Shown in pieces: positions 1-64,000 of a stretch of DNA of 64,000 nucleotides. Within the stretch, counting starts at the first letter, position 1. Each line of letters opens with the position of its first letter. The DNA comes from Euglena gracilis. Taxonomy: Eukaryota. The position numbers were made by a program, and so were the translations under genes. The DNA is taken from assembly GCA_039621445.1 (NCBI GenBank), contig CP154954.1, forward strand, positions 16,510,140 through 16,574,139. Direction: 5' to 3'. Under the pieces are notes generated by a model, which saw nothing but the letters and a program-made list of their open reading frames with translations, was not told where the DNA came from and did not search any database.

Positions 1-3000
1 AAGTGGGTCTGCCAGACCCCCTCCACCGGGGTGGGGTGGGATGGGTGAGGGGAGACCCCCTGCCACCGGTCTTTAAGAAATCCCCGATAGAAAAAAAAAT
101 GAGAGTCCCCTGGAATACACAGAGTCCCCTGGAATACGTGAAGGGAAGCGTTACTATTTCGTGAGGGACGCATTCTGCTGTGCGGTTGTGGGGCAATAAG
201 TTTTGTTTCCGTCTGCCGTTCTGTGGCAAAATTGGTTACCCAAGCCTCCTTGGAGCCTGCGCGGAGCCTGGTAACCTGAGCCTCTGCAGAGGCTCATCAA
301 AAAAAAAATCAACTTCAGAATCCCCAGACAATCTGTTGAAATGCAACAGATTTTTTGTGTAAATACCAGGAGAAAAAAGCTCCGAGGTATATGCAAAGCT
401 CCGAGCAGATACGCAAAATAAGAAAAGTATGGAAAATATGTAACTTTCATTGGCGGAATGGTAAATTATTTAAAAACCTTCCCTTTAATACTTTTTTTGA
501 TTTATGCCAGAATATTGCAAGTTGTGCAACCTCTGTTTGTAATAAAGCTGGTTTGAAAACGTGCCTAAAAGTGCGGGGATTGCAAATTCTTTTAGGACCT
601 GGGGGGTCAGCACTTGGGGCGGGCCACAATTGCAGGGAGGGGAAAACCGCAACATGGACCCTCAAAAAACGCGATGCAAATAAATGAAAAATAAACGTGA
701 AAAATGCAAAAAAAAACGATAATTGTATGTAAAAATTTTTGCAGAGCTCCGGAGCTACGGAGCTCCCCCCGAAATGCAAAACGCCTTCCCCCCCTGCACA
801 TTTGAAAACGAGGATTGGGTGGCCAACGTTGGGGCGCCTAACTTACATTCGCTATTCTCGGCGGGTCATATCCAAAAATAGGGTCAAATTCAAATGGCCC
901 CGAGCAAGATTGCACTTTGAGGTCAGAGACGTATAGGGACGTCAAGTTTGCAAATGCAAATAACCAATTGACAATTCTCCGGACAACCCTGTTTTTTTTT
1001 TGCGACAACCTTAGAAGCAGAAAATGAAGACCTTTTCTGTATTTAAATCCCAGCCCCAAATGCTTTCAACCGAATTCTTATTCACGATTAAAACTTGAAC
1101 GTCTTATAACTGGTTGTGAATGCCAAAATTTGGCAAACTCGACAGAAAAACTTCTGGAAATTTGTGAGATACACCAAAATATTTGCAACGTGAGTACGGG
1201 TGAGGGAGTCAGTACGTTCTTTAAAGACCGGGGAGGGGAGTCCCCTGAAGCATCCACTCTCCCCCCTGGGGTTCAACATTCGAAAATACCTGGATCCCGC
1301 TCAAAAAAAATATAGGGTGGACATTGGGGGGGGGTTAACCCAAACCCGAACCAACACCCAAACATTAATACCTATCTCCAACAACAACCCATAATAAGCA
1401 ATAAATGTGCAAAATTGTGAATGTTTCAATCAGTTTTTTGGGAGGCAATCCGCCTGGAGGTGTACGTGGTCTCACCACATTCTGCACAAAGGGCCACTCA
1501 CTTTGAAGCTCAGTAAGCCTGCCTCACCACACTGTCTGCCCAACGTCGAAGACGCCTGGCCAATGTCACTGTTTTGGTGCTGTCATCGTCGGTCAAACAT
1601 GAAGGCAGCACCTTGCAGGCCACAGGCAGCTGTAGCAAACACCAGGGGGGGGGGGTGGGAGAGGTTTGGTTTTGGGGTGCCGCCGAGGGCGAGGGGAAGA
1701 TAATGTGGGGCCAGCCACGCCAACAAACCGTCGTCCCAGTTGCCCAGGCCAGGTGACTGGCATGGATTAGCCACCTACCCCTTGGGAGGATGGGGTTTGG
1801 ACTGACCCCCTGTAAACTTTCTGGGCCAATCTTTTTTGGCACCTTGGCAGTATCCAAAAAACATTCATGGATCTATTCAATGCGCTTTGGAAAAGTAATT
1901 TGGTGTCAAATGGCTTCTATTTCAGAGGACAACAAAAAATTACAGCATTTCGGGTTATTGGTGTCCATCAGACTTTTTGGAGGAAACATTTTGTCAAAAA
2001 AAAGAAACTGCTGTGAAAAGCCAGTAGGGAGAATCTGTCCTGTTTGGTGGGATCTCTGGGTATCCTGTGGGGTTTGATGCAGGTGATGGTGTCTGAGAAA
2101 GTTTGGGTCACTGGAACCCCCCCCCCCAAGACTGAGGTGCACTCAGGGTCAATACAGTCGGGCCGGAAAGAGATTTTGACAATTCATTTGGGGGGGGGGG
2201 GCGTCAATGTCCCCGAGGAGTTGCGGAGGTCCCCAGAAACAACCTCACATTGATTTTTCCACGGACACTATCAGCATCTGCCTGGTGGCGTGGACGACCG
2301 ATCCACCTTCTCCTTTCCTTCAAAAAAAAACTGACCTGCTGATTTTGCACAATTCTGATGAGAGGCATACCCCCCCTTCAACTTTGCGACGGAAACAAAC
2401 CCAAGGTATCGCAAGGCCCCACTAGTGCCTGATACTAAATGCCTGACCTTGCTGCGGTGTCCTGACTACCGTGTAGACACAGTGGTGCCCTGATTTACAT
2501 TGGTGTGAAATAACAAGTGTGGCCCACACTGTCCATCGGATGGGGAGAGGCCAAAGGCAAATAATCGCAGAAGGGAGCCAACATTGCTGCCCAGAATCCC
2601 GGAAAGGGAAATTTCCCCTGCGGATTCGAGGAGTGGCTGGGGTTCTCAGCAAGACCGGCTGTCCTGGCACGGTGGACAGGCCACGCGTGGCACAGGGCGG
2701 GGCGCTAATGGGTCAAAAAAAAAGCCAATACTGGTGGGGGGGGGGCAAGAGAGACAGAACCACATGGGTTGGCACAGTGGCAGCACAGGGTTGGCTTGTC
2801 TCATATTCATATGCAAAATTTGCAATTTGCCACCCTGGTGCCTGTGCATTGCCTTTCAGGGTTTCTCCTGTTTCCGTGCTGGCCGAGGCCAAAATGTATC
2901 CGTGATTTTCCGTGATTTTCCGTCTATTTCCTTTTTATTTTTTTTTAAAAAGTCAAAAATCATATTCCATATCAAATCATATCCCTCTGCCTCATCCATG

Positions 3001-3788
3001 AATTTCCGTGAATTTTTGCGATTTCTGTAAAAATGGCCTCCCGCCTTTTTCCGTGATCCTCCATGAATTTCAATTAATTTCCTTTTCAGGAAGTGGAAGG
3101 ATCCCTATGCTTTTACGCCGTTGAAAAACGATTCTCTTCGTTTCACATCATCACCAAGAAGGAAAAATTACTTTTCCAATTACAAATAAATCACATCACC
3201 AGAAAACTTAAAACAGAAAACTTAAAAAAGCATGGGGGTAGGTCGGTGCGAAAAAGAATTAGCTCTCTCCAAAAAAAACTACTTAATTCTGAGGACATTC
3301 GGAGGAATCGTTTCTGATTGAAGCGAGCAATTCTTCTGCTTGAGCAGTGTTCAGTGGTGGTCCTGCCCCCCGGCATGCCAACTGTAGGTTGCATGCTGGT
3401 CCGCCTGCATGGAGGCAAAAAAAGAACAGCGCACGAACGTAGAAATTTAACATCACAAGTATTAGCAAAACCTTTTTCAAAATTGCTGAAGGGTTGGGGA
3501 AAGACTTCAGAACGGGTGGCTGATGTTTCTTTGGGTGAACATCTGGAAAAGAATTTTGATTTTCGCCGAAATAATGGTGACACCACTTTTCAGAATACAT
3601 TGTTCAGAGTTTCATCAGAGAATGCATCGTCCATTCATTACAATACATCGTCCAGAATCAAATATTTCATATCTGAAGAATTAAAGCAGACAACAAAACG
3701 TCATTCCTTTCCCCGTCCAGCCTCACCCCTGTGAATGGAACCCGAAAGAGCAAATCCAGGAAAACCAAGCGCTGTCTCCAGTCCAGAC

Positions 3789-4099
3789 CAGGGCGGTCCT
3801 TAAGCAAATAAAAAAAAAAAACTCCGCTGTCCCAGCACACTCAATAAAAATATACAGGAAAATGGGCAAAGAAATTTGGCATTATTCGGTGAAAACAGGT
3901 CGACACCAGGGAAAAAAACTGGTTCTTGGCATCCTTGGACCATCGCCCATCCACCCAAATCATCAAAGAATGTGTTTTTTGGACTTTTTAATTTTGGACC
4001 CCGTTCAAGTCCCAGTCCGGCCCTTGGTCGGCACTTTGGCCGAAAGGGGGGCGGTCCTTAAGGAAAAAAAAAATTTTCTGTCCCTTAAAGACCGCCCTG
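3789..4099. mobile_element. hAT-type MITE
   Basis: TIR CAGGGCGGTC...GACCGCCCTG, flanked by the perfect 8-bp direct repeat GTCCAGAC (3781-3788 and 4100-4107). An 8-bp TSD with CAG ends is typical of hAT. Confidence 0.85.
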
Positions 4100-4349
4100 G
4101 TCCAGACAAGGGGACAGTTGGTGCAGCAAAAGTATTGAAACCACCGCGGGTGCGGTGCCATTCACACAAGGGGGGGGGATTTCGGGCCAGGAAACAGCAT
4201 TTTGCAATCCGGCGAAGCAACCCTGCCGTCTTCTCTCTCTGCTTGTGGTGTGAGTTGACCAATTCAAAATTGGCCAAGGGGCCAAACGGTGCGACTGTGT
4301 GTGTGGTGACTGCAGGCGAGAGGGCTGCGAAGTGCCCGCTAGGCAGGAA

Positions 4350-5718
4350 CAGACATTCATTTAGTGTGGTTCACATAAGTCGTGTGAACCACAAATTTTT
4401 TTTGGTGTCCACAGGTGTACCACAAAAAAAATTTTGGTGTCCACAGGTGAACCACAAAATATTTTTTGGTGTCCACATGTGAACCACAAAAAAAATTTGG
4501 TGTCCACAAAAATTTTTGTTGCGCCAGAACTTGATTGAGGATGGAAAAAAAATTCAATTCTCATGTGTTGTGACAGTGCGAGTCCTGTATTGAATAGTTG
4601 GCATCGCAAGCACATTCCCTTTTTTTCAGCACCTGAAACCTTTGGATGCTGCCAAATTGATGGCAAACCGAACACCACATTCCAATGTTTGGATCATAAT
4701 TCAACCAATCTCAGTTATTTTGACATGCGGGTCGAAACTTATGCCCATATTCTTTTCGATATGGGAAAAGAGGTTTTGTTTTTCTTTGGAGAAGGTCAGC
4801 CTCCAGATCCCTAGCTGAAATTCACCGTTTGAAAATTCACCAGGGCCGGACCCCCTCCACCCCCCCCTCTGCCGAACCCAACGGTGAACTTCACGGCGAA
4901 CCCACCAGTGAAGTTCATCACAAGAATGGTCAAAAACTTAAGAATTCAACTTTCATTGAACTTTTGGGCTATTTTTGCTTTTGGATATCGCTACTGTCTC
5001 GCCGCCCTTCGGGCAGCAAAACATGGGAGGTTAGGCAGTACGGGGGGGGCGGCTGTGGACTTCACCGGTGAATGGAGGTTCGGCACGTCTGACGAGGACC
5101 CTCGGCAACCAGGGGGGGGGTCCCATTTTGCCGTGCCGAGGGGGTCAGTCCCCCAGGGGGGGGGTCCACCGTGGCGGACAGCCGGAATTTCCCAAAGGAT
5201 TCCATACCAAATTCATTGGTATGGTTCGGCATGCCGTGCCGAGGGGCTTGGCTGACCAGGGGGGTCCCCATTTTTCCATGCCGAGGGGGTCCGACCACCA
5301 GGGGGGGGGGGGTGGCTGCCGAACTTCCAATGTTCACCAGGGGGGGGGGGGTACTTTCGGCGGTGTAGTTCACCGGTGAAGTTCACCGATAAACTTCATT
5401 GTTTTTGATGGTGGGGGTGAATTTTTGATGGGTTAATTAATTGCTCCTTTTCCTCTCAAAATGGTGCGAACGCTGTTGGGCAAACATGTTCAAAGAAGAT
5501 TGCTTCACCGCTGTTGAGGAGAAAGGTAACAATACAAATGTCAGCAGGCGGTGGGAAATTTTCTTGGTGTCCACATGTGAACCGCAAAAAATTTTTTGGT
5601 GTCCACAGGTGAACCACAAAAAAATTTTTGGTGTCCATACGTGAACCACAAAAATTTTTGGTGTCCACAGTGAACCACAAAATGGCAACCTTGGTGTACC
5701 ACACTAAATGAATGTCTG
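4350..5718. mobile_element. Non-autonomous hAT element with subterminal ~31-bp tandem repeats
   Basis: TIR CAGACATTCATTTAGTGTGGT / ACCACACTAAATGAATGTCTG; 8-bp TSD GGCAGGAA (4342-4349, 5719-5726). Arrays of TTTTTGGTGTCCACAGGTGAACCACAAAA at ~4385-4510 and ~5560-5680. Confidence 0.85.
4824..5432. mobile_element. Probable MITE nested in the hAT element
   Basis: Imperfect terminal IR CCGTTTGAAAATTCACC / GGTGAATTTTTGATGGG, flanked by TTCA / TTAA. Internal repeats of GGTGAAGTTCACC and GCCGAGGGG. Confidence 0.45.
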
Positions 5719-8700
5719 GGCAGGAACCCCACGCCAGTTAATCCTAACCAGGCCACTGAAGCCTGGGTTTGGCTGCGCAGGGCAGGCTCCAGACCGTAGG
5801 GCAGGGAGATGCTTGACCCGGGTTTGGGGGGGAGGGGGTGGTGTTGGGTGCCGGGCAATCCGGACTGGGCCAATGAACTTGGAGCAGAGGTTTTTTTAAG
5901 ACCGGGGGGAGGGGGGTCCCCCGCGCCCACCCACCCCCTGGCCCCCCCCCGGGGGGGGGGTTCGGAGCCACTCAAAAATTGCGGGAAATTCCAAAAATAG
6001 CACCTTTTCAAAAACTCTCGGCGCCTTCGGCACCGAAAAGTATATCCCACTCCCCCCTAGGGACCCGGGGGGGGGGGGGTGGGGGGGCTCAGCCGGACCC
6101 ACCCACCCTACCCCTCCCGGGGGTCCACGACAAAAAAAACCCCTGACCTGGAGGAAGTTGGAAGTTCAGTGCCAAAATGTGCACATTTTCTGAGTGGTGC
6201 TGTAGCAAACCCGTCAGTGTGCCTAATGTGGTGCCCAGGAGCCTGATTCTCACAAACCAAGGGGTGGGGAGCGGAATTCTGGGTGCTATCCAAGGAGGCA
6301 CCCCCCCCCTCGGTTGCACCTTCTCCCCCTTGAACTTGACACGCCAAAATACGGGTGAAATGCGGCCAATAAGGCGCCAGTGTATGAATGCTTGCGTAAT
6401 AAATTTGGCTGGAGGAACATCTAGTTGTCCAGATTTTCAGCAGTCATTTTTCTGCCTCACGTTAATGTCCTGACATTTTCAGTTCGAACGAAAACAATGG
6501 ATTAAAAAAAATTCGCCAAAACAGAAACCACCACTTCAGCACAGGGGAGAGAACAATGGGATAAAAAAAATAATTCCTGCAGACAGAAGCCACCACTTCA
6601 GCATGAGAGAGGGTGACAAACGAGTCAGTCGCTCAGAGATTTTTAAAAAAAATCATCACATCGGTCAGCCACCTCCCTCACATGAAAATAACCAGTTGGG
6701 AAAATACACTCTGGGGTGGGTCACCTCGCAGACAGCCTGAGGAAGCCTCAGCAAGCTGGAAAGCGTTGGGAGAGGATCTCACGCCATCCTTTCCTGCCCC
6801 TTGGTTCCATCTTTACCCAGCCTCCCCACTCCGGAAAATGTCCCCAGACAAATCAGCAAGCATCGATGTAGGAGGCAGGTCAGCAAATACGGAATGGGGG
6901 GAGGGGTGGGGCTGGGTGACAGGGAAAAAAAGTCAAAAAAAATTCGACCGCCGGCAGACAGAAAATCCGACAACGCAATTTTTCGCAAGTTTGGGATAAG
7001 CTTGAAAGCAATGTTCAGAGTTTTTTTCAACTCAGGAATCTGCTTCTTCAAGAAAAAAGTGAAAATTTTCAAACAATCGTTGGGAGACAAGGTGCGGGGA
7101 GAGAGGAGGACAGGTGCCCCCAATGAAGACAGGTTGGCGAATATGGAGGGAAGAGAACAGGCTCCCTGGGGGGGATTCCAACCTCAGGGTCTTTCAAAGG
7201 AACTTCATTGAATTTTGACCTCGACATGTTGGCCAGTACCTGGGGACCTGGCAGTTTCGCTGGTGGGCTGCTGACAGGTTCTCGGTCATGACAGCTTACT
7301 GAGAGGGGGGTGACGGCCAATTCTTCGACCCATTTCTGGAAACGTCTTTCTGCAACCAAGCTCCAAAACTTTGGAAATTCTGCATCATGCCCTTGCTGCA
7401 ACTTTACACCTTCCAGCCAGAATGGGTTGGAAAAACCTCACGGACATTTTTTTCCAGCCTCTGCAAACCGCCACTAACCAGAGCACCACCACCACCCCCA
7501 TTTCCAAGTCAGGTCTGGTTGCAAGGAAGGAGAGCGCTCAAAAGGCATGTTAGGTTGCCCACCAATCGCACTCTGTTCTCTGGGAGAGAAAACATATAAC
7601 AGGGCCATGACAGGCATCATATGCACGTGAATGAGCCGCGCGTCGGAGAGGGGTTGGACATTGCACAGCAGCTCTCCACTGGACCAGGCGTAAGCTACAT
7701 CCCCACAGGGAAAAATTAGGGGGAAAGATGGGAAATAATTCCAAGCTCCTTTTTACCAAACTCTGGGGGGAGGATGCCTAGCAGGCTTCTGTTTACCAAC
7801 TCTGGTGAAGGGGGGGGGGTTCGTCCTGTAATAAAAAAAAAGCGCTTACCTGTACCGGTGGGGGAGGTCAGGACCACCTAGCCAATTTTATTGCAGAACT
7901 ACTTAACCCAGGCGCTGTCGGAGCAGCAGTATAATGTAGACATATCAAAATACCTGACCTTGCTTGAGCTGGGATGGCGTCAACTTCTGCCTCAACGCTG
8001 GTGTGTCGGCGTCTATTTTCTGTTGCTGTGTTGTGTATTGCCTCTTCACTGACGAATGACCCTTCCAAGATTTTTGAAGGAAGCTTGCACCTTCCCCCAG
8101 GGAGCTGGGAGCCATGGCAGGGGGTGGGCGATTTTGACGGTGTCACGATTTGGACCTTACACTGGCATGGATTCTGTGTCTGTTGCAGGAGGATCAAAAG
8201 AGCTCATGCATAGTGTGTGGATGAAGAGCAAGAAAAAAACAACTTTCTGTTTGATTGGCCTCACAATTACGGGATGTGATCAGAACAGCGACGGGTTTCT
8301 TCTTCCGCTAAAAGTCGGGTTGAACAGACTGACTATTCATTTGCAACTGAACCACTGCGGAAATGCACCATCCTTTGAAACCTAGCACGTGTACTCCACC
8401 ACTGTTCTGTCAACAGAAAATGCCCGAGCTTCTGTTGTTAAAATCATTCTTTGGGTTGTAATGAGCAGATTTTTTCCACGCATCCTGAGTAATTGTCCCG
8501 TTATGCAAATTAAGCTGAGATGGTGCCAAATCGAACGCTCTTATTCTGTTGTGCCGGCAAAAGTTCTCTGATGCGATAAAATCCATGTTCCTTTGCGCAA
8601 TTGCACAAAAGAACATAGCACAAACATTCCAAGAGTTGCTGCTGCGGGATGCCCCTGTACCGTACAGTGCGCCACCGCGACTGCCCTACAGGTTGCCAAC

Positions 8701-8813
8701 ACAAAAAACATACCCCCCCCTGACAGCACAAAAAACATACCCCCCATCTGGTGAGTAAAGCTATCAGCAGCAATGCGGCCAATCAAGCGCTGGATTTGCC
8801 GCGAATGCAACCG

Positions 8814-9824
8814 TCATGCAAAAGGGCGGGGTATGGGAAGGTCAGTAGCGGGTTTGTCCACCGCGAGCCGCAATGACAGCCGGCATGCAGTTAGGCATGC
8901 TGTCATAAAATGCTTTGACCTGTTCGGGGGAGATTTCTGCGAAGGCAGCTTGCAAAGCCAACCACACTGGTCTTTGCCCGCAAACGCATGCCCACGCAAC
9001 TTGTGCAGCACCATGGGCCACAAATGTTCAATGGGGTTAAGGTCTGGCGACTGTGGTGGCCAAACCCCTCCGTTGAAGCGCAGCACTCGCTTACACCTCA
9101 TCCACGCTGTGGTACTCCGCGCACGGTGGGGAGAAGCCCCGTCCTGCTGGAAGCGGTAGCCCGCAGTCCTGCACAATGGATTGTGAATATGTCGAATATT
9201 GGCGTACAAACACCAGGCGTTTCCGCTTGTTCACCGAGGACAGTAATGGCTTCCTTGCTGCGGTTTGGCAGCACAAGCCCGCCTTCCGTAGGATTGTACG
9301 GATGAATTCTGGAGATGGTTTTGGCGGTATCTGAAATTCACACAAAAAAAGCATGTGCATAACGATTGACAAACACGCCTTAACCACTGCCCCTGCTGGG
9401 CGGGCTAACAATGCGGTGCTAACTCGGAGGAAATGCTCGTCGGCGATTTGTTTGCAACTCCAAAAAGGGTTTTTCATTGCCATTTTTAATATACCCCTTC
9501 GAAACCTGTGGGAATTTCGGAAGGGAATATAATTTATAGCAAACGTTGCACACCGTGCTGAATATTTCTTTGCCTTTTGCTGATTGGATCCCGATCCAAC
9601 TTTGCGATCAAGCGTGCAACGTTCTTTGAATCTGGATGCCATACCCGGGATAAGTGGCTGGTGTGAATTGTGTACAAGCTGGGTATATACCTTGCACTGT
9701 AGCTTTGGAGATTTTCTCGTGATTTTGCAATCTTATTGAGCGACCAGGGTGGAACAAAAGAGAGATACGTCTCCACGCGCTTGCGCAAAGCCGCTCTGTC
9801 GGCAGTGCTCAGTTTTGGGGGCAT
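8814..9824 (-). pseudogene. Tc1/mariner transposase, intron-containing, internally deleted
   Basis: Minus-strand FQQDGASPH...WPPQSPDLNPIEHLW (Tc1 DD34E core) and N-terminal HTH-type segments (IRTILRKAGL...RKPLLSSVNKRKRLVF). The segment carrying the first catalytic Asp is missing and the frame shifts near 9190. Two 48-nt introns at 9506-9553 and 9331-9378. Confidence 0.85.
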
Positions 9825-9839
9825 GAGAGCAACTGGGGA

Positions 9840-9852
9840 NNNNNNNNNNNNN
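9840..9852. other. Assembly gap (13 N)
   Basis: Run of n in the sequence. Confidence 0.99.
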
Positions 9853-12800
9853 TTCATGGAGGGGACACCCACACCAACGAAACAACGGTGCGATCATTCG
9901 GACCCGGCGTGCAGCCCTGGTCTGAAACATAAAAAGACATACCTGAATTTCTTTGCAAAAAGCAGTTTCAGGCAAGCACCGAAAGTGTTTTAGAAGAGGG
10001 GGGGGGACGCTTGCTTCTCCGCAGCCCAGGGCAGAACGGGAAGGCCTGGTGGGGGGGGGTCGACCCCCCCACCCACCACAGCATTTTCACCGATTTCAGG
10101 AAAACGGGGATATTAGCCGGAAAAATCTTTGAATTTTTTCTGAAAAATGAACCCAAAACACATGATTTTTTGATGGAAACCCACATTTTTTCACAAAAAA
10201 ATCTCAAAAATTTCAGGGTTAAAAATTGGTAGTTTTTAGGAGGGGGGTGAAAAAAACGAAGGTCAAAAAAAGTGGACAAATTTTGGCACAGTCAAATTTT
10301 ACTGACATTTTTTCTCGTTGAAATTTTTTGGACTTTCGAAGGCATTTTTTGCTTCAAAAACCTCTCAAAATCAACATTTTTGAGAAAATGTTGAATTTTT
10401 GGAAGGTGTGAAAAAATGGGGTTTTGGGGGGTTTTGGGGGGGGGACCCCCTATATGGGTCCCAAAATGGGTCAAAAAAACACCCGGCGCCGGAAAATCTT
10501 TTTCGGGTCCAAAAATTGGTGCTCCCGGAAATACGGGAAGAGGTGGGGGGGAACGACCCCCCCCCCACCCACCACCCTGGCTGTTCGGCCGATTCCCGTT
10601 CTGCCCTGCCGCAGCCCCTCACTTTTGGCTGCAGCAGCTCAGCAGCTAGAAGAACCAACCCATTTGTTGGCTTCAGAATCAGTGGGTCCTGCCAGCCAGC
10701 TGAAGCACCCTCACCTTTTGTCATTTGAAAGTCAGTTGTAATGATGTCTTGAGGGATCCATGACCGGAAGCGTGGACGGCACAAGGACCAGGAACACCCT
10801 GTGATAGGCCAAACTTTTCGCCTATTTTGCATTCAAATTTTGAAGAAGTGCCTTTTTCCCAAAAAGTAAACAAACTTTCAAGCACAAGGTTTGTGGCTGC
10901 CCACGGCTGACTTGGCTTTCTCAGTTTCTTCGGGCACATTGCAACTAAAATCTCAAAAAATAAGACACTCCAAAATTAGCCCCCGAAAAAATCCACCCGT
11001 GGTGCAGCTTTTCAGCAAACAAAAAAAATACCCTGCTCTCGGGATTTTCGGAAGCGCCCTCAAAAACGGTGAGAATTCCCCAAAGTGGACAACCATTTCT
11101 TTGACATATTTTCTTTTCTGCACTTTTTGAATGCATCAAAATTGGCACCTTTTGAGGAAATTTTGGAAAATTTTGGCTCGAGGCCAAAAATTGTCCCTTT
11201 TTAGGCCTGATTTTGGACCTTCCGCAGGATGGTTTTTCAAACAAAAATTACAAAAAGTTGACTCCCAAAAATAAGCCCACCCCCCCAGGGTTTAAAAACA
11301 ACGGACCCAACGTAGACCTTGGTCTTATTTGGGGGAATCGCTTCCAATTTGAATGCACTGGCGCAAGTGATTCAAATGTTTCCACTGACGGTCGCGTGCC
11401 CGCGCTTGCTACTTACGCCAGCAATGCCCCCTCCCACTTGGTGAGTGTGATGAGCCTGCAAGATGGAGAGCGGGGGCAGACCACAGGATTCGAACCTCCA
11501 GAAAGCATCCCAAACAGTGCGTCTCCCACCCCACCAGGGGGGGGGGTCCCGCTCGAGAGCTGGAAAAAGTTCATACAGGCCGCTGGATCAACCCCCGGAA
11601 ATAAGGTCTGCTGGTTGGAACGTGACCCGACTTGGGCTCGAACTGGACACCTCAAAAAAATAAAAGGCCTGAAAATCAGCAAATACACAAAAAATTGATT
11701 TTTGATTCAAATTCTGAAGTAGGAAGTCGATTTTTTACCCGTTTTACCCCTTCTTTCACCCAAGCGCGCACCTTCGAAGGCAAAATACATTGCAGTCCAG
11801 CTGGCGTTCGGAGGGGCTGGACAAGAATTAAAATTCTCTTCATGATGGGGCCAGGGGGGGGTCGCGAGGCTGGAACCCCTTTGGTGCCAAAACCATGCAG
11901 CAGTTGCTCTGCAAACATCATCGCAAAACCAGCAACCCCCCCCCTATGCGCTTGGTCAACATTGTATACAAGACTGGGTGTGGGGGCGAAGTTGGGGGGC
12001 ACCCTCAAATGAAAAACCAAAGGCCAGACGCCAGGAAGGGAGAAAAAAAAGAAGGAAAAGAAAAAACCATTTTCCATTTTTATGTGCCTTCCATCACCAA
12101 CAACTGAGCGCATAATGAGGACCTTCTGGAGAACTCTGAGGCACAACTTATAACCCCCCCTCCCCTGCACAGACGTCCCTCTTTTGGGCCGACAGAAATC
12201 CATACAGGTCCAATAACCAACCAAAGGACGATTCAGGCGGAATTCGGGTGGGGGAGAAAATTCCAGATGTGGGAATCCCAGAAAAATCAAAATGAAACCT
12301 TCCCGATTTTGGTTTTTTGGGATTTTTTTTGCCCTCACGCCCGGAATGCTCAAATACTCCAACAGATACGTAAGGGACAACAATTCGAACAGTTGGATGG
12401 AAGGGACAACGTTGGAACAGGGGATATTTGTTGGGAATTTTGCTCAAAAAGATGGACTTTTTGCACAGAAAACTGGTGGGAGGCGGTTGAGATGAAACGT
12501 CATGGTTTGGGTAGTACCATAATCATGTGGCCTAGGTGCGGTTCGGGCAGCTTCGGAGCCCCGCAGCTGCAGCCACAGGTCGGACTTACCGGGGAGCTGC
12601 TGCATGAGGCTGAACGGCGCGGCCATATGGTTTGGGGGGGGGCCGGTGGCGGAGGCTAGCCGGAGAACCCTGTCAGGGGAAGAGCAGGGGTGGTTAGGCC
12701 TGAGATCTCTGGTCTCCAGGGAAACCAACGGGCTGGCACCCCGTGCCCCCTTTTTGCTAGGGGAAAGAATTGTTACCAAACCCAAACCCAAACCCTCAAC

Positions 12801-14803
12801 AAAAGAAGAGAATTCAAAAAATGCACAAACAAGACAGGGACCGCCGCACCTCCTCAGGTCATACAACCATCAATCAATCCAGAAGCCTTCGCAAAAAGCA
12901 GGCAGCCAGTGTGCAGAAAACCGTTTCTGCAAATGTCCTTCGGACACCTCTTGTAAAATCTGCGCATTGACCCATATCGCACCCAGGGATTCCACCGGCC
13001 CGATAGTTTGGCTTCTCTGTGTACAGTAAGGGAACTAAATTTGCGGTTGGGTAACCAACCGAACCCCCAGTGGAACCCAGCCTCAGCAAGGTGGGGAGGT
13101 GTTGAATGCCACATGCACAGCTAAGCGGGTTGACGAAGTATAAGCTCCCAATAAAATCCTCCCTGGGGGTCTTGAAATCCCGTCCAGGGTTCATGCCCTC
13201 CACTACTCAAGGGGAGCAGGGGGTGGGGAACACCCCCCCGAAATAGTGACCTGGTTAAATTGACACCACATTACTTTTTGTCTTGGGACATGAATTTTTT
13301 TGCTCAAATCGTCCAAAAAAATCTTTGCACTTCCTGACAAAATCTCGTCAATGGGAAAAGCATTTTGAATACAAGCGCTGGAAGAAACAGTTTGACCTTT
13401 TTGGGATGTGGTCCCGGATGTTCCCCATTAGACCCCCCTATATATTTCTTCCTGTTAGAGCACCAACACCTCACAAAACACATGGGGAATCTCGTGCCGA
13501 CACATCACATCGGTGCATGGGTGCAGCACCCCTTGCACCTGTGTTGTCTGTGCGCTGGATGGTATTCAGGTAATGAATTCTTAATATACAAATTAAAAAA
13601 GATACATCAAAGTTAAGAAGCATTTGATGTTTGGAATCTGATTCATCACCAGGGTGGATGAACGCAACATGGCCTTTGGAAACAGCGACCGAAAACATCG
13701 AATAACATACTTGGGAGAAACACCCACCTCAGCTGCCTGGAACCTGGTGCTTCCGGGGTGCCTCTCGGACCTTCTCCTGGAAACTAGAAAAGCAGTATTC
13801 CGTCTTTGTTGTAGAGCAAACCTTGGATCACTCCAAATTCAGAAATGGCGGGGGGGGGGGGGCTCAACACAGACATACCGTCCAAAGGGCACCAGGGAGG
13901 CTAAGCTGACTAATTACCATCAATCAGTGGCATTCCATCGATCGTTCCTTTCGTGGGTAGTTCAATCAACCTTTCCGTCTAAACATCCACAAAAAGGACG
14001 TGAAAAACTATCGAAAAAAACAATGCATTTGGGGGGTTTTTCCTGTCTTGTGCCGCTTGTGCGATGCTTATCGGCATGGGGGTCATACTTGGTCACCAAA
14101 CAAAGCCCCCAGGTGGTTTATATTGGGGGGGTTCATTTGAGGGGAGGGTGACACCAAACCTAAACCCTACCATAAACGTTAGACTAACTGGGTGAACCCA
14201 TTCCACACCACCCTCCTACCCCCCCCCCGTCCTGACACGCCAAAATATGGGGAAAGTGCGGTTGACACGGGGGGGGGGGGTGTCATGGACACGCCATGTC
14301 ATGTGCACTGAACCACAAAGAAAATGGCATTTTGGGAATGGGAAAAGTGCAGTTGATACGGGGTGTGTCAGCTGGCAAGAAACAAATGGCTTTGCGTTTT
14401 GGATTTAAGCCTGGCAACAGTCAGCCCATTTTGCAGCTCATGAATCTGTGAAATGAATGCAAATGCGGAAAAGAAGCTGAAGCCCGCCCTTTCTCTGAGA
14501 ATATAGAAAACCAAATTATTTATTGGTCAATAATTTTAATCTTAACATCTATCCGCATACCTCTGTTTGAATCATCGAACAACACCACTGCCTAGGCACT
14601 GTTGGCTGGTACCACCCCATACGTGTGATGGGCACGGCGCAGCACACAACACAGAACAACAGCAGAGCATAACACAACAATGGAAGCCCGCCATACACCA
14701 CAGCTCCAGGTGTGGCATCGCTGGGGTGCAGTGCAATGGAACACAATGCGCAGCGCAAGATGGGAGCGACTCGGTATGGGCAGGCAGGGGGGGGGGGTAT
14801 TGC

Positions 14804-14967
<164 letters not shown>

Positions 14968-16744
14968 CGTCTTGGCAACCATTGGGCAGCAACGTGCTTT
15001 TCTTCTCCACCGGTTTGACGTAATGTTGTAGTGAGGTCCCCCCCCTTCACTGCAATGTTATAGAACAGGTTCTCCATCTACGACATTGGGGATGCTGACA
15101 TGGGATTCTGACGGAGTGTGGCACTCCGTGAAACCCATTCACCCTCTGCACGGTGCGTCGGTGGATTCAATAAAACCATGCCAAATAAAATTAATGGTTT
15201 GAGACATGTGCTATTTTAACCGACGCATGTGGTGTGGCTTCTGCATGCAAGGGCGTTCCTTTAGGACCCATGGGGGGTCCAGCTCAGAGGCTGGAGAGCT
15301 TGGGCTGGTTGGAAAAAGGCTGTTGGCTTACCCCCTTGGGGGTGCCAGGGCTGGAGCTAAGCCCGACCCGGGGTCGAAACGGGTATCACAAAATTGAAAG
15401 CGCAAAAATGTCCAAAAAAAACTGCCAATTATGCAAAAAAAGTCGATTTTTCGACCCCAAATTTGCCCTGACGATCCCTTTTGCGACCCATTTCCCCCAT
15501 TTTTGTCCCATTTTGGCCCATTTTTGGACCCCCAAAAGCGAAAATCTGTTACTGACCAGCCACTTTTCAGGCGGCTGGAAAAAAATAAAACTCGCTCTTG
15601 TCAAATATTTTGTAATCTAACAACAGAAAAAGTGCACAAGGTATGCAGCAGGGCGTTGCTTAAGAAAATTTGACCAGAATTTGGTTAAAATTGGTTGCTT
15701 TCTGCAAAGAAGCAAACGGCCAGAGTACAGTGTTGGGCGGCATTCCTTCAAAACCCCTCAAAGTTGCAGTAAATACATTTTTTACCATGCAATAAATCAA
15801 TTTTCATCAAGATGGTGGAAAATAACAAAAATTCAAAAAAATAGAAGGAAAATGAATAAATGAATAAATCCGATGATTCAAAAACACCATAAAACGGCCA
15901 CAGCTTCAAATTTGAGATACGTGAGACGAGTCCCTTTAAGTCCCGAGCTTTGCTAACAAAAAGGCCAAAGCCATAACTCGTCCAGGGCACTTGATATGTT
16001 ACAAATTTCGGGTCCCACACAAAAGCAGCTCAAAAACCTTAAGAAATGGCTCAATCTGCAACGACAAGTCTGCATGAAATCCCGGTAAATTAACATGGAC
16101 ATTCACAGGTCCTTGACCCTGTGAATGCCCGAATAACCTACGGGGGGGGGGCAAAGAAAAAAATGATCGTTTGGGTAACCTGGCAGACCGCCAGGTTTTT
16201 TGGTGGGGTTGGGGGGGGGTGGGGGTGCCCTCTCCATTGTACTGGCCATTGTTCAATGCTGTCCGAGTGGCACAGCGAATCACCACAGATCAGTGAAGGC
16301 CAGCTGCAAAAGGTGGAAATTTTCAGACCGTCGCAAAAGGTTTGGACTCATCATTGTGATTTTCTGTCGCAGTCACCCCTTGATGAGAAAAAATAATAAT
16401 AATAAATGCGTGATGGATTTGGTGCCCCAGGATGTGGAGTTCCCTGAGGGTAAAACAAGGTTCATCCCCAATGGCTCCCAGGCGAACAGACCCGGTTCAA
16501 ATATGTCACTTTTTGATATTAGATGAGTGGGGAAGAACCGCCTTGGCTTTGGAACAGGCAGCCACAATAACAAAAAAAGCAGGGCAGGGAAGCGGCAAAT
16601 GCATATAACGAACCTCTTCCAGCACATCATTCTCTATATTAAAATGCAACCAAGGAGGGACAACACACGAAGATGGAATTGTTTGCCTCCTCCTTTGTTT
16701 GTTGAATACCAGAGGGGGGTGGCGAATCCTACCCAGTTTGCACC

Positions 16745-19153
16745 CAGGCATTATTATTTTTTAAGGCGCCTTAAAAAACCTTAAAAAACCTTAAAACTTT
16801 TTTTGGAAAAATGCCTTAAAAAACCTTAAAAAACCTTAAAAAAATCACCCCGGGGTTTTTTCTTCCCCGTGATGACCTTAAAAAACCTTAAAAATTTTCC
16901 CTGGGAATTTTTTTTCCTGCACCAAACAAATAATGGCATGTGTGAAACCCCGCATAAAGCCAGTCAATGCAGAAGCGGTTGTGAACAAACAATATGAAAA
17001 CCGGATTGTTTGCCAAGGTTTCTGGCATAGTTCGGTTGGCCTCGGTTCACCAAAAGCTGTGACACACGGCAGAATAAGCAAAACTTGCAACCACATCTTT
17101 CTTGATTTGAATTACTTGAGACATTCTTAGAGGAGTCAACCCAAATTGCTCAAAAGTGCAATTGCTGCAAAAGTTGCATGAACAACAAAAAAATCCCGAT
17201 TTGGGACAATTTACTACGCTGGAGCAGTTTCCAACACTTGCCACAGCATTTCGAGCAGCGAAACAGTGCGTTCTCCAATTGAGTGGTGATTCCGCGAATT
17301 TTTCCCACTTTTTTTACCCAAGCACGCGAAAGTTTTGGTCCCCGCACTTATGTGCAGCAGTTGGAAGAAAGACTTTCTCGTTTGGATCAGACACCTTGCC
17401 ATTGTGGAGAAATTCCTGCTGAATTTGCATGCTTTCACACCCAAAATCTCGAATATCGCAAAGTAGGTTTGAGAATTTGCAACAACAGTGGCAAAATGAC
17501 ACAGTGGATATCCGAACCGCAATCGTGGATTTGCAGACCCGCAATGCGGCAACCCGTGCCAGGGCGGTCCTTAGGCAAAAAAAAATCCTGTCCCCATACA
17601 CTTCAACCATAAATTAAGGAAAAGGGGATTTTGGCAGGGGAAATTTTTTTGAAAATTACGTTGAAAAATGAACCCAATATGCATGGTTGGTTTTTTGATG
17701 GAAAATTACATTTTCCCAAAAAAAATCACCAAAATTTTAGGGATGAAAATTGTTAGTTTTTAGGAGGGGGGTCAAAAAATGCAGGTCAAAAAAATGGGAC
17801 CAAATTTTGGAACAGTCAAATTTTACTGACATTTTTTCCCTTGGAAATTTTTTGGATTTTCCGTGGCATTTTTTTTGCTTCAAAAATCTCTCAAAATTAA
17901 AATTTTGAGAAATATTGATTTTGACAAAAAAAACTCAAAGATTTCAGGGTTAAATTTGGCAGTTTTAGGGGGGGGGTGGAAAATAACGAAGGTCAAAAAA
18001 GGTGGACCAAATTTTGGCACAGTCAAATTTTACTGACACTTTTCCTCTGTCAAATTTGTTGGATTTTCAATGGCATTTTTCTTGCTTCAAAAATCTCTCA
18101 AATTCAAAATTTTGAGAAAATGTTGATTTTTAGGAAGATGTGAAAATGGGGGTTTGAGGGAGTTTAATGGCCATTTTTTGAGGAAAAAGTTCTAAAGTAA
18201 TTTTTTGTCATCAAAAAGTGACGTTTTTAAGTTTTTCCAGACTTTTTTTTGTTGCGTTTTTTTTAAAAAAGCACATATTTTTAAAAAACTTGTTTTCTTT
18301 TTGGAAAATTTATTTGTAAAAAACTTGTTTTTTTAAAAAAAAAGTTTTTTTTTAAAAAACATGCTTTTTAAAAAAAACATTTTTTTGTTTCAAAAAAAAA
18401 GCAGTCAACCTTGGCAAGCACCTATGGTCAAGCCGCAAAATTTCCCCATTTGAGGCCATTTTAGGCCATTTAAGGCCAACAGGCAAGCTAATGTCCTGAA
18501 TAGGGTCAGAAATTTAAAGTAATTGCAATGAAAAAAATGGATGGTTTCGAGTTTCGAGTTTCGAGGTGACCCACTCTGTATCCCATGCAACAAGGTTTTG
18601 AGCAATGTGTATGGCGGCACACTGCATGGGCACGCGTTTGGTATTGCTCACATGAAAAAGTTGGATTATTTTGTCAGTGTTCATGAGGCTATCCGGTGTG
18701 GGTGCATGGGTCAGGGCGGTCCATCAGGGACGGGATTTTTTTTTTAGTTAACTGCCCCTTACGGACAGCCCCTCCAGGGCAGTTTTGGACCCGAAATAAT
18801 TTTTCTGGCGTCTTCGGCGCCGGGTGTTTTTTTTGACCCATTTTGGGACCCATATGCAGGAACCCATAGCTAAAATGGCCTAAAATTCCTAAAATGCCTA
18901 AAATGGCAATAACTGTCCCTCATGGACCGCCCTGATCCCATGCTTCGCCCGAGGCTTCTTCCTTGGGCGTTCCGAAGCCACAGGAGTCTGAAACCATCGG
19001 GGCATCTTCGAGGTCTGAGATTTTACCTGAGGAAAAAAATGCCTTAAAAAACCTTAAAATTTTTTAAAATTCCTCAAAAAACCTTAAAAAACCTTAAAAA
19101 ACCTTAAAAAACGCCTTTTTGAGAAATCTCGCCTTAAAAAAAAATAATGCCTG
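16745..19153. mobile_element. Non-autonomous hAT element with nested insertions
   Basis: TIR CAGGCATTATT...AATAATGCCTG; perfect 8-bp TSD TTTGCACC (16737-16744, 19154-19161). Subterminal CCTTAAAAAA arrays at both ends. The internal remnant QFPTLATAFRAAKQCVLQ weakly recalls the hAT C-terminal dimerisation region. Confidence 0.8.
17560..18934. mobile_element. Nested CAGGGCGGTCC-family hAT element with a C2H2 zinc-finger remnant
   Basis: Same TIR family as 3789-4099 (17560, 18712, 18924-18934). Degenerate TSD ACCCGTGC / ATCCCATGC. Peptide LCIPCNKVLSNVYGGTLHGHAFGIAHMKKL at ~18574-18663. Confidence 0.55.
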
Positions 19154-21803
19154 TTTGCACCCCTTGTTGGCTGAATACCTCGGGCCTGGTGGGAGTTAGG
19201 GGCCAACCAGAAGTAGTTCAGAAAGCCGGGATCCAATCGCTCGCGATTGGGAAAAAATTTTGGGAACGGGGCAGGGGTCATGGTGATAATCTGAAGTTTT
19301 CATTCCCATTGAAGAAAGGCCATCGCTCATCCACCCAAAAAGTCAAAAAAATGCGGTTTTTTATTTCATAATTTTTCATTTTCAACCCTGTTCAACCCCA
19401 GACCGGCCATTGGCAGGTCCTTAGTCCTAAGACGGTCCATAATGGGGCAGTCCTTAAAAAAAAATACACTGCCCCATTGACCGACCTGCCCTTGGGGGAA
19501 AAGCACATGGACCCAATGGACCAATGCATCACCTGTCCCGAGACGTGTACATCAGGAGGGAGGGGGCAGCCATCAGGCACCAGGTTTTCGGCGCATGATG
19601 CATGATGCATCGCCAGGTTCCAAGTGGTGGGCAAATGGCAGATCACGTAAAATAAAAGGAGAAATATGAAAAGTCCAGATATTATGTGAAAAGGGGAACT
19701 CTGGGTGTCTTTTTGAGCTTGAAGAATTTCCCCAATAATACACCCCCCCGACTCAAGTACCCACCCTGGGCCCAAGTTTTGGATACCTGTATAATAAAAC
19801 ACCACCAGGTATACCATTTGGGGGAGGGGTTTCATTGGGCGAGGGTCGCACCAGTAGGGCCTTGGTAGGTTTGTTGTACCAAGCATAATTTTAAAATATG
19901 CTTTTTTTCAGAGGGAATTTGATGAGTTTCCGCTTTGCTTGATTTCTATCAAGGAGTGTGGCTGGGGGTACATTATTTGGGCAGCTGAAATCGCAGGCCA
20001 GGGGCGGGGTATATTATTTGGGGGGAAGTTTGTGAAGGTGTTTTGAAGGCTGCCGATCGATCACCTTCCCTCCATGTCTGTTGGATTTTTGGACGCACCT
20101 GCCATCAAGGGTCTCCATCCACCATGCCACCACAGTGTCCCCCAAGAGCTTGGGTGAGATGAAAGTGGCTGAACTGCGGCGGGTTTGGGTGTTTTAAGGG
20201 TGGGACACAGAAATAAACAAAAGGTAAGTCCCGCCAGGCTCCGGCCACCTCCACGTACACAGACAAAAGGTTCAGAGGCGAAAAACAGCCAGAAGAAGGG
20301 AACAGAAGAAGGGATAAAAGGCACCAAACAAAAAGCCACAGTGCACACAGGGGCACTCGGGCCGAAAAGGCCAGAAACTTCAAAAAAAAATTCCCGTGGC
20401 TTCCGCGCCGGGTGGCCACTTTCGAGCATTCGTGGCCAACCTCCTGGGGGGGGGGCGTCTGGAGCCAAAAACCACTCCTAAAAAACCAGCCAATCACCCC
20501 CCTGGGGGTCAGACAAACCTTAAGCAATGGTATAGTCAGGACCCCCCTCCCCCGAACAAACAATTTTTTTTCTGCTCAAAGCGCCAGAAAAATTGGGGGG
20601 CCAAAAAAAATTGCATTTCACATTATTTTTTTTTAACAATGACAATTTTGGGTTCTGGGCTGGGGCTTAGGCAGCCGAATTCGCACTTAAGGGTTTTCCC
20701 TTTAGGATGGGCGCATTTGCGCAAATGTAACCATTTTTTTGTAACCCCTGGGACCCTGTACCCTGCCTGCCAAAAAGAAATTTTTGTGATCGCGGACGGA
20801 ACTCGTTAGGGCTGGGCAATTCGAACCCCTTCGAATACAAACTTGACTTCGCGACCGAACGGGCGCGCGAACATTTGTACCTCTCCCTCTCCGCAGATGG
20901 TTGTCTGCACACTGTCCGTGGGACACCCGCCGACACCCTCTTCCACCCCACACCACCCCGCGGCACCCAACTGGCCAGATCTGACGGCGTACGGTTTTTG
21001 ACTTTTGGGTGTCCAAATGTGACCTGTGGATACTGAACGTTTGCCGGGCGATGAAATCAGACACCCTTGATGAATTTCGAAATTATTGTGATGGTGTGTT
21101 GGGTGCCATGACTTATGAATTACGATGTAATTGGGTGTGTCTGGAGAGGGGTGTGACACCCCTGTTTTGGACAAGGGCGAATAAATGCCTGGTGATTGGA
21201 ACTTTCTAATTGGTGTACGGAATAAATTTTGTTTGTGGCGCACTGCACACTTGCGCAAATGCGCGCATCAAACGATTATTCCTACTGTGATTGACTGTGC
21301 TGCTGAGAGGGTGGTTGACGCCCCAGATTGTGTTAGAAATGAAAAGTGGTTGTTTAACGACCCAGAGGGCGTTGTGCTGCCAGTCTATTGACCTGCACGT
21401 TGTCATTCACTCGTTGTGTCAGTGGGGGTGTGACTTGTATGGCTGGTGGAGCTGGGAAGCTACGCTGCTCACCATTTGAGAGTGTGTGTGTTACGTGCTG
21501 GGTGGCTAAGGCTCTATGGTGGTGTATGGCCGGTGTCCCCTGTCTGGAGTTGACGTACATGGGGGATGGCCAGGCAGGGTACAGCGGTGTATTAATGTGT
21601 GCTTTTTTGTTTGTTGACTTGCGCATTTTGCGCGCACAAACAGTTCCAAAATAAAAGAAATGACACACAGGATTGTGGGACGTGTAGCGTGTAATGTGTC
21701 TGTATGAGTGATGTGGACAGGGTGGCGACAACGGGGGTGTGAAGTTAACAGATTTGAGGTGGTGGTGAAAAGGCGGCGTGCCGGCAGACCTGGGGAGGAC
21801 TGA

Positions 21804-22820
21804 ATGGAGTCCTTGCAGGCCAGCAGCAGCCACTCCCGCCGCCGTGGCTACGAGGGCTACAGCGAGGAGGCCGCCTTGGCCGCGGAGGCCAGGAAGGTGC
21901 TGGGCCAGCTGGTGAAGGCCCACTTCGCCACCAGCTACGAGGAGTTTGTGGCGGCGGTGGTGCAGCGCGGCCACCCGCTGCAGACCCTGGTGGTGCAGGT
22001 GGCCCACACCCGGGTGCCGCTGCGGACGGAGGGGGGCGCGGCGCTGCTGGAGGAGCTGGCCCGGGAGCCGCGGCGGCCGCAGATTGAGCTGCTGCTCAAG
22101 GACGCCTGGGCGGTGTACCGGGCGCTGCGGCAGCACGCCTGCCCGCGGTCGGCGCAGCGGGTGGTGGCGGAGGAGCACGAGGCGCTGCTGGCCAGGCACC
22201 GGGCGGCCAGCCAGCTGCTGCGGCCAGTGGGATCCTGCCGGAGGAGCCGATGTGGAACCGGCAGTGGCGGCGGCAGCGGGCCTGTTAGCGGCTGGAGGAC
22301 CTGTGGCAGCAGTCGGAGGGGCGGAGCTGCGTCCTGTGGTTCGACAACTTCTGGAAGAGGGCCATAACGTCGAACCCCCGGATGGTGATCCGCACCCACG
22401 ACTGCTGCGTGATGGCCATGATGCGGACGGCGGTGGACGCCATCCCGGAGTACCTGGGGTACCCGTCGCTGGAGCAGCTACTGGGCCGCATCCACCGGGT
22501 GTCCGCACGGCTGGTGCGGAGCGACCTGCCGGCGTTCTTGGAGCTGGTCTCGGAGATCAGCGCACGCCCGCTGGAGGCGCACCGCGAATCTGCCGTTGTC
22601 CGTGGCTGCCAAATCCTCGTCCGAGGGGTCCCTGCCTGAGCGACCGACTCGACGGTCGCGATTCGAATCACCAGCGGGCGACGAGTCACCTCCGCGGGCG
22701 GGCGGGCGGGTACCGGCGGACCCCGCAGGGCGTGGGGCGGCCACCAGCAGTCGGGACACGGTGCCGCCGAGGGCGGCTCGTGTGTACGTCCCGGCGGACC
22801 CCTTCGAGGGGTCCGACTGA
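21804..22820 (+). pseudogene. Element A DDE transposase-like gene, decayed and internally deleted
   Basis: GC3-rich coding. CVLWFDNFWKRAITSNP aligns with element B VVLWLDNFCWLRWGTDP. Frameshift near 22200, in-frame TAG near 22286, and a jump near 22585 to an acidic C-terminal tail ending in TGA at 22820. Confidence 0.6.
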
Positions 22821-23364
22821 GCGGATTTGCTGATGAGGCGACGGTTTAGTAACTTTTGATACAAGCCACACCACACTTTATTTTATGGATCATTCGATGC
22901 GCCATAACCAGGTGCATGTTCGCCAAAAGAAAAAAGTTGACAACTCCCCTCTAGACACCTTCTGGATTTCTAAAAAAGCAGGCCTACGGATGTCCAACAG
23001 TAAACCGCCAGTGTGTTAACTGTTTCGCGACCCGAATGCGTGACGTGTCACCCCCGGTTTGTGTTCGGCAGTTTTTGACACAGATACGCCATGAAAGATT
23101 ACGAAAACGTAGCATATCCATACCCCCCGTTGTTACGGACCAGAATAATCCATTTTGTGCGTCCCGTCAGAACGTTTCACACTTTTTCCATTTTTTGCCT
23201 GAAAATGCCTAAGTCGGATGATTTTTTGTCATAATTTGCGCGGATTGCTTGCCGTAGGTTAGAAGGCATTTCAATGTGCTGAATTCAGTTGTTGCACGTG
23301 CAGTTCAGTCACTGGTCACATTCCCCCCCTTTTTGAAACGGCGCCTTGCCTCAGGTCACACACC

Positions 23365-26300
23365 ATGGCCGACCCTGTTGCTGTCCCCCCAGAGGGGGAG
23401 GCTGCCGTCCCCGGGCAGACGGAGTCCGGGACCGAGGCGGCGGAGGCTGGAGCGGAGCCCGCCCCAGCTGAGGCCGCTGCAGCGCAGGAGCCGAAGCCCG
23501 CCGCCAAGCTGGGGCGGATCCGCCCCCGCAGTACCTCCCGCAACCTGCCCATCGCGGAGGTGTACAAGGAGGAGGTGAAGCAGTGGGTGCTGTCGACGGG
23601 GACAAAGCTGCTGCTGGATGTGCTGCACGTGGACTACAACCAGTCCGAGGGGCAGACGCGGCCCCTGGACAACACGGAGGTGGAGCGGAAGCTGCGGCAG
23701 CTGCAGCTGAACCCCCCGCTGGAGATGGTGCGGGTCACCGTGTGGAAGAAGGCCGGTGTGTCTATCAGTGTGATTGCGTCATACGTGGGTGTTTGCGGTT
23801 GTGGGGTGGTTTGTCTGGAATGAGTTTGCCTCTGGAAACTCTGTTGGTGTGCAGGGTTCAGCATTGGAGTGCGTGCATTGCTTTGGAAGTCGGATTTGAT
23901 TTGCGCATTTGCGCGCACAAGCACACAATCCCTTTTTACTGGCTCATTTGCGCGCACGTCCATGCATAATGTGTTTATTTGCGCATTTGCGCGCACATAC
24001 GCATACAGTTTGTTTATTTGCGCAATTGCGCGCACATCCCTTCATTGTCCCCACAGAGAACCACTACGTGCTGATGTCGGGGCAGCACATCACCGCGGCG
24101 CTGAAGCGCTGGTCCGAGGGCTTCAGGTCCCAGAAACTGAACCCTCCGAAGGGTTCAGCCCTGTATTTGTTTGTGTGTTTTTTGTTTTGCCCCTCTCGTG
24201 CAGCCCCTCTCGTGCAGCCCCTCTCGTGCCGCCCCTCTCGTGCAGCCCCTCTCATGCAGCCCCTCCTGTGTCTGAAAGACATAACCCCCCCCCCCCAAAT
24301 ATAAACCCCCCCAAATACAAAACCCCCCCCAAATATAAAACCCCCCCTGAGGACCTTGAAATCCCGCCCAAATATAAAAACCCCCCTCCGGCGCGAAGCG
24401 CCGGAAGGAAAAATTTTCGACAAAATATCTCCCAAAATTGTCATTTTGGCAGATTTGGGAACAATTTTTACCAAAAACATGTGAAAATTGCTCCTTCGCC
24501 CGAAAAATGAAGTTTTTGGACCCCCAAGGGTGGGCGTATTTGTTATTTTGGACAAAAAAAGTGTTTACTGGAGCCCACCGGGAAGTTGATTTTTCTGACC
24601 GAATATAACCCCCCCCCCAAATATAAAACCCCCCCTCGGGTCTTGAAATTTCCGCCCAATTATAAAACCGGGGGGTTTTATATTTGGGGGGGGGGGTTAG
24701 GTTCAAATGCAGGGCTGTGGCCAGGGCAAATACGACCTCACCACCATCCTCCACCCCATGACCCCGGTGCACCTGCGGCGGGCTGCCGGCGGGTACGCGC
24801 AGGCCATCCAGTTGGCAGTGAAGGAGCTGTCCATCCCCCAGTTCGCCAACCTCTTGGTGAAGGGGAAGCACATCTCCACGGTGCCGGCGGTGCGGCTGGC
24901 GGCGGCCTACCGGCAGGCCGGCTGGGACCGGTCGGTCCCCCAGGTGTGAGCCCACTGCCAGTCTGCCGATGCATTGAATGACAGTGTCCTGTTTTATTTG
25001 CGCAATTGCGCGCATCAAAAGTGGATTCATGCATAGTGCATTCTGCCTGTGATGAATGGACGGTGTGTTTACGTGTCCTTTGTCATTGCCTCAGGGTGAG
25101 GTCATCAAGATGTGGGGGCCGCTGCAGCGGCTGGTGGAGGAGACCCCCGAGGCGGTGGCGGGCCTCCTGAGCATGGAGTCGGCGCTGGCGGCGAGGGGCC
25201 GCACGCTGCTGTCCTCCCACATGCGGTCCCTCAGGCGCCTGCTGACCCCCGAGGCGCGGGCCCAGGTGGCGGCAGCACTGCAGAGCCCGGGGATCGGGCT
25301 GGCCCAGCTGGAGCAGGCGGTGACGGAGGCCACCCACGAGATGTGGGTGGGCTTTGTGTGGAGGAGCGACAACCAGATGATCCACGGCCAGATCGGTATG
25401 CCATTGCTCTGGGGTCTGGGGTGCAATTGTGTTGTTGGATATGAGAACAGACAGGCACGCGCGCACGGTGGATTGCATGCTGTTCTGTTGTAACTGTAGT
25501 CACACTCCCTCGCTGCTCCCTCACAGTGCACAACGCGGCGGAGAGGAGCCGCTTCAAGCGGACGGTGCCCGTCGCCGCCCTGCAAGTGGCGCGGCTGGGG
25601 TCGTGGACCTGGAGCCCGGTGGAGCCGAGGCCCCCCCTGGCGGCGGTGCTGACCGCCCCCTTCTGGGTGGAGGCGCAATTCGAGGAGCTGCGGGCCTCCT
25701 TCGCCCTGCCGGCTGTGGAGTCGGAGATCGTGTCCAAGGAGGGCGGGGCCATCCAGGAGGTGGCGGTGGCCAGGCCAGCCGGGGAGGAGAAAGGGGTGAA
25801 GTGCCTGGTCTACAAGGCCAGCGGAGAGGGGGTACCGGCGGAGGCGCTGGGGGCCGCAGTGGGCCTCGTCATCGTTGAGGTCAACCACAACACCGGCTCA
25901 GGGTTCTGTTATAGTCGAATTCTTCTTTTTTTTAAAGTGTTCCTGTTTTATTTGCGCATTTGCGCGCACCAAAAATAAAAATGATGGTTCTGATTAATAC
26001 CTTCAGTTGCACACAGTTCCGGCCTTTATTTTCAAATAATTTTTTTATGCGCGCATTTTCGCAAAAGTTATTGTGCGCGCACTTGCGCAAATGAAATGAC
26101 CACGGTTAAAAGAAATACGCTATCTGAAACAGAATTCTGCCTCCTCCTGGACGAGCAGGTCAAGCGCCTGGCCGGCGTCGTGCCGGTCGTCATCTACGGC
26201 GCTGCAGAGGTGTTGGCCGCTGTGGAGACGGCGGTGCGGCGGCTGGCGCCGGGGCGGGAGACGGCCATGGTGGACTGCAACAGGGGGGCTGCGACAGGGG

Positions 26301-27854
26301 CCAGGGGGTGGCCCGCAAGTTTGAGAAGAAGGCCCTGGTGGTCGTGTTCGGCCCTGGCGATGTGGAGCGGGGCAAGGTACGCACCCTGGATGACTCAGTG
26401 TGCAGATTGGCATTTTATGTTTTACATATTGGGTGCCGGAAGGTCACCAGTGCCAAGCTGTCTGCTTTTAGTGAAGTGTCCCCTTTTTATTTGCACAATT
26501 GCGCCCACCTTCAGTACAAAAAAGCTTGATTCTTTGTATGTTTATCTGGCTCCCCTTGCTGCCGAAGGTGGAGTGGGACGTGGAGTCCAGCTGCGGGGTG
26601 GGGCTGCACTGGCTCTGCGTGGAGTGGCTGTGGCGGAGGGTGGTGCGGCGGATGGAGGCGGCCAACGCCATGGTGATCCAGACCGCCGACGCGGCGGTGG
26701 CGGCCCGGGTGGCGGCCTGGGCGGCCAAGCCCCCCAAGGTGCTGGTGGTGGCGGAGGACTCCGCCAGCAGCCTGGAGGACGTCACCCAGACCGTGGGCAA
26801 CACGGTGACGCTGCCCCGGCCCGTCACCTCCGCCATGCTGCCGCTGCTGCTGGCCGCCCTGGAAGGGGGGGACCCCCTGTGGGTCCCCCTGGAGAACGCC
26901 GCCCTCCAGGACAAGCTCCGCCTGGCGGCTGAGGAGACGGCGCGGAGGGCGAAGGAGTCTGAGAAGCGGCGCCGCCAGACCAAGCTGCGGTAGGAGGAGC
27001 GCCGCCTGCAGAAGCTGGAGCAGCACCAGAAGGAGGGGGGTGACCGGAAGAAGAAGCGGCGGAAGAAGGAGGCGGAGAAGAAGCCCAGCAGGCCCCCGCC
27101 CCCCAAGGCCCGACGGGAGGAGGCCGAGGCGGTGGACAGTGACGTGGAGATGACCGCACCTGGCCGGGAGACCCCGGAGCTGACCCCGCCCGGCAGCCAG
27201 GCTGAGGAGGCCAGCCCCGTCATCGTGCTGCCGCCGACGGGCCAGCCCAGCCGGCACCCAAAGGCGGAGGACAGCAGCAGCGACACCTCCGACACCTCCT
27301 CGCCGGTCGCCAGCGAAGCTCCCGCAGTCCCAGCAGGGGAGGCAGAAGAGGAAGAGGAGGAGGACACCATCGAGGAGATCACCCCCGGGTACAGGAAGCC
27401 AGAGCCCCAGAAGGGGAAGGAGAAGAAGGGGGAGGAGAAGAAGGTGGAGGAGAAGAAGGGGGAGGGGAAGGGGAAGGGCAAGGGCAAAGGCAAGGAGGAC
27501 ACCCGGTGGAAGGCGGCCGGGCTGATCCGTCCACCCGGACCCGGTGAAGCCCTCAAGGGCCCGAAGTCCTGGCACCTCCTGGACCCCAAGAAGTACCCGG
27601 GGATGAAGCCGGTGATCGAGGGGGCCAAAGCCAGGGTGGCGTCGGAGGCAGCAGCGGCGGCGGAGGCAGCGGCGTCGCAGGCAGCGGCGGCCGCAGCACC
27701 AGCGCCGGAGGAGGCGGAGTTTCGACGAGGAGGAGTCCGAAGAGGAGGAGGCCCCGCCACCGCCACCGCCACGCACCGCCCCGGCTGCGGCGCCCAGGAG
27801 CACCGTCCTCCGCGGGCTGCCGAAGCCTGGCGGCTCTCCAAGCACAAGAAGTGA
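23365..27854 (+). pseudogene. Element A multi-exon ParB/Srx-like domain protein with helical region, possible degenerate MTase fold and charged C-terminal tail
   Basis: Splicing 23755/24057 gives GQTRPLDNTEVERKLRQLQLNPPLEMVRVTVWKKAENHYVLMSGQHITAAL. Further exons at ~24712-24943, 25095-25395, 25527-25901, ~26130-26376 and 26568-27854. In-frame TAG at 26991. Confidence 0.7.
24284..24697. mobile_element. TA-flanked MITE in an intron of the element A ParB-like gene
   Basis: IR ACCCCCCCCCCCAAATATAAACCCCC / GGGGGTTTTATATTTGGGGGGGGGGT with TA on each side. A related element lies at 56736-57145. Confidence 0.75.
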
Positions 27855-30800
27855 GACTGGCTGTGGGCCTGTCTCCTAATTTTTTTACGTTCTCTTCCCC
27901 TCTGCATTCTGTTTCCACCATTTCTTTTTTTTATAAAACACTTTTGATGCGCGCATTTGCGCAAATGTTTCTGTCACAAGTGTTTCACCCTCTCAGTCCC
28001 CTCTCGGCTATGGTGTGTCCCCTCTCAGAATTATTTGTTTTAAACAAATAAAAAACCTGTTGATGTTGATGTGCGCAATTGCGCAAGTGAAACACACACT
28101 TTGTTGTTATGTGGTTTGAATGCCGGCCGGAGACGGTGCCCCACTGCCGTGGTGTCTGTGTACACCGCCCCCGCTGACCACCTCCGGCCTACGTCATCCC
28201 CATGCCCTCTACCCTGCCGGGGGGTGGACTTGTGTTTTTTTGGGGGGGGTTGGTGTGACCCCTCTCGTGGCTGCAGCCCCCTCTCGTGCCGTGCTGTCCC
28301 TCTCACCCGTGTCATAAATACACAAAAGAAAAAACCCCTTAGTACCACCCCCCACTCACAACCAGCGCGGGCGGAGTGCGGGGCGGCCCCTCCTCCTGTT
28401 CAGCCAGGCGCCCGGGCGACAAGCGTATCACCGCCCGCCGGGGGTTTGTTTGTCTAGTTTCTTTTTTTTCTGTGTGGTCTGCACATTCCCATCTCTTTCA
28501 ACCATCTGGTTCTTCCACCGGCACCCCTCTCACACACTGGCACGCACACCATCGTACGTTTTATTTGCGCAATTGCGCGCATCAACATCAATCGTCTGTT
28601 TTGGTGCTTCACAAAAACACCAAAGTCAAAGTCCTGGGTTGCACACAAGCCAATATGTATTGTAAACCAAGCCCCCACTGACAACTGCGGGTGTCTGACC
28701 CCACCGCCCTGCCTGCCGCACATCACCCCTGCACACCCTCTGCACCATGACACCTCTGCACCCTGGACCCCTCCTCCCTCCCTCTACCCCCTGCACACCG
28801 TACCCATCAACCCGCACCCCTTCCAAAGCCCTGTCACCCTTTCCCCTGCTTTCCTTACCAATCAAAAATTACCAAGTCCCAAGGGTCAAAGTACACACAC
28901 ACACGCACACTCCGAGGCACCGGGAGGGAACACACTGCCTGCGAGACTGCTTCCCCAAAAAAGGCTCCGCACACTCACAGGGGCGGGCAGGGTCCCGGTC
29001 CCCGGGTGTTTTTTTTTCTTCACTTTTTTCAGTGTGGGCGGGCAGGTTCCCGGGGGTTTGGCCCCCAAATTTATTTGGACACCTCTTAAAATCACATTTT
29101 CGGCCAAAGTCCCAGGGGTCTCTCCGCCAAAACCAAAAAAATTGTTTCGTTTTTGCCCTTGCTTGCCGGCGTGTCTCCTCGCCCCCCAGACCTTCACCGC
29201 CGGAATCAAAAAACTCGGGGATTTGCGCAAGTGCGCAAATAAAAAGTTAAAAGCTTAAGTGCGAATTAGGCCGCCTAAGAGGGGGGGTCCCTGGGCCCAC
29301 TTTGCAATGCACAAAACCACTACTTAAAACCCTACCCCATCCAAAAGGGCGATGGGCGAAACCTGCCAACCAGCACAAACAAAACTTCAAAAGATCAGGA
29401 CCAACAAAGACAAATGTCAAGAAATATTTATATTACGTTGCATAACAAAAACGCACTCCATTTTAAATTTGGGTTCACCCGCCGTTGCCAGATTTTGATT
29501 GTGCTGAGCACTTTGTCTTAGGCGGCGTAAACTGCCCATGATAAAATTGACTGGAAGTGGGTCCCGGAATGCCAGAAAAATGCTGCGAAAAATAGCCAAA
29601 ATTTTCGTGTTCCGCATCGTATCAAAAATTTTTCGCACCTATTGGCTGCATAACAGCTGAAGCGGAAAACCGCTTCGATGATTTCCGAAATTTATTTTTT
29701 AGCAGATTCACAGGTAAATGCGAACAAGCAAAAAGGTTGTAGAAAACCTACTACATAGACAAACAACGAAAGATGTCATCTGTCCTTCAAACACACAGAT
29801 ACAGAAAGAGAATATATACATAGCAAATACCTGCGTGCAAGTTAGACATCAGCATAACAAAGAAATTCAAGTAAGATGCCTGATGAAGCGGAATACCGCT
29901 TCATCGACACCCACAGTCATGATATGATGTTACGTCCATCTGAACCAGCTGTAACAGAAATTACAATTACATTTATGCTGTGCCGGATAAAAAGGAGGAG
30001 AGACCACGTTGCACCCGTGTGATTCACTCTGCCTGACACCGACGTTGGCCACCGTCGGGGTCGATTGTTCCTGTGAGCTGCCGGGGCCGCAAGCGGCGGA
30101 AGCAGGCACCCGGCAGCCCCGTGGCTCCCCGCCTTGCACTGCCGGAGACAGAATGGTTTTAGGCTTAGACTGAACGTAAAACTGACATATGACGTTTGTG
30201 GTGCACATGGCGGTTTGGTGGTTGTGTAATGCGCGGAACAAATGCGTAGGTCCATGAAAAGCAAATACTCTTGACAGAGGAAGCGGGTTTCCGCTTCCTT
30301 TACACGTAATTGACACAATTCACAAAAAGGGGAGAGGCTGGACCAGGTCCAATTCACTTCCCCGTACCCCCGAACGTTGCCCAGCCGTGAGGGGTTCGGT
30401 TACAGCTTTTGCTGGACCAGGCTGGCGATCGTACAGTCCAGGCTCCCCGTTCATGGTTGCACATAAACGTTACCTAGTGTACGTTGTTACCTTGCGAAAT
30501 GACTTTATGGTTTGGTCAAACGTTAAACGGTTAACAGCATCGCGCATCGCATTGCAATGCTTACGAAGCCAGGCAAAATGCAACGTCAGATTCGACAGGA
30601 AGCGGTTTTCCGCTTCTTTTAATAAAGTGTCCAATATCTTTAATGTCATTCGCGAGGTACATAACTGTTTACCGGTTGAGTGTACCATGAACAGGACAAC
30701 AGTCGTCATGTTAGCAACCAAATTGAAGAACACGGTTACAGTGGTGGACCGAAGCCAAGATTGGCATACTGCAACTCGTCGTGCTGGTACCTCATTGTTC

Positions 30801-31936
30801 GCCACTTGCGCTGAGTTGATCGAGTCCATGAGAAGTCCGCTGCAGACATGACCTTGGCGGAGTTTTTATTAATAACAACACGGAAAACGGTTTTATAAGT
30901 CCAACGCAATGAAAATGAAGCGGAAAACCGCTTCACCTACGACTGAAATCGCGATCATGTCTGTTCATACCAAGTGTGTGACCGCAAAGTACTACATAGT
31001 TCAAACTACACGCATTCAGGTGGTATAACTGAACGTGCTCTGCGGGCTGCCGCTGGCAATGGCCAGCAAAGGCCGTATGTGGCGGGGACTGCCCACCCCC
31101 ACCACGTACTGTCTGTGGTTCCCTACCAGTGACAGCCTCCTTTTTTGCTTTTACCGAGGGCAGCGGGAATCCGCTTCAAACGAAGCCACACATGTGGGTA
31201 GCGACTGTGATCACCCAGGCAGTCGGGTTCATCAGTGCACATTGGGCGCAGCTTGTTGGACGATGTGTCACTCTTCTAAGTCACATTGGTATGGACGGCT
31301 GAATAAAGACGTGAGGTCTGTGTATATACCGAGATCAAGATACTACATACGTCTGCGAGGTTGCGATCAGTTGGTTAGTCCGCAGGGTAGGGTAGTGACT
31401 GTGATCACGGCAGGCAGTCAAGCAAATGTGGGTAGTGACTGTGATCACTCAGGCAGTTGTACAAAAAAAAACAGTCAGTAATTTTAAATGAGACAGAGTA
31501 GGAAGCGTTTTTCCGCTTCCTGAAAAAACTGCTCAAAATATACGTAAATCCCACCCTACGTTTCTGAATCGCGAGGTTTCTAACCGACGTAACATGGCAG
31601 TTGTACCACCAACCACATCAATTCACCATAAGTTCCCAGGTACTCGTGTTTTGGGAAGGATTTTACCTGACATCGCGCTCTGGATGCGCCCAATTTGAGA
31701 GACCAACGTCCTGTTGCACCCCCATTTCAAAATCTAAATACACCTGCCAAACAGCACCAAGAAATCAGCAAACCCGTCTTATGAAGCGTAAAACCGCTTC
31801 ATATGTGAAACTATAAGCAATTTGTCAACGCGTTCTTAGGTTAACGGGTCATAAACAAGAGAATACCAAGAGGAAGCGGTTATCCGCTTCCTTTTGACGC
31901 ACAATATTCATATCTGGTCATTGGAACAGAGATCAC

Positions 31937-34615
31937 ATGCCAGCCGTTCCGTCGCCAGAGGAGTTGGTCCTGAACATTCGGGGCCTTCGCGCCTATTTGC
32001 AACGAGGTCGGCCTCGTTCGGGATGGGACCTATTTCATGATGCCTTCGTGGCTCGTGATGTAGGTGCCCAAGCAATTGTGGCACTGTGCTGCATGGTGCG
32101 GCTGAATCGGCGTTCACGTCGGACAGTAGAGGTGGTGCGGGAGGCCTACATGCGGTATTCCACTCACCATCCTCGGTGGCTGGGACAGCTCGCCACTGGG
32201 GCGTATGCTGTGTGGCGTACGCTGCATCGACAGGCCCAACCCCTCGCAGACCCCAATACAGTGGCCGAGAACACTTCCAGCACGCGGGCACTTCAGCAGC
32301 TTCCGAGGGCAATGCGGAGAACGCTACGGCACACCGGCGTGGTGGGTCGTACGGAGGTGCAGGTTGCAGCCCGGGCAGCGGTGGCGGCGCGGGACATCCT
32401 GGCCTCCCTCCGGAACCACCAGGTTGTCCTCTGGCTGGACAACTTCTGCTGGCTACGCTGGGGAACAGACCCGGCCACCCCAAACCTGAGCCAGAACCTC
32501 ACTGCTTTTGGAACAGTGCAGGGCATACTGATGTGTGCATGATTCAATGAATCACTGGTTGGTTCCTGAAGCAGTGAATGGCAATGAAGCGGAAAACCGC
32601 TTCATTAATACTCAATATGTTTGCATGGCTGTTTGTGGTTCAACTGTAACAAATGAATGATTCAGAAGGATGGACCCGTACTTTGCACTGATGCCGCTTC
32701 CTGCAGCTGGAGAACCTGTTGCACCGACAGGGGACGAGGACGCGTTCCTTGACCTTCCCGGTGTCTCCAGGACATCCAGAGCTGAGCGACCTGATTGGCA
32801 ACCTGGAGGTGGTGGCGTCCTCCTGTTGTACCGCATCGTTGCTGCTGCACCAAGCCGTGGGTCGGATACGACGGATGCAGCTGACGGAGACGTCGATCAG
32901 AGTACCACTGGATGTGGCGCGGACCGACATGCGGTCCCTGCAGCGGCGGCCGCTGTCGCTGACGGAGCAAGTGGTGTCAGCCAACCTGGACTTGCTGCTG
33001 GTGCTGCAGACGGCCAGGTCGCTGCAACACCTCACTCGTCGCCAGACGCCGCTGCTGGTGGATGAGAACATCCACTACAGGTGCCTGAGGCTGCTGTACT
33101 CTGCGTCGGCATCGCGGTACTACGTGTCCCGCTATCTGGCCGAGGTCCCCCTGCTGTACGGCATCTGGCACGCGTACAAGCACACGGTGACCATCGTGTA
33201 CCGGGCGTTCTTCCCGGTGCTGGCACAGCTGGAGGTGTCCCCCGGGGACCACCACCTGACGTGCAGCCTGCGGAGCCACCAGAAGGTGCTGTACATGGAG
33301 AAGCTGTTTGCCAGCCTTCTGTTGTCCCGCGAGTCGGTCATGTCCCACTCTGAGTCGCGTATAGCACCAGGGAAGCGATTTTCCGCTTGCTTCATGCTCA
33401 TTGATGCTATTTCATGATGTCCGTGGCATGCTATCTGCGACTCAGTAGTCAACTATCAACCAGAATGGGAGATTGGAGTCGCTTCAGGGACTACACGAGC
33501 TGAACAACAGCAGCAACTCCGGTCCTACCCGTACCAGCTGCTACAAGGGCTGTGGAACATCCTGGTCTTCTATGCCCCGGCCTTGCTGCACTTGGGACAC
33601 GAGGTCCGACAGTGTACCTGGAGAGGTAGACCTGAGGACGAGGTGAAGGGTACTACCGCTCGGCTGGTGCTGCAGAAGTGCCTCCTGCTGCTGATGCACC
33701 TGGAGAGCCTGATGAGTCCCGGAAGGCCGCCGTCAGAGTACCAGCGGACCATCTCCCTGGCCCTGGCTGGGGTGGCAGGACTGGATGTCCCGGCTGCCGG
33801 GCTGCGTGTTCGTGGAGGAGGCTGGTGAGGCCATGCTGTCGAGGCTGTCGTCTGCCTGCAAACGGAACCCCCACGTGACCAGCTTCGAGGGTACACTGCA
33901 GCTGTTCCTCAACCTCAGCGCCCCCTCCGGCGAGTCCCACCACAGCCGTGGCAGCCTCCGGAAGCAGCTCGTGCAGGAGATGGCACGTCGTGTTCGTGGC
34001 CTGGTTGGCAGCCCTGGTGACCGTCCATTTCCGAAGCGGGTGGACAGCACCACCGTGCGGTGGCTGGTGGACCCAGAGACCTACCCCACCTGGATGGCAC
34101 CGGAACCTCTGCCAACGCGGATGACCACTGAGCAGCTGCTGCCCGTCCTGCGACACTCCCTGCAGACGCTGGTCCGAGGACAGCGCCTCGCTGCAGACGT
34201 GGAGGAGTGGCTCAGGACCAACGTGGGCACTGTTGATCCAGATCTTCTGCAAGAAAGAGAAGAGGCGATGTACCCTTTCCTCGCGCGGAGAAGAACCAGG
34301 GCTGCCACAGCGGAAGTTCCTCTTCAGCGTCCCGATGAAGCGGAAAACCGCTTGCACGACGCGGATGAAGCGGATACCCGCTTCGATGTCAACTCAGCTG
34401 AGATGGAGGTGGCAGAGGCATCGATCGTGGTGGGTGACCAGGAGGAAGGCAGCAGTCTGTACGAGCCACCGGAGTCCCTCTACGAGCCGCCCGGTGACTT
34501 ATCGGACGGCTACGTGTCTGTGGGGGCCTCCGACGGATTGGACTGGCTGGGCTCACTGCAAGGCAGTGATATATCCGATGCTTCGTCGGACGTATCCGTA
34601 GCAGTGGTGTGTTAA
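31937..34615 (+). CDS. Element B DDE transposase-like protein, multi-exon, at least one frameshift
   Basis: Ordered motifs VVLWLDNF ... LLVDENIHY ... LYGIWHAYKH ... VFVEEAGEAMLS fit a D-D-(GxxH)-E RNase H-fold transposase pattern reminiscent of Academ/DUF6589. Exons ~31937-32510, 32707-33350 and ~33440-34615; extra G near 33771. Confidence 0.6.
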
Positions 34616-34983
34616 TGCCTCCTGATTGCTGTTTGTGGGAGATATCTGTTGCATATACGTTATTTGGGACACGTTGGGTTCACACGCTGGCTATTACTAA
34701 CTAATAGATAGGCAAATATGAGCATACCGGACCATCACCACTACAGACAGCAAGAAAATGGATACATTTTTTAAACATGGTGCTGTTTGCTCCAGGTTGG
34801 CAGTGTAAAATGGAGAGTGTTTTGCAAACAACAAGCAAAATCAAAAAAAAATCACCAATTTGGCTGTGTTTTATAAGTTCTTTTTGAAAATAAATGATGC
34901 AAATCCATTCATTTCAGCCTTATTTTCAACAGATTGCAGGAATATATACATATTTTTTGCTTTCCCTTCACAGACCAGTACAC

Positions 34984-36047
34984 ATGCCTCCGAAGAAGCT
35001 GGCGAAGGCAGACACCACGGGACAGTCGATCCCGAAGCTGCTGGAAGACGAGGAGATGTGGCTGCAGAGGGAACAGGGTTAGATTTGTGGTTCGTTTGGT
35101 GAATGAACAGATATGGATTGATAAGTGTGGCAAGATTACCCTCAGTGGAAAGACTTCTGTTGACATTCTTCATTGGAGCTAAGGTTCAGAAGCATTGACA
35201 GATAAAAAATCACTTTGGTCAACCAATGAAGCGGAAACACGCTTCATTGCCGTTATTTTTCCCACAAAAGAAAGATAACTTAACTAACCCTGTAGTCGGG
35301 CAGCTGGTTCTGGACGTTGAACTGAGCCGGGGGCAGGTCCGGCGGCCCCGTCAGGAGCACGTGAACGACCTCATCACCGAGCTGAAGAACAATCCGCCGC
35401 AGGAGCTGGTGCTGACGGTGTGGCCGGAGAGAGGTGTCCACCAGTACTCTCCATATTGTGTTGGTCGTTCCTGTGGATCAGAACCCCACGCTTCAAGTTG
35501 GTGGGTTGGCACTTTGGACATAGGACATAGGACACATGTGTGTTTCTCTGTTTCATCATATGGAAATGATCTTTCATGGGTTGTGTGGGGCTTTCTGAAT
35601 TTGTTCCCCTCTTCGCAGCTACGGGGAAGTGGGTCATCCTGAGTGGTCAACATCGTTTCCTGGCCGCGTCGGCCATCGCCGACGCCGCCATCGCCGATGC
35701 CCGGCGAGCTCCAGCCTTCACGGAGAGGTTCCGGTGCAAGGTGGTGAAGGAGAACACCAGCATCGTCGAGCGCCAGCAGCTGGCCGGCAGGTTGCAGGCC
35801 ATGGACGGCAACGTCATGGACATGACCCTGGCGGACCGCCTGCACTGGCTGCTGAAGGAGGACACCCACAACCGGGAGATTGCCGAGGTGGAAGGGGTGG
35901 CGTACAACCCCACAAAGACGGAGCTGTTGAAGAACGTGTACAACAAGACGGGATGCCGGGAGACCGTGGACGGTGCGCTGGTATGTTCTGTAGCATAGGA
36001 CGATTCTGCAGCCAGGAATAATTATGCGATATTTAATGAGCTGATTT

Positions 36048-36114
<67 letters not shown>

Positions 36115-38850
36115 GCATATGGCATAGTCAGTTCGTTGTTGGAGGTTCTAATGTGATCACAAAAGGAAGCGTTTTCCCGCTTCATTAGCCTTCTATTTCA
36201 ATTCTTGCCCTTCTCAGGGTACGTGGGTCAAAGCCATGATCCCGGTCACGGAGTGGGTGCTGCAGAGTGGGACCGAGGCTGTGGAGGTGGTGAAGAGGAT
36301 GGAGGCCCGAGGTGGGGACCGTGTGTCCCCACACACGTTCAAGTGCCTGGAGGCCATCTACCACCCGGACGACTACGCGGAGCTGGCCCAGGTGATGTTG
36401 GACGAGAAGTCCCAGCCACCAACCCAACGGCTTGTCCAGGCTCAAAAACAAAACAAAAAAAAAAATAAAAAAAAAAAAAAAAAAAAAAATGTTTCCGCTT
36501 CGTACATAAACTTTTAATTTTTAATGTATAATTGTGTTCACAGTATTCACCCATTCATCCAAAATACAAAATGGAGTCTGCTTCCAAGCACGAGACGGCG
36601 AAGCTGGTGCGCCGGAGGACCTGGACGTGGCTGCTGCAGCACCCGGAGCTGGATGCCGATGTTCTTCACCCGACCAGAAGTGTGTGCTTTTGTATAATTG
36701 TCTGCATGAATCATATTCGTGCAAGTCTGAGAGCTGCTGCCTTTGATAACTGGTTCTTTACAATGATAAACTTCAGTCTGTATCATGAAGTGTTTTTCCA
36801 CTTCACTTTAATTTGTGTTCTTTTTGCAGAGGACCTGGTGCAGGTGGCCGCGCTGGAGACCGCCTTGCAGCCGGAGCACGTCAAGGTGCCGATGACCGGA
36901 GTGAAGTGGAGGTGGTCGCCCGAAGCCCCCTGTGCGGGAACCAACTTCTGATTTGGAAAAACAATTCTCGTTTCATAGCCTGGAGTGAATGCACCCCTCC
37001 CAGTGAATGCATTCACACCCCCTCTGATGCGATGGTAATTGTCCCCCGGCATCGGCCGCCCATCGAGGTGGTACGTCGCGCACCGCTGTGGGCCGACCCC
37101 TTGTACGAGGGACTCAGGCAGCGGCTGCTGGGCCCCGTGATGGAGCCCGTCGTCAAGATCGGGGGTGTCTTCGGCACCTTGGACCTGCACGGGATGAGCC
37201 TGCCTGGCCGTGGTCCGTCAACGCCCGGCAAACCAAAGAAACTGGAGGAGGAGGTGTCCAGCACCCAGGAGATCTCCACGCCAGGCCGGGCCATGGCCAA
37301 GCGGGCTGCCCAGCCTGAGGCGCCGAAGACCGGCCTCATGCACGTGGTGCCCATGCAGTCCACGGACAACGCCTGGCCGAAGGACCTCCGTCTGCTGGAC
37401 CTGGCAGCCGTGGTGGTGGAGGTTGAGCCCCAGCAGTTCGCCGACGAGGACAGCGTGCATACCGAGGTGTTGAGGCTCATGCTGACGGGGGTGCCCATGA
37501 TCGCCGTCGGGAGGGATATCGACCTGCGAGATCTCCAAGCGCGGCTGACGAAGTTGCTGGGCAGTGAGATGACCGTCTTCCGCAAGGACATCGTCCTCTT
37601 CATCCCGCAGCCGGGGCCCGACCCGGAGTGGATCTGGGCGCGAAGGACCCTGTCCGTGTTCACCACGAACAAGAAGACCATGAAGGTGCACCATCAATTT
37701 TATTTTATGATGAAGCGAAAAAGCGCTTCCTGATAATGAGAGCACTTCTTTTCTTTTCATGTATATGTCATAGTGAGTGCATACATGTACATCGTACAAA
37801 ACAGAAATTCCCTGTTACTTCCCGTCGTAGGACCCCGGACAGATCACCTTGCAGGGGATGCACCAGGTCCCAGATTGCACTTAGCATGCTAGCAAGCTAA
37901 GAATGTTGTCTTCAGTTTTCATACTTCAATCGTGAAACTTATGTCCCGGTTGCTGAGAGCAGTGTCCACCAACCCCGTTAGATTTTGGCGATGTCTGTTT
38001 TGAAGTGCTATCCGGTGCACCCGACGTTGCCCATCTTGTTCCTGTGGAGGTGGTCTGGTGGTACCCAATGAAAATGCCTTGTCCGGAGTCAGAAGGGAAT
38101 GGGAATGCAGATACAAAACCATAAAACATTTTAGCAAAGTACTTTGAAGCGGATTTACGCTTCAATTGTTAGATCTAGAAAAAAGACACAGATTCAACCA
38201 GGTGATTTCCATTTGCATTCGTTAAACGTCACACCATGTGAAATTGAAGTTCGGTGAAAGTATGGGACAGAAGCCTGGGCCACCCTGCACCCAGATCACC
38301 GGCGGTAGCCCGTCGGCCACCCTCACTTCGCGGCCGATGTCCTCCAGGCAGCGCTGCTGGGCCTCTGCGTCGTCGGAGGGGAGGGCCGGCACGCCCCACA
38401 GCAGGTTGATGGCGCTGCCCGCCCGCACGGCCAGCTGGGCGGACAGCACCGGTCGGGAACTCAGCACCATCACCCACTCGGCGGTGGCCACCCAGCCGCC
38501 GCAGGAACCCCTGTGGCCAAGGACGTCCACCTGAGGATCGTCCGCCACGTAGCCCTGAACGTGTCCGGGTACATCCCGGAGGGGACGGAGACGGCCCCCG
38601 CACCACCGACGGAGGAGGAGCCCCCGTCCAAGGGCGGCCGGGACCCGAAGGACTTCAAGTTCAAGGAGACCAAGGAGTCCCAGGACAAGCCCAAGGAGAA
38701 GGAGACCAAGGACAAGCCGGACAAGAAGACCAAGGACACGCCCAAGAAGGGCGTCCGCGGGAAGCAGTCCGCCTCCTCGCAGCAGCCGGCTCGGCACTCC
38801 TACGAGTCGTCCCCGGAACCGCCGGAGCGCCCGACACACAGGGAGCGGCC
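34984..38850 (+). pseudogene. Element B multi-exon ParB/Srx-like domain protein, disrupted
   Basis: Spliced GQVRRPRQEHVNDLITELKNNPPQELVLTVWPERATGKWVILSGQHRFLAA, followed by MTLADRLHWLLKEDTHNREIAEVEG (HTH-like). Colinear with the A protein. Disrupted by a poly(A) tract at 36444-36489 and an inversion at 38063-38507. Confidence 0.72.
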
Positions 38851-38966
38851 TAATGGAGGATTGTCTGTGATATCTCTTTCCTTATGTCATCTCTCCAGTT
38901 GGCAGTAATTTAACAGTTCTGTTCATGAAGCGTTTTTCCGCTTCCTTATAACTGAATCAGAGTATT

Positions 38967-40692
38967 TGAGGCAGACCAGACCTCCACAACAGCTCCACCG
39001 GTGCCAGCCATCCGCGAGGTCTACCAGGAACGGGTGGTCCTGGTGGATCGACCGGTGATCGTGGAGAGGCAGGTACCTGTTCCGGTCCGGGAGCCGGTCT
39101 TCGTGGATCGCATCGTGGAGCGCCTCGTGCAGGTTCCAGTGCAGGTGCCCGTGGAGGTTCGGGTGCCGGTGCCAGTCGAGGTGCGGGTCCCAATTCCCAT
39201 CTACCTCCCCAGCCACCAACAGGGACAACCCCCGGCCCTGGTGCAAAACGTGCAAGTCAATGCACTCATCAACGGCCCGGCACCCACAGGCCTTATCGAG
39301 GCCCCAGCCATCCCAGCCATCGAGGCTGCCAATCGTCTCATGCTGCCTGCCCCCCCACCACAAGCATTCCTCGCCGAAGAAGAAGAACAAGAAGAGGATG
39401 ACTCGTCCTCACAAGCCCCCTCCAAGAAGCGCAAGTACACCATTTTGAGCGAGTGGCCGAAAGAGTGGAGGGAGAAGTACGAGGAATGGAAGTCAGCAAT
39501 GAGGTGCAGGCACCCAGGCCGAGGGAAGGCAATATTCTTTTCTTGGGACCACGAGCTGCAAAGCCAAGTCTGGGCCTGCTGTGGGCCACAACGGAGGGAG
39601 GCCATCCAGCAATGGCTAGACGAAGCAGCAGCCAGCCACATGGCCAGCAGCACTGCCCAGGAACACCTGTTGCACGACTGGCACGAAGGCGCCAGGATCG
39701 GGGAGGCCGACCACCCTGGTCCTCGACACCACCACCCGGAAGGCAAACCCCCAGGGCAGCCATCTAACAACCACTCCGGGCCCCACGCTCCCGGAGCGAG
39801 ACAGCACAATGTCCAGGCGGGCGGCAGGCAGCGTGGTGCCTGTGCCCCGCCAACCCGTTCCGCAGGGGAGTTCGCAAAGCGGGATTTGCCCCGGCCCCAA
39901 GCCCCTTGGTGACCCAATAGGGAAGCGACCCGTGGGCACCGCCCTGGGGAGACAGAAAACCCCGCCGCCATGAGATTTTTCAGACCCTCCCGCCCTGAGA
40001 GTGTGCAGGGCACCCAAGGCTTAAGAGAGGAAGAGGGTGCCGAGTGGACCCCTGTGTACGGCAGGCGAGGGGCAGCCGTGCATAAGCAGCTGAAGCGAAT
40101 GGCAGAGACCATCGCTGCACTGACCCGAGAAGTCCAACAAATGAAGGAAAATTTTGAAGAACGCCACTGTCGGGGGGTGTCGGTGCCCCCAGCCAACCAA
40201 AGGAGCACCAGGGGAGAGAATGGGGCAAACCGGGCAGGCCCCCCTCCGATCCCCGCACACCCCAACCAATGGGATGTGCTCCAAAGGCAGCAGCAGCAGC
40301 AACCCAGCCCCAGCGGGAGGGGGGAGGGTTCAACAACCACGGGAGGAGCCTCCTACCCCCCAAGGGACCGGCAAAGCCGCAAACCCGACAAAACGACCCA
40401 AACCAACTCCCGCAGGCAGCAGCAGGAGCAGCAGCAGCAACAGCGACAGCAGCAGCAGCAGCAGCGCCAGCAGCAGCGGCAGCTTTCCTTCCAGGAGGAC
40501 ACCGGGGGCCGTGGTGGTGGGCCAGTGATGACGCAGCGTAGTGAGCCGGCACCCCCGGTTTCGCTGTGTCGGAGGCCAGGCGGGGGACGCCCTGCCGTCA
40601 CCACCCAGAGCACCTCCTGGAATGAAAACAAAGCAGCCCCCTCCACCTCCGACACACCTGCACCACACACTTCCCATCCACACCAATCTGGA

Positions 40693-40733
<41 letters not shown>
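38967..40733 (+). mobile_element. 5'-truncated retro-cassette ORF ending in (GA)n
   Basis: Near-identical reverse complement of 53435-55221. Intronless ORF with VPV repeats, GARIGEADHPGP and polyQ. Confidence 0.7.
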
Positions 40734-40734
<1 letters not shown>

Positions 40735-40738
<4 letters not shown>

Positions 40739-41530
40739 CTGCTGGCGCCCGACGCTGGACCGAAGGGCGAGACGGCGCTGAAGGATGTCCTACAGTACGT
40801 GCTGCGGACGCTCCTGAAGCACCAGGTACCCTCCGCCGACGCTGCGACGGAGCTGGACCAGCTGTGCTACGACGCGCAGGCTGGCAGCAGTCGCCGGTCG
40901 CAGGCGGAGTTGGATCTCTGCCAGGTCCACTGGGACAGCGTGCTGGGTCGCCGCCGTCCACGCCAGGAGAGGGCTCCTGGGGAGGCAGCAGCCAGACTCG
41001 CGGTTGCTCAGTCAATTTGGGGGGCTATTCAGTATCACCGTTGTCCTGCTAACATTCATATCTCAGGAACACGGAAGTGTTACTTAGCATTTGCGCATTT
41101 GCGCGCATCAAAAGTAAAAAAAAACATGTGCACGTGTGTGGTGATGCTGTCAATACGGTTGTACCTTATGAAACAATTTATACTTTTTATTTGCGCAATT
41201 GCGCGCATCAAAAGTATAAACTGTTCCATATTCATCCTAAGTGACATGTGCAGTAGGCCTTGTACGTGTACTGCGTCTGACAAAGAGTTCCTTCAGTCCC
41301 CTGTGAAAATAGTGGCCCATTAGTGCAGGCGTTTGTACACCTGCACATACCCCACATTTCTTTTGGGAATTCTTTGTGTTCTAAAAGTAGATGGGAAGGT
41401 ACTGAATGTTTGTGGCTTCGTAAGTTTGAGACTACGAACGTTTTTGAGGATGGGGGGGTCACACCCTCCCTCCCTGAACACGCAGAATGCATTTTGTGGG
41501 CGCAATTGCGCGCATCAAAAATAAATTTTC
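40735..41530 (+). pseudogene. Fragment of an A-family transposase gene
   Basis: ETALKDVLQYVLRTLLKHQVPSADAATEL resembles B TTEQLLPVLRHSLQTLVRGQRLAADVEEWL. Three A-type palindromes at ~41089, 41190 and 41499. Confidence 0.55.
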
Positions 41531-41555
41531 AAAAATTAATGCCACACAGACAAGA

Positions 41556-41628
41556 GCGGTCGGGGACAAGGGTTGGCAGAGTCGTCACCCCTGACAATGC
41601 CCCAACTGCCAGCCTGGGGCGAAACCGC
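41556..41628 (+). ncRNA. Type III hammerhead ribozyme, family 2, core-mutated
   Basis: GCGGUC / stem I / CUGACAA(U) / GCCCCA..UGGGGC / GAAACCGC. G8-to-A change relative to the copy at 56209-56281. Confidence 0.7.
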
Positions 41629-44600
41629 AACACAGACTGACAACACACGCACCCACACCAACTTACAACACATTTTCCCCACAAGGACGCACACTCGGGT
41701 CGGCAAGGAGTTCCCCCCAAGGAGTTCCCCCAGCAACACCGCTTCAGAAGAGAGAGAGAGAGCGCGCGCAACTGCAACCGCCCATGCAACCATGCAACCG
41801 CCCACGGCGAGGATACAATATGGGCTCCCGCCAGCTCAGGTGGTTTAAACATATGAACGAGGTCCCCCACGCAGCAACCGAGGTGATGCTCTCGGCCTGC
41901 GAGGACTCGAGCGAAAGGTCCTCCCGCGCAGCCCCAAGTGCAATTCGGCACCGGGGAGAGAGTCACGTGGGTGAAGCCCCTTATACCCTCCTGGTGAGAC
42001 GCGGGCTAGGGCTCCCCACGGCGACTCTATGCGGGTCGCTCCAGGAAGTCTGGCCCATCTCTGGGTGAAAGAGGCGGGCTGAGGGGTAGCCAGGACCCCG
42101 TCGGTGCTGGCCGGGGACCAGAGTATCCCAGAGGGGTGACCACCTTTATGCCAAGGAGATGGGGTTGCACCACAAGCCCCCAATCCGAGGCAACGGAAGT
42201 TCGGACGCGGGCCGTACCTCGGGTGTGGGGGCACACCCGAGGGCCATGTAACTGCGGAGTTGCTCTCCAGGTGGGTGCCCAAGGGGCCGTGACTCGACTA
42301 GCCCACCTGCAGAGCATGCGCGCCCAGAACCAAGGTGGTCTGCCACCACCATCCGGGCATCGGCACAGCGCTTCGCACCGGGCAGAATTTCGGCCACCTG
42401 GACTGTGCCACTGTACAGGAGGGGGGTGTCCCCCCAACCACCCCCTCTTGCTGGACTGGAGGGGGGGTCCGACCCTCCCCATTTGCCTTTATATCAAACC
42501 CTCGACACCCACCCAGCATCAGCCGCCGTCGTCGTCTTTTCAGTTTTCGCGCAAAAGGCACCAAAGGAATTTTCCTTTCAAAGTGGTTGGGATGGACTTA
42601 CCTCCGCCCCCCTCCTGCAACCAACCTGGGCAAGGGCCCAAACCAACTGTTTTCAGCCCCGCAGCCCAGCCTGCCGTGGGTAGGGGTGGGTTCCGGGAAG
42701 GTCATACTTTGGGGTGGCTGATGCCGACTGGCGGTATTCCAAACCACGCCCCCTCCCCCTTATCACAGCTTGCTGCGGCGATCTGTCGGCTGACCGTAAG
42801 TTGCTGTGTGGGTTTTGGCTGAGAAGGTACCCCAGAGCACTGATGACAGCACAATTTATGGACCAACACTCGCATGGCAGCACCAACGCCTGAAATTGGA
42901 CAGATGTGGTTGGGGGCCGGCGGGCCACCAAACTGCAGATTACTGCAGGTTGAGAGTGTTTTCTCGATTTCTTATGCCGGTGTTCCAGTTTCCCCAGTCC
43001 ACCGTGGATTTTTTGGTGGTTCTTTGTACACCTGTTTGATACCAATGGGGTTCAAGGTTGCCGGGCTGGCCGGGGGGATTTGCCACGCCAGCCAGGTTGC
43101 CCCAATTTTTCGGAGGTGGATTTCAGCAATTCCCCTCTTATCCAAATTCCTCTTTCTGGCTGGTACCCTAATTCCCAATCACCCCTACCCTGTGGGTGGG
43201 TTACAATTTGGCTACAATTTGGTGTTCCCTTTCTGGGTTACAACCTTTTTTTTGACCTCCCCCCTCCCAGCATCAGGTGTGCATGTGAACTTTGACAGCA
43301 GATTACATTTTTGTTGGGGATACTTTTTGACCCAATCCCGGGGGGGGTCAGAAGGGCCCCTCAATCACGCCCCCTGTAACCTTGCATGCATTTTCCCTCC
43401 AACAGAGCACTGCCAGAAGGCCGCAACAAGGAAGCACCCCCTTGCTAGAAATCGACAGTAGAGTCGATTTTTTTTGGTAGTTGGGCAGACGGGTGGGTAG
43501 CCAGACGCACTCTCTGAGGCACTGGACTAGTGGCGACCTTGAAGGAAGCCACCCCTGCTTTTTTTGACGCGATGCACCTTTATTTTTTGGCAGCACAAAA
43601 TGGCTCCCCCAAAAGGGTCCTCTGCCACAGGTGCCCCACCCGCTGGGGGGGGGTAGTCGGTGAGGTAACAGAATGCAGAAATACACATATATAAATCTGG
43701 TCAATAAAATAATCATCACAATAATCAACAGGCATAATGTTGCGACTTTGGCTGTCATCATTGGAATGTACGGACCACGTGGGCAGCCAATCCCGCAACG
43801 CTGTGTTGTTGGTCTGACACGACACACTCCAAAACAACCACTGTTGGGTGTTTTGCCCCTGCGTCAATACCCTGGTTTGGACCACACCAGCAGGCAGGTT
43901 CAGTTTTGCCTGTCACTGAACCCCTGTATTGCACCAGCGAAAGGGGGCTTCATGTGTACACTGTGCATTCTGATGACGGTGAGCGTCCTGGTGGCCTCTG
44001 TTTTGCTCTGCCTGCCGGCCTGTGGTATCGCTCGCCAGGAGAAATCATGACACATATTTTATGCGACTGCAACAAGGTTGTTTTTTTGTGAACAAGTTTT
44101 TTTTTTGTGAACAGTGGGGTCCTTTGCAGGATTCGAGCTGGCAGGAGGGGCACTTCAGGGTTTGGGGTGGGTATTGCTATTGTACCCCCCCCCCGGCGCT
44201 GAAGGCACCGCTGCCCCGAAAACGCCATTTCAAGGTCAAATATTGGCTCTGTCGACTGAACTCGGAACCCAAAACAGAACTGCGTGCCTGCTACGGGCAG
44301 GCACCTCGTTGCACAAGGCCCCCTACCCCCCGTGGTTGTTCATAGAAAGTCTGATCCTTTGGGGACAGCTGTTGCCAGCAGACCCACACAAGGCAAATTT
44401 AGGAAGAATTTCCTCCTCGATCCTGTTTACCCAATTTCACTGAAAAAAACTGACTGCAACGCCACCCCAAACCCCATACCCCAGGGGGGTGGGGTGGGGG
44501 CTCTGTTGAAAACGGTCTCAGATCATGACATTCAATGCCTTTTCTTCTAAGTGTCTCAAGAAATTTGATGATTTGCTCAATAATTGGTAAGCAGCACCAA

Positions 44601-44880
44601 AATCATATACAAGGGGTCATTTTGCTAACTGCTATCCCCTAATGGCACCGTTCCGTTGACAGACGGTACCGTCCCCAAACCCCCTTGTCCACGGCTTGTT
44701 CCTAGTTGTGCGTGTGCTGTGTCAAGCGAGGGGGGGTTTCACTTTTGCAATTTTTTGAAAAGAAACAATAAAAGACAATAAATGTGAATTCAAACGAAAG
44801 AATAAAATAACAAAATAAAGAATTGCAAAAAAGTCAGGCAACCGAGTTTTAGTACAACAAAGATCCAATTCTGTAAGAAA

Positions 44881-46607
<1,727 letters not shown>

Positions 46608-49600
46608 AACATTTCTATGATATTTTAATGAAAAGAAGCCCTCTGTATTCTTGTGAATTCCAGATATCAATATTTTGGCTTTTTTTCCTTAAAAATATCT
46701 CCTAGTTGGAAAGGACAAAAAAATGAACATTATATGTAATGGATAAAATGTGCAAATTATTGAAGAATCGCCGAAATATCCAAGAATAGTTTTTTTGCTT
46801 AACATGAAACCCAATATACATTTTGTCCATCAAGTTTGTTTTTCTTTTGGTCAAAATTGTAATTTTTTAAGCTGTCAGAGAATATTTTTTCTTGCCAATA
46901 ATTGAATATGGAGGATGTTTTTCAAAAAAAATTCCTTTTTTTTTCAGCATGTATTTTTTACATTTAAAGGCCTAAATATGCTTATAAAATCAGAGAAGAG
47001 AATTGATAATGAAAATAGTTAATTTGCACAAAACGGTAAAATTGCAAAATTGTGCTTTTTGCCACACAAACCACTTTTGGAATCAAATGTTAAGTTAAGT
47101 TGTCTAAAATTATGTACCTCAATCGCAGTTTATTAAGTTTTTCTCCCAGATGCGAAAAAAAATGAAATATTTTCCTCGAAAATCAAATGCGTCTCTAATA
47201 ATCCAGGAAGCTTTTATTTTCAACGTTTTTAAACAGCAAAAGGGAGAAAAAGAAGCCAGAATAAAATATAATTTCTTCTATACATTTATTTGCAAGTTTT
47301 GAAAAGTTATCGGTCATTTGTTTATGGGGCAAGGTAATGTGGGCGATGTTGGAAATTTTGTCTATAAATACCTTTTATGTTTCCCAATGTGTTTCCCTTT
47401 TTTTATTTTCTCCAAATTATATTGCCCCAACGTATTTTTTTTTGTGTGCGAAAATTTTGATTTGTCTGCATTTTGGTTTTTTATATTGTTTCTGAATTTT
47501 TCTTGATCCATCCGGGATGAAAATTAATGGAATGAGTGTTATAAGAACATGGATTAAAAAAGAGGTTCAAATTTGATTTTTTTTGTGACGGGGAATTTGG
47601 AGGTTTTCCACCCTCTGAAGATAATATGACAGTTTCTCGAAAGAAAGCTGTGACAATTTTTTTGCGAAGATAATTCAGAGTTCAAATTTTCATTGGTCGG
47701 TCCCACCCTTCTCCGGGCTTCTCATATATCCCTGATCCGTGCTTGCAACTCTGGAATGCTTGGACCAGGCTCGTCTATTGGTTGCCGCACATTTTCACTA
47801 TGTGGGTCGCCAGGTGTCTGAAAGAAGTGGATTAGATTAATACTGACTTTTGTGAGGTGTCGGTGAATTCTCAAGAGCGTAACTAACTAAGAGTGTCCCC
47901 CCCCCCCCAGGCGCTTGGCCCGGGCCACGACTGAAGGCAAGGCCGGGGGGCCAACCTCAGGAGCCAAGTTTGCATGTTAAGGATTTCAGTGAGCCATGTG
48001 CAAAAGAGGACCAAAGCATTAATGGGGGGCCAAATTGCAAGTTAAGGCTGAAGACCAACTTTAGGGGGCCAAGTTTGCACGCAAGAAGGAGCGGACCCAA
48101 GCGCCCAGGGAGGGGGGAGTAAGTTTTCATGTTTAAAATTTCAGGAACATTCCACTGTACAATGCAATAAACAATTTCTGTTTTGGTAGTTTATTTTTCA
48201 ATACATGTTTGTGGTTGGGACTCTAAACCCCGTCCATTATGGTTTCGCATTGTTGGAAGCAAATCTAGCCCGTTGTGAAAGCTTACGACTCCTTCCATCG
48301 TTGCTGGGCAGTCATGGTTCCACCATTCAGTGACCTCCTTCTTTGACTGTGGTCTTTGTTGTTGGTGAACAGTCAGTGATGGCGTGCCATTTGTTCCTGC
48401 TTGCTGCTTGCTGCTTGCCGAGCAGCCAGTTAAATTGTCCTGCAGGCACAGCCCCAACTGCCTGCCCTGTTTTGTGGCTGACCCTTTTTGGAAAGGCTTG
48501 CCGTTCGACATTTGGAGGGTTGGCAAATGCGATTTAGGCGAGTTTGTCGATGTTGCATTTAAGTTTTTTGGTACCTAGAATGAAATTCAAATGCGCTTTT
48601 TTGAAAAAAACCAGGAGGCTTCGAGAATTGCATTTTTTTTCGACAACATTAAAATGCTCCGGTCCACAGTGCTAAAAAAATATTTGAAGAAAGTGCCGCG
48701 GGTCTAAGTCGACCTCATCCCAGTTCCATCACCGCAGCCTTGACCGCCGAGTTTCTGCTTCCTTGGTGCAAGGTCCCAAGTGTCTTGTCGCTGTTCCTCA
48801 TTATTCTCCGGGCATTTGATCTCTTTCTGGTCACTTGGTTTGCAGCTGTTCACAAATAAATATTTCCCCCCATTTTTTTCTTGGCATCATTTTTTGGCCT
48901 CTTGGGCTTTTTGTGCTCTTCAAGGGATTCCCACCACGTTTTCACTGGGTATTACATTGCAACCGACCAGGTTCTGTTGTCAGAGCTATCAAGGTGGTTA
49001 TCCTTGGAGAACTGCCCCCCTTATAACAGAGAGACAAACACTTTCTTGAACATGTTTGGGGGTTTGGCTTTCCAGTGTGTCAATCTTGGGGTTCAGATAG
49101 GGTTAGGGTCGCTGAGCTCTTGTCCCTTTATGAGTAACATCGAAGCTTTCCAGGGGAACCCCCCCCCCGACACCCCGCCTTTTGGGCTACATAATTAGAA
49201 CCCCCGTTTCCCGGTATGAACTGCCTCCCTCCCCAGGGAGTTGTCTTTTAGGGAAGCCTCCCACATGGTCCCAGGAGCCCTTAAAGTAATCCCAATGATC
49301 TAGAAATAACTCCCCAGGGTAATCAAGTTGTCAAAAGGACTCCATGGGAGAACTCAAGCCATGAGCAACGCCCTATCTAGTGGTACCTGACTTTCCCAGT
49401 AACCCCACCGCTGGCCAAAGTTACGCCCCCCGTTTTTTGACATGTTTTTTTTGGCCTTTTTGGCCCGTTTTTGGCCAAAATGGGCAAAAAAACACAATGT
49501 TCAAAATATTCTGAAAATAAAGCAAAGTGAAAGAAAATGTTTAAAGTATCAAATGAAACCCTGAGAACTCCCTATCTTCCCGTTACGCCCCACCTGGTTC

Positions 49601-49769
49601 GAGATATGACCATTTTTCGACCAATGTTGGGCTATTTTTGGGCCAAAAATCACAAAATATCTCGAAAATGCCTCAAAATCAAACAAAAAGTCCAGGAGCA
49701 TGTTGACTGCCTCCAGAGATAGAAGAAGGCGAAACCCCCTGCAAAGGGGGAAAAATAATAAACACAAAA

Positions 49770-52311
49770 TATAGGAAGCGGTAAAGAGGACATTCCGCTT
49801 CAAAATCATACACAGGTCACCAAAATCAACAGCAGAAGAATCATACCAAAGGGATTACTACAGCAAAGTGAAGAAAATTTTCCTAAAACGAAAAGGAAGC
49901 GGAAAACCGCTTTAATGAGAAACTGAAAAATTATGTGATAAGTCAGATGGAAGTAGATTCACCTCAAACAGTGAATAATAATACCGACATACATTCGTTC
50001 AGCATAACCGGAGGGGTGTGATGAACCACACGAACTCAGCAGTAATCATTGGCATAAGTTTAACTAATACATTCATCAGAAAACATTACAGCCACAACAA
50101 ACGGAATACAAATGTAACAAACAGAACAATACAGACCTGTAATCAAAGTCTGCGCTTGAGGTACCGGGCCATCATAAGCGGGCAGGAGGGAAAACCTGCA
50201 AAAACAAGCAGGAAACGATGAAGCGGGTTTCCGCTTCCTCAAATCAAAGCAGAGAAATTTAGTCTGATCCAAACTGTAGTGCACTGGTCTGAAACTGCCA
50301 TTGTCAATATCACTGAACCAACTGAATGCAGATTGTAATGACAAATGGCAAACTTGAACTACGCAACAAACGTGAATCACGCATCAAACAGTACCGAGAA
50401 GATGCATTGTGTCCCGAAGCACCATTAACTGAGCAAGTTGTGTATTTGTAACTTTGATTCTCAGAACAAAAGTCACAGCTTCAACAAACCCCACAGCCCC
50501 CAGTTCCGCAGCCATGCCAAAGACAAACACAAAGGAAAGACACGGCAAAATGGGTGGGTGTGGTGTGGCGAAGGCGTGCGCATGGTTGGGGACTGGGTCT
50601 GGGTGCGGGTATGGGTCTGGTCCGGTCTGGGTCCGGTACAGGTCTGGGTCTCGCTTGTCCCTCCCTCGCTGACGGCACCAGCCGCCCGCTGCCACCGCGG
50701 CTGCCGCAGCCGCCCGCTCACTCGTCGTCCACCAGCATCTCCTGGATGTTCTCCAGGGCGGACCGCTTCCTCGGCAACAGGGAGCGGCGCAAACGGGAGG
50801 TGTGGAACTCAGATAACGGTTTTGATTTGGTGCATCGCATTACAGTAAAACGTGAAACACAATACCAATCTTACAAAAAATACTCTGATTCAGTTATAAG
50901 GAAGCGGAAAAACGCTTCATGAACAGAACTGTTAAATTACTGCCAACTGGAGAGATGACATAAGGAAAGAGATATCACAGACAATCCTCCATTAGGCCGC
51001 TCCCTGTGTGTCGGGCGCTCCGGCGGTTCCGGGGATGACTCGTAGGAGTGCCGAGCCGGCTGCTGCGAGGAGGCGGACTGCTTCCCGCGGACGCCCTTCT
51101 TGGGCGTGTCCTTGGTCTTCTTGTCCGGCTTGTCCTTGGTCTCCTTCTCCTTGGGCTTGTCCTGGGACTCCTTGGTCTCCTTGAACTTGAAGTCCTTCGG
51201 GTCCCGGCCGCCCTTGGACGGGGGCTCCTCCTCCGTCGGTGGTGCGTGGGCCGTCTCCGTCCCCTCCGGGATGTACCCGGACACGTTCAGGGCTACGTGG
51301 CGGACGATCCTCAGGTGGACGTCCTTGGCCACAGGGGAACCCAATGAAAATGCCTTGTCCGGTGTCAGAAGGGAATGGGAATGCAGATACAAAACCATAA
51401 AACATTTTAGCAAAGTACTTTGAAGCGGATTTACGCTTCAATTGTTAGATCTAGAAAAAAGACACAGATTCAACCAGGTGATTTCCATTTGCATTCGTTA
51501 AACGTCACACCATGTGAAATTGAAGTTCGGTGAAAGTATGGGACAGAAGCCTGGGCCACCCTGCACCCAGATCACCGGCGGTAGCCCGTCGGCCACCCTC
51601 ACTTCGCGGCCGATGTCCTCCAGGCAGCGCTGCTGGGCCTCTGCGTCGTCGGAGGGGAGGGCCGGCACGCCCCACAGCAGGTTGATGGCGCTGCCCGCCC
51701 GCACGGCCAACTGGGCGGACAGCACCGGTCGGGAACTCAGCACCATCACCCACTCGGCGGTGGCCACCCAGCCGCCGCAGGAACCACCAGACCACCTCCA
51801 CAGGAACAAGATGGGCAACGTCGGGTGCACCGGATAGCACTTCAAAACAGACATCGCCAAAATCTAACGGGGTTGGTGGACACTGCTCTCAGCAACCGGG
51901 ACATAAGTTTCACGATTGAAGTATGAAAACTGAAGACAACATTCTTAGCTTGCTAGCATGCTAAGTGCAATCTGGGACCTGGTGCATCCCCTGGAAGGTG
52001 ATCTGTCCGGGGTCCTACGACGGGAAGTAACAGGGAATTTCTGTTTTGTACGATGTACATGTATGCACTCACTATGACATATACATGAAAAGAAAAGAAG
52101 TGCTCTCATTATCAGGAAGCGCTTTTCCGCTTCATCATAAAATAAAATTGATGGTGCACCTTCATGGTCTTCTTGTTCGTGGTGAACACGGACAGGGTCC
52201 TTCGCGCCCAGATCCACTCCGGGTCGGGCCCCGGCTGCGGGATGAAGAGGACGATGTCCTTGCGGAAGACGGTCATCTCACTGCCCAGCAACTTCGTCAG
52301 CCGCGCTTGGA
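49770..52311 (-). mobile_element. Element B copy 2 (3' part, inverted), including the last exons of the ParB-like gene
   Basis: 50878-52311 is a near-identical reverse complement of 37534-38966 apart from the internal inversion. It continues to a terminal exon ending ...ENIQEMLVDDE* near 50720 and carries further B palindromes. Left boundary uncertain. Confidence 0.8.
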
Positions 52312-52402
52312 TAAACACAAACACACACATAAACACAAAAAATATATCTCTCTCACACACACTCTCTCTCTCTGAAACAGTTGCTGGGTGAACTCCTTGG
52401 GG

Positions 52403-52449
<47 letters not shown>

Positions 52450-52465
52450 TCCACTTGGGACTTCG

Positions 52466-52538
52466 GTGGTTTCGGCCCGGGCTGCCTGGGGGTGGGCCTC
52501 ATCAGTGGAGTCCCCCAGCGCCCTTCTCTCCAGACCAC
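52466..52538 (-). ncRNA. Type III hammerhead ribozyme, family 1
   Basis: GUGGUC^UGGAG-loop-CUCCA CUGAUGA GGCCC-loop-GGGCC GAAACCAC: full core and three stems. Confidence 0.9.
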
Positions 52539-52737
52539 AGCTGTCTTGAATGCCGCGTCGGTGAGCTTGACCTTGCTTCTGCCGCGGGGCACGAGCCGTG
52601 GGGGCCGACCTGCTCTGAAAAAAGCAGGGGAGACAGACCCGTTCTGAGTAAAACGGGCGAGCTCCGGCTCCTCCTCACCCGTTGTGGGGTGACCACGGTT
52701 TCCCGTGTAGCTCTCTCTTCTTCCACTTGGGACTTCG

Positions 52738-52810
52738 GTGGTTTCGGCCCGGGCTGCCTGGGGGTGGGCCTCATCAGTGGAGTCCCCCAGCGCCCTTCTC
52801 TCCAGACCAC
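52738..52810 (-). ncRNA. Type III hammerhead ribozyme, family 1
   Basis: Same motif in repeat unit 2. Confidence 0.9.
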
Positions 52811-53009
52811 AGCTGTCTTGAATGCCGCGTCGGTGAGCTTGACCTTGCTTCTGCCGCGGGGCACGAGCCGTGGGGGCCGACCTGCTCTGAAAAAAGCAGG
52901 GGAGACAGACCCGTTCTGAGTAAAACGGGCGAGCTCCGGCTCCTCCTCACCCGTTGTGGGGTGACCACGGTTTCCCGTGTAGCTCTCTCTTCTTCCACTT
53001 GGGACTTCG

Positions 53010-53082
53010 GTGGTTTCGGCCCGGGCTGCCTGGGGGTGGGCCTCATCAGTGGAGTCCCCCAGCGCCCTTCTCTCCAGACCAC
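53010..53082 (-). ncRNA. Type III hammerhead ribozyme, family 1
   Basis: Same motif in repeat unit 3. Confidence 0.9.
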
Positions 53083-53281
53083 AGCTGTCTTGAATGCCGC
53101 GTCGGTGAGCTTGACCTTGCTTCTGCCGCGGGGCACGAGCCGTGGGGGCCGACCTGCTCTGAAAAAAGCAGGGGAGACAGACCCGTTCTGAGTAAAACGG
53201 GCGAGCTCCGGCTCCTCCTCACCCGTTGTGGGGTGACCACGGTTTCCCGTGTAGCTCTCTCTTCTTCCACTTGGGACTTCG

Positions 53282-53354
53282 GTGGTTTCGGCCCGGGCTG
53301 CCTGGGGGTGGGCCTCATCAGTGGAGTCCCCCAGCGCCCTTCTCTCCAGACCAC
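53282..53354 (-). ncRNA. Type III hammerhead ribozyme, family 1
   Basis: Same motif in repeat unit 4. Confidence 0.9.
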
Positions 53355-53430
53355 AGCTGTCTTGAATGCCGCGTCGGTGAGCTTGACCTTGCTTCTGCCG
53401 CGGGGCACGAGCCGTGGGGGCCGACCTGCC

Positions 53431-53434
<4 letters not shown>

Positions 53435-53494
<60 letters not shown>

Positions 53495-56021
53495 GATTGG
53501 TGTGGATGGGAAGTGTGTGGTGCAGGTGTGTCGGAGGTGGAGGGGGCTGCTTTGTTTTCATTCCAGGAGGTGCTCTGGGTGGTGACGGCAGGGCGTCCCC
53601 CGCCTGGCCTCCGACACAGCGAAACCGGGGGTGCCGGCTCACTACGCTGCGTCATCACTGGCCCACCACCACGGCCCCCGGTGTCCTCCTGGAAGGAAAG
53701 CTGCCGCTGCTGCTGGCGCTGCTGCTGCTGCTGCTGTCGCTGTTGCTGCTGCTGCTCCTGCTGCTGCCTGCGGGAGTTGGTTTGGGTCGTTTTGTCGGGT
53801 TTGCGGCTTTGCCGGTCCCTTGGGGGGTAGGAGGCTCCTCCCGTGGTTGTTGAACCCTCCCCCCTCCCGCTGGGGCTGGGTTGCTGCTGCTGCTGCCTTC
53901 GGCTGCGGCGGCTTTGGAGCACATCCCATTGGTTGGGGTGTGCGGGGATCGGAGGGGGGCCTGCCCGGTTTGCCCCATTCTCTCCCCTGGTGCTCCTTTG
54001 GTTGGCTGGGGGCACCGACACCCCCCGACAGTGGCGTTCTTCAAAATTTTCCTTCATTTGTTGGACTTCTCGGGTCAGTGCAGCGATGGTCTCTGCCATT
54101 CGCTTCAGCTGCTTATGCACGGCTGCCCCTCGCCTGCCGTACACAGGGGTCCACTCGGCACCCTCTTCCTCTCTTAAGCCTTGGGTGCCCTGCACACTCT
54201 CAGGGCGGGAGGGTCTGAAAAATCTCATGGCGGCGGGGGTTTTCTGTCTCCCCAGGGCGGTGCCCACGGGTCGCTTCCCTATTGGGTCACCAAGGGGCTT
54301 GGGGCCGGGGCAAATCCCGCTTTGCGAACTCCCCTGCGGAACGGGTTGGCGGGGCACAGGCACCACGCTGCCTGCCGCCCGCCTGGACATTGTGCTGTCT
54401 CGCTCCGGGAGCGTGGGGCCCGGAGTGGTTGTTAGATGGCTGCCCTGGGGGTTTGCCTTCCGGGTGGTGGTGTCGAGGACCAGGGTGGTCGGCCTCCCCG
54501 ATCCTGGCGCCTTCGTGCCAGTCGTGCAACAGGTGTTCCTGGGCAGTGCTGCTGGCCATGTGGCTGGCTGCTGCTTCGTCTAGCCATTGCTGGATGGCCT
54601 CCCTCCGTTGTGGCCCACAGCAGGCCCAGACTTGGCTTTGCAGCTCGTGGTCCCAAGAAAAGAATATTGCCTTCCCTCGGCCTGGGTGCCTGCACCTCAT
54701 TGCTGACTTCCATTCCTCGTACTTCTCCCTCCACTCTTTCGGCCACTCGCTCAAAATGGTGTACTTGCGCTTCTTGGAGGGGGCTTGTGAGGACGAGTCA
54801 TCCTCTTCTTGTTCTTCTTCTTCGGCGAGGAATGCTTGTGGTGGGGGGGCAGGCAGCATGAGACGATTGGCAGCCTCGATGGCTGGGATGGCTGGGGCCT
54901 CGATGAGGCCTGTGGGTGCCGGGCCGTTGATGAGTGCATTGACTTGGACGTTTTGCACCGGGGCCGGGTTGGTGGCTGGGGAGGTAGATGGGAATTGGGA
55001 CCCGCACCTCGACTGGCACCGGCACCCGAACCTCCACGGGCACCTGCACTGGAACCTGCACGAGGCGCTCCACGATGCGATCCACGAAGACCGGCTCCCG
55101 GACCGGAACAGGTACCTGCCTCTCCACGATCACCGGTCGATCCACCAGGACCACCCGTTCCTGGTAGACCTCGCGGATGGCTGGCACCGGTGGAGCTGTT
55201 GTGGAGGTCTGGTCTGCCTCAGCATGGTGCTGGGAGGATGCACCATCGTGGATGGCCGGGGAGTCTTCCACTGGCGGTGGTGGGGGTGGGAGAGGCTCCA
55301 GGACAGGGGTGGGGATTGAAAGATCTAGAAAAGCCGGCTATCGACAGGCCAGCCTGGGCGGGGAAGCCGGGAGAGACACTGAGGCGTCCCCCAGTGTGGA
55401 GTCAGGCTGGCCTCGGTCCCTTCCCACCTCCCACAAGAGGGCTCGGTCACCGTCACCCCCCTGGACGTCTCCAGCATGCAGGTTGGCGGATGTACCAGGC
55501 GGTATCGGGACCGCGGCTGACATCGCCGGTTGGGGAGAGGAGGATTGTATTGGAGGCGGGGGGACATACCAGGAGGGGCTGCAGCAGAAACAGCAGCATG
55601 GCCGACAGACTCAACGCCCAAAGGGTGATCCCCCGGGGTTGAAGGAGGCCGGTGGTCGTTGGGCAAATGTGCGGCGCCCCTGGGTGGATGTGCTCGCGCA
55701 GAACCCTCTCCTTTGCCTTGCCCTGGAGCCTCTGGTGGTGGGTGGATGTGTGCGTGCTTGGGCACCCGCTGCTTTCCGTGTCGCACGTGGGCCGCGTGGT
55801 CGACCTCCATCACGTCAGAGTCTGACCCCGCTCTCGGTGAAGCTGGGGGAGTCATTTCCGCCAGGAGGTCGTCAATGCCTTCTGTGGGCGCGGGTGCGGC
55901 GGGATGTCCAAACACAGCGAGGAAATCCTCCGTTGAGGGAGCATGTGCTTGGTCCAGCGGTATGGCGGTGGCCCACGGGGCAGGCGGCGCGCGGTTTGGG
56001 CCGGTGAGAAGCCACCTCCAG

Positions 56022-56022
<1 letters not shown>
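53435..56022 (-). pseudogene. Intronless low-complexity retro-cassette ORF (frameshifted) between two (GA)n tracts
   Basis: Overlapping minus-strand ORFs 55325-55915, 54798-55271, 54287-54958 and 52774-54390 appear to chain by frameshifts. No RT or endonuclease motif seen. Confidence 0.55.
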
Positions 56023-56089
<67 letters not shown>

Positions 56090-56208
56090 GAATCGGTGTT
56101 GCTGGGGGAACTCCTTGGGGGGAACTCCTTGCCGACCCGAGAGTGTGTGCTTGTGGGGGAAGTGTGTTGTGTCAGTCGGTGTGGGCGCGTGTGTTGTCAG
56201 TCTGTGTT

Positions 56209-56281
56209 GCGGTTTCGCCCCAGGCTGGCAGGTGGGGCATCGTCAGGGGTGACGACCCTGCCAACCCTCGTCCCCGACCGC
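56209..56281 (-). ncRNA. Type III hammerhead ribozyme, family 2
   Basis: GCGGUC^GGGGACGA-loop-UCGUCACCC CUGACGA U GCCCCA-loop-UGGGGC GAAACCGC. Confidence 0.85.
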
Positions 56282-56664
56282 TCTTGTCTGTGTGGCGCAG
56301 ACCGTTACAAACGAGCTCTGCGTTACCATCCAGGTGGTGGGGGAGGGGGGCGGGATGAAAAAAAACCGGCCCCAAGAACAAGGCAGCGCGGGACGGAAAA
56401 ATGGTCCACTACCTACGGGGCACCCTCCGGGACAGCACCCTTTTGGGAGGGCGAGACAAGGCCCTTTCGGTGTGGAAAGAGGCAAAAATTGCCGAAAAAT
56501 ACGGACGGCACCCGAAGGCTTGGGGCGTGAGTACCCAAATTAAGCCGCCGGTCCTGGGGTCGCAGCACCAACCCCTGGGGGAGGGGGTGGCCTGAGCCGC
56601 CGGTTGCTCAGCAGAACTGCCGCGGGTTTAGCCCACAAAATGGGGCGCTGGGGGCGAGGCATGG

Positions 56665-56734
<70 letters not shown>

Positions 56735-56735
56735 G

Positions 56736-57145
56736 TAAACCCCCCCCCCAAATAATAACCCCCCCAAATTACCCCCCAAATCCCCCTCGGGCCGAGACTT
56801 CGGTGACCCCCGCCCCCCCCCCCCCTAATTTCGGGCCGACGTCCCGATTTTGAAAATGTAGGTAAATAAATAACCATCTTTGACAATAAATTACACAAAA
56901 AAATTATTCATTACAAAAATATTTTTCTGGATCATCTGGCGTCCAAAAATGCTAAATTTCATGAGAAAATAAAATAAATGACCAAAAAAGGGGGGGTTGG
57001 GTGCTATTTTGGGTCCTATGTGACTTCGAAAAACTTCGAAAATTCTGGGGAGCTATTACTCCCCCCAAATAATACCCACCCCTCGTGCGGGACTTCGGGC
57101 GAAAAAATAATAACCCGGGGGGGGAGATATTATTTGGGGGGGTTA
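56736..57145. mobile_element. MITE related to 24284-24697
   Basis: CCCCCCCCAAATAATA ... TATTATTTGGGGGGG inverted ends. Confidence 0.55.
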
Positions 57146-59213
57146 CACCAGGGTGCGTCCACCTCCCCCATTTCTGGTATGCTGTGACAGACTGCCTGTC
57201 ATGTGGTCTGGGAGCAGTCCGGGCCACCCAAGTCAGGGGGGGGGGGAGGCCTGACCTTGGGGGGATGGCCCTATGGCCTGGGGGCGGTCCGGGCCGCTTC
57301 GGAGCTGCAGCCACAGGTCAGACTTGCTGGGGAGCTGCTGCATGAGGCTGAACGGCGCGGCCATACGGCTTGGGGGGGGGGGGCACGGAACGCTGGAGAA
57401 CCCTGGTGGAGGTGGGAAGGGTGGCAGGAAGGCGTAGATTGGATTGAGACGTCTGGACCTTCGGATGATCAGAGGTTGGGGGCAGATCGCCTCCAACCGG
57501 GTGGACTGCATTGCAACACGTTTCAAAAATGTTTAGTATTGTTGAAAATTCAAAATGAAATTTAATGGGGGGACTAAGATATGTTTCCCATTATCGATGC
57601 ATGCCGCGTTGGTTGCTGAAAGAACAGCCGTCAAACTATATGAATGCAGTTTTCTTCCATCATGTTAATCCTTTGGTTTTTTTAATTGCGGCCACCAGAT
57701 CACCGAAATGTTCCTACCTAGACTTCCCCCCCATCCAGGGGGTTTGAGTATGTGTCCCGCCAAAAGTTTCACAGCAAAGGAGAGTCTCCAAGGGTGGGGG
57801 GGAGCCCGCAAGAGGGATGGGGGTGGTGGGTCCTTGAGAGTGGGTGGGCGGTGGGCGGGGTTGGGCTGCTGGACCAACCGGGCGTTGATAGTGCTGTATT
57901 TTCTTCAGAAGTAGCTCTGGATGGGTGTTCGTAAAGACACATAATCACTGGGGGGGGGGGGCTGTGCTCCCCGTTCCTTGGGCCTCCTGTTGTGGGATTT
58001 GTGGTGCGTGGTGTGATGGATGACGTCGCTGATCGTCATTCTTTCGGCCAGGGCTCCCTCACCTGCTTGGTCCCCCACCAGATGCACAACGCGACGATGA
58101 AGCCCACACGCATCGCTTCGTCATGTACCGCATTGCGCGTGCACGACGGACGTCAACTTGCCACGAAGAGGCAAGAACGGGCAAGAGGCCTCTGTCTGCA
58201 CTGGCAACCGTTGGGGGTTCTTGGGTACGCAATCCACAGGATCCCCCAAAGATGCGAAATCACAGGTTGGACTAAGATTGGTCATTCTTGGCATCCCTTT
58301 GTGGGTCTCTAGAAAATTTTCTGTGACTGAGAACTACATCTGAATGGTGGCGTCACGTACAGCATTGCCAACCGTTGCCAGACAAGAACAGGCTCAGATG
58401 AAATAGTTATGGTTTTCCTTGGTATATGAAGCGGGGTTGAGGGAGGACAGCGAAGACCCGCTTTGGCTTAGACGGGGGCAGCCACCGCAAACGCAAAGAC
58501 CCCCTGCTCGTTGGATCGGAAACCAAGCAAGAACCCTTCAAAAATCACTGAACCAGGCTTAAAATTCCCTTGAGTGCGATTCTGCGTCGTTTTTTATTTT
58601 GGGTCAAAAACCGTGAATTTTCTCTTGCAGAAAAAAACCACAGTTGGTGTCAGCTCCTACCCCCACCCTCCCCATCTTCCAGGGCGGGGGAGGGTTCAAC
58701 AAGGCGTTCCCGTACAGCCCTGCCTCCGCGTTTTGGTACAAATTGCCAGTTTTCCCCCACTCATCGCATCGGAATTGATCCAAAACGAAAGCAAAAGGCA
58801 TGGCTTTCCACTTTCGAAAGCCACTCAATCGATTTTGGAAAAGGGGGTTGGTCATCAGGGGTTTTCGGACCATCCGGGGGGGGGGATCATGCGGGCCGGC
58901 GGTAAAAAGGTGCTGGTTGGACACCACCCCCCAGGGCAGGGTGGGTCCAAAGGGGGGGGGAGTCTGGCCAGCTGGGGTATCGCCAGCAAAAATGGCCAAA
59001 AACATGGCCACCCATCGGTCCAAAACTGGCCACCACAAACCCTCCAAAACTGACCCATTTGCCAGACTCAAAAACTGAACCCCCCAATTTTTTAGCTTTT
59101 TTGAGCGAGAGAACTTGTTGCACAGGAAAAAAAGAATGCAAGAAACAAAAAAAACAAGTTTCAGAAGAAAACGAGCATCTCAGGACAAAACGTTTCTGGT
59201 CAAAATCTGGCAC

Positions 59214-59335
59214 CATCTGGCCCAAAACTGGCCACCACGTCTGGCCCAAAACTGGCCACCACATCTGGCCCAAAACTGGCCAACACATGTGGCCCAAAAC
59301 TGGCCAACACATGTGGCCCAAAACTGGCCACCACC
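59214..59335. repeat. 21-bp minisatellite TGGCCCAAAACTGGCCACCAC, ~5-6 copies
   Basis: Directly visible. Confidence 0.9.
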
Positions 59336-59359
59336 TGTTCAGGGCCACCAATGGTCCCC

Positions 59360-62300
59360 CACGGCAATGGAGGAGAGGACTGGAAGCCGTAGGGAGACTT
59401 GGGGGCACGACGAGGGGGGAGAGGGCCCCCAGGTTTGGATGGGTCGGGACTTGGGGGCAGTGTTGGACATCACGCTGGCCATGAGACAGGCACAGAATCC
59501 AACTCCCTGCCGACCATGAGCCGTCTGTGGTCAAAGCAAGCAGACATTATTTTTGGGCACCTTAAAAATAAAAATTGGCCAAAATGTTGGAAAAAAAACC
59601 TTAAACCCCTGAAAAAACCTTTTAAAAATTACTCTGGCAAAATATTTATCTGACCGAGCAAAATTGAAGTCGCAAAATCTCGACAAAAAACAAACAAATA
59701 ACTCCGGGAAAAAATTTGGCATCGGGGGAACATTGTCTATCCACTCAAACTCGAAAAAATGAGGGTTTCAACTTTGGGCCCGTCAAATGCCCAGACGACC
59801 CTTGGAAAATAGAACCTTAAAAAATCTTAAAACGCCTCAAAGACAATAAAAAAAATAACTTCAGAGTAACTTAAAAATGTTTGAAAATGTTTGATTTAAA
59901 AAAACAATGCGTGAAAACAGGGCTCTACATACAACAGGGTGGGCTTCCAGAAAACCCCTGGGACCGTAAGAGGGTGGACAGAGTAGTATCACCATGACCA
60001 CATGACCAGTTTTCAGTCTTGCACATGCAGCGCTGATCTGAAACATTAAATATCAGAATTTTTTTAAAAAATGCCGCTTCAGGCACTGCATGGGCAAAAA
60101 TCTTGTCAAAGATCGTGGAAAAAAAATTGGCCCATCCTTTCTGGTGTTCCTGGTCTTTGGATAAAACCGTGCTTCTGGTCATGCATCCCTCAATTGTCAC
60201 TACAGCTGACCGATGGTTTTCAATGCACGAGGGGCAGGGCTTTACGGGAAGGCCTAGGTGGGGGGGGGGTCGGAAACCCCCCCAACCCGGGAGATGGGGG
60301 GTGGGTTGACCCCCCTACCCACCACCCTGGATGTTTGGCCGATTCCTGTTCTGCCCTGCCAAAGGGGGGGGGGTCCTTCAGGTGGCTGGGAAGGGTGTTG
60401 GCTGGACCCACTGAAGCAAAGGCAACCTGCCCTACATCTGGGGTGGGGTGGCTTCTGCTCCACTGCCACCCCGCAGCCGAAAATGGGGGCTGTCCCCTGT
60501 GCCGAAATACCTCGTCGGTTTTGGTCACTTTCCCAAAAGAATCGACAAAGTTCCTCGCGTCGTATGAGGAACACGTGTGGCTGCACGGAGCGGGACTTGA
60601 CGTCGTCAATTCATGTGAGCACGTGGCAATTGCCAGTCTTGTCATTCAGTGACGCAACCGATTCAAAAGAAATCCCGCTGGCACTCGTGGGTCCGTCCAC
60701 CCTTGTGGACGCCCGTCCACCCTTGAGATTCTTTTTGGATAAAAGCGACGGAAATGCAAACCGGCATCTAAACCGAGCGCTTACATTGGAGATCTCATTC
60801 GGGGGGAGGGGCTGAAAGCTCTATCTGAAACAGAAAAGACAATAGCTCCAATCATCTCCACAGAAGCTACCACGGTACATACGGGGGTGCACCTGCCCAA
60901 GTGCACAGGTGCACAAAAGGTGTAGCGAGGGAGGGAGGGAGGGAGGGAGGAGGGAGGGGAAAGTCTGGGTACGGGTTGTCAGACTTTTGAGTTGATCACG
61001 AGCCAACGTGGACCACACATTGAGGGCCATCGCAAGGGTCCTGGGGCCAGGTTTAGAAACGAGGAAGACCTATTGGCCCTAAACCTTGGAGGACCGAATA
61101 AAAAGAGTGCGGCCTTGAAATGGGGCTGCAGTCCTCAATGTGGACAACTTCCAACTGCTAAAACCCAGAAATGTGCAATTCTGGAAGACTTTCATGGGAA
61201 ATCCAATAAAATGAACAGAACAATGATTGAAATGGTGAATCAAGAAATGAGCGCTTTCCTTCTTGACTCGCGTCGTTTACTCCGGGAGTTAGACGAAAGC
61301 TGAACATCCCCTGCCCCCCAGACACACACACTGCTGTACAGCAAACTGAACATTGCCAAAGCACCGTCAAAGGAGTACGGATTGTGCACCGTATGGTGGG
61401 CTGCCGCCTTCCTGGGCGACATGGGGGGAGGTAGGCTGGGACCCATCAGAGGGGGATCAGAGGCAGGCAGACCCTCACCGCGGCATCAGTTGCCCGTCTG
61501 TCAGAGGATCTGCCTGGCCGCCATGTACCTCGGGCCGCAGGAGTGCGTGGGAGAGCGGCACGTCAGCGATGATAATGCCGGGCTCTGCCAGTGAGACAGT
61601 CCCACCCATGCAGTTGCTTGGCTGGAATGAGTAGCAGGCAAGCACCCACAGTCATCCAGAATCCCAGACCCAGTCATGCCCGCTCACGCCCGGTCATTTC
61701 ATAGGTGCTTGGTGGCAAGCACTCACTCGGGAGGTACGCTGGACAAGTCAGGTTTTGGGGCAAAAATACAAACTCCCCCCAAAACAAAACCACACAAAAC
61801 AACGTCATCAGAAATGCAGACGCCAGAAACCAGACGCCCTGCCAAAAGGGGTTAATCGGTTTTCCCAAACCAACAGACCAAAAAAAAGCAGTCAGGAGGG
61901 GGGGGGCAGGCATAAGCAACCCTGCACGTCCCCACATCCGACAAGCACGGTGCGGGGACGGGCGGGTGAGCGGCGCCGACGGGCCCGCCGCCCAGTCAGC
62001 CCGGGGAGCCCCAGCGAGCCGCAGCCCGCAGTGCGGGGGGCAGCAGTCCAGCACCCCGAGGGCCAGGGGTTCGGGGGCGGGCAGGGAGCTGGCAGCCCTG
62101 TCCTCCAAAGGCGCGGGCCTGCAGTGTAACGCAGCTACTGACCCCCCCGGCACAGCAACGTTGGAACGTTCTAAAATAGAATCTCTGTCCAATGTTCAAT
62201 TATCCACGTCTGCCAATGTCAGGCAAAACTTACAAAAAATCACACGGGAATCCGGCCTCGCAGGCGGATGTCGAGGCCGCCAATAGTGCTCCACGGCAGC

Positions 62301-63450
62301 GGAGGAGAGGACTGGGAGCCGTAGGGGGACTTGGGGGAACGACGAGGGGGGAGAGGGCCCCCAGGTTTGGACGGGTCGGGACTTGGGAGCAGTGCTGGGC
62401 ACCACGCCGGCCATGAGACAGCAACTCCCTGCCGACCATGAGCTGTCTGTGGTCAAAGCAGGCAGTAATTATTTCAGGGCACCTAAAAAAAAACCTTAAA
62501 GGGCAAAAAAAAACCTTAAAAAACCAGAAAACTGGCCAAAATGTTGAAAAAACCCTTAAAACTCCAAAAAAAAAAACTCTTAAAAATCATTCTGGCAAAG
62601 CTTGTTCCTGACGAGCAAAAACGATGTTGCAAAACTCGACAAAAAAGCAAACCAACTCCGGGAAAAAATGATTTATGGCACTACTCTAACTGGGGAAAAT
62701 GGGTTTCAACTTTTTTGTTAATTTTGGACCCCATTTGATGCCCAGGCGGACCCTAAAAAATATCCTGGGAATCTAAAGAATCCTAAAACACCGAAAACCC
62801 CAAAGAAAGAAAATCCGAAGAAAAAAATACTAAAGCAAACCTGCAAAATGCCTACTTTAAAACCTTGGAAATGTTTCAAAATATTTGACTTAAAAAATAA
62901 TGCCTGAAAGCAGGGCTTTACCTACAACAGGGTGGGCGTCCGGTAAACCCCTGGATCCGTAAGAGGATGGACAGAGTGTTATGACCATGACCATACAACC
63001 ACTCTTGCCTGTGCAGCGCTGGTCTGAAAAATTAAATTTGGTGGCTGGAAAGCCCGCTGAATTGAAAGCAACCTGCCCTCCATCTCAGGTAGGGTGAATC
63101 TCCTCTGCTGCCACCCCACAGCCAAAAAAAATGGGGGCTGTGGACGGCACGCACCCTCCCATTGCCCAAATACCTCATCGGTTTCGGCCGCTTTCACAAA
63201 AGCATCGACAAACTTTTTTGCATCGTATGGCACACCCGTGTGGCTGCAAAGAGTGGGAATTGACGTCGTCAATGCATGCGAGAACGTGGCAACTACTGCC
63301 AGTTTTATCTTTCGCTGGTGTGACCGATTCAAAAGCATTCCCGCTGGCGCTCGTGGGTCCGCCCACCCTTGCAAATTTGTCAGCCAGCAATGCCTCCTGC
63401 CACAACGAGAGTATGATGAGCCTGCAAGACGGAGAGCGGGGGCAGGCCAC
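59360..63450. repeat. Diverged dispersed duplication (59360-60720 vs 62290-63450), with a related piece at ~11340-11480
   Basis: Shared colinear blocks, e.g. GGAGGAGAGGACTGG...GAGAGGGCCCCCAGGTTTGG and TGAGCCTGCAAGA(T/C)GGAGAGCGGGGGCAG. Confidence 0.7.
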
Positions 63451-63924
63451 AATATCGGTTAGCGAAATGTTGCTACCAACCCCTCTGCCGTAGAGTCTCC
63501 CGGATGGAATTGGCTTGATGTGGGGTTGAGCCAGGCATTAGAAGAATGTCGAAACTGAAGGGAAAAAAAGCCATCTGCAAATCGTGTAAAAGAAAATCGA
63601 TTTTGACCAATTTTTGAGCTAGGCAGGACATATCCGACGTATCCGATTTTTACCAATTTTCCCCCGTTTGCCCCGTTTTAACCCATGCACTTTGTCTTTG
63701 AAGAAAAAATACACTACACTGCAGCCGCCCTTCAGGTGCTGGACAGGAGGGGATCCGAGGCTGGGAAAAGACGCTGGCTGGCTGGCTGGCTGGACACACC
63801 AGGGTCCAGCAAAAGTTCCCGTGCCTCTCCAATCAATATCACAAAACCGGGTTTCTTCCCCCCATGTGCATGGTCAAGATTGGATATGAGGCCAGGGGAT
63901 GAAGGCAACTTCACATGCGCGCGC

Positions 63925-63959
63925 ACACATACACACACACGCGCGCACGTGCATGCACA

Positions 63960-64000
<41 letters not shown>
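63925..64000. repeat. (CA)n microsatellite
   Basis: Directly visible. Confidence 0.95.

Follow-up and report, generated by a model that had tools for sequence, protein, structure and literature searches.

A 272-bp tandem array between GA microsatellites

The window, by which we mean the whole 64-kb stretch of DNA analysed here, is eukaryotic and microsatellite-rich, with a GC content of 51.6% and a CpG observed/expected ratio of 0.68, values that speak only against a vertebrate host. Within it Tandem Repeats Finder reports a single array of period 272 and 3.7 copies, with 99% matches, 0% indels and a score of 1985 (Table 1). Each unit carries a hammerhead ribozyme motif on the minus strand, and we number the unit so that position 1 is the base directly 3′ of the predicted cleavage site. 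On this numbering the RNA-sense (minus) array begins at unit position 187, makes three full turns and stops at unit position 94. When the array is cut at the predicted cleavage sites, three complete 272-nt units result, which do not differ from one another, together with partial units of 86 nt (one mismatch) at the start and 94 nt (no mismatches) at the end, in agreement with the claim of an earlier note on this DNA that about 3.6 apparently identical copies are present. Identity of this kind implies that the array is young, homogenised or collapsed by the assembler. The unit has a G+C content of 63.6% and stop codons in all frames of both polarities, so it is non-coding, and no endless reading frame runs around a 272-nt circle. 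Self-comparison of 50001–57000 with the whole window revealed no second copy of the unit.

Table 1. Positions in the window of the array, its hammerhead motifs and loops, and its flanks
Feature	Positions	Strand	Basis or remark
Tandem array, 272-bp unit, 3.66 copies head-to-tail	52439..53434	-	Tandem Repeats Finder and cutting at predicted cleavage sites
Hammerhead copy 1, type III, predicted cut after C 53349	53282..53354	-	Descriptor match, stems 5/5/4
Hammerhead copy 2, predicted cut after C 53077	53010..53082	-	Descriptor match
Hammerhead copy 3, predicted cut after C 52805	52738..52810	-	Descriptor match; no listed contig difference inside (four runs)
Hammerhead copy 4, last partial unit, predicted cut after C 52533	52466..52538	-	Descriptor match
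CUGGGGG, loop I of copy 3, one strand of the proposed pseudoknot	52784..52790	-	Sequence; recurs every 272 bp
CCCCCAG, loop II of copy 3, pseudoknot partner strand	52758..52764	-	Sequence
Upstream microsatellite adjoining the array, (CT)28 on plus and (GA)28 in RNA sense	53435..53490	.	Tandem Repeats Finder
Downstream microsatellite adjoining the array, (TC)20 on plus and (GA)20 in RNA sense	52406..52446	.	Tandem Repeats Finder
Block with reading frame on the ribozyme strand, directly upstream of the array	53448..55221	-	Duplicated at 38967-40735

In RNA sense the array starts right after (GA)28 and ends inside the purine tract of the unit, AAGAAGAGAGAG, where it runs into (GA)20. The downstream microsatellite overlaps this tract (unit positions 83–94) by 8 bases, and the array thus terminates in microhomology with it. 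The repeat keeps to 272 bp throughout, between (GA)n flanks, and we do not find the plant-type arrangement of an LTR pair with a primer site and 4-bp target duplications; a tRNA-Met primer-site motif has no match in the array at up to two mismatches.

The protein encoded by the upstream block contains a VPV-rich repeat, a KKRKY...WPxEW...W segment and a degenerate 2A-like ...IGEADHPGP motif. It has five homologues, which are without Pfam domains and carry ...ARIGEA(S/D)NPGP at the 2A-like place; a search for related literature on this 2A-like peptide motif found none. The second copy of the block is inverted, with 98% identity, and ends in (GA)16 at 40703–40734 with no array there. On the other side of the array, the block at 50878–52311 is duplicated at 37534–38967 with an internal inversion of 450 bp. 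Because the sequence past the (GA)n differs between the two paralogous blocks, there is no clean empty site. A different gene end is preserved at each locus, which makes the region a mosaic of gene fragments that have been rearranged. We considered and rejected the idea that the array lies at the joint of a circularly permuted 3.2-kb copy, as would be left by a circular DNA intermediate: the break point common to both loci is the place where one of them fuses two gene fragments.

The reading frame of the upstream block lies on the ribozyme strand, so read-through from it would give RNA of ribozyme sense. The position of the array directly downstream of this frame, and the paralogous block with its (GA)n but no array, would suit a ribozyme that acts in cis, cutting the read-through mRNA and thereby ending or destabilising the transcript, with circles and mobility irrelevant. 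For such a purpose, however, one ribozyme would be enough and four identical units are unneeded, and we regard this explanation as very unlikely. Cis-cutting could nevertheless coexist with the retrozyme-like explanation preferred below, since the two are not exclusive.

Judged by Pfam, the window is poor in genes: a scan of 232 reading-frame translations identified only a decayed Tc1/mariner element at 8817–9732 (HTH_Tnp_Tc3_2 at 1.7e-10, with DDE_3 below the cut-off), a fragment with no homologue at 1e-10. Three further sub-cut-off Pfam matches in the window are not meaningful, and a search of a protein atlas gave no usable match. Among the same translations there is no reverse transcriptase or endonuclease domain, in particular no Penelope-like reverse transcriptase, and no helper virus sequence. 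The window holds no tRNA genes, and the spliced-leader and telomere motifs looked for are absent from it.

The hammerhead motif and its long loops

Every minus-strand copy reads GUGGUC / UGGAG, a 17-nt loop, CUCCA / CUGAUGA / GGCCC, a 15-nt loop, GGGCC / GAAA / CCAC, the order along the strand being the 5′ arm of stem III, GUC, hairpin I, CUGAUGA, hairpin II, GAAA and the 3′ arm of stem III. The hammerhead core consensus (CUGANGA and GAAA, the A15.1-U16.1 pair and an NUH triplet for cleavage) is matched at all positions in all four copies, which have CUGAUGA, GAAA and GUC, and the cleavage triplet GUC is the optimal one. Stems I and II are of 5 bp each and stem III consists of A15.1-U16.1 plus 4 bp, whilst the core-adjacent pairs 1.1-2.1, 10.1-11.1 and 15.2-16.2 are intact as U-A, G-C and C-G, respectively. 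With helices I and II capped by loops and helix III open, the topology is that of type III. The proposal that each minus-strand unit holds one complete hammerhead, with core and stems I–III intact, is thus borne out in 4/4 copies, and the completeness of the motif suggests that the RNA would cleave itself after GUC. The hammerhead architecture itself is already known and is not new.

A purpose-written descriptor comprising the core plus three stems, scanned over both strands of the window, gave exactly four matches, every one of them within the array, and relaxing the stems to 3/2/2 bp added nothing outside the array on either strand. Among block-shuffled windows, 1/300 contained any match with 4/4/4 stems and 4/300 with 3/3/3 stems. 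Neither the descriptor scan nor the Rfam search found a hammerhead on the plus strand.

The Rfam model RF00008 (Hammerhead_3) has no match in the whole window at gathering score. With E-value reporting the score per copy is 15.6 bits (E = 5.8), the cut-off being 48.5 bits, so the Infernal search that the earlier note had offered as a check did not recover the ribozyme above the threshold. The alignment is local, covering model positions 8–47 of 54 with a different, shorter stem I, and omits the GUC. Besides the four sub-threshold RF00008 rows, no ribozyme family was found on either strand at E values up to 10. We do not regard the RF00008 failure as decisive, because loops of 17 and 15 nt amount to large insertions for this model, which accounts for part of the shortfall. 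Rfam-based screens would miss a ribozyme that scores 15.6 bits, and surveys of circular RNA may under-count similar elements.

The two loops contain the complementary heptamers listed in Table 1, which as a free duplex of 7 bp have a predicted energy of -13.3 kcal/mol. When loops of the same composition were shuffled, at least seven contiguous Watson–Crick pairs between them arose in 2.9% of 20,000 trials (P = 0.029), and the complementarity is suggestive rather than compelling. Pairing between the same loop bases is extendable to 12 bp, in a helix that competes with these two stems, I and II. For the 84-nt fold, the nested hammerhead is predicted at -17.6 kcal/mol, compared with -31.4 kcal/mol for the best fold, which contains the 12-bp loop I–loop II helix and in which stems I and II are dissolved. 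A 7-bp kissing interaction would roughly close the gap between these two values. The suggestion of a loop–loop pseudoknot therefore stands in part: CUGGGGG and CCCCCAG are there and could form a tertiary pseudoknot, but the same bases also form the competing helix. No additional hairpin capping helix I is evident in the folding.

Folded as a 272-nt circle, the unit has a predicted energy of -112.4 kcal/mol (z = -2.5 relative to 100 dinucleotide shuffles) with 65% of bases paired, and in the equilibrium ensemble of this circle the probability of the three hammerhead stems is approximately zero. Since the stable fold hides the ribozyme, cleavage would depend on folding during transcription, followed by refolding. 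Hammerhead viroids are thought to behave in this manner, cutting whilst they are being made and refolding afterwards. The element is a natural case in which to ask whether a long loop–loop helix serves to switch an RNA on or off, between a fold that cleaves and a circle that is stable.

The unsupportive RF00008 result and the far more stable competing fold would also be expected of an ordinary minisatellite, grown by unequal crossing-over or by slippage at (GA)n, in which the hammerhead is a dead relic or a chance occurrence and the RNA contigs described below derive from read-through of the upstream gene or from DNA carry-over. The chance rate of about 0.003 per 64-kb window is not negligible when many windows are scanned, and the surroundings of the array are indeed a mosaic of duplicated and rearranged pieces of genes with microsatellites at the joins. 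Against this, no copy has lost any part of the core or of the three stems, the cleavage triplet is the optimal GUC, and the loop complementarity matches a functional architecture already described (PMC7936874). On balance we think a minisatellite of this kind unlikely, and the sequence variants considered next bear on both sides of the question.

Variants of the unit in public sequencing runs

A run index queried with 52600–53000 listed 24 runs. The unit or part of it is present in 20 of the 24 listed, from 13 studies, with at least half of the words found in 16. Runs under five organism labels hold shares of 0.82–0.89 of the words, and the six listed runs recorded as RNA, which are wastewater, leaf-litter, soil and root metatranscriptomes, hold shares of 0.21–0.54. 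Three low-share runs in the list were left out as evidence of habitat.

Contigs of four runs were aligned to one unit (52639–52910). In the run of the likely source organism, which bears the organism label of the run with the highest share and for which the kind of library is a guess, a 302-nt contig has overlapping ends and a period of exactly 272. A 305-nt contig from a wastewater RNA library closes with a period of 275. The leaf-litter RNA library yields a 250-nt contig with a word depth of 51, which is not an expression level, and a minor contig that closes a variant of approximately 249 nt; from the soil RNA library comes a 209-nt contig of the unit. Contigs are silent on the strand, the ends and the circularity of an RNA, and a de Bruijn path that closes is ambiguous because a circle and a tandem array produce it equally. 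The self-closing contigs are thus compatible with a circle, a tandem transcript or DNA carry-over in the RNA libraries. They consist of the unit alone, without flanking gene sequence, a further point against a ribozyme whose role is to cut the upstream mRNA.

Relative to the unit, the contigs have substitutions at 52706, 52839, 52843, 52853 and 52858, insertions after 52828, 52841 and 52865, and replaced segments at 52905–52910 and at 52907–52910 plus 52639–52664. These five substitutions, three insertions and two replaced segments all fall outside the 73-nt ribozyme at 52738–52810. Eight evenly spread point changes would all miss a 73-nt target by chance in about 8% of cases, so the avoidance is only suggestive. 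In the predicted fold of the circle, unpaired bases account for five of the eight point changes; a sixth converts an A-U pair to G-U and the other two are at one pair. The leaf-litter variant has 7 letters in place of about 30 nt, a segment that includes one complete predicted hairpin. That the listed differences in the four runs avoid the ribozyme, and that the changes respect the predicted fold, count against the minisatellite. Because the ribozyme is invariant in all of the variants seen, they provide no covariation evidence.

Other contigs share only a 44-nt module (52676–52719) or a 33-nt module (52776–52808) with the unit, those with the 44-nt module being 900–1600 nt long. A 112-nt contig from the run of the likely source organism keeps stem-loop I (33 nt, with two differences) and has unlike sequence at the place of CUGAUGA. 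Such contigs point to mosaic relatives, at least one of them without a ribozyme, and a related contig that lacks the CUGAUGA box is a point in favour of the minisatellite. Two 30-letter loose ends of related contigs are absent from the window. A pattern scan of metagenome contigs with loops and core fixed and stems free gave no matches. A scan with the 3′ arm of stem I, the core and stem III fixed and stem II free returned three metagenome loci, which were rejected as chance matches because they represent one common GC-rich sequence without stem II. The pattern scan of viral contigs gave no matches, and blastn of the unit against phage records gave none either.

The distribution of the variants raises the question of an exogenous RNA. 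The array could be the integrated DNA copy, a by-product, of a viroid-like or satellite RNA (a ‘retroviroid’) that replicates from RNA to RNA by an asymmetric rolling circle with one ribozyme and spreads from host to host. Four habitats are represented among the RNA libraries with variants 95–99% alike, and the runs that contain such variants bear five organism labels, a uniformity that would be unusual for a genomic repeat of a type described as species-specific (PMC7229834). The size of 249–275 nt, high GC content and branched fold are viroid-like, and ribozymes in one polarity are reported for most of the circles mined from metatranscriptomes, 3,434 of 10,181 being symmetric (preprint 10.1101/2022.07.19.500677). 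However, runs guessed to be DNA, under several organism labels, hold shares of 0.82–0.89, which fits a resident repeat of related species common in soil and water, and neither a ribozyme of plus polarity nor a nearby helper virus sequence was found in the window. We consider an exogenous origin quite improbable.

A probable retrozyme-like element and its relation to known systems

We think it probable, with modest confidence, that the array is a mobile repeat of a retrozyme-like kind, small and non-coding, from which a small circular RNA is produced. We infer both the circularity and the origin of the unit by reverse transcription, and the following scheme would account for them. The minus-strand array may be transcribed as a multimer, possibly by read-through from the co-oriented reading frame upstream. 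Given the complete motif, each unit would fold co-transcriptionally into an extended type III hammerhead whose two long loops kiss through up to seven Watson–Crick pairs, and cutting after GUC would free 272-nt monomers. The monomer might then be closed by a host RNA ligase or by the ribozyme acting in reverse. Folding predictions suggest that the circle would refold into a compact, branched structure with the loop I–loop II helix, turning the ribozyme off and leaving the circle stable. Finally, to judge from the junctions of the array, a reverse transcriptase supplied in trans may copy the circle repeatedly to give 3.66 identical units, primed by the CT strand of a nicked (GA/CT)n microsatellite annealing to the GA tract of the unit.

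Several observations from other systems are in keeping with the retrozyme-like scheme. Type III hammerheads with a first stem I of 5 bp, long loops and a Watson–Crick pseudoknot between loops 1 and 2 are reported to cleave in vitro (PMC7936874, PMC3088659), and Penelope-like elements are described as inserting preferentially into microsatellites, which hides target duplications (PMC8557442). Counting against it are the sub-threshold RF00008 score, the greater stability of the competing fold and the lack, in the window, of a reverse transcriptase and of any copy of the unit outside the array. The earlier note regarded the array as a recent rolling-circle reverse transcript. The identical units, the GA-tract ends and the self-closing contigs of RNA libraries are compatible with that origin but do not demonstrate it, and DNA recombination at GA microhomology could produce such junctions as well.

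Retrozymes are described as two classes, each with one ribozyme topology and one kingdom (PMC7229834, PMC4918200). The view that tandem monomers with one hammerhead each define retrozymes and Penelope-like pseudo-LTRs alike proves imprecise in this light, as the tandem form belongs to animal retrozymes with type I motifs, type III to the plant LTR form and minimal type I motifs to the pseudo-LTRs; even so, a retrozyme-like element is the best reading of the array. The non-LTR retrozymes of animals are reported as tandem repeats of 150–450 bp, each with a type I hammerhead and less than 50% GC, that give circles of about 170–400 nt (PMC7229834, PMC7761336), and a 2026 preprint defines active members by a type I motif in all repeats (10.64898/2026.07.22.740005). 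Our array likewise consists of tandem monomers within about 150–450 bp with one hammerhead each. It shares with the animal elements the head-to-tail, non-coding monomers of a few hundred bases with one ribozyme apiece and a predicted circle that is compact and paired with itself, and like them it has no LTR, polypurine signal or primer binding site. The repeats here do not carry the type I hammerhead of the animal elements, in which helix III is often weak and GC below 50%; they have type III, with an open helix III of 4+1 bp and 63.6% GC.

Plant LTR retrozymes, for their part, are described as having type III hammerheads in two LTRs of 300–400 bp around a centre of 300–600 bp (PMC4918200); they carry a polypurine tract and a tRNA-Met primer site, duplicate 4 bp of the target, exceed 55% GC and give circles of 600–1000 nt (PMC4918200, PMC7229834). 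The type III hammerhead, a GC content above 55% and a branched circular RNA, the last predicted in our case, are common to these and to our element, which differs in its uniform 272-bp unit, the lack of a primer-site match in the array and its microsatellite flanks. Being at once tandem, type III and 63.6% GC, the element fits neither class: it has the layout and size of animal retrozymes and the ribozyme type and GC content of plant ones. No tandem type III retrozyme was found described in the titles and abstracts searched, although supplementary lists of hammerhead loci could hold similar cases, and no hammerheads tied to protist names were found in the literature searched.

The closest relatives of the ribozyme architecture lie elsewhere. 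Pseudoknots between helices I and II are described as common in the class (PMC3088659). The hammerheads of delta-like agents of toad and termite, and those of Drosophila pseudoobscura and other dipterans, resemble ours in having a first stem I of 5 bp followed by a long loop, a longer loop II, and Watson–Crick loop pairing in place of the usual non-canonical contacts (PMC7936874, PMC3088659). In those ribozymes about four bases pair (GCCR with YGGC) and an extra hairpin caps helix I, in contrast to up to seven pairs, extendable to 12, and no evident extra hairpin here. The coding circles of delta-like agents are of 1.5–1.7 kb. As described, the hammerheads of this group are isolated genomic motifs or parts of such coding circles, and not 272-bp tandem units.

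A further comparison is with carnation small viroid-like RNA, which at about 275 nt is, like the proposed RNA of our element, a small hammerhead RNA circle with DNA copies. It is described as the only known ‘retroviroid’ (preprint 10.1101/2022.07.19.500677), with hammerheads in both polarities and DNA linked to a pararetrovirus, whereas the ribozyme here is in one polarity only and no virus sequence was found in the window. Penelope-like pseudo-LTRs resemble the array in carrying hammerheads in repeated termini and in their insertion bias towards microsatellites (PMC8557442, PMC7229834). They differ in that their motifs are minimal type I and adjoin a reverse transcriptase and GIY-YIG endonuclease gene, of which the window has none. 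Mining of metatranscriptomes is reported to have revealed thousands of ribozyme-bearing circular RNAs, mostly with the ribozyme in one polarity (preprint 10.1101/2022.07.19.500677).

It is tempting, though we hold it as a doubtful proposal, to see in this element the first genomic representative of a third retrozyme class, one with a tandem layout, a high GC content and a type III hammerhead that is extended and pseudoknotted, in a host that is maybe neither plant nor animal, its circles of about 250–275 nt widespread in the RNA of soil, litter, roots and wastewater and possibly moving between hosts as viroids do. An element that mixes the features of both classes would blur the division of retrozymes by topology and kingdom, and would be relevant to the proposal that genomic retrozymes are connected with infectious viroid-like RNAs.

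Duplicated loci and the VPV-repeat reading frame

Two loci about 13 kb apart (37534-40735 and 50878-55221) share, in inverted orientation, blocks of 1.4 and 1.8 kb at 98-99.6% identity. The hammerhead array, a head-to-tail run of 272-bp units on the minus strand, lies between the blocks of the second locus. The block order is swapped between the loci, and one block carries an internal 450-bp inversion, such that 38060-38509 matches 51336-51785 in direct orientation. A different gene end is intact at each locus, and thus both look like rearranged gene fragments.

A reading frame for a VPV-rich repeat protein is found on opposite strands at the two loci (see table). Besides the repeat, the protein has a 2A-like motif and the conserved segment KKRKY..WPxEW..W. 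The 2A-like motif reads ARIGEA(S/D)NPGP in three of five homologues, the other two stopping short of its site; in the protein of the window it is degenerate (HPGP). No Pfam family was found for the protein. The frame may be a mobile-element gene or one for a virus-like polyprotein.

Features of the window and of the 272-bp unit
Feature	Position	Strand	Remarks
VPV-rich repeat protein	38956-39909	+	reading frame
VPV-rich repeat protein	54290-55337	-	reading frame
Motif before (GA)n	52362-52405	-	
Motif before (GA)n	56087-56115	-	
Motif before (GA)n	41708-41762	+	GA run only ~7 units
Decayed Tc1/mariner transposase	8817-9732	-	HTH_Tnp_Tc3_2 at 1.7e-10; DDE_3 slightly under cut-off
Compound microsatellite	44877-46705		8-nt period, TATG/TACA-type, 30-36% GC
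~25-nt motif, three copies	41090-41530		within 450 bp
44-nt module of unit	52676-52719		
33-nt module of unit	52776-52808		
Additional GUGGUC	52691-52710	-	recurs every 272 bp

Other repeats of the window

At three sites a roughly 45-nt motif (...CCAAGGAGTTC[A/C]CCCAGCAAC...TTCAGA) stands ahead of a (GA)n tract, when read on the strand tabulated, and one of these sites is the downstream flank of the hammerhead array. The motif resembles the tail that a short interspersed repeat would have. The largest repeat of the window is the compound microsatellite, of about 1.7 kb. Copies of a shorter motif, GCGC[A/-]ATTGCGCGCATCAAAA[G/A]TA, sit in the AT-rich stretch that follows the first duplicated block. 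The transposase, for which no close homologue was found at 1e-10, has an N gap nearby (9840-9852).

Modules of the hammerhead unit

Two short modules of the unit reappear at 85-95% likeness within other, longer contigs of 112-1597 nt. These contigs belong to RNA libraries of soil and leaf litter and to a run of what is probably the source organism. The sequence on either side of the modules is conserved from run to run, which suggests a family of related RNAs or repeats with a mosaic make-up.

Each unit also contains an additional GUGGUC, which sits within a CACGG-GAAA-CCGUG hairpin; an A-U pair of this hairpin is replaced by G-U in a variant from three runs. This element resembles the stem III and cut site of a hammerhead but is without a CUGAUGA partner.
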